DNA from: Clostridia bacterium
GTDB lineage: Bacteria; Bacillota; Clostridia; CAKSNL01; HGM11501
Reading direction: 5' to 3'
Assembly: GCA_045545475.1 (NCBI GenBank)
Contig: JAZQAZ010000010.1
Coordinates: 107,590 to 171,589, forward strand
DNA: 64,000 nucleotides
The translations under genes and the position numbers were made by a program. Positions within the stretch are counted from its first letter, which is position 1. The number at the start of each line of letters is the position of its first letter. This document shows positions 1-64,000 of this stretch, piece by piece. The notes under the pieces are model-generated. The model searched no databases. It was given only the letters and a program-made list of their open reading frames with translations, and was not told the DNA's origin.

Positions 1-823
1 TGCTCGGCTTATAGTGAACGTCGCTACGGATTTTGGAGAACAACTTACGGTCAATATTCGCCTTTTTGTAGCACTCGGCATCGGTCATACCCTTTTCATC
101 AATCTTACGCAGAAGCATTTGAGAGAAGCTCTCGTCGATCTTTTTTAGCTTCGCATACAAGTCATCCTCGGCAAGCATAGCCTTACAATCGCACATTTCA
201 AGGAAATCTTCATCCGCTTTCTTTCTTCTTGTGCGCGGAGCCATTGACGGCAGTGCGTTCATACGGATACGCTCACGGCTGTAATCAGTATGCTCGTCCA
301 CGTAATTGTCGTCAATGTATTCGGTGATATCCGAGAACAGCTTCTCGCTGATCTTATAGGCAGCCTTATCGAAGATGACGATATAAACCGTAATTTCGTT
401 TTCAAGAAGAAAGTCGCTTATAATGTCGATAGCAATCTTCAAAGCTTGATCTTTTGGATATCCGTAAACTCCTGATGAGATAAGAGGGAAAGCAACGGTT
501 TCGCATTGATGCTCCTTCGCAAGAGTTAAAGATTCGTGGTAGCAGGATTCAAGCAACGCCTTTTCCCCGTGTGTTCCGTCGCCATAGATAGGACCGACGG
601 TATGTATTACATACTTTGCAGGCAGATTATATCCGCCCGTGATTTTCGCTTTACCCGTCTTGCATCCGCCAAGAGTTCTGCACTCTGCGAGTAATCCGTC
701 ACCTGCGGTGCGATGAATCGCACCGTCAACACCTCCGCCGCCCAAGAGCGACTCGTTGGCAGCATTGACAATGGCATCCACCTTCATTTTTGTTATATCG
801 TTTCTTACAATTACTAGTGGCAT
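1..823 (-). CDS. Macro-domain (O-acetyl-ADP-ribose deacetylase-like) protein with C-terminal HTH-like region; runs off the window edge
   Basis: Translated by hand from ATG at 823: [38 protein letters not shown]...VIHTVGP...[15 protein letters not shown]. Paralogous to 46556..47584. Absent from the ORF track because it has no stop in the window. Confidence 0.9.
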
Positions 824-917
824 AGGTGCACCTCTTTAATTCAACCCATCTTTCCTTACTGCATTATAACGTATTAGTCACATTTTGATGGCACTACTTT
901 CATCAACATTAAAGTGC

Positions 918-1124
918 TCACCGTATCTTCATACGAAGCTCGTGCTCAATGTCTGATATAACTTTCTTGTTGTTTTCCTCTATTGCTTTACTTACTCCAA
1001 TAACAAGCAAGTTTACCATTTCATCAATATAATCGTTGTTGATATAGTATTTTAAATCTGGATTTTTGTTAAGCGAATGTCGAATAATCCTCTCAACTTC
1101 ATAATCTTTTAGCCCATATTGCAT
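918..1124 (-). CDS. Small hypothetical protein (68 aa)
   Basis: ORF starts 3 nt after the stop of the upstream gene, with a GAGGG Shine-Dalgarno. Confidence 0.6.
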   Translation of the reverse strand: MQYGLKDYEVERIIRHSLNKNPDLKYYINNDYIDEMVNLLVIGVSKAIEENNKKVISDIEHELRMKIR

Positions 1125-1127
1125 AAG

Positions 1128-2555
1128 TTATCCCTCATATTTGATATTTACATATTGAATCAAATCTGTCAGCAATTCGATTACTTTTTTCTGTTGTAAG
1201 TCCCATTCTTGTCTTGCAGACTTTATGTTGATGATTGTTTCATTCTCACGACATTTTTCGTAAAACTTGTCGTCTGCTTGCTTCCACTGTTCATCTGTAA
1301 CATCTACTTTTTCTTTTAAACAATCTTTATAAGTTTTAAAAACTTCTTCACCAGAATTATTTAGCGCATGATGAATTATTGAATCGCCTAAATTAATTAT
1401 ACTACATTTAGTTCCAATGACATCTTGAAGAATATTGTTAGCAAGTTCTGTCATCATTTCATTATTGTTACTTCTTGCTTTTAAATACTTGCCAATCTTT
1501 TCAAACAACTTATCAACTTCTTGGATTAAAATTTGTGGAGTTTCTAAGTAACGCGTATCTGTCTTTATCCTTCCCCAAACTGCATACTGAGGGAAATTTT
1601 GAGATACTCTGTCTAATGTTTCAAAAAATATCATACTGGGGTATGGATTTGTTGCGAGAACATCGTTTTCTATTTCGCACAATTCATCATACAAAGGTTT
1701 GTAGATTAGATTTTTTCTTTTAATATGAGTTTGTGCTTTGAGTTGTTTCTTGTTAACATAAATACTGCCTATAAGGGTAAACATACCACCAATAATGGCA
1801 CCTAATAGTGTTCCAATAACAGCGATAGTTTCTCCCTTCCAGCTACTGATTTTTTCGATGAAATTGAACTTGCAGAACAAAAATATAATTGCGGCAGTAG
1901 CGATCAAGGTAAAGCATGCGATTATCCATCTTCCATACTTTGCCCAAAACAATTGAACTTTTGGCCTTTTCAAATGACTCACACCTTTCATTATTTTTTG
2001 GATCCATTTCCGAATGTAATTTATAAATCTCTCTTTTAAGGATGGCTTTTTATAGTTTATTTTTTCTATTTCCGTCTGATAGTCTATAATTATCTTTCGT
2101 TCCGTTTTCATCATCTCATATAAATACATATACGGATGAATTAATGTGGCTGGGAAATTTTCTTCATTTAATGCTCGATTGTAATAATCTTCTCCGTATT
2201 TTTCAAGAAGATCGTGAATTTCTTTTAATTGATTTTTGTTGCCACGAATCAAATTTAAATTTGACGAAACACCTGCTCGGCAATCGTTTTGCAAAGAACA
2301 TTGAATATAGTCTAAAAACAACTCTGCAAAACGAGGATAATATTCAAAATCATTTTTTTCAGTTAGTGAAATCAGTTCTTTTCTAAGTTCAAGTTCAATT
2401 TGAAGAAAAGCTTCTACTGAACCGTTTGAAAATCCTTCTTTAACAAGTAAAGAAGTTTGATGCAGATCTCGCATATCCTTTAGAGTAAACGATTCCGGCA
2501 TTTTTACATTATCAAAACTTCTTTCTTGCAAAGGGGTAGCCACGCAATAGTACAT
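1128..2555 (-). CDS. Hypothetical membrane protein (two central TM helices); true start may be MPESF near 2501
   Basis: 475-aa ORF with hydrophobic segments WIIACFTLIATAAIIFLF and IAVIGTLLGAIIGGMFTLIGSIY. Confidence 0.7.
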   Translation of the reverse strand: MYYCVATPLQERSFDNVKMPESFTLKDMRDLHQTSLLVKEGFSNGSVEAFLQIELELRKELISLTEKNDFEYYPRFAELFLDYIQCSLQNDCRAGVSSNLNLIRGNKNQLKEIHDLLEKYGEDYYNRALNEENFPATLIHPYMYLYEMMKTERKIIIDYQTEIEKINYKKPSLKERFINYIRKWIQKIMKGVSHLKRPKVQLFWAKYGRWIIACFTLIATAAIIFLFCKFNFIEKISSWKGETIAVIGTLLGAIIGGMFTLIGSIYVNKKQLKAQTHIKRKNLIYKPLYDELCEIENDVLATNPYPSMIFFETLDRVSQNFPQYAVWGRIKTDTRYLETPQILIQEVDKLFEKIGKYLKARSNNNEMMTELANNILQDVIGTKCSIINLGDSIIHHALNNSGEEVFKTYKDCLKEKVDVTDEQWKQADDKFYEKCRENETIINIKSARQEWDLQQKKVIELLTDLIQYVNIKYEG

Positions 2556-4377
2556 CGTTATATGTTCTCAAAATACGACCGCGTCTTTGAACAAATTCTC
2601 TGTAATCATCATTGCTGGAAAGTATAAGGGCACTCTTGATTGAAGGAATGTTGATACCTTCGTCAAGACATCGAATAGCCGCCAAAGCCGATATCTCGCC
2701 TTTATTAAAAGCATCGACTAATTGCATTCTGTCATCCATATTTTCCTGAGCTGTAAATTGACTGGATTTATATCCATGTGCTGAAAGAACTCGTTTTACA
2801 GATTGGATGTGTCGTAATTCTTCACCCGTGTTGTTATCAAACAATCGACCATCACCGCAGTAGACTACAAAATGATCCTTTTCTTGAATCTGAGATACTA
2901 TATAATCTATTTTCTCTTGTTTTTCGTCCGCCATAGAAATAACACGCAGTCTATTTCTCAAAGACTTCACCAGCTGGTCTGGGTTTATACATACACTGTT
3001 TTTAAAACATGACAGTATTTTATGAGTGTGATATTGAAATTTGTTTTCATCCTCTTCGCTTGCGTGTACATATATAGGGTGATAGTAATATGGAACAAGG
3101 AATTTGCGTTCAAGAGCTTCTTCAATTGGTAAGCTAAATACTTGTCCACCGAAGAATTCCATTAACTCCTTTCCTCGTTGAGCCGATGTACCGCTGAATG
3201 GAGTGGCACTTAATCCAAGCATATATTTGAATTGTGTATGCATATCTTCAGAACGGTCAGTAAAGCGATGTGCTTCGTCTACAATTAAGAGTTTATCTTC
3301 AGTTGATTTTCCCAAAGTGTTTGTAAACCTTGGCATTTTGAAAGATGCGATTGTTGAAATAATAATTGTTTGTGCTTTTGAATCATATTTCTTTCTGATA
3401 ATTTCTTGGGACATTTGTTGTTCCCACTTTGGATTTTCAGAAGAAACCAATATAATCTTGGCATCTTCGAATGCTTTTTCGACATCTTCTGCCCATTGTT
3501 TTACTAAATGCTTATATGGTGCACATATAACAATCATAGCAGGGTGCGTTTTAAGAAGTTCTTTTGCAGAATAAATTGCGGTCCATGTTTTACCTGTACC
3601 GGTAGCCATAACATAAAAACCATGATAATCGTTTTCTACCCACGCTGCAATTGCTTGTTTCTGATAATCTCTTAATTCTATAGGAGATTTCGCAGAAACA
3701 GATGTAGCACGTGTCTCTATCATCTGTAAAATGTTAGATTGGGCACTTTCTTTGTAATCATAAACTTTTACAAATTTATTAGTGCCATTCCAAAGAGATT
3801 CAAATTCTTCTTGCTCATCGGCAATATTAGCACATTCTTCAGGAATCCAGTTTTTTACAACACGTATTTTTTCATAGTTGTTTTGATACCCACTTAAAGT
3901 AGAGTTTGCAGAACCGTAGAAAACCACAACATTCCCATCAAAATCCTCAAGAATACCAAGCTTATCATGATATATTCCGAGAGTATCAGTTACAGCAATC
4001 TTGATATCAAGAATTCCACGTGCAATTAAGGTAGCAAGTAATTGTAATTTGGCATCATCAAATACTTCTATTTCTTTCATAAAATCACGAGTAAAGGATG
4101 ACTTTATAACCTTCTCTCTTGCTTCATATCCGGTAGTGATTGCCTGAACATCTTCTTCGGTAAGATTCGGACTTGCAATTAATTGTATCTTGCCATTGTT
4201 TCTCGCCAATGCAACTATTCCATCCACAATGGGCTGTAAAACCGACGAGGAGAAAAAACCTACACTTCGTTTATAATTTTTGGTACATTTTAAAACAGGA
4301 GTCAAAAAAGCTTTGGCTATATTTTCTTGACCCACACTTACATAACTTCGTTTAATATCTAATTCCCGGTAATTCAT
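2512..4377 (-). CDS. Superfamily 2 (ResIII-like) helicase with N-terminal PLD-like domain, restriction-associated type; C-terminus looks truncated
   Basis: HDKLG..GSAN PLD-like motif, MATGTGKT Walker A, DEAH, LSATP, LDEGINIP, QRRGRILR. Confidence 0.85.
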   Translation of the reverse strand: MNYRELDIKRSYVSVGQENIAKAFLTPVLKCTKNYKRSVGFFSSSVLQPIVDGIVALARNNGKIQLIASPNLTEEDVQAITTGYEAREKVIKSSFTRDFMKEIEVFDDAKLQLLATLIARGILDIKIAVTDTLGIYHDKLGILEDFDGNVVVFYGSANSTLSGYQNNYEKIRVVKNWIPEECANIADEQEEFESLWNGTNKFVKVYDYKESAQSNILQMIETRATSVSAKSPIELRDYQKQAIAAWVENDYHGFYVMATGTGKTWTAIYSAKELLKTHPAMIVICAPYKHLVKQWAEDVEKAFEDAKIILVSSENPKWEQQMSQEIIRKKYDSKAQTIIISTIASFKMPRFTNTLGKSTEDKLLIVDEAHRFTDRSEDMHTQFKYMLGLSATPFSGTSAQRGKELMEFFGGQVFSLPIEEALERKFLVPYYYHPIYVHASEEDENKFQYHTHKILSCFKNSVCINPDQLVKSLRNRLRVISMADEKQEKIDYIVSQIQEKDHFVVYCGDGRLFDNNTGEELRHIQSVKRVLSAHGYKSSQFTAQENMDDRMQLVDAFNKGEISALAAIRCLDEGINIPSIKSALILSSNDDYREFVQRRGRILRTYNDVLLRGYPFARKKF

Positions 4378-7094
4378 ATCAAATCCTCATCTAAGTCTAA
4401 TTCAATATAATCCGATATCAAATCGTCTATATTGTCCAAATCATCTGCCTGTGTAATTGTCGCAGTCGTATCTACAGAAACACCTTGATATCTCTGTGTA
4501 TCCAACTTTCCACTTGGAGCAATTATAGGAACAGACAACTTAAACTGATTCGATGTTGTTCCAACCACTAAAGAATTGCTCCATTTGTTAACCACGCTGT
4601 AAATTAGCCATTCCGTCCATGGTACATTGATTTTGGGAAGATTATATATGCACTCAAGTGATGTTACAAGCACCGTATCAGTAACTTCGCTTTCCAAAAT
4701 AGATATTACATCATTGGCAACATCATCATTTATTCCGATATGCTCAATAGTAGCAAATGTATTTCTATTCACAAGAAGATGGGTGTCGTTGAAATTATTA
4801 AGCAATTCAAGTATAGAATAAATCTCGTAATGGTTTTCTTTTGCAAAAGAGGTGATTTCGGATATTGCTATTTCTTCGCTATTTATTATTAAATCTTGTA
4901 ACTGTTCTTCGGGATCTCCAATTTCGACACCAATATTTGCAACAAAAGGTCTCTTGAATTGATATTGTTCCCTAAACAGATACTCGAGCACCGAGAATAA
5001 ACTGGTAGGAAAATGTATAAAAAGCTTATGTAAAAGATCTGAATCGTCGTGTGCTATATAGTCATACAATTCTTTGTAATGTTTTACTTTGTCATCCGAA
5101 ACAAACTTTTTTAAAACTCTTGCAAAATACATTTTGTCTGAATCCGAAAGGTTCAACATACTACCGTGAATATATTTACCAAAGAGATTAATGATGTTTG
5201 TGTCATCTGTAGCAAAAGATATAACTATTTCCGTTACACCGGGAAAAGCTCTCTTGATATCTTCTTTCGTAATGGGATAAGAGAACTGTTTAATATATTG
5301 AATAATCTCGACATACACAGAGGTAACAGATTCGTCTTTTGATATATAATCTCGCCTGAATACGAACTCAGAACCATATAACTCACGCAATATACCCTGT
5401 AAATAGTATTTATTGTCAATGCCGAATTTGAGTAATTCATCTTCGAAAACACTAAACAAGGTATTGGTCATAAAAATTACAGAAGAACTCTCAACAATAT
5501 ATCGGTGTATTTTTTCTGCCAGTTCTTTCGAGATATATGATTCTTTCTTGGGACGATATTTACCCCTGCCGCAAAGAATACCTATATCAGAAAGACGCGC
5601 AGATATTGCTCGGCTCTTTTCGGGAAGATTCTTGCATCCATACTCTTCAACTGCAACATATCTGAATACTTGGAGCTCTTTCTCATTATAAATGTCAATT
5701 CCATTTGGATAATATTTTTCTAGTATTTCAGTATAAATAGCGGTCAGAGAAAGGTGTGAACGATGATATGTAGAGCCGTCCTTTTGGAATTCTTCACATA
5801 AAGCTTTTTCTAATAATTCTCTCGGAATATTTTGTTCTTCAACAGCTTCTGATATAATAGCTTCATATTTCTTTTCATCAAAAGAATCCGGCAAAGATTC
5901 AACAATTCTTCCTATGACAGCAGAGATGGATTCATCACCCATAACAAAAACATCGAGTTGAGAATCATAATAGTAGGAGGGACTGTCAGAAGTACGAAGC
6001 AAAAAGACCATTTCAGAATATTTATCATCAAAATATTCACTTAGTTCTGATGCAGAAAGAACAGTATCTCCGTTACGTTCCGCAGAAATCTTGGATAGAA
6101 TATGAGCCTTACCCTGCCAAAAATTAAAGATTCTTTTAGCTTTTGCCTCAATTTGACGAACTCTTTCACGCGTGACACCCATTTTGTCGCCGACGCTACC
6201 CAACGTTTCTCCGGAGGCTCGTCCTAAAATAACAGATTTAATACTTTTGGATTTACCATAAAGCGTTTGAAACAAATCCTCAATTTCTTCTTTTATGTCA
6301 AATGTGCACCATTTAAAAAAATTCAATAATAAGGCAAAATCTGTTACAGACTCTGAAACCTTTTCAGAAACAAAACTATTTATAGTAGCAGTTGGATTGT
6401 TCTCTAAGCCATAAATATCATAAAGAATTTTGCGTTGTTCATCATCGTTTGTAAAAGCGTTGATGTATCCGGAAACACTGTTTTTCCTTCGCCATACTGG
6501 TATAACCGCAAGATACTCATTAATTTTATTAATCCTGCATTCACGTTCATGTTGATCTTTTATAAGTGGCTTGAGAAGTTCCAACAACGGAAGAATATCG
6601 TTCGGAGAGTTATAGCAGGCGCGTGCCAAATCAGCACCCAATACTTCAACTGCACTTTTGTATTTTTCAACAATAATCAATTCTTCTGTTGAAATATTCA
6701 ATTCTTCGCAAAAAGAAAAATCCTGATTTAGTATGTTTTCAATATTGCTGGATATGATTTCGGGAATATAATTTGCAACTTTTTGTTTTTCATTCGTAGG
6801 GTTTAATTCGGTGGTTTTATTGGAAAGTTCTGACAAGTATTTACAAGTTTCATCATAACACTTTTTACCTGCACCACGAAGTTTGATAAACTCATCAACT
6901 TTCATTCTGTAAAGATCTGCTATGGTATTTACGCCACTATGCATCAATAGATTTGTTACACGAACGGAAATAGGAAGAGATTGTACACTCACATCCTCAA
7001 CGCTCGACAGATCAACTGGGTAAAGATCCCAGAAAGTTGTATCTGATATTAAATTGTCGGCAGTCTTTTTTGAGGTTTTGAGATTTTCTATCAT
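4374..7094 (-). CDS. Large protein with RNA polymerase alpha-CTD-like and sigma-70 region 4 HTH domains
   Basis: LPISVRVTNLL..GVNTIADL...LRGAGKK (alpha-CTD-like) and TLGSVGDKMGVTRERVRQIEAKA (sigma4); 4-nt overlap with the helicase gene. Confidence 0.8.
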   Translation of the reverse strand: MIENLKTSKKTADNLISDTTFWDLYPVDLSSVEDVSVQSLPISVRVTNLLMHSGVNTIADLYRMKVDEFIKLRGAGKKCYDETCKYLSELSNKTTELNPTNEKQKVANYIPEIISSNIENILNQDFSFCEELNISTEELIIVEKYKSAVEVLGADLARACYNSPNDILPLLELLKPLIKDQHERECRINKINEYLAVIPVWRRKNSVSGYINAFTNDDEQRKILYDIYGLENNPTATINSFVSEKVSESVTDFALLLNFFKWCTFDIKEEIEDLFQTLYGKSKSIKSVILGRASGETLGSVGDKMGVTRERVRQIEAKAKRIFNFWQGKAHILSKISAERNGDTVLSASELSEYFDDKYSEMVFLLRTSDSPSYYYDSQLDVFVMGDESISAVIGRIVESLPDSFDEKKYEAIISEAVEEQNIPRELLEKALCEEFQKDGSTYHRSHLSLTAIYTEILEKYYPNGIDIYNEKELQVFRYVAVEEYGCKNLPEKSRAISARLSDIGILCGRGKYRPKKESYISKELAEKIHRYIVESSSVIFMTNTLFSVFEDELLKFGIDNKYYLQGILRELYGSEFVFRRDYISKDESVTSVYVEIIQYIKQFSYPITKEDIKRAFPGVTEIVISFATDDTNIINLFGKYIHGSMLNLSDSDKMYFARVLKKFVSDDKVKHYKELYDYIAHDDSDLLHKLFIHFPTSLFSVLEYLFREQYQFKRPFVANIGVEIGDPEEQLQDLIINSEEIAISEITSFAKENHYEIYSILELLNNFNDTHLLVNRNTFATIEHIGINDDVANDVISILESEVTDTVLVTSLECIYNLPKINVPWTEWLIYSVVNKWSNSLVVGTTSNQFKLSVPIIAPSGKLDTQRYQGVSVDTTATITQADDLDNIDDLISDYIELDLDEDLI

Positions 7095-7129
7095 TATGAA
7101 TCTTCCTTAAAATTGAGTACTTGACTTAA

Positions 7130-7158
7130 ATTATACCACACTTATTGTCAATTATCAA
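7130..7158 (-). promoter_or_regulatory. Sigma-A promoter for the alphaCTD/sigma4-helicase operon
   Basis: Minus strand TTGATA-17 nt-TATAAT with extended TG. Confidence 0.6.
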
Positions 7159-7195
7159 GCGTGGCTGTCGATAAATGTCTACTTATGCGAGTAAG

Positions 7196-8977
7196 TTATT
7201 TACAAAGATCTATATATGCTTTACGTACAATTTGAGCCATTAATTGACGGCGCTTTTCAAGAAATTCAAGATATTCCATATTTTCAAAGTTTTCAGGCAA
7301 AGCGTTTTGTTCGCACGCTTTTTTATAACCTTCATCTCCGAGTTTTTGACGATAAACATTTACATACTCAGCAGGAGGCTTGTCAGAAATATCAATATTG
7401 GTGGCATAGTCCAAGTATGTAAAGTTAGCAAGTTGATTACGATCACGGTCATTAGTATAACCAATCTGTTCCAAATGGTGTTTCGGGAATATGTGATGCT
7501 TATCAATAGCATTTTTCGTTCCGCTTGATCCGATAATAAAATATTTAGAAACAGGGGTATTACTGAACAACATCGGGTTGTTCAAAACGATTTGTGCAGC
7601 TATATAACCGTTCCAAGCGGGAGAAATTGCGGCAGCACTGTTAAGTTCACTGGGAAGGGTGAGATTGAAGTAATCGTCAGTAAATCTTGTAGAAATAACT
7701 CTGTCTATATATGCAATAAATTCTTCAGCAGAATTAACATCTCTTAAATCAGCAAACTGATTTTCAACTTCACTTTCTGTAGAACCGGTGTAAAAATATG
7801 TAATGGTGCTCATAAAGAACCATTTGCTAATACATTTTCTTAAGTTGATTGCGTCAAGTTTGTAATCATATTTAGCTATAAGATACAGCACATAAGAGAA
7901 AACAACAGCGTTAGAAGACGCAATAAGTTTGTTGCTAATATAGCCGGCTTCTCCGACAATGTTGATAAATCCGTGCCAATTATTAAGATTCATAACTTTG
8001 TCCAAAGCATCCTTAAATTTGTCGAGGTTAGCTTGACGTTCTTCTGCAGAAAATTTTCCTGTTTTAAGATTTTTACCACGCAACAGCATATACGCATAAC
8101 GTAATCTTGCACGTCTGAAACCAACACCTACCGCCATTCGAATCAAATGGGAGGGTTCAACTGCTAACAGCGTATTATAAGAAGTATTTTCTGCCGGAAT
8201 TCTTGATTTTTCGGAAAACTCGTTTATTCTATCACTCGTTTCATTTTCGTAAACAGAAATCAATGTTTGAATAAAGTTGTTTTCTGTTAATTTCTGACCT
8301 CCGGAGTTTACTCTTACAAAAATATCAGCAACAGCTTCTTCGTCAGCATTATATTGAATTTCCAGAGTTGGAAGTGAAAAATCTGAAAGATTGAGCAATG
8401 CATTTATGTTGTTTTCTACAGTAATTTCTTCGTCTTCGGTCAGTTCTGGAAGATTCTTTTTCGCTCTACCTTCATTAGCTTCTTTAATGAATTTTCGGCG
8501 AAGCGAAATAATGTTGTTTTCTTCTTTTGCAAGAAATACCTCACTTATTCGAGAAATCCATTCTGTATCTCGCTCATATGCTGGAGTCCACACTGCAAAT
8601 TCTCGTGTTAAAGGGTTGAACGATATTTTTATTTCTTTGTCCGCAAAATTTTTATCTTTGACAACAACCCCATACATTGCAGCAACAAGAGCGGTCAACC
8701 GTTGTTGGCCATCTATAACTAATTCTTTAGGTTCGTCATGAATTTTTTCGTTTTTACCGATAACATTTTTCTTTGTTTCATAATCAGCCGGCGATTCCCA
8801 AATCATAACATATCCGATAGGGTAACCCTTCATCATAGAATCAAAAAGATCTCTTACTTTATTATCTGCCCACACAAAAGGTCTTTGTAAGTCCGGCAAA
8901 CCTATTCTGCCTATTCGTACTCCTCTGACCAAGTCATCAACTTTACTAGGTATATTTTTGAATAATTCCGCACCCAT
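7196..8977 (-). CDS. GmrSD-family (DUF262 + DUF1524) type IV restriction endonuclease
   Basis: LPDLQRPFVW, VIDGQQRLT, FVRVNSGG (DUF262); DKHHIFPK and NQLANFTYL (HNH-like DUF1524). Confidence 0.85.
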   Translation of the reverse strand: MGAELFKNIPSKVDDLVRGVRIGRIGLPDLQRPFVWADNKVRDLFDSMMKGYPIGYVMIWESPADYETKKNVIGKNEKIHDEPKELVIDGQQRLTALVAAMYGVVVKDKNFADKEIKISFNPLTREFAVWTPAYERDTEWISRISEVFLAKEENNIISLRRKFIKEANEGRAKKNLPELTEDEEITVENNINALLNLSDFSLPTLEIQYNADEEAVADIFVRVNSGGQKLTENNFIQTLISVYENETSDRINEFSEKSRIPAENTSYNTLLAVEPSHLIRMAVGVGFRRARLRYAYMLLRGKNLKTGKFSAEERQANLDKFKDALDKVMNLNNWHGFINIVGEAGYISNKLIASSNAVVFSYVLYLIAKYDYKLDAINLRKCISKWFFMSTITYFYTGSTESEVENQFADLRDVNSAEEFIAYIDRVISTRFTDDYFNLTLPSELNSAAAISPAWNGYIAAQIVLNNPMLFSNTPVSKYFIIGSSGTKNAIDKHHIFPKHHLEQIGYTNDRDRNQLANFTYLDYATNIDISDKPPAEYVNVYRQKLGDEGYKKACEQNALPENFENMEYLEFLEKRRQLMAQIVRKAYIDLCK

Positions 8978-8979
8978 TT

Positions 8980-9417
8980 TTATTCTCCTATCCTGTTATT
9001 ACTATACGCTTCCTTCAACCTATCAATCGCCAACTCTGGACTCATTGTATGGTACATAAGATAAACCACATTCATAGTTTTAGCCGGAGCTTGTTTATAA
9101 ATTTCTTTACTGCTTTCGCCGGTATAATAGTTCCAATAGCGATAAATGTATCCGATCCAATAAAGTGCTTCCTTATCGTAGATTTCACCGTTTTTTGTAA
9201 GCTTCTCACCGAACTCATCCTCCATACGTGAAAGAATATACGCTTTGCCTGCCCATTGCACGTGGTGGAATTCTTTGTCCATATCGGCAGATACCTGAGT
9301 GGTCATATACACCTTGATGAAAGCTTCACTGCTATATCCTCGCTCTGCCGCAAGTTCAAACAGTTGACCTTGTGTATCACATAAAGTGAGTTGTAACGAC
9401 TTACACATATCATTCAC
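8980..9417 (-). CDS. Conserved hypothetical protein of the type usually paired with DUF3990 genes (antitoxin-like)
   Basis: LCDTQGQLFE...LYWIGYIYRYW..YTGESSKEIY...YHTMSPELAIDRLKE pattern recognised from memory. Confidence 0.6.
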   Translation of the reverse strand: MNDMCKSLQLTLCDTQGQLFELAAERGYSSEAFIKVYMTTQVSADMDKEFHHVQWAGKAYILSRMEDEFGEKLTKNGEIYDKEALYWIGYIYRYWNYYTGESSKEIYKQAPAKTMNVVYLMYHTMSPELAIDRLKEAYSNNRIGE

Positions 9418-9586
9418 CTTTCAAAATCTCGTCAAAGAATTCACTTTCACAACGGTAGTTAATTTCAGTTTTTTCTTTTCTTCTTTCTGAACTCATATCT
9501 TTGAAATGCGAAAATCCCTGGTTGTAAAGTGGTTCTTCTCCAACGCTTTTATATGAGATCACTATAGGAATGTCCTTGATTGTCAT
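9410..9586 (-). pseudogene. 58-aa ORF, probable C-terminal remnant of a DUF3990-type gene
   Basis: MTIKDIPIV...NYRCESEFFDEILKGE*; stop overlaps the start of the 8980..9417 gene. Confidence 0.35.
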
Positions 9587-9660
9587 AATTTTTCTCTTAA
9601 TAAAAAGATACTCTAGTGCTCAGTAATTATACTACAATTGATGTCCTATAAAACGGACTG

Positions 9661-10482
9661 TTACTCTCTAAAATAGTCAGAATTGATTTTATATATATTA
9701 AATGTCTTGACACTTTCAACGCCAATTCCATATTTAACCATATAATCAGCTAATAACTCGCCATCAATAAGTTTCACGCTTTTTTGCTGTTGCTGAGTTC
9801 CAAAAGTCAAAGCTTCTTTTGTGTATGATGAGGTTGTAATAAATACGCCCTTCTGAATATGACCCATTGCACCAATGAATGCTTGCAATTCTTTTCTGCC
9901 GACTTTATTTGTGCTTGAATTACGCTTAGCTTGTATGTAAATGAGGTCTAATCCTAATTTATCTTCGCTGATAATACCATCAATTCCATTGTCATGCGAA
10001 CCGCCAGTCACAATTCCTGAATTTTTGTCATACCCGTAACCCATTTTTAACAACAATTCCACAACCAGTTATTCGAAAAAATCGGGGTGATTTGACATAA
10101 TGTTATCCAGCAACTGTTGTTTTATCTGATGTAGATGCTCATCCAGAGCATTAACAATCTTTTCTTCTGGTAAAAAGTCTGTATTATCATCGTCTATATT
10201 TGTAGATTGATTTGTGGTTTTCTTAAATTTGTCGCTGTCGCTTACAATAAACTTAAGCTTTTTCCCATCTTTTCCCGAAATCGCAAAGTGTTTAACTGGA
10301 TATGCAGTAGGAAACTCAAGACCAATACAATGACGTCTGATTTCACCGTTGACAACACCAACGGGATTTTTTGCACCAAACTTATATAGATTTTTATCAA
10401 TTATCCTCTGATAAATATCAGCAGAAGATAAACCATCGGGCTCATCTTTTAAAACTTCTTTAATTGCTTCGATTATTGTCAT
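9661..10482 (-). pseudogene. mrr: Mrr-family restriction endonuclease (N-terminal HTH + Mrr catalytic domain) interrupted by one in-frame TAA
   Basis: Reads HPDFFE-TAA-LVVELLLKMGYG in one frame (stop at 10069-10071). Downstream DNGIDG, YIQAKR, KGVFITTS, LIDG motifs are intact. Confidence 0.85.
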
Positions 10483-10597
10483 AGGGTTCTCCTTCTTTCG
10501 CAAACACCCATATATCTACAAATTTCGCGCCAATGGGTATATGACCTATGACATGAGGAATAGATATATGTGGCATAATTAAATTAATTCTTTTTTC

Positions 10598-11680
10598 TCA
10601 AACCAAAACTTCCCACTTACCGTAGCGTTTACCACTTTCACGGTGGATATAGTTTTTATTCTGCAGCGATTTCATAATTCGCTTAATTGTTGCAATAGAT
10701 TTTCCGGTTACTTCAACGAGCTCTTGCTGTTTCATCGTCGGGTTCTTTGCAACCAATTCTAAAACGGCAAGTTCTTCTAAAGTACAGTCTAAAGTATCAA
10801 ATTGATACTTTGGAACTTTAGAATTGATACTTTGGGAAGCATTTACATCCACAAAATCAACGTGCATATAGCGGTTCTTCAGCTCGTGGTTCGTGCCGAG
10901 CAAAAGATTTTCGAAAAACAATTCCAGAAATTTTGTGGTGGAATGAATCCCTTTTTGCAAATCGTTATAGTTAGCACGAACGAGTGCGTTGCGGAAATAC
11001 CAAGAGTTTTCACGGAACGCATCGTTATTGACACGGAAACCGAAGGTTTTCATATATTTAATCATAAACACGGCGGTGGCTCTTGTATTGCCCTCGCCGA
11101 AGGGATGAATCTGCCAAATGTCCGATGCAAATTTAGCAAGGTGCTTTACCGATGCTTCAACCGACAGCCCCTCATATGAGAACTGCTTTTCGGTGGCAAA
11201 ATCATAATCCAAGGTATCTTTTATGCTGTTGAAATCAGCATAGATAACCGTTTCGCCATTCAGTACCCATTCCTTTTTGGAAATGTTATACTGACGAATC
11301 TTACCGGCGTGGTCAAATACACCCTCAAACAATCTGCGGTGAATGGTAATCCACTCGGCAGGAGAAAACTGAAACGCTTTTTCGCCTAAAAGCTTGGTTA
11401 TTCTTGCAGAAACAATATCCGCTTCTTTGGTGTTATCTTCAGCTTCGGTGCGGGTACTTCTCTGCTCATAATAGCTGTAAATACGCTTTTGAGCTTCATC
11501 TATGGTGATTTTACCCTCGATGTGATCCTTTGCAGTATCAAGCAAATATTCAGACGTGTTGAGTCCGTCAACCGCCTGCAAACCAATAGCAGTTTGCCAA
11601 GCTTCACTTTTTTCGGCTCTTTCAGGTTCGCCTTGCTTTATATATTCTTCAAGTTCAAATTGCCAATTCTTATCGGGCAT
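10598..11680 (-). CDS. Fic/DOC family protein with C-terminal winged HTH
   Basis: HPFGEGNTR motif; C-terminal KNPTMKQQELVEVTGKSIATIKR HTH. Confidence 0.9.
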   Translation of the reverse strand: MPDKNWQFELEEYIKQGEPERAEKSEAWQTAIGLQAVDGLNTSEYLLDTAKDHIEGKITIDEAQKRIYSYYEQRSTRTEAEDNTKEADIVSARITKLLGEKAFQFSPAEWITIHRRLFEGVFDHAGKIRQYNISKKEWVLNGETVIYADFNSIKDTLDYDFATEKQFSYEGLSVEASVKHLAKFASDIWQIHPFGEGNTRATAVFMIKYMKTFGFRVNNDAFRENSWYFRNALVRANYNDLQKGIHSTTKFLELFFENLLLGTNHELKNRYMHVDFVDVNASQSINSKVPKYQFDTLDCTLEELAVLELVAKNPTMKQQELVEVTGKSIATIKRIMKSLQNKNYIHRESGKRYGKWEVLV

Positions 11681-11709
11681 ATTTGCACCTCATTTCGCTA
11701 TCATATCTA

Positions 11710-12612
11710 TTATTCATTATCCAAAACCCTAAAATAATCATCATATCTCTCGCTGACATACTCAGCAACGAGATTTATCATCGGTTCAGGATCGTTATCT
11801 CTGTAGAATGAATCAAATGCGTTATAATACCGCTTTCGGTCGGCAAATTTTACGTTGATTGCCGGATAACCGTGTCTTATAAGCTCAAGATTCATAATCA
11901 AGCGGCCTGTTCTTCCGTTACCGTCAACAAAGGGGTGAATGCCCTCGAATTCAAGATGGAACAACGCAATACGCTCAATGGTGCTCATTTCTGCCTTGCG
12001 TTCTTCGTTTTTTAAGAGCAGTTCAGTCATTTTGGGTTCAATCAAATAGGGCTGCACCGGCTCTGTAAAAGCTCCCATAATACGCACGGGAATGCGGCGA
12101 TACACACCCTTATCCTCTGGCTGATTCATCAACACAAGGGAATGAATGGCTTTTATGGCTGACTCGTTTAACGGCACATCCTTAGTAGCAATGTCCGTAA
12201 CATACAGAAAAGCATCACGGTGTCCGACTGCTTCAAGGTGGTCTTTCAGCGGCTTTTGATCGACAGTCATTCCTTCAAGAACCATTGCGGTTTCCTTCAA
12301 GGTAAGCGTGTTTCCTTCGATTGCGTTTGAGTTATAAGTATACTCTATCATAAACTCTTGGCGGAGACGGTTTAACTCACCCTGTGTAAGAGGACGCATT
12401 GCATTAAGACGTTCTTTTTTGTATTCTATTTCTGCAATTATATTAGTCTTTGACAATCTGCCGTCCATGGGCTTAACTGCCGTTTCGGGAATCATATAGA
12501 GTTTTCCCTTGCGTATAACGCCCTCCACCTTGCCTTCGGCACACAATGTACGCACACGGCGAGGTGAAATTCCCCATTTTTCAGCAGCTTTTGATACCTT
12601 AATATATTCCAT
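11710..12612 (-). CDS. Fic family protein with N-terminal HTH
   Basis: Canonical HPFVDGNGRTGR and inhibitory SNAIEGN motifs; likely start MEYIKV after GAGGAGG. Confidence 0.9.
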   Translation of the reverse strand: MEYIKVSKAAEKWGISPRRVRTLCAEGKVEGVIRKGKLYMIPETAVKPMDGRLSKTNIIAEIEYKKERLNAMRPLTQGELNRLRQEFMIEYTYNSNAIEGNTLTLKETAMVLEGMTVDQKPLKDHLEAVGHRDAFLYVTDIATKDVPLNESAIKAIHSLVLMNQPEDKGVYRRIPVRIMGAFTEPVQPYLIEPKMTELLLKNEERKAEMSTIERIALFHLEFEGIHPFVDGNGRTGRLIMNLELIRHGYPAINVKFADRKRYYNAFDSFYRDNDPEPMINLVAEYVSERYDDYFRVLDNE

Positions 12613-12651
12613 TAGAGTTGCCTCCTCAGTTAATACAATACTACAAAATAC

Positions 12652-12680
12652 ATTATACACCATTTTGGGAATATTGTCAA
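12652..12680 (-). promoter_or_regulatory. Consensus sigma-A promoter for the Fic genes
   Basis: TTGACA-17 nt-TATAAT on the minus strand. Confidence 0.75.
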
Positions 12681-12868
12681 GGTTGACTGAAAATGTTTAC
12701 AACTGTTTTGTTCCCCAAATTGAATTTAAGGGAAGAATGTTTGTACAAGTGAATTGATTTTTGTATTTTGACACTGTTGTAGCATTCATGATAATTGCTA
12801 CAGCGTAGCACCAAATATAATGAAGAAAAGCCTTGAATGTAATAACTTTCAGGGCATTTCTTATGGTC

Positions 12869-13023
12869 TAGAGGTGGAGCTATGAAGTGAAAATTTAATA
12901 TCAAAATTACAACTTTGTGATAATTTATAATGTCGTACAGCTCCACCTCTGAGCCCTTGCAATTACTGGCTTTAACGGTGTTTGCCGAGGTATGCATCGC
13001 GCCTGCTCTTAGAGGTGGAGCGA
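12869..13023. repeat. Three copies of a 14-bp motif TAGAGGTGGAGCTA in alternating orientation
   Basis: 12869-12882 (+), 12938-12951 (-), 13010-13023 (+); further copies at 14994-15007 and 15286-15299 (both -). Confidence 0.75.
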
Positions 13024-13142
13024 TTGACTTTTTTGATGGTAATATTCTTGAATCTATATTGAATTTGTAAATTCTATTTGCCAAAAACGAAAAACTATTG
13101 ATTTTGACAAGTAAAATTAGAGCACCAAAACAGTGGCTCTGA

Positions 13143-13952
<810 letters not shown>

Positions 13953-14045
13953 AACCAAGTGATAATTTACAAATAAGGATTTTTACAGGTTTTATCAATT
14001 AGTGTACCTTTTGGTAAACCTATATGGAGGTGAGAACATTCGGGA

Positions 14046-14501
14046 ATGAATAAATCAAAAATTCGGTGTACTTTTGCCGGGCACAGTGAGATTCATAACT
14101 CAAATCTTGTTGAAGAAATAAAGGCTACTGCAAAAGAATTGATTATCGAAAATGGTGTTAATGAGTTCTGGGTAGGTCATTACGGTGACTTTGATCATTA
14201 TGCCGCAAAAGCAGTAAGGGAACTCAAGCGGGAGTATGACATAGAGCTTGTACTTGTAATTCCATATCTTACAAAGGAAATCGAAGAATACAAAGAAGAC
14301 TATTATAAAAATTTTGATGCGATAATTATGGCAGACATACCCCAAACAACACCTACAAAATTAAGAATTATAAAAGCAAATCAGTATATGGTAAATGAGT
14401 CTGACTACTTGATTTGCTATGTGAAAAATACTTGGGGAGGAGCTGCGAAGACATTAGAATATGCAAGTCGTAAGAAAAAAACAATTTACAACTTAGGATA
14501 A
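14046..14501 (+). CDS. SLOG-family (YspA/DUF1273-like) protein
   Basis: CTFAGH, G.FD, LVIPY, ANQYMVNESDYLICYV...GGAAKTLEYA motifs. Confidence 0.8.
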   Translation: MNKSKIRCTFAGHSEIHNSNLVEEIKATAKELIIENGVNEFWVGHYGDFDHYAAKAVRELKREYDIELVLVIPYLTKEIEEYKEDYYKNFDAIIMADIPQTTPTKLRIIKANQYMVNESDYLICYVKNTWGGAAKTLEYASRKKKTIYNLG

Positions 14502-14594
14502 ATGACATGTATAGCAAATTAAAAAAATACAAAAGCACCCACTTTTTTAACTCCTGCCATTGAAAGTAGTAAAAGCATATGTTAAAATGTCAAT

Positions 14595-14695
14595 GTAAAA
14601 ATGGTAAGCAGTTAAAATGGTAAGCAGTTAAGCAGGTATTGGTATGTGCATCCTTGGGATAGGTGTGTGCATTTATACTTGCTTGTTATTTTTTT
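14595..14695 (+). ncRNA. Putative sRNA, cassette 1 (class A)
   Basis: TTGAAA-17-TAAAAT promoter; tandem motif; hairpin AAGCAGGTAT/ATACTTGCTT followed by T-tract. Confidence 0.6.
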
Positions 14696-14839
14696 GAAGG
14701 AAAACTAAATAGTTTTCGGGGAACTGATTGCATATTAACTTGCAGAATCACATATTTTCTTAAAATATTTTTCTGAAAAATACCCTTTATTTTTTCTCCT
14801 GGTCTTGTTTTGAGAAAAATAATGTGGTAAACTATGTGT

Positions 14840-14944
14840 GTAAAAATGGTAAGCAGTTAAAACGGTAAGCAGTTAAGCAGGTATTGGCGTATGCCTTTTC
14901 TTAGGATAGGTGTGTGCATTTATACTTGCTTTTTCTCATTTTTT
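14840..14944 (+). ncRNA. Putative sRNA, cassette 2 (class A, paralog of cassette 1)
   Basis: TTGTTT-17-TAAACT promoter; same tandem motif and closing stem; inner stem GCGTATGCCT/AGGTGTGTGC is rich in G-U pairs. Confidence 0.6.
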
Positions 14945-15040
14945 ACGGAAAACAAACTTTTTAGCAGAATAAAAAAATTTATACCTTCAATTTTAGCTCC
15001 ACCGCTACCAATTAGTATTTACATATGCTAAAATAGCACT

Positions 15041-15215
15041 GTAAAAATGGTAAGCAGTTAAAACGGTAAGCAGTTTAGATGGTTTTTAAGGGTAACAAAT
15101 TTACTCACAAAACCGTCGGGGTTTTTGTCAAACCTTGTAAGAAGACGAGGGTACACATAAGCCTTTCCGACGGGAGAAGTATGCCCAAACGCCTTTTTTA
15201 AGGTGTTCGGCACAA
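15041..15215 (+). ncRNA. Putative structured RNA, cassette 3 (class B)
   Basis: Extended -10 TGCTAAAAT; tandem motif; long hairpin CCGTCGG...CCGACGG; then GCCCAAACGCC/GGTGTTCGGC hairpin. Confidence 0.55.
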
Positions 15216-15332
15216 CAAATTATTTCAAGTCAAAACAAACGATTTTTGTATTAAGAAAAAACAATTTACAAATTTATATTTAATTTAGCGCCACCTCTAC
15301 TCAAGAGGGTTTACATATGTTAAAATAACAGT

Positions 15333-15664
15333 GTAAAGATGGTAAGCAGTTAAAATTGTAAGCAGTTGCGGTAACTTTAGTTACTGATAGTTTTTTCAGG
15401 AGATTAACCATAAGTTCTTGTGAACCTTTACAAGTCGTAAAGAGTACACCAAAACTTTTATTACAGGAGATATTGTCTGAATACTCATTGAGTGTTCGGC
15501 AAGTAAACGGTATGACTGAAGAGCGATTATGCTCATTTGCAGTCTGTGGAGTGGTAAAGCTACGGGATAACTATGTCCTGAAGCTCTATCTAAAAATTAA
15601 ATATTACGGAAACAAAAAGAATGTAGATTTAGCCTTAAATGGCTTATTTCTGCATTCTTTTTTT
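15333..15664 (+). ncRNA. Putative structured RNA, cassette 4 (class B, longer, ends at an intrinsic terminator)
   Basis: Extended -10 TGTTAAAAT; tandem motif; hairpins homologous to cassette 3; terminator AAAAAGAATGTAGA...TCTGCATTCTTTTTTT at 15614-15664. Confidence 0.55.
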
Positions 15665-15684
15665 ATCTAAATATCGAATGGAAA

Positions 15685-16172
15685 CCAAAACTTTTGAAGA
15701 GTTCTATCGGCACATCCAGCCCTGCTCGGCAGGAATGTGTACGGACAAAATTTTGTGGAACAACGAAAATGAAATGTGCAAGCTTTTAACGGTTTTCCTT
15801 GCACAGCAAAGTCGGGCGAAAAAGAGCCTCACTTTGTTACTTAAAATCCAGGATGTGAGCAGACATCCGGACACAGTAGCGGCTGTGAAAACACATTCAT
15901 ATGTCACCGCTTATGGCATATTTCAGCATCGGCATTTTATGCACCTGAGTTTAGCAGGTTGATGCTACCGCCGGATTTTTAAGTCCAAATAACAAAATAG
16001 CGGTAATATTACTAACCTGGCAGTTAGCTTCATACTAAAGGGAGACAGAGATTAAAAAAGCACACGAAAGTGCCGTAAATATGCTGTTTTCCATTAAGTC
16101 AAACAAGGAAATACAGAGGTAACAGATACAAAAAGCTCAGTGCCATAGCTATGCCCTTGCGAAAGAAAGGGA
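15685..16172 (+). ncRNA. Highly structured non-coding region (RNA or ssDNA origin) upstream of the tyrosine recombinase
   Basis: Consecutive helices and a multibranch domain closed by ACTTAAAATCC (15839-49) / GGATTTTTAAGT (15973-84). Confidence 0.45.
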
Positions 16173-16177
16173 TTAAA

Positions 16178-17044
16178 ATGAAAACTGCAATATACAAGAA
16201 TTTAGAAGTTCAGTACAACAAGTTGTTCCGTCACCTGAAAGTTGGCAGTTTCAAAACGAGAGAGCGTTACGGCAAGGCGTTCAAACGCTTTATGGTATTT
16301 CTGGCAAAAGAGTACCGATTGCAAAAGCTTTGCAACATTTCCGAAAAGCATATACTTGCATACGTTTCGTATATGCAAAAGAAAGGTCTGTCAGCTTCGA
16401 CCATCAAGACCGAGCTTGCCGCCATTCGTTTCTTCCACGACAATATGCCGTACACGAGAAGCACATTGCCGAGCAATGAGGACTTAGACCTCAAAAAGCG
16501 TACCTTTGGTGGTGCGGACAGAACCTGGACTTCTCCGGAATTTAACCATATGCTCATTGCCGCAATTGATAACAAGGATTATCAGGCGATTCTGTGCCTT
16601 GCGAGATACGCTGGTCTTCGCTTGGAGGAATGCTTCCGCATCGACACCAATGATGCAAAAAACGCCCTTGATACAGGCAATCTGCTTGTCAAGGGCAAGG
16701 GTGGACTTTGGAGATATGTACCTATCAATGAGTCTATCAGAATTACATTCCGTGATATGTTAAAGATAACTCCCATTGGAGAAAAACTGTTTGTGCGACC
16801 TTACGACAAGACGCATCTTGCAATGAAAAGACTGCAATGCTTTATTGCGTATCACAGAAAAAGATTTACTGAAAACACAATTACTTTCCACGGACTTCGA
16901 CACACCTTTGCACATGAGCAGTACAACAAGTTCATTGAACAAGGTTACTCTGACTTTATGGCTCGTAAAAAGGTATCGGAGCTACTCGGGCATCACCGTG
17001 ATGATGTAACGAGAATTTATTTGTCGGGCGGTGATGATGTATGA
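16178..17044 (+). CDS. Tyrosine recombinase with N-terminal SAM-like domain
   Basis: Catalytic residues present: GLRLEE, VKGKGG, FHGLRH, LGHHR, RIYL; AAAGG RBS before ATG 16178. Confidence 0.9.
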   Translation: MKTAIYKNLEVQYNKLFRHLKVGSFKTRERYGKAFKRFMVFLAKEYRLQKLCNISEKHILAYVSYMQKKGLSASTIKTELAAIRFFHDNMPYTRSTLPSNEDLDLKKRTFGGADRTWTSPEFNHMLIAAIDNKDYQAILCLARYAGLRLEECFRIDTNDAKNALDTGNLLVKGKGGLWRYVPINESIRITFRDMLKITPIGEKLFVRPYDKTHLAMKRLQCFIAYHRKRFTENTITFHGLRHTFAHEQYNKFIEQGYSDFMARKKVSELLGHHRDDVTRIYLSGGDDV

Positions 17045-17250
17045 CCAAAAAGAAAAATCTTTATACAAAAATGCTCAAAGATTACCCCGATGTATTAAAC
17101 GTAAATCAAATGTGCAAGGCTTTGGGAGGAATCAGCACAAAGACGGGCTACAAGCTTCTTAAAGAAAAGAAGATTGAAAGCATAAAGGTCGGTCGGGAAT
17201 ATAAGATAGCCAAAATAAATTTGATAGATTTCATCACAAATAACGGCTAA
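17041..17250 (+). CDS. Excisionase-like HTH_17 DNA-binding protein
   Basis: YPDVLNVNQMCKALGGISTKTGYKLLKEKKIESIKVGREYKI; 4-nt overlap with the recombinase gene. Confidence 0.85.
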   Translation: MTKKKNLYTKMLKDYPDVLNVNQMCKALGGISTKTGYKLLKEKKIESIKVGREYKIAKINLIDFITNNG

Positions 17251-17254
17251 AATC

Positions 17255-17306
17255 TTTACAAAAGCACCTGCTTTTGGTATAATAATTAAATAATAGCAGG
17301 TGCTTT
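17255..17306 (+). promoter_or_regulatory. Integrase promoter inside a 12-bp inverted repeat
   Basis: TTTACA-17-TATAAT; AAAGCACCTGCT (17261-72) and AGCAGGTGCTTT (17295-306) flank the -10 box. Confidence 0.65.
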
Positions 17307-17347
17307 ACTTCCCGAAAGGAGGATTTATTTAAAGGAGGTAAAACACT

Positions 17348-18607
17348 ATGAAAAGAAAAGATATAAATGTCTATATAAGAGACAAAAAAGGTTATTACTA
17401 TGCTGTTATAGTTTATAAAAATGCACAAGGCAAGCGAAAAGAAAAGTGGTTTCCGACTAAATTGCAGATTCGCGGTAACAAGAAAAAAGCAGAAGCGATT
17501 GCAGATCAGATCCTTGAAGAATTTGAAATTCCTGCCGAGGATTTGTGTTTGAAAGAGAAGAGTACAAAGCTTGGCAAGAATTGTATTGCAAATGCTACGC
17601 TTGACGATTTGACACAATCTCAGGTTGCAAATTTGTTGTTCTCGGATTACATCATAAAGTATTTGCCGCTGACGAGAAAAAGGCGAAGAAAGATTGAAGA
17701 CACTACATATTCAGGCTATGAGGCAAACGTAAAAAGCGTTGTCGCTCCTTATTTTGCAAAGAAAAAGATTAAGCTTAAGGATCTGACGGCAAAAGACATT
17801 CAGGACTTTTACGACAAGCAACTTGAACGTGTAAAACCAAACTCGGTTATTCGATACCACGCAATCATAAGACTTTCTCTGTGCCACGCAAGAAAGATGC
17901 GATACATCAAGGAAAATCCCATTGAAGAGGTGGAAAAGCCCGAGAAGAATCAGTTTATCGGCAAATTCTATACGGCTGAAGAACTTACCAAACTTATAGA
18001 GTTAGCCAAAGGCACAAAGCTTGAAATTCCCGTTATTATGGGCGGTTTTTACGGACTTCGCAGAAGTGAGGTTGTGGGATTGAGATGGTCGGCAATAGAC
18101 TTTGAGAACAACATATTTTACATCAATCACACGGTAACAACTCCGCAAATTGACGGTGTAACCAAAATTGTTGCAAAGGACAGAGCAAAGACTAAATCAA
18201 GTTTGAGAGCCTTACCACTTGGCAAAGATGTTAAAGAAATACTTCTTTGCAAAAAGCAACAGCAGGAAGAGTACCGCAAGAAGTTCAAAAGCTCTTATAA
18301 CAAGAAATGGCTTGATTATGTGATGGTTGATGAATTAGGTGATTTAATTACACCCGATTACATTACCGGAGCATTCAAAAGCTTTTTGGCAAAACATGAG
18401 CTTCGTGAGATACGCTTCCACGATCTTCGTCACACCTGTGCTTCGTTGCTTCTTAACAAAGGCAAGCACGAGGGAATAACGCTTAAAGACATTCAGGTAT
18501 GGCTTGGACACAGCGACTTTTCGACTACTGCGAATACATATTCACATCTTGATGCAACGTCAAAAGGATTTTCGCTAAGTGCGTTAGAGAAGGCTATAAC
18601 ATTCTAA
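17348..18607 (+). CDS. Site-specific tyrosine integrase (ICEBs1/Tn916-like)
   Basis: N-terminal arm-binding region, GLRRSEVVGLRW, IRFHDLRHTCAS, WLGHSDFSTTANTYSH. Confidence 0.93.
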   Translation: MKRKDINVYIRDKKGYYYAVIVYKNAQGKRKEKWFPTKLQIRGNKKKAEAIADQILEEFEIPAEDLCLKEKSTKLGKNCIANATLDDLTQSQVANLLFSDYIIKYLPLTRKRRRKIEDTTYSGYEANVKSVVAPYFAKKKIKLKDLTAKDIQDFYDKQLERVKPNSVIRYHAIIRLSLCHARKMRYIKENPIEEVEKPEKNQFIGKFYTAEELTKLIELAKGTKLEIPVIMGGFYGLRRSEVVGLRWSAIDFENNIFYINHTVTTPQIDGVTKIVAKDRAKTKSSLRALPLGKDVKEILLCKKQQQEEYRKKFKSSYNKKWLDYVMVDELGDLITPDYITGAFKSFLAKHELREIRFHDLRHTCASLLLNKGKHEGITLKDIQVWLGHSDFSTTANTYSHLDATSKGFSLSALEKAITF

Positions 18608-18708
18608 AATGAAAAAAGTAACCTATACTTTTTCACTATTCACTATTACTTATTACTTCCGCCAAAATCGACAGTAAGAGAGTAGTGAAAAGTGAAGAGG
18701 TAAAAAGT

Positions 18709-18746
18709 AAAATCGACAGGGCTCTCTGTCGAACCCTGTCGATTTT
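18709..18746. terminator. Hairpin immediately downstream of tRNA-Ser
   Basis: AAAATCGACAGGG-12 nt-CCCTGTCGATTTT. Confidence 0.7.
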
Positions 18747-18837
18747 GGCGGAGAAGGTGGGATTCGAACCCACGTGCCGGAATTACCGACAAACTGATTT
18801 CGAGTCAGCCCCGTTATGACCGCTTCGATACTTCTCC
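18746..18837 (-). tRNA. tRNA-Ser(CGA)
   Basis: GGAGAAG acceptor stem, anticodon loop CTCGAAA, long variable arm, GGGTTCGAATCCC T-arm, encoded CCA. Confidence 0.95.
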
Positions 18838-18988
18838 ATATATGTTTAACAGTTATCCAAAAAAGCAAATCTTTGGGAACTTTCTTTGGGAACTGCTAAA
18901 ATCTTAAATATTCAGTTTTTCAAAAAATCAAGCTATACAGCGGATTTAGGGCACTTTTTGAAGAGGATATTTCCGAAAAGCTTACCTC

Positions 18989-19129
18989 ATTTCGAGTGTG
19001 CTCCGTTATGTCCTTTTGCGGTGCCCGGGAAAATTTCACACCTTGTGTTTATTTTTCCGACCGCGGCAGCTCCTTATTGCTCGCTGAATCTGCCACAGGC
19101 AGTGCTCGCAAACGTCACCACTTCGATAC
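18989..19129 (-). pseudogene. Duplicated 5' half of tRNA-Ser interrupted by a 106-nt hairpin-rich insert
   Basis: 18989-19010 matches 18797-18818 at 19/22 nt; 19117-19129 matches 18819-18831 at 12/13 nt. Confidence 0.65.
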
Positions 19130-19166
19130 GTATATAATATTGACTGCTTTTTTGCAACTGTTATTT

Positions 19167-19195
19167 ATAATACCACAGAAACCTTTTTGTGTCAA
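19167..19195 (-). promoter_or_regulatory. Sigma-A promoter reading toward the tRNA
   Basis: TTGACA-17-TATTAT with extended TG. Confidence 0.7.
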
Positions 19196-19296
19196 TAAAA
19201 ATCTGGCTTACAATTTAAAAATCCTATTGAAAAAGAAATACTTTTGTGGTAATATAAAAACATTGACAAAAAATAAAATCGAGGAAGTGAACTATC

Positions 19297-20691
19297 TTGG
19301 CAAAAGGAAAATTCCAGATAGATATGAGCAAGGGATCAATATTTAAAAATATTGTGTTTTTCGCATTTCCATTGATGCTTACAAGCCTTCTTCAGCTTTT
19401 CTACAACGCAGCTGACCTTGTAATTGTAAGCCGTTTCGCCGGCTCTAACGCTATGGCATCTGTCGGAGCTACAAGTTCTGTTACCAATCTTTTAATCAAT
19501 CTATTTATCGGTCTTTCTATGGGAGCCGGGGTAATTGTTTCCAGAAAATTCGGAGCGCAGGATAAAGAAGGAATCAAACGCTCAGTTCATACTGCCATGC
19601 TTCTTGGTATAACTGTCGGAATTCTGGCAGGCATTCTCGGAATATTTATTTCGGAGCCTATATTAAAGCTTATGGGAATTCCGGAAGGCGAAGTTATGGA
19701 CGGTGCGGTTCTATATATGAAAATACTCTTTATCGGTGTTCCGGCATCTCTTGCTTACAATTTTGGAGCATCAATATTGAGAGCGGTGGGGGATACACGC
19801 CGTCCCTTATACATACTGGCAAGTGCCGGAATTATCAATGTAATATTAAATCTTGTGCTTGTTATTTTTTTTCATCTTGACGTTGCCGGCGTTGCAATCG
19901 CAACGGCAGTATCAAACTATGTATCAGTTATTGCTGTCTTCTATATTTTGACTCATACCAAAGATGATATAAAAATAGAAATCAAAAAGCTTAAATTCCA
20001 TAAGCATGAGCTTAAAGAAATTCTCAGGATTGGCCTTCCTGCCGGAGTGCAGTCTTCATTTTTCAGCCTTTCAAACACCGTTATACAGTCATCTGTAAAC
20101 AGCTTTGGTGAAGCGGCAATTGCAGGAAATGCTGCAGGCGGAAATATCGAAGGCTTTGTGTATGTGGCCATGAATGCCTTTTATCAGGCAACGCTTACAG
20201 GCGTAAGCCAGAATTACGGAGCCCAGGAAGAAAAGCGTATCAATAAAACCATATGGGTTGCACTTTTATGTGTTATAGTGGTCGGAGCAAGTCTTGGTGC
20301 ACTTACTGTGGTATTTTCAGAGCAGCTTTTAGGTATTTACATAACAGATTCGGCTGAAGCCTTGAACTTTGGTGTAAAGCGAATGTATTTAACCTGTCTG
20401 CCTTATTTCCTTTGCGGTATTATGGAGGTTCTGACAGGGGCTTTAAGAGGACTGGGATGCTCAACGACAACAGCTGTTACTTCCTTTATCGGAACCTGCG
20501 GATTCCGTATATTCTGGGCGAAATTTGCGGTTGAATATATAGCTGCAAGGGTGCATTTTATAGACAGCTCTATTGATATACTCTACCTTTGCTGGCCCAT
20601 ATCCTGGCTTTTGGTTAGCTTGATGCATTTGGTTACGCTCATTATAATAAAACCTCGTGCAATACGCCGTATGAACGGAGAGTTTATATAA
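19297..20691 (+). CDS. MATE family efflux transporter
   Basis: PLMLTSLLQLFYNAADLVIV, LRAVGDTRRPL, IGLPAGVQ; about 12 TM segments. Confidence 0.92.
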   Translation: MAKGKFQIDMSKGSIFKNIVFFAFPLMLTSLLQLFYNAADLVIVSRFAGSNAMASVGATSSVTNLLINLFIGLSMGAGVIVSRKFGAQDKEGIKRSVHTAMLLGITVGILAGILGIFISEPILKLMGIPEGEVMDGAVLYMKILFIGVPASLAYNFGASILRAVGDTRRPLYILASAGIINVILNLVLVIFFHLDVAGVAIATAVSNYVSVIAVFYILTHTKDDIKIEIKKLKFHKHELKEILRIGLPAGVQSSFFSLSNTVIQSSVNSFGEAAIAGNAAGGNIEGFVYVAMNAFYQATLTGVSQNYGAQEEKRINKTIWVALLCVIVVGASLGALTVVFSEQLLGIYITDSAEALNFGVKRMYLTCLPYFLCGIMEVLTGALRGLGCSTTTAVTSFIGTCGFRIFWAKFAVEYIAARVHFIDSSIDILYLCWPISWLLVSLMHLVTLIIIKPRAIRRMNGEFI

Positions 20692-20716
20692 AAAAGGAGC
20701 CTCATGCTCCTTTTTA
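20689..20716. terminator. Bidirectional intrinsic terminator
   Basis: TAAAAAAGGAGC-CTCAT-GCTCCTTTTTA between convergent genes. Confidence 0.75.
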
Positions 20717-21544
20717 TTTTGCTTTTCTGTACATATTGGGAGTTTTCCCGAAATGGTTACGGAATACTTTTGAAAAATAGTTATAGTCATTATATCCCAC
20801 AAGTCTTGCAATTTCACTTATGGGGAAATCCGTTGAACGCAAAAGCCTTTTTGCTGCAGAAAGCTTCCGCTCGGTTATATAAGCAGAAAGCCCCTTTTTA
20901 GTTTCTTCGGAAAATTTCTGGTATAAACTGCTACGGCTCATATTTAAGTGGCGACACAGATTTTCTGTGGTTGCATCGGATAAATTGGAATCTATATAGC
21001 GATTAACCTTTTCTGTTAAAAGCTCACCTTTGGGACTTATCATTTCTTTTAATATGATGTAGCTTATGCAGCTTTCCATGATTTTTGCGGCAGCGATGAT
21101 AGTGTCACTTTCTTTATATTGTACCGATTTAATATACTTTTTGATTTTTTCGCTATCCATATCATAAGAAGCACAAAGGTCGGTTACTGTTTTTAAGAGA
21201 TTTGTCTTATCGGCAGAATCGGTAATCTGCCCGAACATCATATAACCTATAATGATTCCACTTTCCTTTATAGGTGCAACAGCCTCGGTGAGTCCTGCGT
21301 GGCATTTATATATAATAAGTCCGTCCTTTTTACGGCATTCTGTAAAGGAGCGTCTGTCGCTTTCCTCGCACTTTTCATTGGCTTTCGGAAAGCTTCTTAC
21401 ATATTCGCAGAATTTGCAGTAAACATTGGGATATGCAAAAAGGCGGTTACAGTCGGAATCAAAGATGTTAAGCCTTAATCCCGTGAGGGAATGGAAGGAC
21501 TGCATTATTTCTTTAAGACGGTCTAAATCATAATTGAAAGCCAT
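20714..21544 (-). CDS. AraC-family regulator with PocR sensor domain
   Basis: FC...C..SD, YKCHAGLTE, GYMMFGQ; C-terminal AraC HTH GYNDYNYFSKVF. Confidence 0.92.
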   Translation of the reverse strand: MAFNYDLDRLKEIMQSFHSLTGLRLNIFDSDCNRLFAYPNVYCKFCEYVRSFPKANEKCEESDRRSFTECRKKDGLIIYKCHAGLTEAVAPIKESGIIIGYMMFGQITDSADKTNLLKTVTDLCASYDMDSEKIKKYIKSVQYKESDTIIAAAKIMESCISYIILKEMISPKGELLTEKVNRYIDSNLSDATTENLCRHLNMSRSSLYQKFSEETKKGLSAYITERKLSAAKRLLRSTDFPISEIARLVGYNDYNYFSKVFRNHFGKTPNMYRKAK

Positions 21545-21648
21545 ATGACACCTCGGACAAATTTACTTATTTTTGGACATATTTTACTATCATTATAACA
21601 CAATCGGTGATAAAATCAAGATATAAATAATTGAAAGGATGATTTTTT

Positions 21649-23049
21649 ATGAAAAAGAAAGAAATGTGTTTTGCCCTTTATTTCGGTAACAGAGGATTTT
21701 TCCCCGAAACACTCATTGCATCTGCAAGAAGCGAGATGATTGAGGCTGTTACAAAGGCAGGTTATAAGTATATAATTGCACCTGAAGATATGACACGCTA
21801 CGGTGCTGTTGAAACTAAGGATGAAGGTATTAAATATGCCGCTTGGCTTAAGAGTCACGAAGGCGAATATGACGGCGTTATTATGTCGCTTCCCAACTTC
21901 AGCGATGAAAACGGTGCAATTGCGGCATTAAAGGATGCCGGAAAGCCAATCTTAATTCAGGCATATCCCGACGAAATCGGAAAGATGGACTTTGAACACA
22001 GAAGAGACTCCTACTGCGGAAAGTTTTCCATCTGCGATGTATTCCATCAGTACAGAGTTCCCTTCACGGTGCTTGAGCCCCACGTTGTTCACCCCTTAAC
22101 AGAGGATTTTGCAAAGAACCTTTATGACTTTGCGGCAATCTGCCGTGTGGCTAACGGAATGAAGGAATTTACAATAGGTATCATCGGTGCAAGAACAACT
22201 AAGTTCAAGACCGTAAGATACGATGAAATCACACTTCAGAAATACGGCATCACCTGCGATACATATGACCTTTCCGAGCTTTTCTACAGAGTTGAAAAGA
22301 TGGAAAGAGACGAAAGAGTTATCACAAAAGAAAAGGTACTTTGCGACTATACCGACTTTTCAAGAGTTCCTGCCGACAAGCTTACAACCCTTGCAAAGGT
22401 ATCTCTTGCGATTGACGATATGATGGCAGACTATCACTTGGATGCAATTACACTCCGTTGTTGGGAAGAAATGCAGACAGTACTTGGCGTTGCTCCCTGC
22501 GTACTCTTAAGTGAGCTTAACGACAGAGGAATTGTTGCATCCTGCGAAATCGACCTTTGCTCTGCAATTAATATGTACTCTATGCAGCTTGCATCAGAGG
22601 AAAGCACAGCCTGCGTTGACTGGAACAACAATTATGGCGACGATAAGAATAAGGTTATTTTATTCCATTGCGGTCCCATTGCTCAGAGCCTTATGGAAGG
22701 TAAGGGTGTAGTAACGGACCACAAGATGTTTGCAAAAACCAATCCCGGATGCGGATGGGGAAGCAACGAAGGCAGAATTGCGGCCTTTGAAATGACCTAC
22801 TCCAACTGTAAGACAGAAGATGGAAAGCTTACTTTCTATGCCGATGAAGGAAGATTTACGGGCGAGCCCATTGAAGCTGAATTTTTCGGATGCGGTGGTG
22901 TAGCAGAAATCCGCGACCTTCAGAGAAAGCTTATAAAGCTTGCAAAGGAAGGCTACCGTCACCATACCGCAGTAGGTAAGGGCAAGATGGCTTCTGTGCT
23001 TAAGGAAGCATTTACAACATATTTAGGCTACGATGTAATTGAACTTTAA
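21649..23049 (+). CDS. L-fucose/L-arabinose isomerase-like protein
   Basis: NFSDE, RRDSYCGK, ASCEID, FHCG, YRHH motifs. Confidence 0.8.
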   Translation: MKKKEMCFALYFGNRGFFPETLIASARSEMIEAVTKAGYKYIIAPEDMTRYGAVETKDEGIKYAAWLKSHEGEYDGVIMSLPNFSDENGAIAALKDAGKPILIQAYPDEIGKMDFEHRRDSYCGKFSICDVFHQYRVPFTVLEPHVVHPLTEDFAKNLYDFAAICRVANGMKEFTIGIIGARTTKFKTVRYDEITLQKYGITCDTYDLSELFYRVEKMERDERVITKEKVLCDYTDFSRVPADKLTTLAKVSLAIDDMMADYHLDAITLRCWEEMQTVLGVAPCVLLSELNDRGIVASCEIDLCSAINMYSMQLASEESTACVDWNNNYGDDKNKVILFHCGPIAQSLMEGKGVVTDHKMFAKTNPGCGWGSNEGRIAAFEMTYSNCKTEDGKLTFYADEGRFTGEPIEAEFFGCGGVAEIRDLQRKLIKLAKEGYRHHTAVGKGKMASVLKEAFTTYLGYDVIEL

Positions 23050-23057
23050 TCCCGGAG

Positions 23058-24551
23058 GTGGCAAAGTTGTACGTTGGCGGACTTGATTTGGGAACAACTG
23101 GCTGTAAAATTGTAATTTACGACGATAAGGGTAATTACATAGATAAGTTTTACAGAGAATATAACGTATCAAGACATGGCGGAATGCACGAGCTTGATAT
23201 GGGAAACATATGGGAATCCGTGGTTGAAATATTAAAAGAGGCATCAAAGTATACACCGCTTGCATCCATCGGTGTCACAAGCTTTGGCGAAACCTTTGCA
23301 ATGCTTGACGAAAACGATGAAATTATAGCACCCTCCATGCTGTACACAGATCCCAGAGGAAGCGAAGAATGTGAGGAACTTATAAAGGCACTGGGAAAGG
23401 ATAAAATTTCTGTTAAGGTTGGCTGTATGCCTCATCCCATGTACTCGCTTCCAAAGCTTATGTGGCTTAAAAAGCATATGAGCGATGTATATAAAAAGGC
23501 AAAAAGAGTTCTTCTTGCAGAAGACTTTATCGTTTATAAGCTTACCGGCGTTGCACAGATTGACTATTCTCTTGCGGCAAGGACAATGGCTCTTGACATA
23601 AGAGAAAAATGCTGGTGGAACGAGATATTTGAAGCAGCGGGAGTGGATTCTTCCCTTCTTTCAAAGCCGGTTCCGTCAGGAACCGTTGCCGGTGGCATAA
23701 AGAAAGATGTCGCTCTTTTAACAGGACTTTCGGAAGAGACCAAGGTTGTAAGTTGCTGTCAGGATCAGATTGCATCTGCAATCGGTGCAGGTGCTTTTAC
23801 ATCAGATGTGGCTGTTGACGGAATAGGAACGGTTGAGTGTGTCACCATTATTATGGATGAAGCACCCGCTGACGCTGAATTTTATGCAGCAGGCTACTCT
23901 GTTGTTCCTCATATCGGCGATAAATATGCCTGCTACGTTTTATCTTATGCAGGCGGTGCAACCTTAAAGTGGTTCCGGGACACCTTTGCGGAAAAGGAAA
24001 AGGAAGATGCGGAGAAAAAGGGAGAAAACGTATATAAAAATCTTGACGATGCAATGCCTGCTGAGCCGACGGAAATTCTTGTGATGCCTTATTTTGCAGG
24101 TGCGGCAACGCCCTATATGGATACAGAGGCGAAGGCAAGCTTTATAGGGCTTACTTTCGAACATACAAAGCTTGATATTTACAGAGCTTTAATGGAAGGA
24201 ACATCCTATGAAATCGCTCTTAATATGGACGTCATAAGAAAGTTTTTAACAACGCCAAAACACCTTCGTGCAACCGGCGGTGGCGGAGCATCAGACCCCT
24301 GGCTTCAGATTAAATCCGACATCTTAGGAGTGGGTATAACGGCTCTTTCGGCCTCGGAGGTTGGCGGTGCGGGAAGTGCAGCACTTGGAGGATTTGCAAC
24401 CGGCGTATTTTCCGACCTTAAGGAAGCCGTAAGTCTGATGGTTCCTGAGCGAAAGAGTTTCACACCCGGAAGCGAATTTAAGGCGACATACGAAAAGTGC
24501 TTCAATAAATATAAAAATTTATATAAGGCTGTAAAAAGCCTGGGAGAATAA
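23058..24551 (+). CDS. FGGY-family carbohydrate kinase
   Basis: GLDLGTTGCK, DYSLAARTM, RALMEG, GGG..SD.WLQIKSD. Confidence 0.9.
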   Translation: MAKLYVGGLDLGTTGCKIVIYDDKGNYIDKFYREYNVSRHGGMHELDMGNIWESVVEILKEASKYTPLASIGVTSFGETFAMLDENDEIIAPSMLYTDPRGSEECEELIKALGKDKISVKVGCMPHPMYSLPKLMWLKKHMSDVYKKAKRVLLAEDFIVYKLTGVAQIDYSLAARTMALDIREKCWWNEIFEAAGVDSSLLSKPVPSGTVAGGIKKDVALLTGLSEETKVVSCCQDQIASAIGAGAFTSDVAVDGIGTVECVTIIMDEAPADAEFYAAGYSVVPHIGDKYACYVLSYAGGATLKWFRDTFAEKEKEDAEKKGENVYKNLDDAMPAEPTEILVMPYFAGAATPYMDTEAKASFIGLTFEHTKLDIYRALMEGTSYEIALNMDVIRKFLTTPKHLRATGGGGASDPWLQIKSDILGVGITALSASEVGGAGSAALGGFATGVFSDLKEAVSLMVPERKSFTPGSEFKATYEKCFNKYKNLYKAVKSLGE

Positions 24552-24552
24552 T

Positions 24553-25542
24553 ATGAATAAGTATTTAGGACATGCGTCGCAAATAAGGGGCGCAGAAGAA
24601 CATATATTAAAAGGCGGTAAGGGCGACGGAATGCGTCTCCTTAATGTAAGAAACGGAAAAGGCCTTGATATAACTGTCTCGCTTGATCGTGCGGCAGATA
24701 TTTCACGTCTTTCTTACAAAGGCGTCAACATGGGGTATTTTGCACCCTGCGGATATGTGGCACCTTCCTACTATAACGGGGACTTCTTAAAGTCATTTAC
24801 AGCGGGCTTTTTCACCACCTGCGGTCTTACAACCGTCGGAACGCCCACACACGATAACGGAGAGGATTTGCCCCTTCACGGAACGATTTCAAACATTCCC
24901 GCAGAAAAGGTAAGTTATAAGGAAACGGGTGACGGTCTTGAGCTTTACGCCGAAGTTCCAGAAGCATCTCTTTTCGGCAGAAAGATGACCTTAAAGCGTA
25001 CATATTTTATTTCCTATGAGAAAAACGAAATTACATTATCTGATGAAATTGTAAACGAAGGGGGAGCGGAAGAGCCGGTAATGGTTTTATACCATTGCAA
25101 TATGGGTTATCCCTTGCTTTCAGAAAACTCCGAGGTTGTAATTCCAAGTAGTAAAATCCTTCCGAGAAACGAAGATGCGGCAAAGGGGATTTCCGATTCT
25201 CTTAAAATGGAAAAGCCTCAGAAAGGTTACGTTGAGCAGTGCTTTTACTATGATGTAAAAGAAAAGGACGGCTTTGCAAATGCGGGAATTTATTCGCCTG
25301 ATGAAAATGTAGGCGTTGTACTTTCCTTTGATAAAAAAGGCCTTGATTATTTTACAGAATGGAAGATGATGGGCGAAACCGAGTATGTATTGGGACTTGA
25401 ACCCGGAAACTGCACACCTGACGGAAGAAGTGTTTTAAGAGAAAGAGGCGAGCTTAAATTTTTAGCACCTGGCGAAAGCTATAAAACACTCCTTAAATTT
25501 AAGTTCTTTAATGACAGAGGCGACTTTTTAAATAATTTCTGA
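24553..25542 (+). CDS. Aldose 1-epimerase-like (DUF4432) protein
   Basis: DRAADI, TTCGL, LHGTISNIPA, LYHCNMGYPL, LGLEPG. Confidence 0.85.
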   Translation: MNKYLGHASQIRGAEEHILKGGKGDGMRLLNVRNGKGLDITVSLDRAADISRLSYKGVNMGYFAPCGYVAPSYYNGDFLKSFTAGFFTTCGLTTVGTPTHDNGEDLPLHGTISNIPAEKVSYKETGDGLELYAEVPEASLFGRKMTLKRTYFISYEKNEITLSDEIVNEGGAEEPVMVLYHCNMGYPLLSENSEVVIPSSKILPRNEDAAKGISDSLKMEKPQKGYVEQCFYYDVKEKDGFANAGIYSPDENVGVVLSFDKKGLDYFTEWKMMGETEYVLGLEPGNCTPDGRSVLRERGELKFLAPGESYKTLLKFKFFNDRGDFLNNF

Positions 25543-25597
25543 TTATAAGACCCACATAACTTTTGCTATATGGGTCTTATTAAAATAGGAGGCAATT

Positions 25598-27631
25598 ATG
25601 GAAATACTTAAGATAAATATGGGAAACGAAGCTTTAAGCTTTGAAACATTGGATAACGGGCAGCTGGTTTTATTGCCCGTTTTTAAAGGATGCAGTATTC
25701 CCAATGAAAAAAAACACTATTTCCGCACAACGGAAATTCAGATTACTGGAGATAATCCCGATAATCACAGGGGTGCAAAGTGCTTTCTTATGGGGTGCGG
25801 AGAAACTCTTAAATATAAAGAATTAAAAGAGATAAGAAAAGAGGGTGAAACGGAATATATTTTCACTCTTGAAAACGAAAAGATAGAAGTAAAGCTTCAT
25901 TATGTCATTTTTGACGGAATAAATGTTTTGAGGGCATACAGCGAAATTAAAAATATATCGGATGATGCAATAGGTATTGAATATGCATCGAGCATCGCAC
26001 TTACGGGACTTGACTTAGGCGGAGAAAAAGATGCCTGCGAGAAAATAAAAATCGGGGTATTTAATAACAGCTGGTGCTGCGAAATGGATTATAAAGAGCA
26101 TTCCTTAAGAGACCTGGGATTCATAAAGGGCGGCGTTAACAGGCTTTCTTATGCAGGTACCGGTTCATGGGTTACAAAGGAATATCTTCCTCAGGGATTT
26201 TTAGCTAACATCGAAGCAAATCGTGCTTTCTTCTGGCAGATAGAATCAAACACTTCCTGGCATCACGAGGTAAGTGAGCATCAGGGATATTACTATTTAA
26301 GAGCATCGGGCCCATCGGAACACGACAACGGCTGGTGGAAGGAGCTTCAAAAGGGCGAAAGCTTTACTACGGTTAAGGCGGCAGTCTCCTTTGGTAAAAA
26401 CTTTGAAGAAACACTTTTTGAGATGACAAAATACAGAAGGAAAATAATAAACCGTCCCGAAAGCGATTTGCATCAGCCTGTAATTTTCAATGACTACTTA
26501 AATTGTCTTTGGGCAAACCCCACGACAGAAAGAGAAATGCCTGTAATTGATGCGGCAGCAAAATTGGGTGCGGAAATTTACTGTATGGATGCAGGCTGGT
26601 ATGCAGACGGAGTATGGTGGGATACGGTAGGTGAGTGGCAGGTTGTTGAAAGAAGATTCCCCGGCGGAATTAAAAAACTCTTCTCCTATATAAAGGAAAA
26701 GGGTATGATTCCCGGTATCTGGCTTGAACCTGAAACCATCGGTATAAAAAGCCCGGCACTTTCACGTTTTACCGATGAGGATTTCTTTATACGTCACGGA
26801 AAAAGAATCGTGGAACACGGAAGACATCAGCTCGATTTCAGAAGCGAAAGAGTGCGTGCTCATCTTACTGAGCGTGTTGATTGGCTGGTTAGTGAGCTTG
26901 GAATAGGTTATTTCAAGTTTGACTATAACATTGATGCAGGCATCGGCACGGAAAACGACGCATCAAGCTTTGGAGACGGACTTATGGCACACGGAAAGGC
27001 ATATCTTTCATGGGTTGATTCCTTAAGAGAAAAACATCCCCATCTCATAATTGAAAACTGTGCGTCCGGCGGAATGAGGATGGAGTATGAATCCCTTTCA
27101 CATACGGCACTTCAGTCTCTTACAGATGCAGGTGACTATAAAAGAATCGGCATAATCGCAGCAAACAGTTCCTTGGGTGTCATTCCTGAACAGGCGGCAG
27201 TATGGGTAGCACCTAAAAAGAGCTATACTAAAAATGAAATAGAAGCCTCCCTTGTAAATGCAATGTTCAAGCGTATTCACTTAAGCGGCGAAACATATTT
27301 GTTCGATGAAGAAGAATCAAAGATTGTTATGGATGCAATTAACTATTATAAGTCAATACGAAGTGAGATTCCTGATCTTTTGCCATTTTTCCCTAAAGGC
27401 GTGCCGGGCTATGATAAAAATATCCTTTGTGCAGGATATAAGGGCAAGGAAAAGATGTATATAACTCTTGTAAATATTTCGGATAAAGATGAAGAAACAA
27501 TTGTACCGCTCCCGAATATAAAAGATGTAAAAATTCCATTCGGAACAGGTGAAATTATAAAAACAGAGGAAAATGCGGTTACGGTTAAAATAAAAGCGGG
27601 TTCCGGTTTTATTTTAGAATGTAGAAAATGA
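25598..27631 (+). CDS. GH36 alpha-galactosidase
   Basis: FNDY, CMDAGWY, GIWLEPE, YFKFDYN, IENCASGGMR. Confidence 0.9.
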   Translation: MEILKINMGNEALSFETLDNGQLVLLPVFKGCSIPNEKKHYFRTTEIQITGDNPDNHRGAKCFLMGCGETLKYKELKEIRKEGETEYIFTLENEKIEVKLHYVIFDGINVLRAYSEIKNISDDAIGIEYASSIALTGLDLGGEKDACEKIKIGVFNNSWCCEMDYKEHSLRDLGFIKGGVNRLSYAGTGSWVTKEYLPQGFLANIEANRAFFWQIESNTSWHHEVSEHQGYYYLRASGPSEHDNGWWKELQKGESFTTVKAAVSFGKNFEETLFEMTKYRRKIINRPESDLHQPVIFNDYLNCLWANPTTEREMPVIDAAAKLGAEIYCMDAGWYADGVWWDTVGEWQVVERRFPGGIKKLFSYIKEKGMIPGIWLEPETIGIKSPALSRFTDEDFFIRHGKRIVEHGRHQLDFRSERVRAHLTERVDWLVSELGIGYFKFDYNIDAGIGTENDASSFGDGLMAHGKAYLSWVDSLREKHPHLIIENCASGGMRMEYESLSHTALQSLTDAGDYKRIGIIAANSSLGVIPEQAAVWVAPKKSYTKNEIEASLVNAMFKRIHLSGETYLFDEEESKIVMDAINYYKSIRSEIPDLLPFFPKGVPGYDKNILCAGYKGKEKMYITLVNISDKDEETIVPLPNIKDVKIPFGTGEIIKTEENAVTVKIKAGSGFILECRK

Positions 27632-27744
27632 CAAAAAATTAAAGAAAAAGTGAAAAACAGGGCAAAATAGTTAAGGAAACATATATATTTGTGTGGTATA
27701 ATAAAAATAAGCAGTGAAACTGTGAAGAGAAAGGATGGAAAAAC

Positions 27745-30696
27745 ATGAAAAAATTATTGGCACTTGCTATGGCTATGATAATGGTATTAGCAATTTTTAT
27801 CGTTGTCGAAGCAACAGACGGTGCTTACACCTATTCAAGCTCCTGGAAGCTTGAAGTGGAAAGCACAAACGACTCAGGCTCAACTTTATCAAGAGCCTTT
27901 GACGGAAAGAGCGAAACCTACTATCACTCATGGTTTACTAAAAAAGATGGTGAAACATTAAAGGATGCTTGTCCTCACACAATTACGGTAACCTTTGATA
28001 AAGCACTTGAAATTTCTTCGATTTCTTATCTCCCGAGACAGATAAACGGAAACGACAAGTCAGAATCAGGTATCTGGAAAAAGGCCGAAATCTATGGCTC
28101 AACCGACGGAAAAACATTTAAGAAGCTCACTGATGTAAGTTATGATGTTGCAAAGACAAGAGATCTCACAACAACCAATATTCCTAAAAACAACTATAAG
28201 GCAATCCGCTTTGTTGTAACGGATAGTGTTAACGGCTATTGCACAATTGCCGAAATTGAATTTTTCGGCGGTGAGGCAGGAGCGACAACAACGACAACTA
28301 CTCCCACTACTCCTACAACAACACCTGCTACAGGTGCAACTTCTGCCATTACAAATAACGGCTGGAAAATCGAAGCATCCAGTGCTTTTGGAACGGGCAA
28401 TTCTATTGATAAAGCCTTTGACGGAAACGAGAAGACAATCTGGCATTCAAATTACACCGTTAAAGACGGTAAAATCGTTGCAAAGGAAGAGTGCCCTCAC
28501 ACAATTACAGTAACCTTTGATAAGGCAACTGAAGTTGCAGCGGTTACATATCTTCCCAGACAGCTCACGGATACAGATAAGTCAGGCTCAGGTATCTGGA
28601 AGAGAGCGGAGATATACGGCTCAAAAGACGGAAGTAAATTCACAAAGCTTTGTGATGTAACTTATGATGTTGTTGCTACAAGAGCACTTACAACAACCGA
28701 AATAAAGAAAGATACCTATAAGGCTATAAGAATCGTTGTAACTGAGTCGCAGAGCGGCTACGGAACAGCAGCTGAAATCGGATTCTTAGGTGCATTTACA
28801 GGTGCTACCGAAGAAAAGAAAGAAGAAGCTAAGGAAGAAGCGAAGACCGATGCTCCTTTATACGAGCCTGTCAAGGTTACATACGTTAATGTAACAGGTG
28901 CTGTTTCAAAGGATGCTTATGAATACAATTCTTCCTGGGATATTACGGTTTCTTCTTCTACTAAAGGTTCCGCCGAGAGAATGTTCGACGGAGAAAAGCT
29001 TTCCTACTGGCATTCCTGGTTTACTTCCAAGGACGGAGTAACCACCAAAGCAGAAGGACCCCACGAAGTAACGATAGTTTTCCCGGAAGAAAAGGCTGTT
29101 TCCGGTATAAGATACACCCCCAGACAATTAAACGGAAACGATAAGTCAACCTCGGGTATTGCGATACTTGCCGAAGTACACGTTACTACAGACGGAGAAA
29201 AGTTCACAAAAATAGCTCAGGGCAACTTTACTTATGCGTCAGGCTATGCAGAAAGAGAAACTCAGGAGATTAAATTTGACACTGTAAAGGTAAAGGGTAT
29301 CAAGTTTGTTATCACCCAGTCTGTTTCAGGTTACGGAACTTGTGCGGAGCTTGAAGTATTAAAAGGCGAAGGAGCAGAGGCCGACATTGAAGAGCTTACA
29401 AAGGAAGCAAAGAAGAACAATAAGTTCATCACTATGCAGATTGACTCACTTGATGCAAAAATCGGAGATAAAGAAGTTAAACTGGTAAAGGCTCCTCAGA
29501 TTGTTGACGGAAGAACCTTGGTTCCCGTAAGATTTGTATCTGAATCATTAGGCGCAGTGGTTGGCTGGAATGGAGAAACAAGAGAAGTTTCTATAATGGA
29601 CGGCACAAATAATATCGTTCTTGAGATAGATTCTCCCTATGTAATGGTAAACGGAAAAGTCGAAACACTTGACGTTCCTGCAATGATTATAGATAACTCC
29701 ACAATGGTTCCTATTCGTTTTGTATCCGAAACACTTGGAGCTAATGTAGAGTGGGATGGAGAAACAAGAACGGTTACCATTGATAAGCCTATGACAATTG
29801 CTTGTTGGGGTGACAGCTTAACCTACGGTGACGGAGCAACATCTTCTCCTTATCCTACGGTTTTAGCAAAGCTTTCTGGTCTTAAGACCTTAAACCTTGG
29901 TATCGGTGGTGAAAGTGCTCTTACAATTGCGGCTCGTCAGGGTGCATATGATATTTCCATGAGCGAGGATTTCGTAATTCCCGAATCCGGAAGCGTTGAC
30001 CTTCCTCTTGTTACATTCAAGGAAGGAACATATCTTACAACTCCTGACGGTGGACAGGTTTGCCCAAGAGCCACTTCTGCAAAGTGGAATCCCTGTTATA
30101 TCAACGGAGTAGAGGGAACACTTTCAATTCAGGTTGATACAACAGTTGTTCCCAGAGTGTTAAAGAAAGCAACTTTTACAAGAAAGCAGTCAGGCGAAGC
30201 GGTGGAAGTTAAGAAGGGCGACCTTTTAATTCCCTCTGCAAGCTATGTGAAAGCTGACATCAATGTTATCTACATCGGTGCAAACGGCATCTGGGATGAG
30301 GATAATACAAACGGCAAAAACACCAAAGAGCAGGCAGATAAGCTCATCGCTATGATAAACAGAATGATTGAAAATACTCCAGATCCCGAAAAGTTTATCG
30401 TTGTTGGCTTTACATGGAGTGGAAAGGATTCCTGGAGCGTAGTTGATGCCGAAATGGAAAAAGCATTTGGAAGAAAGTTCGTTTCCACAAAGAGCTATAT
30501 GTCAAGCGAACAGGCTCTTAAAGATATGGGTGTAACACCCACGGAAGCAGATCTTGCCGACATCAAGCTTGGCAGAGTTCCTGAATCCTTCAGAAAGAGT
30601 GCATCCGACGGCACACACCTTAACGACCTTGGATACACCATTCTCGGTACAAAGATTTACGAGAGAATGATAGAACTTGGCTATATTGTTAAATAA
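27745..30696 (+). CDS. Secreted protein: 3x F5/8 type C (CBM32-like) + copper amine oxidase N-terminal + SGNH hydrolase
   Basis: Signal peptide; three AFDG...HS...Y.PRQ repeats; GRTLVPVRFVSE; CWGDSLT and DGTH. Confidence 0.85.
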   Translation: MKKLLALAMAMIMVLAIFIVVEATDGAYTYSSSWKLEVESTNDSGSTLSRAFDGKSETYYHSWFTKKDGETLKDACPHTITVTFDKALEISSISYLPRQINGNDKSESGIWKKAEIYGSTDGKTFKKLTDVSYDVAKTRDLTTTNIPKNNYKAIRFVVTDSVNGYCTIAEIEFFGGEAGATTTTTTPTTPTTTPATGATSAITNNGWKIEASSAFGTGNSIDKAFDGNEKTIWHSNYTVKDGKIVAKEECPHTITVTFDKATEVAAVTYLPRQLTDTDKSGSGIWKRAEIYGSKDGSKFTKLCDVTYDVVATRALTTTEIKKDTYKAIRIVVTESQSGYGTAAEIGFLGAFTGATEEKKEEAKEEAKTDAPLYEPVKVTYVNVTGAVSKDAYEYNSSWDITVSSSTKGSAERMFDGEKLSYWHSWFTSKDGVTTKAEGPHEVTIVFPEEKAVSGIRYTPRQLNGNDKSTSGIAILAEVHVTTDGEKFTKIAQGNFTYASGYAERETQEIKFDTVKVKGIKFVITQSVSGYGTCAELEVLKGEGAEADIEELTKEAKKNNKFITMQIDSLDAKIGDKEVKLVKAPQIVDGRTLVPVRFVSESLGAVVGWNGETREVSIMDGTNNIVLEIDSPYVMVNGKVETLDVPAMIIDNSTMVPIRFVSETLGANVEWDGETRTVTIDKPMTIACWGDSLTYGDGATSSPYPTVLAKLSGLKTLNLGIGGESALTIAARQGAYDISMSEDFVIPESGSVDLPLVTFKEGTYLTTPDGGQVCPRATSAKWNPCYINGVEGTLSIQVDTTVVPRVLKKATFTRKQSGEAVEVKKGDLLIPSASYVKADINVIYIGANGIWDEDNTNGKNTKEQADKLIAMINRMIENTPDPEKFIVVGFTWSGKDSWSVVDAEMEKAFGRKFVSTKSYMSSEQALKDMGVTPTEADLADIKLGRVPESFRKSASDGTHLNDLGYTILGTKIYERMIELGYIVK

Positions 30697-30736
30697 GAAA
30701 AGAAACCTCAGACTTTTGTCTGAGGTTTCTTTTTTA
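30696..30736. terminator. Bidirectional terminator
   Basis: AAAGAAACCTCAGAC-TTTT-GTCTGAGGTTTCTTT. Confidence 0.8.
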
Positions 30737-31789
30737 TTCTGTAACTCTTGGAACATCCAACCATACTCCGCCTTTTTTTGCGGCTTCATGGGCTATTAAT
30801 CCGGGAATGGTCATATCCATTCCTTTTACAATGTCGATGGGGGGAGTTTTGTTATCTTCAATTGATTTAAGGAAATCTCTTACAAGGAAATATTCGCTTG
30901 TGCCGTGAGAGCCAAGAGGAATATCTGTGATACCGGGGGCAGAAGTGGCTATGTCGATTTCTATGCCTTCTTCTGGATCTTCGCCTGCGAAATAGCGTCT
31001 TCCTTTACCCTTATATCCCATTCTGCTGCTTTCCATAAAGCCTTCGGTTCCGATTATGTTATATGTACAAAGGGCGGGGTGACGAAGAGCAACGGAGCTT
31101 CTCGCCATTTTAATTGTTGCACCCTTTGCGGTTTCAAAAAGAGCCACCTGTATGTCTATATTTCCGTCGGTTGCAACGGGGAAGCTTCGTGACTCTGTTC
31201 CTGATGCTGTACATCTTACAATGTGGTCGTCCATCCACATAAGAATGGGGCCTAAGCTGTGGGAGCAATAGTGAAGCGGTGCACGGTTTGCACGCCACTT
31301 TCCGTCAACGAGGCTTCTTATTTCGTGAACATAGTCTGCCTCTGCGTAGAAGGGAGTTCCGATTTTGCCTGCCTTTATATTCTTATCCCATTCCAGGGCA
31401 AACTGCATATAGCAGCAGTTTTCTGCCAGCATAAATTTGGCTTTTGACTTTCTTACCGCATCAACCATTTTAATACAGCTTTCAACTGAATCTGATGCAG
31501 TAACTTCACAAAGCACGTGTTTTCCTGCTTCCAAGGCTTTTATGGATTGCTCCGCATGGAAGGGAATGGGAGTACCGATTACGACAATGTTAGCATCGGT
31601 GTTTAATATATCATCATATTCTGTGAACAGTGCAGTATCAGGCAAGTTGAATTCCTTGCCGTTCTTCTCTAAAGAGGCACTATCCATATCGCATAGAGCG
31701 ACAACTTCGGTGTCAGGATGGTTTGAAAATATGTGACCGTAAGCGGTTCCACGTCCAACGCCAACCATGGCTACCTTATACTTTTTCAT
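30734..31789 (-). CDS. Gfo/Idh/MocA oxidoreductase
   Basis: VAMVGVGRG, TP..FH, AGKHVLCE. Confidence 0.9.
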   Translation of the reverse strand: MKKYKVAMVGVGRGTAYGHIFSNHPDTEVVALCDMDSASLEKNGKEFNLPDTALFTEYDDILNTDANIVVIGTPIPFHAEQSIKALEAGKHVLCEVTASDSVESCIKMVDAVRKSKAKFMLAENCCYMQFALEWDKNIKAGKIGTPFYAEADYVHEIRSLVDGKWRANRAPLHYCSHSLGPILMWMDDHIVRCTASGTESRSFPVATDGNIDIQVALFETAKGATIKMARSSVALRHPALCTYNIIGTEGFMESSRMGYKGKGRRYFAGEDPEEGIEIDIATSAPGITDIPLGSHGTSEYFLVRDFLKSIEDNKTPPIDIVKGMDMTIPGLIAHEAAKKGGVWLDVPRVTE

Positions 31790-31891
31790 TAAATCATCTC
31801 CTTTTATAACATAATAACATGTTTTTGTTGACTTGTTAATGCAATTATGTTAGAATTTACATGTAAAATGTTGAGTAAACGGAGAGAGGAT

Positions 31892-32725
31892 ATGAAGAAA
31901 GTAAAGTCGGTCAAGGAGTTTGATATATCTTTGCGAAACTGCGGAAAAGACAGATATATTGCCAAAGGACATGTATTCGGGCCGATAATAAGCGGAGATT
32001 ATATAATGCAGTACTGTTTTGCGGGATGCGGAGTTTTCAAAGTGGATGGAAAAAGCTTTCCTGTAAAAAAGGGAGAATGCATGGTAACATTTCCCGGACA
32101 GCAAAGAATCGAAACAGCGGATGAAGAAACTCCATGGAGGCACATATGGTTAAGCTTTGAAGGGGAAAGTGCAAGACGATTTTTTTCCCTGCTTGGTACA
32201 AAAAATGAAAATCCGGTAATCTCATTTTTCGGACACTCTAAGATACCCTATCTTATGGAAAACATAATTGAGCTTTCTGAAAACACAGAACCAGGAGGAG
32301 AGTTTATACTTGCATCCAAGCTTTATGAGTTCCTTGACGAGTGTATAAAAGCAAGAAGCAATAACGAAGGCTCTCTTAAAGCAAAGGATATGTATGTTTC
32401 ACATGCAATAAATTATCTTGAACTTCATTTTACGGAGTTTGACATAAGAGTTGAGAAACTTGCAGAACATATAGGTATCGACAGAAGCTATTTTTATGGG
32501 ATATTTAAGGAAATAACGGGGGTATCACCAAAAGAATATCTTACGGAATTAAGAATGAAAAAGGCATCTGAGCTTCTTAAAATCCCGGGAGCAACGGTAA
32601 CTAACGTAGCCTATTCCGTAGGCTATGAGCCTTCGGTTTTCACTAAGGCATTTAAGAATTATTATGGAATTAATCCTTCGGAATGCATAGAAAAGACGGT
32701 TAAAGGAGACGGAATTTATGGATAA
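31892..32725 (+). CDS. AraC-family transcriptional regulator
   Basis: Cupin-like N-terminus and C-terminal HTH (IDRSYFYGIFKEITGVSP); likely start MKKVKS. Confidence 0.9.
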   Translation: MKKVKSVKEFDISLRNCGKDRYIAKGHVFGPIISGDYIMQYCFAGCGVFKVDGKSFPVKKGECMVTFPGQQRIETADEETPWRHIWLSFEGESARRFFSLLGTKNENPVISFFGHSKIPYLMENIIELSENTEPGGEFILASKLYEFLDECIKARSNNEGSLKAKDMYVSHAINYLELHFTEFDIRVEKLAEHIGIDRSYFYGIFKEITGVSPKEYLTELRMKKASELLKIPGATVTNVAYSVGYEPSVFTKAFKNYYGINPSECIEKTVKGDGIYG

Positions 32726-33914
32726 AAAAATATGGAAATATATGATGGATAACTTATTTTCGGATGAAACTAAGCTTTTTTACGATTACATAGTGCCTGA
32801 AAAACGGGGAGATTTTAAAAACTACCTTCCTTCGCCTGAGTTTATAAAGAAGTGCATCCCCAGTCCTACCGGCTGGGGAACCGGCATGGAGGACTCGGTA
32901 ATTAACGGAAGTGTTATGCTGGATTCGGCACTTCTTGCTTACGAAGTAACAAAGGAAGAAGCTTTTTTAGTTAAGGCAAGGGATTTTTTTAAGGGGCTTA
33001 AGCTTTGTGCAACAATATCTGAAAGCGAAGGATTTCTTGCAAGAAGTGTTTCGCCATTTGACGGAAAAAGCCACTATATTGACTCTTCCAGAGATCAGTA
33101 TACCCATTATGTAGCATCCGCAGCAAAATATTACGAAAGCGGAAAAGCGAAGGAGGACGAAATAAAAGCAATAAAGGAAACACTTTTATCATTTGCACGT
33201 CGGGCAAGAGCCAATGTAACTGAAGAAAATAAATGGAATATGCTTCGTGAAGACGGAGGGCAGGGCTTTGTTACAGCACTCTGGAATGCAGCACCCCACG
33301 AAATGATGCGCCTTCCCATGATTTATCTTGCGGCATGGAAAATTTCAGGTGACGAAAGCTTTAAGGAAGATTACTTAAAATACAGAGATTTGGGAATGGA
33401 TGAATCGGAAAAGATTGTATACCGGGATAATATGCGTCCCTTTGCCTTTGGTCAGATGCAGCTTTCATTAAGATTCTGCTATGATTATGATGAGGATTCG
33501 GCTTTTCGTGAAAGATGCTATAAGCTAATGAAGCAAAACGCCGATTACGGATTTAATAAAGTATTGGAATGTGCGAAAGAAAATCTTACGGAAGAAAACA
33601 GAGAAATTATACATACAAAGGCAACTGCGTGGAATGAAACTCCTGCATGGTTTAACGGCTATTTATCGGATTATGCCTACTATGTCCCCATGCACTTTAA
33701 GTCTCTTTTTGCCGCCGGATTGAAGGGGGCGTGGCATATAAGAGATATTGGAGATGCCGCATCAATTTACATGAATTTACCCGGTGCAGAATATAAAAAA
33801 GAACTTTTTGATGCACTTTCAGCTGCGATTGGATATGTTGATACGGAAAAATATACATCGGATGCAGTGTGCTACCTTTTAACACCCTACTATAAACTTT
33901 TGTTGGTAAAATAA
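32718..33914 (+). CDS. Hypothetical protein, possibly alpha/alpha-barrel glycosidase-like
   Basis: 398-aa ORF overlapping the AraC gene; GWGTGMED and SSRDQYTH motifs. Confidence 0.7.
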   Translation: MDKKIWKYMMDNLFSDETKLFYDYIVPEKRGDFKNYLPSPEFIKKCIPSPTGWGTGMEDSVINGSVMLDSALLAYEVTKEEAFLVKARDFFKGLKLCATISESEGFLARSVSPFDGKSHYIDSSRDQYTHYVASAAKYYESGKAKEDEIKAIKETLLSFARRARANVTEENKWNMLREDGGQGFVTALWNAAPHEMMRLPMIYLAAWKISGDESFKEDYLKYRDLGMDESEKIVYRDNMRPFAFGQMQLSLRFCYDYDEDSAFRERCYKLMKQNADYGFNKVLECAKENLTEENREIIHTKATAWNETPAWFNGYLSDYAYYVPMHFKSLFAAGLKGAWHIRDIGDAASIYMNLPGAEYKKELFDALSAAIGYVDTEKYTSDAVCYLLTPYYKLLLVK

Positions 33915-33917
33915 ATA

Positions 33918-33946
33918 TTGACAAAATTAAAGCATATAGCTATAAT
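33918..33946 (+). promoter_or_regulatory. Consensus sigma-A promoter of the retron
   Basis: TTGACA-17-TATAAT. Confidence 0.85.
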
Positions 33947-33969
33947 ATTGTCACGTTTGTTTATTTTAA

Positions 33970-34144
33970 GCAGAGCATTAGTGTATGTCAAACCTTGTTT
34001 GACGCCTCGGGCGAGTCGCCCCGGGTTACATAAAAATAAAAAAAGTCACTTCGTTCCATCCATGTGGTGCCGCTGTAATATTGCCCACTTCATGGGCCGA
34101 AAGTTACAGCTTACCACAAAAGATTTTCTCATGTTTTGCTCTGC
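33970..34144 (+). ncRNA. Retron msr-msd ncRNA
   Basis: Terminal inverted repeat GCAGAGCA (33970-77) / TGCTCTGC (34137-44); TTAG after the 5' arm gives a candidate branching G at 33981; msr hairpins GTCAAAC/GTTTGAC and GGGCG/CGCCC; long msd hairpin at 34063-34118. Confidence 0.85.
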
Positions 34145-34168
34145 GAAAAGGAAGGAGGAAAGCTTAAT

Positions 34169-35092
34169 ATGATAGTTTATAAGGAGCTTTCCTCCTTAAC
34201 AACGGATCTCGGGTTTTCTGCAAGGACGCTTTATTCCGTGGCAAGAAGGGTGAGAAAGCATTACCATGAGGTATCAATTCCAAAAAAAGACGGCACGGAA
34301 AGAAAACTTTCTGTTCCGGACGAGCTTCTAAAAAGAATACAGCGGAGAATTGCGGAAAAAATCCTCATGTACGAAGACATATCACCTTACGCCACCGCAT
34401 ACAGAGTTTGTGCTTCTACTCTTATTAATGCAAAGGCACATCTTGACAAAAAGTGTATATTAAAGCTTGATATAAATCACTTCTTTGATTCCATAATCTT
34501 CCCGGTGGTAAAAAATAAGGTTTTCACCGAGGAAAAATATTCCTATGCCAACAGAATATTGCTTACGGCTCTTTGCATTTATGAGGATTCTGTTCCTCAG
34601 GGTGCACCTACTTCGCCTGTTATATCTAATATAATTTTAAGGGAGTTTGATTTTCATATGGGCTCTTGGTGCAGTGAGCGTGGAATTACATACACCAGAT
34701 ACTGCGACGATATGACTTTTTCGGGAGAATTTGAAGCCGGAGAGGTTATTAAAGAGGTTGAGGATGCACTTGCAAAAGAAGGTTTTTACTTAAACAGGAA
34801 AAAGACGGCTTTTCTTAAAGATGGGCAAAGGAAGGAAGTTACCGGAATAGTTGTTAATGACAAAGTATCCGTTCCTAAGGAGTATCGCAGAAAAATACGG
34901 AGTGAAGTTCATTATATCAAAAAATTCGGAATTGACTCCCATCTTTCTCATATAGGCTGTAACACGGATAAAGTGAAATATCTTATGAGTCTTTTTGGAA
35001 AAATCAACTATGCTCTTTCGGTTTCTCCTGATAATGCAGAAATGAAAAATTGTAAAAAAATAATAGGGAAAATATTATATAAGCTTAAATAA
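34169..35092 (+). CDS. Retron-type reverse transcriptase
   Basis: IPKKDG..R, NAKAH (region X), LDI..FF, PQGAPTSP, YTRYCDD, VTG (region Y); AAGGAGG RBS. Confidence 0.93.
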   Translation: MIVYKELSSLTTDLGFSARTLYSVARRVRKHYHEVSIPKKDGTERKLSVPDELLKRIQRRIAEKILMYEDISPYATAYRVCASTLINAKAHLDKKCILKLDINHFFDSIIFPVVKNKVFTEEKYSYANRILLTALCIYEDSVPQGAPTSPVISNIILREFDFHMGSWCSERGITYTRYCDDMTFSGEFEAGEVIKEVEDALAKEGFYLNRKKTAFLKDGQRKEVTGIVVNDKVSVPKEYRRKIRSEVHYIKKFGIDSHLSHIGCNTDKVKYLMSLFGKINYALSVSPDNAEMKNCKKIIGKILYKLK

Positions 35093-35118
35093 GCGGATGC
35101 ATTTGCATTCGCTTATTA
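35088..35118 (+). terminator. Terminator closing the retron
   Basis: AATAAGCGGATGC-ATTT-GCATTCGCTTATT. Confidence 0.7.
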
Positions 35119-35213
35119 ATTTTAAAAGTGAACTATATTACCAAATTTTGCAATATAAGGCGTTGACTTGGAATTTACATCGTGTTAAAATGTAACCTAA
35201 GGAGGCGTTTTTT

Positions 35214-36128
35214 ATGAAACTTGCAACAACACTTGGCGATTTCAGAGGATACTGCAATACTTATGAAGAAAGGGTGAAGCATGTATGCGAAGCAGGATTT
35301 TTATATCTTGACCTTGATTTGTATACGGCAGACAAAAATGATGCACTTTTAGTAAGCGACAACTGGAAGGAAAATGCAAAAAGCTTAAAGTCTTATGCAG
35401 AAAGCCTTGGAGCCACCTTTATTCAGGCGCATTCTCCCGGAGGAAACCCGCTTGAGAAAGGAGAAAAGTTTGATTATCTGCTTAAAACTACAATCCGCTC
35501 CATTGAAGTCTGCGGTGAAATGGGAATAAAGAATACGGTTGTTCACGCAGGGATGCTTAAGGAAATTTCCAAAGAAGAGTATTTTGAAAGGAACAGAGAA
35601 TTTTTCAGAAAGCTTATCCCCACAATGGAAAAATGCGGTGTAAACGTGCTTTGCGAAAACAGCACAAAGGCAAATATGGGCGGGATGTATTTTACCAACA
35701 GTGGAAGCGATATGCTTGAATTTGTAAAATATGTTGACCATCCGCTTTTCCACGCCTGCTGGGACACAGGACATGCCAACTGCGAAGGAAATCAGTATGA
35801 CGAAATTATGACCTTGGGTGATGAGCTTTACGCCCTTCATGTACACGATAACAGCGGACACAGAGACGAGCATCTTATCCCATATTGCGGAACAATTAAT
35901 ATGGATGATGTTATGCACGCCCTTATCGATTCGGGTTATAAGGGATATTTTACGTTTGAGGCATCAAGCTGTCTTCGTCACAGCAGATACTGGCTCGGAA
36001 ACAGACGCGTATTTGAAAAAGATACAAGGCTTTTAGAACCTCAGCTCTTTATGCAAAAGCAGCTTGAAAAGCTGATGTTTGACACAGGTAAATACATTCT
36101 TGAAAAATATAATTTATATGAGGAGTAA
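35214..36128 (+). CDS. Sugar phosphate isomerase/epimerase (xylose isomerase-like TIM barrel)
   Basis: VVH, LCEN, CWDTGH, LHVHDN...DEH, FTFE. Confidence 0.88.
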   Translation: MKLATTLGDFRGYCNTYEERVKHVCEAGFLYLDLDLYTADKNDALLVSDNWKENAKSLKSYAESLGATFIQAHSPGGNPLEKGEKFDYLLKTTIRSIEVCGEMGIKNTVVHAGMLKEISKEEYFERNREFFRKLIPTMEKCGVNVLCENSTKANMGGMYFTNSGSDMLEFVKYVDHPLFHACWDTGHANCEGNQYDEIMTLGDELYALHVHDNSGHRDEHLIPYCGTINMDDVMHALIDSGYKGYFTFEASSCLRHSRYWLGNRRVFEKDTRLLEPQLFMQKQLEKLMFDTGKYILEKYNLYEE

Positions 36129-36132
36129 CATT

Positions 36133-37239
36133 ATGGAAAACAAAATAAACATAGTAATCGAAGAATCCATGCCCACAGCCTTTTTAAACAAGGACAGAAT
36201 TTATCAGGACGGAACAACACCTATGTACCGTGATAAGGACGGCAGCCTCTGGGCAATGAGCGGTCACTCTCATATGGGTGAAATTGCAATGTTTAAGGGA
36301 ACTAGCCTTGACGATATAAAAAAGGCATACGCCATAAACCTTAACTTCTGTGTGGGACACGCAGATTTTGCCTTTGACGGAGTACGCTATCCCGAAGGCG
36401 TAAAGGCAAGAGGAAGCATATGGCCCTTTGGTCTTTATATATGCCCTGTAACACACCGTTTTTTCTGCCTTTTCCATAATGAAACAGGCTGGAACGGTAA
36501 AGGCACCGGCTATGATGCTGAAGGATTTTGCGACACACCGAAATGCGACTGGGATTTCCGTCATGTAGGTCTTATGCACTCCGACGACGAGGGTAAAAAC
36601 TGGACCTTTGACCGCTGGGTGTTGACCTCAGAAGAGGTTTGCTTTACAGATACTTTTAATCCCGGTGCAGGAAACGTACTTGGTCAGACGGGAGATGTTT
36701 TTTCCTGCGGAAGCGGTGACTTTTCCACTTATATTGACGATGAATATATATACATTTTCTATAACATCATCCGTGCCAACAGAGCAGTTGTAAGCCTTAA
36801 AAATGTTGACGTTTATGTTGCAAGAACAAGACGTCGTGAAGATGGTATAATGGGTGACTTTGTGAAATATTATAACGGTGCATTTACAGAGCCGGGTAAC
36901 TTCGGAAAGGAAACTCCCGTTGCATATTGCTCCTGGCATCCCAGGGTAATTTACCTTGAAAAGTACGGAGTTTATTTAATGACCGCATCCTATGCCGATC
37001 CTACCGTAACAGAAAAAATGATAAAGCACGAAACACAGATGCGTATAAGCACGGATTTAGTTAACTGGGGCGAGGTTTACGTTCAGGAATATGAAGGGAA
37101 GCCCTTCGGAAATCACTATGTGGCATTGGTGTCGGATGATACGGATACACAGCCGAGCTATGCAAAGGGCGACAGAGTTTCCTTCCTTACAAACCATAAC
37201 GGAACGGACGTAACACGCTATAAGGCACATATTGAATAA
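36133..37239 (+). CDS. Hypothetical beta-propeller glycoside hydrolase-like protein
   Basis: Asp-box SDDEGKNW, FHNE, GDFS; likely start MENKIN after AGGAG. Confidence 0.65.
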   Translation: MENKINIVIEESMPTAFLNKDRIYQDGTTPMYRDKDGSLWAMSGHSHMGEIAMFKGTSLDDIKKAYAINLNFCVGHADFAFDGVRYPEGVKARGSIWPFGLYICPVTHRFFCLFHNETGWNGKGTGYDAEGFCDTPKCDWDFRHVGLMHSDDEGKNWTFDRWVLTSEEVCFTDTFNPGAGNVLGQTGDVFSCGSGDFSTYIDDEYIYIFYNIIRANRAVVSLKNVDVYVARTRRREDGIMGDFVKYYNGAFTEPGNFGKETPVAYCSWHPRVIYLEKYGVYLMTASYADPTVTEKMIKHETQMRISTDLVNWGEVYVQEYEGKPFGNHYVALVSDDTDTQPSYAKGDRVSFLTNHNGTDVTRYKAHIE

Positions 37240-37310
37240 AAAACTTTACAAAAAAGGTATACTGCTGTATAATTTAAGCAGTATACCTTTTTTTTTAAGG
37301 AGGCATTAAT

Positions 37311-40139
37311 ATGGATAAGAAACGCTTTGAAAACCCCGGCAGTGAATACCGCGCAAAACCTTTCTGGTCCTGGAACGGAAAACTTTCAAAGGAAGAGATT
37401 ATAAGACAGGTGGATATCCTTCGTGAAATGGGCTTTGGCGGCTATTTCATGCATTCCAGAGTCGGTCTTATTACAGAGTATCTCGGCGATGAGTGGTTTG
37501 ATATAATAAACGCCTGCTCCGAGTACGGTGATAAAGTGGGAATGGAAAACTGGCTTTATGATGAAGACCGCTGGCCCTCCGGCAGTGCAGGCGGAATTGT
37601 GACGGAGAATAAAGAGTATCGTCAGAAGTTTATAAGAATGAATATGAGACTTACGGATAATGCTTTCGCAGCATTTGCTTGTCGCCTTGACGGTGTAAAG
37701 GCTTTCGATATCGAGCCTTATGACAAGGAAAAAGCAAGCGATAAGGATATAATTTCCTTTGAAATTATTGAAAGACCTACAAGTCCCGAATATAACGGTA
37801 ATACATATCTTGACACAATGAAAAAGGAAGCAACTGAAGGCTTCATAAAATCCACCCACGAAAAGTATAAAAAATACTGCGGTGAAAAAATCGGAAACAG
37901 TATAAAGGGTATATTTACCGATGAACCTCACAGGGGAGAACTTATGATTTCCGTTGTAAGGGACGGTATGGATTATACCAACTGTGCTCCTTATACAGAT
38001 AATTTCTTTGAGATTTTTAAAGAGAAATGGGGCTATGATTTAAAGGAACATTTACCGGAATTGTTTTTAAAGAAAGACGGAGAAGATGTTTCCAAAGTTA
38101 AATGGCATTACTCGGAAACGGCGGCAGCTTTATTCATTGAAAATTTTGTAAAGCCAATAGGCGATTGGTGTCTTGACAATAATCTTATACTTACGGGGCA
38201 TCTTCTTCATGAAGATACCTTATCTGCAGGTGCAATTATGGCAGGCTCACTTATGCGTTGTTATGAGCATATGCAGTATCCGGGTGTTGATATTTTAGGA
38301 CAGAACAGCCATTATAACATTGTTAAACAGCTTTCCTCAGTTGCTCATCAGTGCGGAAAGAAGCATCTTTTGTCTGAGCTTTACGGTGCAACCGGCTGGG
38401 AAATGAGAATTGAAGACTATAAAAATATGGGAGACTGGCAATCACTCATGGGAATCGACTTAAGATGCCCGCACCTTTCCTGGTATACAATGATGGGTGA
38501 GTGCAAGAGAGACTATCCCGCAAGCATATTCTATCAGTCCTCCTGGTATAAGGAGTATAAGCATTTAGAAGACTATTTTGCAAGAATAGCATCCTTCTTA
38601 GGTGAGGGAGAATCCACGGCGGATGTGCTTGTTATAAGCCCTCTTGAAAGTATGTGGTGTCAGATTTATGCAGGTTGGGGCAAGTGGCTTGAAGCAACAG
38701 ATCCTGCCTGTCTTGAGCTTGAAAGAAAATATGCGGATATGTATCGCTTCCTTCTTTCAAACAATGTGGAATTTGATTATGGCGATGAAGAAATGCTTGC
38801 AAGAATGGCAAAAATTGAAAATGGCGTAATCAAGTTCGGTAATGCTGAATATAAAAAGGTAATAGTATCCGGTATGCTCACAATGAGAAGCAGTACGCTT
38901 TCGCTGCTTAAGGAATTTGAGAAAGCGGGAGGAATAGTTGCAGTCGAAGAGCTTCCTTCCTATATTGATGCTGAAAAGGCAGAATTTACATTGGGAAATG
39001 CTTCTATGGAAGATATATTAAAAGACCGCAAACTCATAGCGGATGAACCTTCCGTATTTTCTGCGGTAAAGAAAGAAAAAGACGGAACATACCTTGTTGC
39101 ACTTCTTAACATGGATACAGAGTCAGGTAAAACTTTCAAATGTACTTTCCCGGAAGGAATACTTACCGAGTGGTGTCCTGAAAGCGGAAAAGTGAAAAAT
39201 GTAAGCTTTACGGGCGAAATCACCCTTGAAGCAGGCGAAATGAGGCTTTTTACCGTGGGTAAAGCATTTGAAGCTGAAGCATCAAATGAGGAAAGCCTTC
39301 CGGAAATAATGCTTTCCAATGAATTTACATATAGACTCGATGAACCGAATGTGCTTGTGGTGGAAAAGGCAAAATGCCTTGCAGAAGGCGAAGAATTTGA
39401 GGATGATATCCTCAAAATTGACAGGTATCTCCGAGATAAAGCAGGTATTCCTTACCGTGGCGGAGCAATGTATCAGCCGTGGTACACGGCTAAAAATCCC
39501 ACAGTAGAATATTTCCCCTTTGAACTTACTTATTCCTTTACATCCGAGATTGAAACAGAAGGCTATATCGCCTCAGAATGGGATGAAGCGAAGGTAAACG
39601 GAAAGAATGTTACTTTTACGGATGACTGGTGGGTTGATCCTTGCTTCAGAAAAGCAAAAATCAAAATCGAAAAGGGAATTAACACCGTTACGGTCAAGGG
39701 GATTTATACAGAAAAGGTAAACCTTGAAGCTATATATATTCTTGGAGACTTTGGCGTATTTGACGGAGTTATAAAAGAAAGTCCTGAAAAAATCACTTAT
39801 GGTGATATAACCAAGCAGGGATTTACGCTTTACGGAGGAAAAATCACATATATTTTCAATCAGAAGGTAGAAAAAAAATCAAGCCTTACCTTAAGCTCTA
39901 TGGGAAATGCATCGGCAATACGCGTAAACGGCAAAGTTCTTGCATGGAAACCTTATAGAGTCGAGGTTGAACCTTGCGATAAAATCGAAATTGAACTTTC
40001 GCTTACAAGAAGAAATACCTTCGGACCTTTGCACAGAGTTCCTTTCAGAAAGGGCGGAGGCCCCGACGGATTTGTTACATACAATAATGCGTGGAGCGAC
40101 GATTTTATTACAATGCCCTGCGGTCTTGAAAAACAATAA
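37311..40139 (+). CDS. GH106-like (alpha-L-rhamnosidase family) glycoside hydrolase
   Basis: PFWSWNG, WLYDEDRWPSGSAGG, FTDEP, PGVD, SELYG. Confidence 0.8.
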   Translation: MDKKRFENPGSEYRAKPFWSWNGKLSKEEIIRQVDILREMGFGGYFMHSRVGLITEYLGDEWFDIINACSEYGDKVGMENWLYDEDRWPSGSAGGIVTENKEYRQKFIRMNMRLTDNAFAAFACRLDGVKAFDIEPYDKEKASDKDIISFEIIERPTSPEYNGNTYLDTMKKEATEGFIKSTHEKYKKYCGEKIGNSIKGIFTDEPHRGELMISVVRDGMDYTNCAPYTDNFFEIFKEKWGYDLKEHLPELFLKKDGEDVSKVKWHYSETAAALFIENFVKPIGDWCLDNNLILTGHLLHEDTLSAGAIMAGSLMRCYEHMQYPGVDILGQNSHYNIVKQLSSVAHQCGKKHLLSELYGATGWEMRIEDYKNMGDWQSLMGIDLRCPHLSWYTMMGECKRDYPASIFYQSSWYKEYKHLEDYFARIASFLGEGESTADVLVISPLESMWCQIYAGWGKWLEATDPACLELERKYADMYRFLLSNNVEFDYGDEEMLARMAKIENGVIKFGNAEYKKVIVSGMLTMRSSTLSLLKEFEKAGGIVAVEELPSYIDAEKAEFTLGNASMEDILKDRKLIADEPSVFSAVKKEKDGTYLVALLNMDTESGKTFKCTFPEGILTEWCPESGKVKNVSFTGEITLEAGEMRLFTVGKAFEAEASNEESLPEIMLSNEFTYRLDEPNVLVVEKAKCLAEGEEFEDDILKIDRYLRDKAGIPYRGGAMYQPWYTAKNPTVEYFPFELTYSFTSEIETEGYIASEWDEAKVNGKNVTFTDDWWVDPCFRKAKIKIEKGINTVTVKGIYTEKVNLEAIYILGDFGVFDGVIKESPEKITYGDITKQGFTLYGGKITYIFNQKVEKKSSLTLSSMGNASAIRVNGKVLAWKPYRVEVEPCDKIEIELSLTRRNTFGPLHRVPFRKGGGPDGFVTYNNAWSDDFITMPCGLEKQ

Positions 40140-40158
40140 TAAAAAAAGCCATGAAAAC

Positions 40159-41085
40159 TCAGTTTTTCATGGCTTTTTTATATTCGCTTGGAGACATTCC
40201 GGTCTCTTGTTTAAAATGCTTGTAAAATGTATTCATATCCCTATAACCTGCTTCCTCGGCAATTTCTGTAATGGGGCGATCCGTTGCACCTAAAACTCCG
40301 CAGCTAAGGTTTATTCGCAAGTTTCGTAAATAGTCTGTAAAGGTTTGTCCCGTAACTGTTTTAAATCGTCTTGAAAGATACTGCCTGCTTAATCCTTCCT
40401 TTTCGGCAAACTTGTTTATGGAAAGATCCGGCACCTTTATGTTTTCCTTTCCGTACTGCAAAACTCTCAGTATCAAATCGTCACGGGATTTTACATCCCT
40501 GTCTGTGATCTGACGCATTGCATGGATTATTATTTCATTTAAGTGGCTTCTTAAAATTTCTTCACTTCCGATATCTGAAGAATCATATTCTTTAATCATA
40601 TCTTCAAGCAGGTTTCTTATCCTTTTCTGCTTGTCGTCCTTAAAAACAAAGCGCCCCGGGTCTGCATTAAGCATACCTTTAAGGAAATAAAAGGGATGGG
40701 AGGCCAGACACTCTCCGAGGTCACGGCAGGAATCAAGCATTGGGTTTAAAAAACGGGGGAGAAAGGCACAGTTTATTATGTAAGCTGTTTTTCCCGAATG
40801 TAGCTTGTACTGATGAACATCATCGTAGTTTACAAATATAAAATCTCCCTTACCCAACATAACTCGTTCGTCACCGATATAATGAACCATCTTTCCGCTT
40901 ATTACATAGGCAAGCTCGATATAGTCGTGGTTGTGCTTGGCGGAGTCATACTGAAGCCAGTGGAAGACGCAGATATTTTTAACCTTGTTGTCCCTTGAAA
41001 TATAATTCTGCCTTTGAATATGGTAGCTTGGTTCATTGGTAAAATAGTTTCTTTCCCAGGATAATCTTAAGTTTTTCTGCCTCAT
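40159..41085 (-). CDS. AraC-family regulator (cupin + HTH)
   Basis: HNHDYIEL; YLSRRFK..TG; GYRDMNTFYKHFK. Confidence 0.9.
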   Translation of the reverse strand: MRQKNLRLSWERNYFTNEPSYHIQRQNYISRDNKVKNICVFHWLQYDSAKHNHDYIELAYVISGKMVHYIGDERVMLGKGDFIFVNYDDVHQYKLHSGKTAYIINCAFLPRFLNPMLDSCRDLGECLASHPFYFLKGMLNADPGRFVFKDDKQKRIRNLLEDMIKEYDSSDIGSEEILRSHLNEIIIHAMRQITDRDVKSRDDLILRVLQYGKENIKVPDLSINKFAEKEGLSRQYLSRRFKTVTGQTFTDYLRNLRINLSCGVLGATDRPITEIAEEAGYRDMNTFYKHFKQETGMSPSEYKKAMKN

Positions 41086-41238
41086 AAAATCGCCTCCTTA
41101 TGTTATTATATTTGGCAATTTTATAAAAGTCAATATAAAAGTTTACAAATGCACTATAAATTTGATACAAAAACGTATTGCATTATAATTTATGTTCATT
41201 TAAAATAAAATTATTCAAAAAGAAAGGACGGAAAAACA

Positions 41239-43947
41239 ATGAAAAAAGTATTGAAACTTGCACTTATTTCTCTTATGATTTTGTCGCTTCTTCCGTTTAC
41301 GGCTATGGCAAAAGAAGTAAGCTATAAAGCGACGGATTCTGCTGTAAGAGAAAATGCTCCAACAGTTGAAAATTACATCAAATTCACCAGGGAGTACGGG
41401 TATTTTGAGATAAAGGATGTTGACCTTACGGGGATAAATTCCGTCTCCGTTACAAGTCATCACGCCGATTCGGATTCCAGCTATGACGGTGACTATCTTT
41501 TTGTCAGACTTGATTCCCCAAAGGGTAAATCAATCGGAACAATTAACATTGATACAAGCGCTTCAGGCGTCGATAAGGTCTTTAAGGGAAGCATCGAAAA
41601 AACAGAAGGCGTGCACAATGTATACATAATGAGCTATTTAAGTGCCAACGGCACATTTGTAAAGGATGTTACCTTCTCAAGTGAAGTGTATAACGGTGCA
41701 TATGTTCCGGCTGACAGAAGCAAGTATCAGGATACTCACTCATCAACCTGGGCACTTACTGACGACTACGGTGTGAGAGCAGCGGATTTTGAAGAGGTAG
41801 GAAAACTTGACGAAAACAAAAAGGTTGGTATATTTTATTGGACCTGGCACGCGAGAAAACCATCTCAGTATCACAAGGCCTTCAACAATACGGAATTTAT
41901 TAAAATGCATCCCGAAGCAAAATATGATTATGCTAACAGATTATGGCCTACAAGCAGCACGGAGTTTTACTGGAATGAACCGCTTTTCGGGTTTTATTCG
42001 GGAACTGACTACTGGGTAATGAGAAAACATGCGACCATGCTTAAAAACGCAGGAGTTGACGCCCTTTTCTTTGATGCCACAAACGGACACAAAACCTGGA
42101 GAAGCCAGTACGAAGTGCTCTTTTCCGCACTTTACGATTCCTTGGAGGCAGGAAATGATGTGCCCAAGGTTGCATTTATGTGTAATTTCAGCAGCACCGT
42201 AGCAGAAGGAAAGAGCAATTTGAAGCGACTTTATTCAGGCGCATATAAAGACGGCAAATATTCTGACCTTTGGTTTATGTGGGAAGGAAAACCTGTTGTA
42301 ATGGCATATCCCGAACACTTAAAGCCTGAAGAAGGCGATGAGCTTGATGCAAAGCTAATGGAAGAGATGCTTGACTTCTTCACCTTCAGACCGGGACAAC
42401 CTTCTTACAATACAGGTTCAACAAGAGAAGACCACTGGGGTTGGCTTGAAATGTATCCTCAGAATAAATTCGGAGATAACGGCGACGGAACCTATGAGCA
42501 GGTTACGGTTGGTGTTGCTGCAAATTTCTCATATATATCAAACTCAAAAGTCGCTATGAACGATCAGTATGTAACAGGCAGAGGCTATACCACCGGTCTT
42601 GGAGATGATAAGAGTACGGAAGGAAAGAAGAAGGGATACTTCTTCCGTGAACAGTTATCCCGTGCTCTTGAGGTTGATCCTGAATTTATGTTCATTACAG
42701 GATGGAACGAATGGAGAGCGGGAAGATATCAGTCCTGGGGCGGAACGCCCAATGCCTTTCCCGATCAGTTCGACGATAACGGAAGCCGTGATATGGAACC
42801 TTCGAAAGGAGAACTTAAAGACCTTTACTACTGTTATCTTGTAGATGCCGTAAGAAGATTTAAGAGTGCAGAAATGCTTCCCGAAGCATCGGCTGAAATT
42901 ACCATTGACTTAACAGATCTTTCTGCCTGGGATGCAGTCACACCCGAGTATTACAATGACAAGGGAACATATACCCGTGATAATCAGGGCTTTAGTAACA
43001 TTCGTTACACAAATGATACTATGAGAAACAACCCCATAAAAGCGAAGGTGGCAAGAGATAAAGAAAATATTTATTTTATGGCAGAGTGCGAAGAAACATT
43101 AAAGGGTGAAGGAGATTCCTCCTTTATGAACCTTTATATTGATTCTGACAGACTGCATAAAACAGGCTGGGAAGGATTTGACTATGTAATAGCTGGCACA
43201 AAGGTTTATGCACTTGCATCTGACGGTACAAGAAACGAAGCAGGAAATGCGGAATACAAGATAACGGGAAGCACCATCGCAGTAAAGGTTTCACGAACTC
43301 TTATTAATCTCTCAGGCACACTTGACTTTGAATTCAAGTGGACAGATAACGTGGTAACAAAAGACATTCTTGACTTCTACAGTTACGGATGTGTTGCACC
43401 TATGGGCCGCTTTAACTATCGCTATAAAGAGACAAAATCCGTTTCCTTAAGCGATGCAGAAAGAGCTTCACTTAAGAATACAGGCGTATTCAAGGCAGGC
43501 AGCGCAAAGATGTTTGTAAACGGCGGCATGTGCGACCTTTCACCGAAAAATCCCGGTGTAACTGCCTTTGAAAAGGACGGAACACTCTATATTCCTTCCG
43601 AATCATTTGATAAAGTTATGGGATTCGGCAGAGCAAGAACAGAATATGATTCATTCTACAATATGCTCTTTACTTATAATTATGAGCTTTCTGAAGATGA
43701 GACAGAAGTTGTAAACTATATATGGACGGCAACAAAAGTCGGCAGTGCAGAAACGAGAGTAAACGGAAAGTATAAAACTCTTACACATCCCTTAATTTCT
43801 GAAAACGGAATAGTTTACATTCCGCTTTCGTTAATAACCGATTGCTACGGCTGGAATATTTACGTTGCAGGCAACGGAGTTTATGCAGTAGGTTATGATG
43901 GAATAAGCGCATCAGGCGTAAATGCTGCAGTGGCTTATTTTAATTAA
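41239..43947 (+). CDS. Secreted glycoside hydrolase (CBM6-like + GH99/GH71-like catalytic domain + C-terminal anchor-like domain)
   Basis: Signal peptide; VGIFYWTWH, EPLFGFY, GVD..FFDATN, ITGWNEW, SRDMEP. Confidence 0.7.
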   Translation: MKKVLKLALISLMILSLLPFTAMAKEVSYKATDSAVRENAPTVENYIKFTREYGYFEIKDVDLTGINSVSVTSHHADSDSSYDGDYLFVRLDSPKGKSIGTINIDTSASGVDKVFKGSIEKTEGVHNVYIMSYLSANGTFVKDVTFSSEVYNGAYVPADRSKYQDTHSSTWALTDDYGVRAADFEEVGKLDENKKVGIFYWTWHARKPSQYHKAFNNTEFIKMHPEAKYDYANRLWPTSSTEFYWNEPLFGFYSGTDYWVMRKHATMLKNAGVDALFFDATNGHKTWRSQYEVLFSALYDSLEAGNDVPKVAFMCNFSSTVAEGKSNLKRLYSGAYKDGKYSDLWFMWEGKPVVMAYPEHLKPEEGDELDAKLMEEMLDFFTFRPGQPSYNTGSTREDHWGWLEMYPQNKFGDNGDGTYEQVTVGVAANFSYISNSKVAMNDQYVTGRGYTTGLGDDKSTEGKKKGYFFREQLSRALEVDPEFMFITGWNEWRAGRYQSWGGTPNAFPDQFDDNGSRDMEPSKGELKDLYYCYLVDAVRRFKSAEMLPEASAEITIDLTDLSAWDAVTPEYYNDKGTYTRDNQGFSNIRYTNDTMRNNPIKAKVARDKENIYFMAECEETLKGEGDSSFMNLYIDSDRLHKTGWEGFDYVIAGTKVYALASDGTRNEAGNAEYKITGSTIAVKVSRTLINLSGTLDFEFKWTDNVVTKDILDFYSYGCVAPMGRFNYRYKETKSVSLSDAERASLKNTGVFKAGSAKMFVNGGMCDLSPKNPGVTAFEKDGTLYIPSESFDKVMGFGRARTEYDSFYNMLFTYNYELSEDETEVVNYIWTATKVGSAETRVNGKYKTLTHPLISENGIVYIPLSLITDCYGWNIYVAGNGVYAVGYDGISASGVNAAVAYFN

Positions 43948-43961
43948 AGGAGGCGAAAGTA

Positions 43962-46463
43962 ATGAAAAAATTGATGTCTTTTATGCTTACAGGATTTATG
44001 CTTTTGTCTCTTATGATAGCGACAAATGCAGAAGGAAATACCATAGCGAAGGATTCATCATGGAAAATTTCTGCGACGGATAATATGGCGGGTTCACCTC
44101 CGGCATTCGCTTTTGACGGAAATCCGGAAACAATGTATCATTCGTTTTATAAAGTTAATCCCGACGGCACAATGAGCTATGAAAGAAACAACCACGCTAT
44201 AACAGTTGATTTCGGAAAAACCATAAATGTATCCGGTTTTACATATCAGGCAAGAAATGACAATAAATCAGGCGTGATGACGGCATATGCCGTTTATGCA
44301 TCCACCGATGGCGTTAACTTTAAGGAAATACATACCGGAACCTTTAATTACGGAGAAGACTATACGGATACTTCCTTAAAAACTGCTTCATGGGGTAATA
44401 CGGAAATGAGAGCAATAAAGCTTGTTTCCATCGAGGCTTATGCAGGTCACTTTACAGCACCTGAAATCACATTTTTGGAGGGAACAAGCGGAAGCAAAAA
44501 CGGAAGCGGGGCATCTTATGTTCCCACCGGAGCTGAGGCAGAAGAAGCTAAGAAAGCGGATAAAAACAATGTTTCTCTGGATGAAGTCGGCGGAAGCATA
44601 ATAGAAAAGGATGCAACATGGAAATTTTCTGCAACCGACAATTATAGAGGAATGGGTCCTGAGCTTGCCTTTGACGGAAATGATAAAACTTACTATCACT
44701 CCTTCTACGAGGTTACAGAAAGCGGAATGAACTGGCAGAGAAACGGCCACGCCATAACAGTTGATTTCGGAAAGAAAATCATGGTGTCAGGCTGGATATA
44801 CCAAAGGAGAACAGATGACAAGTCCGGTACAATAACAGGCTATGAAATTTATACTTCCGAAAACGGAACGGACTTTACTAAAATTTACACAGGAGCCTTT
44901 AACTACGGCACGGACTATTCAGACCTTACGGCAAAAATAGGCTCCTGGGGTGATACTGAAACACGTTATATAAAAATTGTTTCAACTGAGGGTTATGCAG
45001 GACACGCCACCGCCGTGGAAATTTCATTCCTCACCGGAAGCAAGAGAGTAGAAGAGACGACAGAAGAAAATCAGAAATCAGAGGAACTTTATACTGCGGA
45101 AAACGGAGTGAAATCCATTTCAAGAAAGGGCTGGAAAGTTTCCGTTAATTCCGACCTTAATAATGGTATTGCAAATATCATTGACGGAGACACAAAGAGC
45201 TATTGGCACTCATGGTATAAGGCATCCGGAACAACCGTAACAGAAAAAGATGGCTTACCTTACGAAATTGAAGTTGTGCTTCCGAAAGTTGAAACAATCT
45301 CAGGCATTATATTCATTCCGAGACAGGACAATCAGAGCGGTCGTTTTATATCAACCAACGTTTATGCTTCGGAAAGTGACGAAGGGGAATATTTCCTTCT
45401 TACGGAAGGCTTTGCCACAGAAACAAATCCCGACACAAAAGAGCTTTTATATAACTCAAATGTAAAGGCGAAGAAAATAAAAATCGAGGTTATGGCTGCC
45501 TACGGAACCTATGGCACACTGGCAGAGCTTTATATACTTGGCGAAAATAAGGATGCAGCTACCGTAAGCTATGAAGAGTTTGCGGAAAATGAAAAGAAGC
45601 ATAAGATGTATGCTATTAACAAGGCTAATATGCGGGCATCATCTGAAACACCATCATGGTCAGAGCACGTTCCGGGACAGGTGCTTGACGGAACAACCGA
45701 AAACTTCTGGCAGACTGAATGGGTTTCTGAAGGGACAACAATAAGCCTCAAGGTTGATCTCGGCACTGTTACTGAGTTTTCAAAAATAAGCTATCTTCCG
45801 AGACAGACTGAGGACCACCACGGTCTTTGGAAAAATGTTACAATCTGGGTTAGTGAGGACGGCGAGGACTGGAAAGCCGCAAAGGAAAATATTGCCGTAG
45901 AGCAGACTTTAGGAGAACACATTTTTGACCTTGGCGGAAACGTAAGTGCAAGGTATGTTGACTTTGAAATAACAGACTTTGAGGCTTCCCGCGCATCCTG
46001 CGCCGAAATTAATTTCTGGCAGGACTACGAAACATATTTGAAATACGGAGCACAGGGAGAAAAATACACTCTTAAAATTGATTCAAATATAATCAAGGTT
46101 GAAAAAGGAAAGAACTCTTATGAAAAGCAGTTAGATGTTGCACCTTACATTGTAAATGGATCTACATTGATTCCCTTAAGGGGATTGCTTGAAGAAATGG
46201 GGGCAACTGTTTCTTGGGATGGTGAAACTCAGACAGTGACCCTTGAAAAGGGAGCATTGAAGCTTGAGCTTCAGATATGGAGCAAGATGGTTTATGCCGA
46301 GACTGCTGCATACGGAAGAGTACGTCACACAATGCTTAACTTCCCTGTAATAAAGGATTCAAGAACCTTTATTCCCATCCGCTTTGTTTCAGAACAGCTT
46401 GGATACACAGTTTCATGGGATGGCGAGACGAGAACTGTAACAATTACTACTCCCGAAGTATAA
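43962..46463 (+). CDS. Secreted protein with 4x F5/8 type C domains + copper amine oxidase N-terminal domain
   Basis: Repeated AFDG..T.YHS / VDFG modules; TLIPLR and RTFIPIRFVSE. Confidence 0.85.
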   Translation: MKKLMSFMLTGFMLLSLMIATNAEGNTIAKDSSWKISATDNMAGSPPAFAFDGNPETMYHSFYKVNPDGTMSYERNNHAITVDFGKTINVSGFTYQARNDNKSGVMTAYAVYASTDGVNFKEIHTGTFNYGEDYTDTSLKTASWGNTEMRAIKLVSIEAYAGHFTAPEITFLEGTSGSKNGSGASYVPTGAEAEEAKKADKNNVSLDEVGGSIIEKDATWKFSATDNYRGMGPELAFDGNDKTYYHSFYEVTESGMNWQRNGHAITVDFGKKIMVSGWIYQRRTDDKSGTITGYEIYTSENGTDFTKIYTGAFNYGTDYSDLTAKIGSWGDTETRYIKIVSTEGYAGHATAVEISFLTGSKRVEETTEENQKSEELYTAENGVKSISRKGWKVSVNSDLNNGIANIIDGDTKSYWHSWYKASGTTVTEKDGLPYEIEVVLPKVETISGIIFIPRQDNQSGRFISTNVYASESDEGEYFLLTEGFATETNPDTKELLYNSNVKAKKIKIEVMAAYGTYGTLAELYILGENKDAATVSYEEFAENEKKHKMYAINKANMRASSETPSWSEHVPGQVLDGTTENFWQTEWVSEGTTISLKVDLGTVTEFSKISYLPRQTEDHHGLWKNVTIWVSEDGEDWKAAKENIAVEQTLGEHIFDLGGNVSARYVDFEITDFEASRASCAEINFWQDYETYLKYGAQGEKYTLKIDSNIIKVEKGKNSYEKQLDVAPYIVNGSTLIPLRGLLEEMGATVSWDGETQTVTLEKGALKLELQIWSKMVYAETAAYGRVRHTMLNFPVIKDSRTFIPIRFVSEQLGYTVSWDGETRTVTITTPEV

Positions 46464-46555
46464 TTAAAAGCTCCGAAACATTGTTTCGGAGCTTTTTTAG
46501 CTAATTTCTTGTAAAATAGAAAGATGTGTGATATAATTAAAAAGAGGTGATTTTT

Positions 46556-47584
46556 ATGCCGCTTCAGATTATACGAGAAGACATAACCAGGATGAGGGTT
46601 GATGCTATTGTAAACCCTTCCAATGAAATACTCTGGCCGGGAGGCGGAACTGATGCCGCTATTCACAAGGCCGCAGGCTCGGCCCTGCTGTCAGCTTGTC
46701 AGGCCCTTGGCGGTTGCAAGGTAGGAGAAGCGAAGATAACAAATTCATTTAAGCTTCCAAGTAAATATGTCATACATACAGTTGGCCCTGTGTGGAGGGG
46801 CGGGCTGAACAACGAAAAGGAAAAACTTATATCCTGCTACAGAGAATCTCTTAAGCTTGCAAAGGAAAATGATTGCGAAAGTATAGCTATTCCGCTTATT
46901 TCATCAGGAACATACGGCTATCCGAAAGACAGTGTTTTGAAAATAGCCATTCAAGCCGTGAGTGAGTTTCTTTTCACGGAAGAAATGATGGTCTATATTG
47001 TGGTTTTTGATAAAAAATCCTATAGTTTCAGCGAAAAACTGTTTTCGGACATCAAGGCCTATATAGATGACAGCTATGTAGATGAGCACTCGGACTTTTA
47101 TACAAATTGTAAAGACTTGGGAGAAGAGCGACCGTTAATGAATTCTATGCCACTACCTTCCGAAAAAAGGTGTATGAGAATTAACGATGGTGCATTTGAA
47201 CCCGGAGATGAACTTGAAAAAATTATTTTGGAGCTGGATGAACCTTTTTCTGTCAAGCTGTTAAAGCTCATAGATGAAAAGGGATTTACGGATGTAGAGT
47301 GTTATAAAAAATCGAATGTAAGCAAGAAAACCTTCTGGAAGATAGTGAATCAAAAGGGGTATAAGCCAAGTAAAAACACTGTACTTTCCTTTGCTATCGG
47401 ACTGGAACTTAACTTGGATGAAACACTTGCTTTGCTTAAAACTGTAGGACTTACACTATCATCCAGCGAGAAATTTGATGTAGTGATTAAGTATTTCATC
47501 GAAAGAGAGGTTTATAATATATTTGATATAAACGAAGCTCTTTTTGAATTAGATTTACCGTGTTTGGGCGGGGCAGTTTCTTGA
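46556..47584 (+). CDS. Macro-domain protein with C-terminal HTH-like region
   Basis: DITRMRVDAIVN, PGGGTDAAIH, VIHTVGP, PLISSGTYGYP. Confidence 0.9.
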   Translation: MPLQIIREDITRMRVDAIVNPSNEILWPGGGTDAAIHKAAGSALLSACQALGGCKVGEAKITNSFKLPSKYVIHTVGPVWRGGLNNEKEKLISCYRESLKLAKENDCESIAIPLISSGTYGYPKDSVLKIAIQAVSEFLFTEEMMVYIVVFDKKSYSFSEKLFSDIKAYIDDSYVDEHSDFYTNCKDLGEERPLMNSMPLPSEKRCMRINDGAFEPGDELEKIILELDEPFSVKLLKLIDEKGFTDVECYKKSNVSKKTFWKIVNQKGYKPSKNTVLSFAIGLELNLDETLALLKTVGLTLSSSEKFDVVIKYFIEREVYNIFDINEALFELDLPCLGGAVS

Positions 47585-47683
47585 GTCTCCCGACGGGAGA
47601 CCAAAAGCGATTCCCGAATGAGTATAATGTGGTTGTAAGGTAAAAAAACCTTAAATCACATTATTTTTTTGGGAGGATTTATT

Positions 47684-48325
47684 ATGAGAGAAATGGTAAA
47701 AAACAACATAACGGAAATGGTGTTCATTATTGACAGGAGCGGATCGATGACAGGCCTTGAAGCAGATACTGTGGGTGGATTTAATTCCATGATTGAAAAG
47801 CAGAAAAAGCTTCCGGGAAAAGCTTATGTTTCAACAGTTCTTTTTAATCATGAAAATACGGTTGTTTACGACAGAGTACCGCTGGAGAATATAGAGCCTA
47901 TGAAACTTTCGGACTATGAACCGCTTGGAACAACTGCCTTGCTTGATGCAATAGGCGAGGCTGTTTATCACATTAAAAACATTCACAAGTATGCAAGAAA
48001 AGAGGACGTTCCCGAGCATACTGTCTTTGTTATTACGACTGACGGAATGGAAAATGCAAGCCGTAGATTTGACAGTAAAACCATAAAGAAACTGATTAAG
48101 CAGTATGAAGAAGAATACGGCTGGGAGTTTCTTTTTATAGGGGCCAACATCGATGCGGTTGAAACGGCCTCTGACTTGGGAATAAGACAGGAACGAGCTG
48201 CAAATTACAATGCAACGGCAAAAGGTACAAAGATGCTTTACGAGGTTGTAAGTGATACGATGTCTTGCCTGCGTTTTGACTCACCGGTTGAAGCAGGATG
48301 GGCAGATAAGTTAAAGGAGGATTGA
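47684..48325 (+). CDS. von Willebrand factor A domain protein
   Basis: MIDAS DRSGSM, TALLDAIG, ITTDGMENAS. Confidence 0.9.
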   Translation: MREMVKNNITEMVFIIDRSGSMTGLEADTVGGFNSMIEKQKKLPGKAYVSTVLFNHENTVVYDRVPLENIEPMKLSDYEPLGTTALLDAIGEAVYHIKNIHKYARKEDVPEHTVFVITTDGMENASRRFDSKTIKKLIKQYEEEYGWEFLFIGANIDAVETASDLGIRQERAANYNATAKGTKMLYEVVSDTMSCLRFDSPVEAGWADKLKED

Positions 48326-48326
48326 G

Positions 48327-49127
48327 ATGATAGGTGCAATTTTAGGAGATGTTGTAGGGTCAATTTATGAGTTTAACAATATAAAAACAAAAGATTTTGA
48401 ACTCTTCGGTAAAAAGTGTTCTTTTACAGATGATACGGTTATGACAGTCGCTGTTTCAAAAGCACTCAGAAAATATGAGGAAATTGACGAAAATAATATG
48501 GAAGATTTTAAGGCAACACTTATTTCTGATATGCACGAAGTAGGAATAAAATACCCTTATTGCGGATATGGAGGAAACTTTCGAGTATGGATAATTCGAA
48601 ATGCTACAGAACCATACGGAAGCTTCGGTAACGGATCTGCAATGCGAGTGTCCGCCGTGGGATGGTACGCAAAAAGCCTTGAAAATGCTGAATTGATTGC
48701 AAAAGCCACAGCTGAGGTTACGCATAATCATCCTGAGGGAATAAAAGGTGCTGTTGCAACAGCGGGAGCGGTGTACCTTGCAAGAAGCGGTAAAAGTATG
48801 GAAGAAATAAAAAAATATGTGGAAGGCTTCTATAATCTGGATTTCACATTGGATGAAATACGCCCGCATTATCATTTTGATGTGACATGTCAGGGAACAG
48901 TTCCACAGGCTATGGAAGCGTTTTTTGAATCCGTGAGCTTTGAGGATGCTGTAAGAAATGCCATTTCCATCGGCGGTGACAGCGATACTCTGGCGGCCAT
49001 AACGGGAGCTGTGGCGGAGGCGTATTATGGTATTGAAAAAGAATTTAAGAAAAAAACGCTTTCATATCTTGATGAATATCTTTTTTACTTAACCGAAAAT
49101 TTCTGCAGTAAATTTTGTGTTGAATAA
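48327..49127 (+). CDS. ADP-ribosylglycohydrolase
   Basis: GAILGDVVG, FTDDT, GNGSAMR, THNH, GGDSDT. Confidence 0.92.
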   Translation: MIGAILGDVVGSIYEFNNIKTKDFELFGKKCSFTDDTVMTVAVSKALRKYEEIDENNMEDFKATLISDMHEVGIKYPYCGYGGNFRVWIIRNATEPYGSFGNGSAMRVSAVGWYAKSLENAELIAKATAEVTHNHPEGIKGAVATAGAVYLARSGKSMEEIKKYVEGFYNLDFTLDEIRPHYHFDVTCQGTVPQAMEAFFESVSFEDAVRNAISIGGDSDTLAAITGAVAEAYYGIEKEFKKKTLSYLDEYLFYLTENFCSKFCVE

Positions 49128-49249
49128 TTTTTCACGGGAAGCCTTTTAACAAGGCTTCCTTGTTTTTTATTCGGCAAAGTTGTTGACGGATAAATAATTT
49201 TTGTGCTATAATTTATCCTGTAGATTTTGTTTGAATGGCGGTGTAGCTG

Positions 49250-49999
49250 ATGGTAGAAGTGGTTGCGGCATTAATCTGGGATAAGGATAAGTTTTTAATA
49301 TGTCAGCGTCCTGAAAATAAAGGAAATGCACTTCTTTGGGAGTTTGTGGGCGGCAAGGTTGAAAAAGGAGAAACAAAGGAAGAAGCCCTGATTCGTGAAT
49401 GTCGAGAGGAGCTTGATATAATCCTTTCGGTGGATGACGAGTTTATGGATGTGGTGCATGAATACCCTGACATCACGGTGCATCTTACGTTGTTTAATGC
49501 CGAAATAAAGGAAGGTGTCCCAAAGAAATTAGAACATAACGATATAAAATGGATAACAGTAGATGAAATGGATAAATTTGACTTTTGTCCTGCGGATACA
49601 GTGCTGCTTGACAAAATTAAATCTGAACGGAGGGACAAAATGATAAATAAATTACTTAAAAGTGTGCTTGATCAGGACACAGCACCTGTTGTTGTCTGCG
49701 ATATTAATGACTGTATACGTTATATGAATCCTTGTGCAATAAAACGCTATCATAAGGATTTGACAGGGGAGAGTATTAAAAAATGCCATCCTCCTAAGGC
49801 AAATGAAATGATTGATAGAGTTGTTTTGTGGTTTAAGAAAAGCAAGGATAACAACATTGTTTATACCTATCGTAACGACGAGGAAAATAAGGATGTTTAT
49901 ATGGTTGCCCTTCGTGACGATGACGGTACTTTGATAGGCTATTACGAAAAGCACGACTACAGAAACAGAGAAACATTAAATCTTTATGAAATGAAGTAA
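49250..49999 (+). CDS. MutT/Nudix hydrolase fused to a PAS-like domain
   Basis: Nudix box GGKVEKGETKEEALIRECREEL; second domain starts MINKLL...YMNP...CHP. Confidence 0.8.
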   Translation: MVEVVAALIWDKDKFLICQRPENKGNALLWEFVGGKVEKGETKEEALIRECREELDIILSVDDEFMDVVHEYPDITVHLTLFNAEIKEGVPKKLEHNDIKWITVDEMDKFDFCPADTVLLDKIKSERRDKMINKLLKSVLDQDTAPVVVCDINDCIRYMNPCAIKRYHKDLTGESIKKCHPPKANEMIDRVVLWFKKSKDNNIVYTYRNDEENKDVYMVALRDDDGTLIGYYEKHDYRNRETLNLYEMK

Positions 50000-50013
50000 A
50001 AGGAGAAAGTATT

Positions 50014-50415
50014 ATGAAAATTGCAGTAACTTACGAAAACGGTGAAATATTCGGACACTTCGGTCATACCGAACAGTTTAAGGTGTATGAGATTGAAGGC
50101 GGAAAAATAGTTTCAACAGAAATTTTAGACACAAATGGAAGCGGACACGGAGCTCTGGCAGGCTTTCTTGAAAACCTGGATGTTGATGTACTTATCTGCG
50201 GAGGAATTGGCATGGGTGCACAGTTGGCTTTGGCATCTTGTGGAATCAAGCTCTTTGGCGGAGCTTCCGGAAATGCCGACAAAGCAGTTGAAGCTTTCCT
50301 TTCGGGTTCATTGAATTATGATCCCGATGCAAAATGCGATCATCACGGTCACGAACACGGCGAAGGACATAACTGCGGAGAGCATAGCTGTGGAGGAAAT
50401 TGCCACAATCATTAA
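50014..50415 (+). CDS. NifB/NifX family protein with His/Cys-rich tail
   Basis: IFGHFGH, VLICGGIG. Confidence 0.88.
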   Translation: MKIAVTYENGEIFGHFGHTEQFKVYEIEGGKIVSTEILDTNGSGHGALAGFLENLDVDVLICGGIGMGAQLALASCGIKLFGGASGNADKAVEAFLSGSLNYDPDAKCDHHGHEHGEGHNCGEHSCGGNCHNH

Positions 50416-50477
50416 GGCAACAGAGAGTTGCTTGATGAAAAATGAAACCTGTAATATAATTGGCGTGAGGTGATTTT

Positions 50478-51239
50478 ATGGAAACAAAAGATATTTTAGC
50501 AAAGCTCCGAAACGAAAAAGGGCTTACGCAGGATGCGTTGGCAGAAAAAGTATTTGTCACAAGACAGGCGGTGTCCCGATGGGAAACAGGGGAAACACAG
50601 CCAAACACCGAAACGCAGAAGCTTCTTTCAAAGCTTTATGATGTATCCATAAATACTCTTTTGGGCTCGCCGAGAGAGCTTATTTGCCAATGCTGCGGCA
50701 TGCCTCTGGAAGATTCTGTGACAAGTAAGGAAACAGACGGTTTCTTTAATGAGGAATACTGCAAGTGGTGCTATGCCGACGGAGAATATATGTATCACAA
50801 CATGGATGATCTTATTGACGTTTGCGTAGGTCATATGGTAAATGAAACACTTTCGGAAGATGATGTCCGTTCATATTTGAAAGAGACTCTTCCAAAGCTC
50901 GATTACTGGAAGCGGTATAGAGAGCTTGGCGGAGACGGGGCATTTGATGAATTTAAGAAAGTTTTAATTAATGAAATCAATGATTTACATATTGAGGGGA
51001 TGCCTCATCTTACAAAGCTTAATGCCCTTGTGGGTGGTTATATAAACCTTGAATACAGACTTCCGAGCGGTAAAACCGTTAAGTTTTTGGATGACGGGGC
51101 GACATATCTTGGCAATCAGCTTGAAAGCGAATTTGGCGGTAGATGTTTCGGCATTGCAGCCAATATGGACTTTATTCTTATTTGTACATATGAAGAAAAC
51201 GGCGAAAATCCCGAGCTTGTTATGTATAAAAAGAGGTAG
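50478..51239 (+). CDS. XRE HTH regulator with zinc-ribbon domain
   Basis: LTQDALAEKVFVTRQAVSRWE; CQCCGMPL...YCKWCY. Confidence 0.85.
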   Translation: METKDILAKLRNEKGLTQDALAEKVFVTRQAVSRWETGETQPNTETQKLLSKLYDVSINTLLGSPRELICQCCGMPLEDSVTSKETDGFFNEEYCKWCYADGEYMYHNMDDLIDVCVGHMVNETLSEDDVRSYLKETLPKLDYWKRYRELGGDGAFDEFKKVLINEINDLHIEGMPHLTKLNALVGGYINLEYRLPSGKTVKFLDDGATYLGNQLESEFGGRCFGIAANMDFILICTYEENGENPELVMYKKR

Positions 51240-51291
51240 GACGATGCTTAGTTCAAAGCAAAATGATAGTTGATTTAAGGAAAGTGATGTT

Positions 51292-52074
51292 GTGAGATTG
51301 TCAAAAGGAAAAAACAACTTTCAGGATAATGTGTATTCTTACTGGGAATGGAGTGCACCTGTTTTGCAGACACACGATGAAATAATAGCAAAGCTTGCTG
51401 AACTTAATTTAGAAGGGCGTACAGTGAAAAATGTACGTTGCGTGGGAATGGCATATAATTGGAATGATGACAATATAGGTGAAGCGGTATACAGGGCACT
51501 TGGAGATATGAGTAAGGAAGATAGAAAGAGGTTGCCTAATCCGGAAGCATTTCTGCCTGAGGGAGTATATATCCCATGTTGGGCAGAGATTGATGAACCA
51601 TTCATTATTGAGTTTGAAGACGGCGACGCTCTAGCTATTGATTATAGTGAGGGCAGCAGCGTAAGGATGGAAATGAATACACTTCCTGTAAATATTTTAT
51701 GGGGGACAAATAATCCTACAGTTCATGCTAATAAATTGTTTTCGGATATTATAGGAAAAAGGATTACTGCTGTTGAAATCGTGACTTCAACAGTGATGCC
51801 GGAGTTTACAGGATCATATGGACTGGATTTAGAAGAACAAGCGGCTTATATAGTTGGTCTTCATATCAAATATAATGATGGTAGTTTGCGGTATCCTCAA
51901 AAATCGTTATTTTTTACGTCATGGATGGATTACGGAGAAGTTTCGATAAGAAATCATGGAGGCGAGGCACTGCAAATTCACGCTCCTTATGTAAAGGAAA
52001 TCGTAAAGGGTTTTGTAGATGATGAAGTGTTGAACTCCCAAAATGAATTTGATTTGTCCGAACTAGATAAATAA
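51292..52074 (+). CDS. Hypothetical protein
   Basis: 260-aa ORF with AAGG RBS; no motif recognised. Confidence 0.65.
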   Translation: MRLSKGKNNFQDNVYSYWEWSAPVLQTHDEIIAKLAELNLEGRTVKNVRCVGMAYNWNDDNIGEAVYRALGDMSKEDRKRLPNPEAFLPEGVYIPCWAEIDEPFIIEFEDGDALAIDYSEGSSVRMEMNTLPVNILWGTNNPTVHANKLFSDIIGKRITAVEIVTSTVMPEFTGSYGLDLEEQAAYIVGLHIKYNDGSLRYPQKSLFFTSWMDYGEVSIRNHGGEALQIHAPYVKEIVKGFVDDEVLNSQNEFDLSELDK

Positions 52075-52219
52075 AATTTATTCTTATATACTGGACGAAA
52101 AAAATATTTGTAGACTCGTCCGTAAGTCATTCTGACGACGGCATTTTCTGTAAAATGCCTGCGGAAGAATCTCTTTATCAATGTAACAACACCGTAAATC
52201 CGGCAAAAAAGGAGAATTT

Positions 52220-53272
52220 ATGAAAAAAGTTTTATGCTTGCTTGTTATAGCATTTACACTTATAACTTCAAATATCGCTTTGACAAATTCCTATGTTACA
52301 ATGTATGCCTTAGACGGCAGAACCATAAGTGTCCCGGAAGAGGATATAAACAAATGGAAGGCAGTAGGCTGGTACGCCCTAGCACCTGTTACGATGTATG
52401 CACTTAACGGAAAAGAGATAAAGGTGCCTGCAGAAAAAGTCAGTGCATATGAAAAAGTGGGCTGGTATCAGACCCCGCCTGCAACAGTTTATGCTCTTGA
52501 CGGAAGGGTTAAAAATGTGCCGCAGGACAGGGTTGAGGACTATGTAAATGTAGGCTGGTATAAAGAAGTGCCTGTTGCGATGATTGCGAGAGACTATAGA
52601 ATAATTTATGTACCGGCAAACGATGTGGAAGCCTACAAAAAGGTCGGATGGTTTGTACGGATTCACCCCTCGGAATATGGAGCGGTGTATGCGAAAAACA
52701 TACAAGATATAATAGAGAAATATGGCAAATTTGAGCAAGGCGGAACAAAAGGATTAAGATATGGGGTGCTTATCGATTTTGAGAGAGATATGGTTCCGGA
52801 ACTGGTGCTTCTTCACGATTTGAAAGTGAAAGTATACCGGTACCATGACGGAGTTTCCTCTGAAATTTACAGTGCAGATGTAGGATGCAGATACGGACAA
52901 ACTGATGTTTCTTACACTTTCGGACTTAATGATACTGCCGAGATTCCTTATTTAATAACATATCATAGCGAGAATGAGTGGACAGAAGAAAATATGGAAA
53001 TATTCACATTAAAGGATGGAACTACGGAAATAACTACTATGTTTGCAAAAACTACGGGAGTTGATAAGGGGTTCGAGATATTGGATGCTATGATTGATGG
53101 ACGATATGTAAGCGGAAAAGAATATGTCATTGAGAAAGAAAAATTAAGTTCCGGCCTAATTAGTGTCTTCGCTTCAGGTATAGGTGATGGCGGAACTTAT
53201 GACCGGGGATGGGATTTTTTGTGGGCAACTGAAGATGAACTTGATGCATTCTTAAGGCAATTTGGACTATAA
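52220..53272 (+). CDS. Secreted protein with four ~30-aa N-terminal repeats
   Basis: Signal peptide; repeats of vtmYAlDGr...Vp...v..y.kVGWy. Confidence 0.75.
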   Translation: MKKVLCLLVIAFTLITSNIALTNSYVTMYALDGRTISVPEEDINKWKAVGWYALAPVTMYALNGKEIKVPAEKVSAYEKVGWYQTPPATVYALDGRVKNVPQDRVEDYVNVGWYKEVPVAMIARDYRIIYVPANDVEAYKKVGWFVRIHPSEYGAVYAKNIQDIIEKYGKFEQGGTKGLRYGVLIDFERDMVPELVLLHDLKVKVYRYHDGVSSEIYSADVGCRYGQTDVSYTFGLNDTAEIPYLITYHSENEWTEENMEIFTLKDGTTEITTMFAKTTGVDKGFEILDAMIDGRYVSGKEYVIEKEKLSSGLISVFASGIGDGGTYDRGWDFLWATEDELDAFLRQFGL

Positions 53273-53349
53273 GAGAAAAAGCCTGTGGTTAAGAGATATA
53301 AAGAAAGAACTTGACATTCTCTGCGAAATAAAGTCAGAAGAAATCAAAA

Positions 53350-53622
53350 ATGCATTTATTAAAGAATTTTATAAAGAAGATAAATCAGTATAAGGGGACG
53401 TTGTATCATAATGCACAGTGGGATAAGCTCTTTGATATGGGCGAAAAATTCCTCCAATTAAAGGCTGTTACTCCGAAAATTTTCTATATATGGGGCCATG
53501 CTTATGAATTCGACATCTATCCCGAACGCTGGAAAAAATTCGAAGAATTCCTTGAAATGATGAGCGGTAACTCCGATATATTTTACGGAACAAATATAGA
53601 GGTATTTAAGTATCTTTTGTAA
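53350..53622 (+). pseudogene. C-terminal fragment of a polysaccharide deacetylase
   Basis: FYIWGHAYEFD...IFYGTN motif without the N-terminal catalytic region. Confidence 0.6.
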
Positions 53623-53756
53623 ATGAAAATCCCTGTCCGTGGTAAACGGACAGGGATTTTTTATGCCAAGGTTTGTGCTGAAAGTAACAACAAAAAGAAT
53701 AAATGCATATTATGTAAACGGGGATATACCCCGAAAATCTAACAAGGAGAGTTTTT

Positions 53757-54005
53757 ATGAAATCAGAACATTTCATGTACGGAATGACTCCTTACATGTC
53801 AAATATGCAATGTGACATTCCATATACGGCAGACGCTCTCTACGGTGCAAAGCTCGCATACAGTTATGTTCCTTATCAACGTGGGGGAGCAATGTATACC
53901 GAATGCGAAGCACTAAAGGAAGGAACAGTATTTCCTGCACTTAATAAACCTTTAGGAGTATACGGTCTTGAGTTCTGCTCCGCATCAAATGAGGAGGATA
54001 ATTAA
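53757..54005 (+). CDS. cotJA: Spore coat protein CotJA
   Basis: LAYSYVPYQ...EALKEGTVFPALNKP. Confidence 0.85.
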   Translation: MKSEHFMYGMTPYMSNMQCDIPYTADALYGAKLAYSYVPYQRGGAMYTECEALKEGTVFPALNKPLGVYGLEFCSASNEEDN

Positions 54006-54368
54006 ATGGAAAACTCATTAAAAGAAAAGCTTACAAAGCTTCAGGAAATCGATTTTGTGCTTGCCGATATAAAGCTTTATCTTGATACACATCCCTGTGA
54101 TACAGCAATGCTGATGAAATATTGTATGTATGCACAGAAATCTATGATGCTCAGAAATGAGATAGAAACAAGATATCGCTATCCCTTAACTGCAAAAGCA
54201 GCGGCAGCTTTCGGTCCGAAATTCGGATGGATAAATTCCCCTTGGCCTTGGTGCGGAAAAGAACCTAAATCAATTGACGCAACATTCAATCCCTGCCAGG
54301 CGGAAACTTTGGAAAACGAATGTACTTGCTCATGTGAGTGCGAAACTGAAACGGAGGTATGCAATTAA
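54006..54368 (+). CDS. cotJB: Spore coat protein CotJB
   Basis: DFVLADIKLYLDTHP, WINSPWPW. Confidence 0.88.
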   Translation: MENSLKEKLTKLQEIDFVLADIKLYLDTHPCDTAMLMKYCMYAQKSMMLRNEIETRYRYPLTAKAAAAFGPKFGWINSPWPWCGKEPKSIDATFNPCQAETLENECTCSCECETETEVCN

Positions 54369-54994
54369 TGTGGTATTATGAAAAGAAACTTCAGAAACCT
54401 ATTTCCATAAAGCACACCAATCCCGAGCTTGCAAAGGTTATAATAAGTCAGTACGGTGGGCCTGATGGGGAACTCGGAGCAAGTCTTCGTTATTTAAGTC
54501 AGCGTTTTTCGATGCCGAACGATGTATGTAAGGCCATCTGTAACGATATTGGAACAGAAGAACTTGCACACTTAGAGATGGTTGGATCTCTTGTTCATCA
54601 GCTTACTAAAAATATTTCTTGTGAAGAAGTTAAAAAAAGCGGATTTTCCGATTACTTTGTAGACCACGGTACAGCTGTTTATCCTGTTTCAGCATCAGGT
54701 GCACCCTGGACCGCGGCATATATTCAGTCTTCAGGAGATGTCATTGCCGACCTAACAGAAAATCTGGCGGCAGAACAGAAGGCTAGAAAGACATATGATA
54801 ATATTTTAAGACTTTCAGACGATCCGGATGTAAACGAAGTAATAAAATTCCTTCGGGCAAGAGAAATCGTCCATTTTCAGCGTTTCGGTGAAGCACTCAG
54901 AACTGTTCAGGATATGCAGGATTGCAAAACGGTTTTTGCAATGCGAGAGGCTGCTTCGTGTGCTTGCATGAACAAAATGACCTATAAACAATAA
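54368..54994 (+). CDS. cotJC: Spore coat protein CotJC (Mn-catalase family)
   Basis: MWYYEKKLQ, QYGGPDGE, DIGTEELAH, REIVHFQRF. Confidence 0.92.
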   Translation: MWYYEKKLQKPISIKHTNPELAKVIISQYGGPDGELGASLRYLSQRFSMPNDVCKAICNDIGTEELAHLEMVGSLVHQLTKNISCEEVKKSGFSDYFVDHGTAVYPVSASGAPWTAAYIQSSGDVIADLTENLAAEQKARKTYDNILRLSDDPDVNEVIKFLRAREIVHFQRFGEALRTVQDMQDCKTVFAMREAASCACMNKMTYKQ

Positions 54995-55166
54995 TTAATA
55001 AGAATTGAAGTCAGGTGATACGACTGTATTGCCTGACTTTTTAATTTGTATGGTGCTAAGAATGAGCGATTAACCAAAATGCACAAAAAAGAGTTGCAAA
55101 AAAGGTTTATCTATGGTAAAATAGTATGTGTTTGAAAAAACTTTCTAAAAAGAAAGGATTGATAAA

Positions 55167-55517
55167 ATGAAATTGTCAGAAGTTGTAGAAATTTTAGGGG
55201 CTAAGGTGCTTACAGGGGAGGAAGCACTGGATATTGAAGTTGCCTCGGCTTGCGGTTGCGATCTTATGAGCGATGTACTTGCTTTCGTTAAAGACAGAGC
55301 ACTGCTTTTAACAGGTCTTATGAATCCTCAGGTAGTGCGTACCGCAGAAATGATGGATATTACAGCCATCGTTTTTGTTCGCGGAAAAGAACCGGATGAA
55401 TCCATTATTGAAATGGCTAAAATGAAAGATATGGTAATTATGACTACCGATCTTCCTTTGTATATAGCTTGCGGAGAGCTTTACTCCAAAGGCCTTACCG
55501 GAAAAAAGAGGGGGTAA
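55167..55517 (+). CDS. DRTGG domain protein
   Basis: DLMSDVLAF, LLTG..NPQVVRTAEM; upstream promoter TTGCAA-17-TAAAAT. Confidence 0.85.
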   Translation: MKLSEVVEILGAKVLTGEEALDIEVASACGCDLMSDVLAFVKDRALLLTGLMNPQVVRTAEMMDITAIVFVRGKEPDESIIEMAKMKDMVIMTTDLPLYIACGELYSKGLTGKKRG

Positions 55518-55521
55518 GGAA

Positions 55522-55953
55522 ATGGATGCTCTGATGAAATATCATTACGAGGTAGACGGCAGTGATTTCACACGGGCAGGGGAAACCTCCAGCAGCGTAA
55601 AAAAGATACTCCGTAGTATGGGATTTTCTCCGGAAACCATACGCCGTGTTGCAATCGCCATGTATGAAGGAGAAATTAACATGGTAATTCATGCAAACGG
55701 CGGAACTATTGATGCGTATATAGATCCGGATAAAATTACTATTGTTATGGCAGATACAGGACCGGGAATTAAAGACATATCTCTTGCAATGCAAGAGGGG
55801 TATTCTACGGCAACAAGCCGGATAAGAGAGCTTGGCTTTGGTGCCGGAATGGGAATTCCGAATATGAAGAAATATTCCGATGAGATGGATATTGATACCA
55901 AAATAGGAGTGGGGACTACCCTGACTCTTACCTTTTACCCGGACAACGAATAA
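55522..55953 (+). CDS. Anti-sigma-factor-like Ser/Thr kinase (HATPase, RsbT-like)
   Basis: YEGEINMVIHA, DTGPGI, GFGAGMG. Confidence 0.88.
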   Translation: MDALMKYHYEVDGSDFTRAGETSSSVKKILRSMGFSPETIRRVAIAMYEGEINMVIHANGGTIDAYIDPDKITIVMADTGPGIKDISLAMQEGYSTATSRIRELGFGAGMGIPNMKKYSDEMDIDTKIGVGTTLTLTFYPDNE

Positions 55954-55964
55954 ATACGAAGGGA

Positions 55965-57281
55965 ATGGGTTCTTTAATGGATAAATACTGGCATTCTGTC
56001 AGGCTGGAAAGAGAATCTTGTCAAGGATGTACCAACTGCCTTAAGTCCTGCCCAACTCAGGCAATAAGAGTGCAGGGAAAAAAGGCCAAGGTATTGAAAG
56101 AAAGATGCATTGATTGCGGTGAGTGTATAAGAAAATGTCCTTATCATGCAAAAAAAGCATACACAAGTAGTCTTTCGGAGCTTGAAAAATTTAAATATAA
56201 CGTGGCATTGATTGCACCGGCTTTTTATGGGCAGTTCTCCAAGGCGGAGAGTATTGATGAAATACTTACGGCTGTTCTTAAGCTGGGATTCGATGATGTA
56301 TTCGAAGTAGCAGCAGGAGCGCAAGCGGTAAGCAAGAAAACCAAAGAACTTTTAGAATCGGGAGAACTTCTTACTCCGACGATTTCATCGGCTTGCCCGG
56401 CCGTGATGAAGCTTATTGCGATTATGTTTCCGGGCCTTATCGGCAATATAATACCGCTTAAGTCTCCGATGGAGATTTCGGCGGCTGAAGCAAGACGGCT
56501 TGCTGTAAAAAAGACAGGCTTAATGCCGTCTGAAATCGGAATATTTTTTATAAGTCCATGTGCAGCTAAAATGACAGCTGTTTACGACGATGCAGAAAAC
56601 GGCCATACTGATGTTGACGGCGTTTTATCGATAAAGGATATTGTGCTGGTCATGGCTCAGCATGGGTTTGGAAAAATAGAAGAAATTAAACCTTTATCTT
56701 CTGCCGGAAGGTCGGGTGTTCTTTGGGCAACAACAGGTGGTGAAGCTGAATCTTCGGGAGCTGAAAAACATATTGCTGTAAGCGGAATTCAAAATGTAAT
56801 AAAGCTTCTTGCAGATATTGATGACGGCAAGCTTTCTGATATAGAATTTGTCGAAGTTCTTGCGTGTGACGGAGGCTGCGTTGGCGGCCCTCTTGTTATG
56901 GAGAATCCCTTTGTTGCTTCTTCAAGAATCAAGAGACTTTGTCATGTGGAAAGTGATGATGTCGATTTGATTTCTAAGGATGCTGAACTTTTCTGGGATC
57001 ATCCTGTGATTTACAGACCTGTAATGAATCTTGATTCCGACAGAATGGAAGCAATGAAAAAAGCCATAAGACTTGAGGCACTTTATGAAGAATTTCCCAA
57101 GTTGGACTGCGGTTCCTGCGGTTCTCCGACTTGCCGTGCTCTGGCAGAAGATATTGTGCGTGGCTATGCTGTTGAGACTGACTGCGTATTTCTCCTCCGT
57201 GAAAGAGTTAAAGAGCTTACCAGGCAGATGGTTGAGCTTGAAGGTAAGGAATGGAGAACGGATTCAGGGCAGGAAGATTAA
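55965..57281 (+). CDS. [FeFe]-hydrogenase-like Fe-S protein (putative sensory or regulatory)
   Basis: 2x 4Fe-4S motifs; degenerate H-cluster motifs SSACP, SPCAAK, ACDGGCVGG; C-terminal LDCGSCG. Confidence 0.85.
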   Translation: MGSLMDKYWHSVRLERESCQGCTNCLKSCPTQAIRVQGKKAKVLKERCIDCGECIRKCPYHAKKAYTSSLSELEKFKYNVALIAPAFYGQFSKAESIDEILTAVLKLGFDDVFEVAAGAQAVSKKTKELLESGELLTPTISSACPAVMKLIAIMFPGLIGNIIPLKSPMEISAAEARRLAVKKTGLMPSEIGIFFISPCAAKMTAVYDDAENGHTDVDGVLSIKDIVLVMAQHGFGKIEEIKPLSSAGRSGVLWATTGGEAESSGAEKHIAVSGIQNVIKLLADIDDGKLSDIEFVEVLACDGGCVGGPLVMENPFVASSRIKRLCHVESDDVDLISKDAELFWDHPVIYRPVMNLDSDRMEAMKKAIRLEALYEEFPKLDCGSCGSPTCRALAEDIVRGYAVETDCVFLLRERVKELTRQMVELEGKEWRTDSGQED

Positions 57282-57300
57282 TTTTAGAAAGGTGAGTTAG

Positions 57301-57633
57301 ATGAAAGTATCTGAATTAGCGGAAAAAGCCGGTTTTACCTATGGAAGTGGGGCAGAGGTGCCAGATAAGCAAATAAAAGGCTGTTATATCGGTGACCTTT
57401 TAAGCCTTGCGATGGCGAAGGTTGATGTTGATAACGCCTGGATAACTATTCAGACTAATATAAACGTAGTTGCAGTTGCGTCGCTTAAGGAAGCAGCTTG
57501 TGTAATTGTTGCCGACGGATTTCATATTGACGAAACCGTAAAGGCAAAGGCTGAGGCCGAAGAAATAATTATTCTTGAATCTGAGCTTTCAGCCTATGAT
57601 ATTGCTAAAAAACTTGCGGAATACGGCATATGA
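57301..57633 (+). CDS. DRTGG domain protein
   Basis: YIGDLLS, WITIQTN.NVVAVA. Confidence 0.82.
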   Translation: MKVSELAEKAGFTYGSGAEVPDKQIKGCYIGDLLSLAMAKVDVDNAWITIQTNINVVAVASLKEAACVIVADGFHIDETVKAKAEAEEIIILESELSAYDIAKKLAEYGI

Positions 57634-58328
57634 AGCTATACTACGATTTACACATTCATTCGGCACTTTCACCTTGCGGGGATAATGACATGACGCCTAA
57701 CAACATCGTGAATATGTCTATTATCAAAGGGTTGGATGTTATAGCGATTGCCGATCACAATTCTGCAGGGAATGTGAGGGCTGCATTAGAAGTTGCCGGG
57801 GATAATATCCTTATAATTCCGGCAATGGAAGTCACTACTTCGGAAGAAGTACATGTTCTTTGTTATTTCCCGGATGTAGACAGTGCGGAAGACATGGGAG
57901 CGTTTATTTATTCGCATCTTCCCGATATAAAAAACAGGACGGACATTTTCGGAAATCAGTATTATATGAACTCTGAGGATGAAATTATACGGGAAGAAGA
58001 AAAACTTCTGGTAAGTGCTACGGATTTAAGCATATACGATGTGGCCGAAGAAGCTAAAAAGCGGGGAGGAATAATGGTCCCGGCACATATCGACAAAGCA
58101 AGCTACAGCGTTCTTGCAAACCTGGGATTTATGCCTCCGGATTTACCGATCACGGTGGTTGAAATTACAGAGAAGAAGCGGGATGAATTAAAGGAAGAAT
58201 ACGGCAAATTCAAGATAATCACCGATTCGGATGCCCATTATCTTGAAAATATTGCAGAACCTTCATATCAATTAGATATTTTAAACAAAAATCCGAAGGA
58301 TTTCATTGAAAGTTTGTCAAAAATTTAA
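57630..58328 (+). CDS. PHP domain phosphoesterase
   Basis: DLHIHS, DHN, EEVH, AHID, DSDAH. Confidence 0.9.
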   Translation: MKLYYDLHIHSALSPCGDNDMTPNNIVNMSIIKGLDVIAIADHNSAGNVRAALEVAGDNILIIPAMEVTTSEEVHVLCYFPDVDSAEDMGAFIYSHLPDIKNRTDIFGNQYYMNSEDEIIREEEKLLVSATDLSIYDVAEEAKKRGGIMVPAHIDKASYSVLANLGFMPPDLPITVVEITEKKRDELKEEYGKFKIITDSDAHYLENIAEPSYQLDILNKNPKDFIESLSKI

Positions 58329-58387
58329 CTGAAATATTTTCAAAAATTTATAGATTTTTGTCGAGGAATTTGTTATAATTATAACGA
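58314..58387 (+). promoter_or_regulatory. Two candidate Rex operators and a promoter for the hydrogenase operon
   Basis: TTGTCAA-AAAT-TTAACTG (58314-31) and TTGTTAT-AATT-ATAACGA (58370-87, overlapping TGTTATAAT), compared with the clostridial consensus TTGTTAA-N4-TTAACAA. Confidence 0.55.
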
Positions 58388-58476
58388 TGTACTTTTTTAA
58401 GTCAAAGTCTGTGTATTTTTTAGAGGAACTTAGAAAGTGTACAGACCATTAAATAAAAATAACAGGAGGTATTGTT

Positions 58477-58962
58477 ATGGAAAAGAAAGGTGTTGCTTTT
58501 AACGGCACAAAAGAGCAGGAAAAGAAGCTCAGAGCTGTTATAGAACAACATAAGGGCCAGGCAGGCGCAGCAATTCCCGTACTCCATGAGGCACAGGAAA
58601 TCTACGGATATCTTCCCATTGAAGTACAAGAGATTATTGCAGAGGGTCTCGGAATATCCTTAGCTGATATTTACGGTATCGTTACCTTCTATGCAAGATT
58701 TACACTCAATCCCAAGGGAGATTATAACCTTGCAGTATGTCTCGGTACAGCTTGCTACGTTAAGGGTTCCGGAGACATTATTAACAAAGCACAGGAAATT
58801 TTAGGTATTGGCGTAGGTGAATGCACAGCGGACCGTAAGTTCTCCATTGAGGCTACACGTTGCATCGGTGCATGCGGTCTTGCTCCGGTAATGACCATTA
58901 ATGACGACGTTTACGGAAGAATCACCGCAGACGACGTTCCCGGAATTATCGCTAAATATTAA
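58477..58962 (+). CDS. hndA: NuoE-like 2Fe-2S hydrogenase subunit (HndA/HydC)
   Basis: CLGTACYVKG, CIGACGLAP. Confidence 0.88.
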   Translation: MEKKGVAFNGTKEQEKKLRAVIEQHKGQAGAAIPVLHEAQEIYGYLPIEVQEIIAEGLGISLADIYGIVTFYARFTLNPKGDYNLAVCLGTACYVKGSGDIINKAQEILGIGVGECTADRKFSIEATRCIGACGLAPVMTINDDVYGRITADDVPGIIAKY

Positions 58963-58964
58963 TT

Positions 58965-59516
58965 ATGAGAGAGATATCGTTACACATTCTGGATATCGCA
59001 CAGAACTCTGTTACGGCAAATTCTTCTCTGGTTGAAATTACAGTGGAGGAAAATGAAAAAGCGGATACGCTTTCCGTTATAATCGCTGATAATGGCAAGG
59101 GAATGAGCGAAGAGATGGTTAAAAGAGTGGTTGATCCTTTCACTACCGGAAGGACAACAAGGAAAGTCGGCCTTGGGATTCCACTTATTAAAATGGCGGC
59201 GGAAAACACGGGCGGAAGTTTTAACCTTGAATCAAAGCTCGGTGTCGGAACGACTCTTACAGCGGTGTTCGTTTTAAGCAGTATTGACCGTCAGCCCTTA
59301 GGGGATATGGCAGAGACAATGCTCGGCATGGTAACGAGCTATGAAAACGTTGATTTTCTATATGTACACAAAGTAAACGATAAAGAATTTACACTTGATA
59401 CAAGGGAAATCAAGAAGATATTGGGCGGCGTTTCTCTTTCGGAGCCGGATGTCTATATGTGGCTTTCGGAATATCTTAAAGAAGGGGAAAGCGAGCTCAC
59501 CAATAAGGAGATTTAA
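58965..59516 (+). CDS. HATPase (histidine kinase-like) protein
   Basis: LDIAQNS, DNGKGM, DPFTT.RTTRKVGLG. Confidence 0.88.
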   Translation: MREISLHILDIAQNSVTANSSLVEITVEENEKADTLSVIIADNGKGMSEEMVKRVVDPFTTGRTTRKVGLGIPLIKMAAENTGGSFNLESKLGVGTTLTAVFVLSSIDRQPLGDMAETMLGMVTSYENVDFLYVHKVNDKEFTLDTREIKKILGGVSLSEPDVYMWLSEYLKEGESELTNKEI

Positions 59517-59543
59517 TCTTCTTAAAGAAAGGATGTATAATTA

Positions 59544-59912
59544 ATGAAGAGTTTAGCAGAACTTCAGGCAATAAGAAATAAGACAATCAATAATGTTGTT
59601 ATGAGAAAAGAAGGCGACAATATCCGTATAGTTATCGGTATGGCAACTTGCGGTATTGCAGCAGGTGCACGTCCCGTTATGAACGCTTTTATGGAAGAGA
59701 TTTCCAAGCGTGGATTAAGTAACGTTGCAGTAACTCAGACAGGTTGCATCGGCGTATGCAGACTTGAACCCATCGTTGAGGTTTATATGCCCGGCGAAGA
59801 AAAGGTTACCTATGTTAAGATGGACGCTAAAAAGGCTGTTGAAGTAGTTGCAGAGCACATCGTTAACGGCCGTGCGGTTAACCAGTATACAATCGGCGCT
59901 GCCGAGAAATAA
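59544..59912 (+). CDS. hndB: Thioredoxin-like 2Fe-2S ferredoxin subunit (HndB/HydD)
   Basis: GMATCGIAAGA, TGCIGVC..EP. Confidence 0.85.
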   Translation: MKSLAELQAIRNKTINNVVMRKEGDNIRIVIGMATCGIAAGARPVMNAFMEEISKRGLSNVAVTQTGCIGVCRLEPIVEVYMPGEEKVTYVKMDAKKAVEVVAEHIVNGRAVNQYTIGAAEK

Positions 59913-59942
59913 TATTCGTAAGGAGAAAGGATCGGTGTTAGT

Positions 59943-61736
59943 ATGGATATGGTAAGAGGACACGTTCTGTGCTGTGGCGGTACAGGCTGTACATCTTCCG
60001 GCAGCGAAGGTATAATAGCTGAAATGGAAGAACAGCTGAAGGTTTTTGGCCTTGATAAGGAAATCAAGGTTATTAAAACCGGATGCTTCGGTCTTTGCGC
60101 ATTAGGTCCCATCGTGGTTGTATATCCCGAAGGCGCATTCTACAGCAGAGTAGAAAAAGAAGACGTAAAGGAAATAGTTGAGGAACATCTCTTAAAGGGA
60201 CGTATTGTTAAGAGACTCCTTTATTCTGAGACAGTTGAAGAAGATAACATCAAGAGCCTTAACGAAGTTGGCTTCTACAAGAGTCAGAAGAGAGTAGCTC
60301 TCCGTAACTGCGGTGTTATCGACCCCGAAAACATTGACGAGTATATCGCAATGGACGGTTACCAGGCACTCGGTAAGGTTCTTACCGAAATGAAGCCTCA
60401 GGAAGTTATTGATGTTGTTCTGGCATCAGGCTTAAGAGGACGTGGTGGTGCAGGCTTCCCCACAGGAAGAAAATGGCAGTTTACTGCAGGCGCACCCGGC
60501 AAGCAGAAGATTGTTGCATGTAATGCCGACGAGGGTGACCCCGGTGCATTCATGGACAGAAGCGTTCTGGAAGGCGATCCCCACTGTCTTATCGAGGCAA
60601 TGGCAATTGCAGCTTATGCAGTTGGCGCTGACCAGGGTTATATCTATGTAAGAGCAGAGTATCCCATCCCTGTTAAGAGATTGCAGATTGCAATAAATCA
60701 GGCAAAGGAATACGGTCTTTTAGGTAAAAACATCTTTAATACAGGCTTTAATTTCGACCTTGAAATCCGTCTTGGTGCAGGTGCATTCGTATGCGGTGAA
60801 GAAACTGCTCTTATGCGCTCCATCGAAGGACACAGAGGTGAGCCCAAGTGCAGACCTCCGTTCCCCGCAATCAAGGGATTGTTCGATAAGCCCACTCTTC
60901 TTAACAACGTTGAAACCTATGCAAACATTACTCAGATTATCTTAAACGGTGCTGAATGGTTTGCTTCCATGGGTACAGAGAAGAGCAAGGGTACAAAGGT
61001 ATTCGCACTCGGCGGTAAGATTAACAACACAGGTCTTGTTGAAATCCCCATGGGTACAACACTCCGTGAAGTTATCTACGAAATCGGCGGCGGTATTCCC
61101 AACGGCAAGAAGTTTAAGGCTGCTCAGACAGGCGGACCTTCCGGCGGATGTATTCCTGCTGAACACTTGGATGTTCCCATTGACTATGATAACTTAATAG
61201 CAATCGGTTCCATGATGGGTTCCGGCGGTCTTATCGTAATGGACGAAGATACTTGTATGGTTGACATAGCTAAGTTCTTCCTCGAATTTACAGTTGATGA
61301 ATCCTGCGGTAAGTGTGCACCCTGCCGTATCGGTACAAAGAGAATGCTTGAAATTCTTGAAAAGATTACCGAAGGTAAGGGAACACTTGAAGATATCGAT
61401 ACTCTTGAAGAGCTTGCTTCAACAATCACAACAAGTGCTTTCTGCGGACTTGGACAGACAGCTCCCAACCCCGTACTCAGCACACTTCGCTACTTCAGAG
61501 ACGAGTATATCGCTCACGTTGTTGATAAGACTTGTCCTGCAGGCGTATGTAAGAAGCTCGTTCGTTATGAAATCGAAGCTGACAAGTGTAAGGGTTGCTC
61601 CGCTTGTGCAAGAAAGTGCCCCGTTGGTGCAATCACAGGCGAAATCAAGAGTCCTTATACAATCGATCCCAATAAGTGTATTAAGTGCGGCGTATGTATC
61701 GATACATGTAAATTCGGCGCAGTAGTGAAGAAATAA
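59943..61736 (+). CDS. hndC: NuoF-like NAD(P)H/FMN-binding hydrogenase subunit (HndC/HydB)
   Basis: GRGGAGFP, NADEGDPG, GAGAFVCGEET, ESCGKCAPCRIG, 2x 4Fe-4S at the C-terminus. Confidence 0.92.
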   Translation: MDMVRGHVLCCGGTGCTSSGSEGIIAEMEEQLKVFGLDKEIKVIKTGCFGLCALGPIVVVYPEGAFYSRVEKEDVKEIVEEHLLKGRIVKRLLYSETVEEDNIKSLNEVGFYKSQKRVALRNCGVIDPENIDEYIAMDGYQALGKVLTEMKPQEVIDVVLASGLRGRGGAGFPTGRKWQFTAGAPGKQKIVACNADEGDPGAFMDRSVLEGDPHCLIEAMAIAAYAVGADQGYIYVRAEYPIPVKRLQIAINQAKEYGLLGKNIFNTGFNFDLEIRLGAGAFVCGEETALMRSIEGHRGEPKCRPPFPAIKGLFDKPTLLNNVETYANITQIILNGAEWFASMGTEKSKGTKVFALGGKINNTGLVEIPMGTTLREVIYEIGGGIPNGKKFKAAQTGGPSGGCIPAEHLDVPIDYDNLIAIGSMMGSGGLIVMDEDTCMVDIAKFFLEFTVDESCGKCAPCRIGTKRMLEILEKITEGKGTLEDIDTLEELASTITTSAFCGLGQTAPNPVLSTLRYFRDEYIAHVVDKTCPAGVCKKLVRYEIEADKCKGCSACARKCPVGAITGEIKSPYTIDPNKCIKCGVCIDTCKFGAVVKK

Positions 61737-61754
61737 GAAAGGGAGTGGATTATC

Positions 61755-63506
61755 ATGGCAAAAAAGATGATTAATTTAAAGATAAACGGCAAAGATATTA
61801 CAGTTCCCGAGGGTTATACCATTCTTCAGGCTGCTAAAGAGGCTAAGATTCATATCCCCACACTGTGCTATCTTAAGGACTTAAATGAAATTGGTGCGTG
61901 CAGAATGTGCGTAGTTGAAGTTAAGGGTGCAAGAGCTTTGCAGGCTGCCTGCGTATATCCCGTTTCCGAGGGACTTGAAGTTTATACAAATTCTGCAAAG
62001 GTAAGAAGTGCAAGAAAGGCTACTCTTGAGCTTATCCTTTCCAACCACGACAAGAAGTGTCTTACCTGCATCAGAAACGGTAACTGCGAACTTCAGAAGC
62101 TTTCCGAAGACCTTGGCATTACAAGCGTAAGATTCGGTTCTGAAGAAGAAAACACAATGCATGAAATCGATTCATCTTCTCCTTCACTTGTTAGAAATAA
62201 CAACAAGTGCGTACTTTGCAGAAGGTGTATCGCTGCCTGCGACAATCAGGAAATCAGCGTAATTCAGGCAAAGGAGAGAGGTTTCGCTACAAACATCGGC
62301 GGAGCATTTGACCTTCCTGTTGCAGAAACTCCCTGTATTTACTGTGGTCAGTGTATCGTTGCTTGTCCCACAGGTGCTCTTCATGAAAAGGATGACACCG
62401 CTAAGGTTTGGGCAGCAATCAACGATCCCGATAAGCACGTTGTATTCCAGACAGCTCCTGCTGTAAGAGCAGCAATCGGTGAAGAGTTCGGCTTCAAAGC
62501 TGGTACTCCCACAACAGGTAAGATGGTTGCTGCAATTAGACAGCTTGGTGCTGACAAGGTATTTGATACCGATACAGGTGCTGACCTTACAATTATGGAA
62601 GAGGGAACAGAGTTCATCAAGAGATTTACCGAAGGTAAGAATCTTCCTCTCATCACTTCCTGCAGCCCCGGTTGGGTTAAGTATTGCGAGACATATTATC
62701 CCGAATTTATCGATAATCTGTCTTCTGCTAAGTCTCCCATGGAGATGTTCGGTGCAATCCTTAAGACATACTACTGCAAGAAGAATAAGATTGATCCCGA
62801 AAAGCTTTTCGTTGTAGCTGTAATGCCCTGTACTTCCAAGAAGTTTGAGGCATCCCGTCCCGAAATGGCTGACGGCGGACATGGCCCCGACATTGACGTT
62901 TCCATCACAACAAGAGAGCTTGCAAGAATGATTAAGTCTGCAGGTATTGACTTTGCAGGACTTGATGATGAGCACTTTGATCAGCCCTTCGGCGATGCAA
63001 CAGGTGCAGGCGTTATCTTCGGTGCAACCGGTGGTGTTATGGAAGCAGCTCTTCGTACAGTTTCCGAAGTTCTTACAGGCAAAACTCTTGAGAATATCGA
63101 CTTCAAGGCTGTAAGAGGAACAAAGGGCGTTAAGACTGCTACACTTGAAATCGCAGGCAAGGAAGTAAATATTGCTGTTGCTCACGGTATCAAGAATGTT
63201 AAGAAGGTACTCAACGACGTTAAGAGCGGTAAGGCTCATTATGACTTCATCGAAATGATGGCTTGCCCCGGTGGCTGCGTATGCGGCGGCGGTCAGCCCA
63301 TCCACAGTGCAGATTATCTGTCTGATCATGACCTTAAGGCACTTCGTGCAAAGGCTCTTTATCAGGAAGATGTTAACGCAGAATTAAGAAAGTCTCACGA
63401 GAACCCCGTTATTAAGGAACTTTACGACAACTTCCTCGGTGAACCCTGCGGAAAGATGTCTCATAAGCTTCTTCATACTAAGTATACTAAGAGAGACAAA
63501 TATTGA
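61755..63506 (+). CDS. hndD: [FeFe]-hydrogenase catalytic subunit (HndD/HydA, group A)
   Basis: TSCSPGW, MPCTSKKFE, EMMACPGGCVCGGGQP; N-terminal Fe-S domains. Confidence 0.93.
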   Translation: MAKKMINLKINGKDITVPEGYTILQAAKEAKIHIPTLCYLKDLNEIGACRMCVVEVKGARALQAACVYPVSEGLEVYTNSAKVRSARKATLELILSNHDKKCLTCIRNGNCELQKLSEDLGITSVRFGSEEENTMHEIDSSSPSLVRNNNKCVLCRRCIAACDNQEISVIQAKERGFATNIGGAFDLPVAETPCIYCGQCIVACPTGALHEKDDTAKVWAAINDPDKHVVFQTAPAVRAAIGEEFGFKAGTPTTGKMVAAIRQLGADKVFDTDTGADLTIMEEGTEFIKRFTEGKNLPLITSCSPGWVKYCETYYPEFIDNLSSAKSPMEMFGAILKTYYCKKNKIDPEKLFVVAVMPCTSKKFEASRPEMADGGHGPDIDVSITTRELARMIKSAGIDFAGLDDEHFDQPFGDATGAGVIFGATGGVMEAALRTVSEVLTGKTLENIDFKAVRGTKGVKTATLEIAGKEVNIAVAHGIKNVKKVLNDVKSGKAHYDFIEMMACPGGCVCGGGQPIHSADYLSDHDLKALRAKALYQEDVNAELRKSHENPVIKELYDNFLGEPCGKMSHKLLHTKYTKRDKY

Positions 63507-63525
63507 GATTAATTTCTTAAAAGTT

Positions 63526-63557
63526 AAACGGACAGGCAATGCCTGTCCGTTTTTTTA
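63526..63557 (+). terminator. Intrinsic terminator
   Basis: AAACGGACAGGC-AAT-GCCTGTCCGTTT followed by T-tract. Confidence 0.85.
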
Positions 63558-63654
63558 TTGGTTGATTAGGGAAAGCGTATTGCTCAGAATTTTTAGTTAT
63601 TTAATAAATAAAAGAGTCTCAAATTGAGAATCTGGAGGAAGTATGCTTATCTAT

Positions 63655-64000
63655 GAAAGAGGGATTCGCTTTTCTGCGGAAAAGCCACGCCGTGAAAAAC
63701 AGTCCCCCGGACTGTCATTCACTACCGTCGGTTCGAATCCTCCGTCAATATTTGCCAACAAAAAAAGATACCCTTGTGGGTATCTTTTTTTGTTGGCGGA
63801 CAGAGAGGGAACAGCCGCTTCGCGTCTTAACTGCTCGGTTACCCTGAAGGGTCCCAACCTCGCACCTTTTTTGCTAAAAACGATAATCAATCGTTTTCTT
63901 AACGCAAAAACCCCCTCGGGGTTCGAATCCTTTCATTCATTAACAAAAAAAGATACCCTTGCGGGTATCTTTTTTTGTTGGCGGACAGAGAGGGAACAGC
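63655..64000. repeat. Tandem palindromic repeats containing tRNA T-loop and 3'-end mimics (period ~185 nt)
   Basis: 59-nt unit at 63757-63815 and 63942-64000 (one mismatch), each preceded by GGTTCGAATCC. Confidence 0.8.

Follow-up and report, generated by a model that had tools for sequence, protein, structure and literature searches.

Long operons of Gram-positive conjugative elements are known to be controlled by leader attenuation or processive antitermination, as described for conAn (PMC8191782), canT of Tn916 (PMC11658703) and the zipper attenuator of pLS20 (PMC13401043). Members of the processive antiterminator group (conAn2, canT) are mutually just 30-40% alike (PMC8191782). In cATT of pLS20, a long imperfect hairpin has a weak stem-loop upstream of it and an intrinsic terminator downstream, and the long stem can be extended because the upstream and terminator sequences are complementary (PMC13401043). 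conAn1/conAn2, cATT and canT all are long structured 5' leaders behind the main operon promoter of a conjugative element, with intrinsic terminators in or after the leader and regulation via read-through; conAn2 and canT enable RNA polymerase, in cis, to get past several unrelated terminators.

The promoter-proximal antitermination cassettes of phages include lambda PR'-qut-tR' with 6S RNA, N/nut and put of HK022. In type III TA systems, antitoxin repeats are processed by and neutralise a ToxN/AbiQ-type endoribonuclease encoded just downstream, and CRISPR arrays are recognised by 28-37 nt repeats, unique spacers and cas genes or a matching host repeat. Mobilizable islands may carry activator-dependent promoters of a helper integrative-conjugative element (ICE) or plasmid (helper-sensing mimicry). 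Conjugative and mobilizable elements of gut Clostridia carry defence and resistance cargo between species; to our knowledge, gene control in these elements is almost unexplored.

Here we describe four cassettes in a 64,000-nt stretch of DNA of a Clostridia bacterium (the window), where they sit 5' of recombinase genes in a ~25-kb genomic island (Table 1). In our best reading they all represent one modular element, a promoter with a leader RNA, which belongs to an ICE family and its smaller integrative islands in gut Clostridia. This module probably acts as a regulatory RNA switch of mobile DNA that has not been described before.

All four cassettes lie on the + strand and start, as read directly, with a G (14595, 14840, 15041 and 15333) that opens the 35-nt tandem GTAAA(A/G)ATGGTAAGCAGTTAAAA(T/C)(G/T)GTAAGCAGTT. 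The -10 hexamers (TAAAAT at 14583-14588, TAAACT at 14828-14833, TAAAAT at 15029-15034 and 15321-15326) end 7 nt 5' of this G in every case and are directly preceded by TGn (extended -10); a TTGAAA -35 element with a 17-nt spacer is additionally present at cassette 1. An earlier note on this DNA had proposed this arrangement with a promoter for each cassette, and direct reading confirmed it, including a predicted extended -10 before each cassette. The 10-mer GTAAGCAGTT has eight exact occurrences, every one inside the four cassettes. When up to one mismatch was allowed, 14 sites were counted, compared with 3.73 ± 1.73 in shuffled sequences, and none of 100 shuffles reached 14. In the genome of the organism (2.74 Mb) all four tandem matches fell at this array and a reversed control gave none. 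Over 119 nt, flank identity to cassette 1 is 76, 68 and 61%, whereas the 35-mer differs at only 1-3 positions.

Folding revealed the two body types that had been suggested. Cassettes 1 and 2 form a long hairpin plus U-tract, with z-scores of -2.15 and -1.91 on the + strand vs -0.66 and -0.87 on the - strand, and cassettes 3 and 4 form multi-hairpin RNAs (z-scores in Table 1). In cassette 2, the 5' GUAAAAAUGG is able to pair with CAUUUUUUAC 3' of the hairpin. Cassette 3, which has homologues in loci L017, L020 and L038, lacks a clear terminator within its extent, and cassette 4 ends in a strong terminator hairpin (15609-15667) followed by U7 (to 15672). The predicted RNAs of cassettes 1 to 4 are about 105, 105, 220 and 335 nt long. 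A simple terminator scan with a loop limit of 3-8 nt flagged none of the long hairpins. Among 24 public RNA runs listed, the best contained 0.34 of the sampled words; four RNA-labelled runs were low-depth assembled contigs, mostly of related sequences at 85-95% identity, and were not used as evidence because assembled contigs cannot show starts, ends or strand.

Table 1. Features of the cassette array and its surroundings (positions in the window)
Feature	Position	Strand	Evidence
YspA/SLOG-family gene, 5' of array	14046..14501	+	locus comparison
Cassette 1 promoter, TTGAAA-17-nt spacer-TGnTAAAAT	14560..14588	+	10/12 consensus matches, TG extension
Cassette 1 5' tandem, two 16-nt units, core GGTAAGCAGTT	14595..14629	+	direct reading, shuffles, genome scan
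Cassette 1 body, type A: long imperfect hairpin, apical AUCC/GGAU stem, U-tract	14629..14698	+	folding z, covariation
Cassette 2 extended -10, TGGTAAACT	14825..14833	+	direct reading
Cassette 2, type A: tandem 14840-14874, hairpin, U-tract	14840..14946	+	reading, folding, covariation
Cassette 3 extended -10, TGCTAAAAT	15026..15034	+	direct reading
Cassette 3, type C: tandem 15041-15075, multi-hairpin body	15041..15262	+	z -3.83
Cassette 4 extended -10, TGTTAAAAT	15318..15326	+	direct reading
Cassette 4, type C: tandem 15333-15367, multi-hairpin body, terminator	15333..15672	+	inverted repeat I2, z -4.86
Structured conserved non-coding leader of recombinase gene	15673..16150	+	alignment with compensatory changes
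Tyrosine recombinase c0, likely start 16178; R, HxxR, H, Y motifs present	16151..17044	+	
Island integrase, tyrosine type, own promoter 17255-17283	17348..18607	+	
tRNA-Ser(cga); 3' end 18746-18776 = attR; attL 6.3 kb before window start	18746..18837	-	

The proposed location of the array inside an integrative element agrees with an att repeat at C10:101245-101275 and the tRNA-Ser 3' end, with the integrase adjacent. Genes for Mrr, GmrSD, Fic and Macro-domain proteins are present on the island, and the YspA/SLOG-family gene is likewise island cargo and not a consistent partner of the cassettes. An antitoxin role towards SLOG, or a linkage to it, had been considered, but a SLOG homologue adjoins a cassette in just 1 of 47 exact-match loci (L008) and in the variant locus L167. 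The assumed lack of a credible gene between SLOG and recombinase was borne out, as a 94-107-aa ORF (15639/15678-15962) has no Pfam match, and all 16 related loci examined have it either broken or in a different frame. Like xerDC RNA (RF03062), the recombinase leader is a structured region of Clostridia that immediately precedes a gene for a XerC/D-like tyrosine recombinase. It matches the xerDC model end to end (1-126) at 15898-16017, with 42.3 bits (E 6.5e-5) where the gathering score is 72.5, and at gathering level no xerDC RNA was matched in 6 related loci. This match is confined to the leader; none of the four cassettes is covered.

When the motif was searched across Clostridia, a check called for by the earlier note, the exact tandem proved conserved, with 54 further copies outside the window in 47 stretches from 34 gut Clostridia assemblies. 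Throughout the 58 copies a constant 5' handle is combined with few body types, as had been proposed. Among the 53 copies with at least 40 nt of upstream sequence, a TAnnnT hexamer ends 7 nt 5' of the G in 52 and is preceded by the TG extension in 46. The next same-strand feature within 1.3 kb (n = 58) was the recombinase c0 for 15 copies, another cassette for 10, a JAB gene for 9, an SNF2 helicase gene for 5, a sigma-like gene followed by JAB for 4 and an integrase gene for 1; 11 copies reach the contig end and 3 have no listed next feature. Altogether 18 of the 58 copies are located 200-370 nt 5' of a same-strand cluster of several genes that begins with a JAB, SNF2 or sigma-like gene. On conjugative-element contigs, the module heads JAB-ThiF and SNF2-clamp-SSB operons, 5' of a strong terminator, and one carrier contig is conjugative, encoding a TraG/VirD4 coupling protein, a DnaD-like initiator, SSB, ERF and primase. 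At island-type loci, arrays of 1-4 modules are followed by the conserved non-coding leader, the tyrosine recombinase and the integrase, and cassette subtypes recur in the same order elsewhere (A1-A2-C5 in L018, A1-C5 in L027). Two assemblies, JAZSDT and CAZTNR, harbour both ICE-type and island-type copies. In the genome of the organism itself (95% complete), homologues of the JAB, SNF2 and sigma-like genes were not detected, and therefore a cognate helper element is not seen there.

Among the roles suggested previously, that of a recombinase cofactor cannot be the general function: JAB-ThiF, SNF2 or sigma-like genes lie behind 18 of the 58 copies, and a recombinase homologue was found in none of 3 such ICE-type genomes. 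Because of this absence, c0 was also rejected as the reader of the tandem. Overall, the earlier interpretation stood as regards the integrative element, the promoters and the handle with its bodies, whereas the SLOG link and the general cofactor role did not.

The description of the tandem as nearly invariant holds among close relatives, but distant relatives alter core and period. In Lachnospiraceae MD329, Hominilimicola and c0 loci at 76-80% identity the tandem comes right after the start and is followed by a hairpin with GGAUAG and by the same operons. Distant elements keep the layout with an altered unit core (variants include GGUAAGCAG vs GGUUAAAGU) and a period of 14, 15, 16 or 17 nt. 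Some variants have tandems whose two units are unlike each other, and in L120 and L126 a 5' hairpin pushes the tandem 17 nt further downstream. In MD329, an isolate with two variant modules, and in G002, the modules of an element carry an identical unit variant, which fits a putative element-specific reader. The variable spacing and offset agree better with single-stranded RNA recognition than with a phased DNA operator.

In IMG/VR, 40 stretches match a single 16-nt unit, but these are unrelated, mostly coding sequences, and none of them has the tandem or the promoter. A blastn search with 14540-15680 gave no match among 72,556 plasmid records, and none of 13 other genomes of the same family or order contains the tandem or cassette-1 DNA. 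With Rfam 15, a check called for by the earlier note, the whole window gave only a tRNA at gathering score. When 14400-16200 was scanned with E values of up to 10, no credible match fell on the cassettes, the four overlapping matches (E 0.19-6.6) being far below gathering, and an ICE-type leader (L016:1-500) gave no match. In the main texts of the literature the 11-mer had no relevant context, the matches listed looking like primer or unrelated coincidences, and among the papers listed for RNA-guided tyrosine recombinases none was relevant.

Comparison of the copies gave the unit consensus UAAA(A)YGGU-N3-6-AGU, with two units at the transcript 5' end and elsewhere up to three. In the + strand alignment 94% of the cells are paired, four pairs are changed on both sides, and the covariation score was reached by none of 500 shuffles. 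Many G-U pairs of this structure would be C-A mismatches on the opposite strand, and the stems of orphan cassette subtypes are retained through changes from G-C to G-U. Together with the strand difference in folding z-scores, the covariation bears out the claim of strand-specific, G-U-rich structures. In ICE-type leaders, a closed 5' domain is followed by a linker, a strong hairpin with U7 and the first gene (z = -6.6), and a promoter-like site 3' of the last terminator was not found in them. Their hairpin 1 is a poor terminator because the U-run begins 8 nt past the stem, and a separate terminator comes after it, whereas in island copies the U-tract abuts hairpin 1. In ICE-type copies the 5' end is complementary to the 9 nt directly behind the hairpin: among 27 unique type-A copies the pairing is perfect in 17 and includes a G-U pair in one more. 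It is missing from cassette 1 of the window. A second promoter after hairpin 1 (TTGTCA-17-AATAAT) was rejected: its conservation was read as RNA pairing because L031 loses the -35 element yet keeps the pairing to the 5' end.

The ICE-type leaders may be comparable to cATT, as they have a tandem region, a long imperfect hairpin, a terminator and 9-nt complementary flanks, except that in ICE-type leaders the complementary flank lies between hairpin and terminator and not in the terminator arm. A location typical of conAn2 and canT, in the 5' leader of a conjugative-element operon, was found for 18 of 58 copies, on one contig together with a T4 coupling protein; in the island of the window it applies only to the recombinase genes. 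Unlike conAn, canT and cATT, the module occurs several times per element, also in arrays, its operons are of the replication or JAB-ThiF type or contain recombinase genes instead of forming the conjugation operon, and it has a tandem 5' repeat, which the accessible parts of those papers do not describe. With phage cassettes it would share a constitutive promoter, a recognition element within the first tens of nucleotides, a terminator giving a short RNA by default and an operon beyond; unlike them, it has a direct tandem and not boxA/boxB or QBE, and no Q, N or NusG-like genes were recognised in the annotated stretches. A resemblance to the boxA and ops consensus sequences, judged by eye, was only weak and was rejected. 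As in helper-sensing islands, a regulatory signal of the larger element appears copied before the recombination genes. In those islands an activator box lies 5' of the promoter, whereas here a tandem and an RNA structure are transcribed, and we infer island-helper coupling only from shared motifs. The module also has the order of ToxI and related type III TA loci (promoter, tandem direct repeats, terminator, gene), but its units are 14-17 nt long and number 2-3 (16 nt and two per cassette in the window), compared with about 34-45 nt in ToxI, and JAB, SNF2, sigma-like or recombinase genes lie downstream instead of a ToxN-type endoribonuclease. A CRISPR array or solitary-repeat mimic is at odds with the 16-nt period, the 5-nt spacer and the separate promoters, and no cas-family match was found among proteins from 41 of the ORFs at 1-23049 and in the 6.3 kb leftward of it. 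Thus period, promoters and downstream genes agree with the earlier view that the array is neither CRISPR nor type III TA.

Tentatively, and with somewhat less than even confidence, we explain the module as a cis-acting leader that gives short terminated RNAs by default and whose 5' tandem recruits a putative factor controlling terminator read-through. A sigma-A-type extended -10 promoter would start the transcript at the tandem and the transcript would run into the conserved hairpin with its terminator. By default, RNA polymerase would stop at the terminators to leave short structured RNAs. The single-stranded 5' tandem of the nascent RNA may be the loading platform for a putative trans-acting, element-type-specific factor, which would suppress termination and allow transcription to reach the operon behind. 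Read-through would reach the JAB-ThiF and SNF2-clamp-SSB operons in the ICE. In the island it would extend into the structured leader and the tyrosine recombinase gene; the integrase gene, with a promoter of its own, is a less certain target. The island could thereby link its recombination genes to whatever regulatory state a related conjugative element is in. A sigma-70-region-2-like protein is encoded after the module in 4 of 58 copies and in the variant loci L152, L153 and L168, but no such protein turned up in 3 of the 5 ICE genomes with the module that were examined, and this protein (c29) was therefore rejected as tandem reader. Cassettes 1 and 2 speak against the leader explanation: a pure leader model does not account for them because only further cassettes follow, and their order and structure are conserved in other genomes. 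The poor terminator formed by hairpin 1 of ICE-type leaders, the long hairpins left unflagged by the terminator scan, the tandems with unlike units and the helper element not seen in the genome of the organism count against it as well.

Free-standing sRNA genes, with the 5' tandem as a protein- or RNA-binding handle and the orphan type-A cassettes 1 and 2 acting in trans, would account for this, and we regard them as unlikely but worth keeping in mind. Cassettes 1, 2 and 4 each have a near-consensus promoter and a hairpin with U-tract of their own, 10 of 58 copies have only another cassette behind, and the orphan subtypes conserved in L018 and L027 keep their stems. The U-tract position in island copies also points in this direction, as does the 5'-end pairing past the hairpin, which would give an end-protected RNA, and the presence of both copy types in JAZSDT and CAZTNR. 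Such RNAs could for example be decoys that mimic the ICE leader and sponge its regulator, so that the island senses or interferes with its helper. In contrast, the 18 copies close to first genes, with no promoter-like site after the last terminator, argue against sRNA genes, and no site complementary to the unit was present in the two element regions scanned. Since the module leads conjugative-element operons before a further terminator, the regulatory-leader reading is at least as likely. A specific combination, in which the island cassettes are RNA mimics of the ICE leader domain that act both as a sponge throttling the helper and as a sensor switching on the recombinase, seems improbable to us. 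In that case strong promoters would yield large amounts of short RNAs with the 5' tandem through which early operons of the ICE recruit a specific antitermination factor, and the sensor would respond to the arrival of this factor.

Similarly improbable is a function at the DNA level, with the tandem as a double-stranded operator for a repressor or as a -10-like run (AAAAAT-GG, TAAAAT-GG) inducing sigma-dependent pausing. Regulation through asymmetric direct-repeat operators or through pause sites close to the promoter is well established (P1 C1, L5 gp71, lambda PR'), and at Q-dependent phage late promoters -10-like elements in the non-template strand cause sigma-dependent promoter-proximal pausing. 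The tandem begins at +2 of the predicted transcript, overlapping the position of RNA polymerase, AAAAAT-GG is present at +3 to +10 in nearly all copies, and by eye TAnnnT followed by GG is seen within units of most variants. However, with a period of 14-17 bp, here 16 bp, successive repeats would face opposite sides of the DNA, the distance between start and tandem changes by 7-17 nt in L124, L120 and L126, and the second unit is mostly TAAAAC, which loses the key T of the -10-like element. Moreover, in two ICE-contig stretches (45 kb and 50 kb) the single unit occurs in one orientation only and only at module promoters.

An RNA-only processive antiterminator and insulator, whose 5' domain modifies RNA polymerase (cf. 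put, EAR, canT) while the terminators block outside read-through, appears very doubtful: a strongly structured 5' domain does lie immediately before terminators in conjugative-element leaders, and Tn916 has the same logic with canT and terminator T1 (PMC11658703), but upstream read-through transcripts would carry the domain too, the sequence-invariant single-stranded tandem with element-specific cores resembles a recognition site and not a polymerase-binding fold, Rfam shows no similarity to known elements, and the recombinase would escape regulation if it lay behind a row of four constitutive promoters that all gave antitermination. Further candidates were rejected. A mini-ORF in the unit (AUG GUA AGC AGU UAA) is, by eye, lost in variants, small ORFs behind the GGGAnAnnUAUG motif are, also by eye, not conserved in frame and length, and a guide-RNA function disagrees with a tandem that has no match near the att site and is identical in islands with tyrosine and serine integrases.

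The module is conserved, easily recognised and absent from Rfam, and it marks regulated operons of a whole element family. It would provide a handle for finding the regulator and an example in which an island takes over the signal that controls a larger element. With its element-specific cores, the 5' tandem is a candidate for a new RNA-protein recognition code. If the mimic reading is true, it would bring a new tandem-handle RNA class and a new RNA-binding regulator, and the mimic RNAs would join an integrative island and an ICE in an RNA-based circuit of parasite and helper.

Direct sequence reading, motif counts and folding confirmed the four same-strand cassettes of promoter, tandem and hairpin body that the earlier note had described between the SLOG-family gene and the tyrosine recombinase gene c0. 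In all four the extended -10 box ends exactly 7 nt 5' of the G at the predicted start; cassette 1 has, in addition, TTGAAA as its -35 box (17-nt spacing). From this G onwards each cassette reads GTAAA(A/G)ATGGTAAGCAGTTAAAA(T/C)(G/T)GTAAGCAGTT, i.e. two 16-nt units. The core 10-mer has eight exact occurrences in the 64-kb window, always within the cassettes; with up to one mismatch there are 14 sites versus 3.73 ± 1.73 in shuffles, a number reached by 0 of 100 shuffles. The whole genome (2.74 Mb, 95% complete) contains four copies of the tandem, all in this array (reversed control: 0). As had been noted, the tandem is nearly constant while the flanks have diverged, the other three cassettes being only 76, 68 and 61% identical to cassette 1 over 119 nt. 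In cassettes 1 and 2 the tandem is followed by one long, imperfect hairpin and then a U-tract, and these two fold better than shuffles on the + strand only (z -2.15 and -1.91; - strand -0.66 and -0.87). Cassettes 3 and 4 are predicted multi-hairpin RNAs (z -3.83 and -4.86), the latter with a strong hairpin and U7 at its 3' end. The module is absent from Rfam families: no family matched a cassette at gathering level, and no match up to E = 10 was credible.

An exact scan for the 26-nt tandem pattern, with one genome for each of 185,579 species, returned 54 copies on 47 stretches of 34 assemblies, all of them metagenome-assembled Clostridia (Oscillospiraceae, Acutalibacteraceae, 'Eubacteriales') apart from a single bin that bears the label Gastranaerophilales. 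The tandem was found in 0 of 13 other genomes of the own family or order, none of 40 IMG/VR matches was a real copy, and plasmid records gave no match. The upstream sequence was long enough for this check in 53 copies, of which 52 have a TAnnnT hexamer whose last base lies 7 nt 5' of the G and 46 have the TG extension. Three main body types follow the tandem, namely A (28 copies including cassettes 1 and 2; long hairpin with an apical AUCC/GGAU stem), C (18 copies including cassettes 3 and 4; multi-hairpin) and B (6 copies), besides two minor ones. Comparison supported the type A hairpin: 94% of cells were paired (slid controls only 40-49%), four pairs had changed on both sides, and 0 of 500 shuffles attained the covariation score; many type A pairs are G-U and exist on the + strand alone.

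What stands behind the module was counted for 58 copies, on the same strand within 1.3 kb. The next feature was c0 (15 copies), another cassette (10), a JAB-domain protein followed by ThiF/E1 (9), an SNF2-type helicase followed by a beta-clamp (5), a small protein followed by the JAB gene (4) or an integrase (1); 11 copies ran into the contig end and three had none of these. According to Pfam and PHROGs, the JAB operon encodes JAB, ThiF, a DUF6094 methyltransferase, an E2-like protein, Rad52/ERF, an SbcC-like protein and a primase, and the SNF2 operon the helicase, clamp, an ATPase and SSB. One 65-kb contig carries two modules 10.5 kb apart together with a TraG/VirD4 coupling protein, a DnaD-like initiator, DUF3848 and DUF6744, and is an integrative-conjugative or related conjugative element. 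One conjugative-element operon is interrupted by a group II intron-type reverse transcriptase/maturase-like ORF (598 aa, by eye).

For the conjugative-type leader RNA a closed 5' domain is predicted, in which the first nine nt pair with CAUUUUUAC just 3' of the hairpin (17 of 27 unique type A copies pair perfectly, one more via a G-U pair) and the tandem lies between closing stem and hairpin. A 25-nt linker, a strong hairpin with U7 and the ribosome-binding site follow (z -6.6). Island-type loci contain one to four modules in an array, then a 480-nt leader, c0, and a tyrosine integrase or large serine recombinase, with subtypes recurring in the same order. Different promoter types are combined with different bodies on either side of the tandem, e.g. 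A2-type promoters with C3 or C4 bodies. The crossover point seems to be the invariant tandem, and array members look as if they had been gained or lost through tandem-tandem recombination.

Coordinates of the features (window positions unless a locus, L, is named; G000:C10, contig of the own genome; for the cassettes, the G at the predicted start and, as remark, the extended -10 box)
Feature	Position	Strand	Remark
Island, ~25 kb	G000:C10:101245-126366 (window -6344 to 18776)		in tRNA-Ser(cga); 31-nt bounding repeat
RNase III-like protein	L098:3477-4472	+	331 aa; left of window
906-aa protein	4374-7094	-	
SLOG-family gene	14046-14501		
Cassette 1	14595	+	TGnTAAAAT
Cassette 2	14840	+	TGGTAAACT
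Cassette 3	15041	+	TGnTAAAAT
Cassette 4	15333	+	TGnTAAAAT
Second motif	e.g. 15165-15180, 15560-15577		type B and C bodies
Hairpin + U7	15609-15672		cassette 4 3' end
480-nt leader	15673-16150		
xerDC model match	15898-16017		
GCCATAGCTATGCCC form	16130-16178		directly 5' of recombinase start
Recombinase c0	16151/16178-17044	+	
Tyrosine integrase	17348-18607		adjoins tRNA-Ser(cga)
tRNA-Ser(cga)	18746-18837	-	
SLOG homologue	L167:603-1109	-	divergent to variant cassette at ~1748 (+)
Sigma-like protein	L021:6570-7022, L012:2139-2594, L031:2345-2788, L168:4020-4487, others		~150 aa
Maturase-like ORF	L005:4447-6243		
Re-assorted modules	L017, L020 (copy at 149), L035 (copy at 3613), L011		
Three-unit tandems	L013 (copy at 4257), L030 (copy at 570), L119, L121, L124, L125, L168/L169		

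The suggestion that the cassettes lie inside an integrative element held: a 31-nt copy of the tRNA 3' end (90% identical), 6.3 kb before the window start, delimits the island, and the tyrosine integrase adjoins the tRNA. Its cargo reads like defence- and toxin-type genes, namely a Macro domain, a PLD-SNF2 helicase, GmrSD, Mrr, two Fic proteins, a resolvase, the SLOG protein, an RNase III-like protein with double-stranded-RNA-binding motifs, Gp49/HigB-like, HTH_17 and vWA proteins and a transglutaminase. Among these genes the 906-aa protein unusually combines RNA polymerase alpha C-terminal-domain-like and sigma-70 region 4 segments.

The absence of a credible gene between the SLOG gene and c0 was likewise upheld, as the 94-107-aa ORF behind cassette 4 has no Pfam match and is broken or shifted in 16 of 16 related loci checked. 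The 480-nt stretch is highly conserved, with several hairpins showing compensatory changes across loci, and is apparently a structured, non-coding leader of c0. The xerDC RNA model matched it end to end, below threshold (42.3 bits; gathering score 72.5). UAGCGG forms the loop of one conserved hairpin and resembles the loop called CS-6 in single-strand replication origins, so that the stretch may have a role as DNA, e.g. as sso or oriT. Type B and C bodies have another motif in common, approximately CGGGAUAnnUAUGCCC, and the related GGGAUAGG is apical in type A; CCCUU in the GCCATAGCTATGCCC form of this motif could pair with the AAGGG ribosome-binding site of c0.

The predicted order of strong promoter, recognition-like element in the first 35 nt, terminators and operon is that of a promoter-proximal termination switch. 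Leader RNAs are established switches of this kind in Gram-positive conjugative elements: conAn2 with ConAn1 (PMC8191782), canT with terminator T1 in Tn916 (PMC11658703) and a zipper-type attenuator in pLS20 (PMC13401043). Taken together, this leads us to favour, tentatively and at somewhat less than an even chance, modules that are cis-acting leader RNAs: transcription would terminate by default, and the 5' tandem would recruit a putative element-type-specific factor that lets RNA polymerase read through. This reading is weakened by the failure to find the factor. It is also weakened by the conservation of the orphan cassettes 1 and 2, behind which only further cassettes lie; this conservation keeps alive the rather unlikely alternative of free-standing sRNAs or decoys.

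Variant modules, found 5' of c0 homologues at 76-80% identity and by a degenerate scan whose other matches were mostly chance (in a ribosomal protein gene and elsewhere), keep the architecture with different unit cores and periods. These are GGTAAGAAG (17 nt, 3' of an extra 5' hairpin; L120, L126), GGTTCAGT with GGTTACAGT (14-15 nt; L121) or GGTCACAGT (15 nt; L125), GGTTGTTGT with GGTTGTAGT (15 nt; L124), three units of GGTTAAAGT (15 nt) in both modules of Lachnospiraceae MD329, and GGTTGATAGT with GGTTTGAGT (15-16 nt) in Hominilimicola. The part UAAA(A)NGGU...AGU is invariant, and both modules of one element share their core; in MD329 one heads a sigma-like-JAB-ThiF operon and the other an SNF2 operon. 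In several variants the 5' foot of the next hairpin is made by a final, incomplete unit. That neither the period nor the distance from the start is fixed speaks against a double-stranded operator read in phase and in favour of a single-stranded nucleic acid being recognised. A DNA-level operator or sigma-pause element appears improbable. An antiterminator made of RNA only seems slightly less probable still.

The proposal of an antitoxin RNA for the SLOG protein was not supported: a SLOG homologue adjoins a cassette in one of 47 exact-match loci and one variant locus. The homologue at the variant locus, on a Hominilimicola contig, is 53% identical to the SLOG protein of the window and the sole SLOG neighbour seen outside near-identical DNA. 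By its R, HxxR, H and Y residues, aligned to a XerC-like structure, c0 is probably an active tyrosine recombinase; it is absent from three of three conjugative-type genomes tested, and the cofactor role that had been offered therefore does not by itself account for the module. In some conjugative elements a ~150-aa protein with conserved cysteines is encoded first after the module; 5 of 7 members match sigma-70 region 2 (best E 2.7e-5). This protein was not found in three of five module-bearing genomes. A helper element is not seen in the own genome, where homologues of the JAB, SNF2 and sigma-like proteins were not detected.

In the literature searched, the 11-mer appeared in no relevant context. 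Read as cis-acting leaders, the modules resemble known leader attenuators and antiterminators of conjugative elements in kind, and differ in having a tandem 5' handle, in serving several operons of one element and in forming arrays 5' of the recombinase genes of islands. The island copies would couple these recombinase genes to the putative factor.
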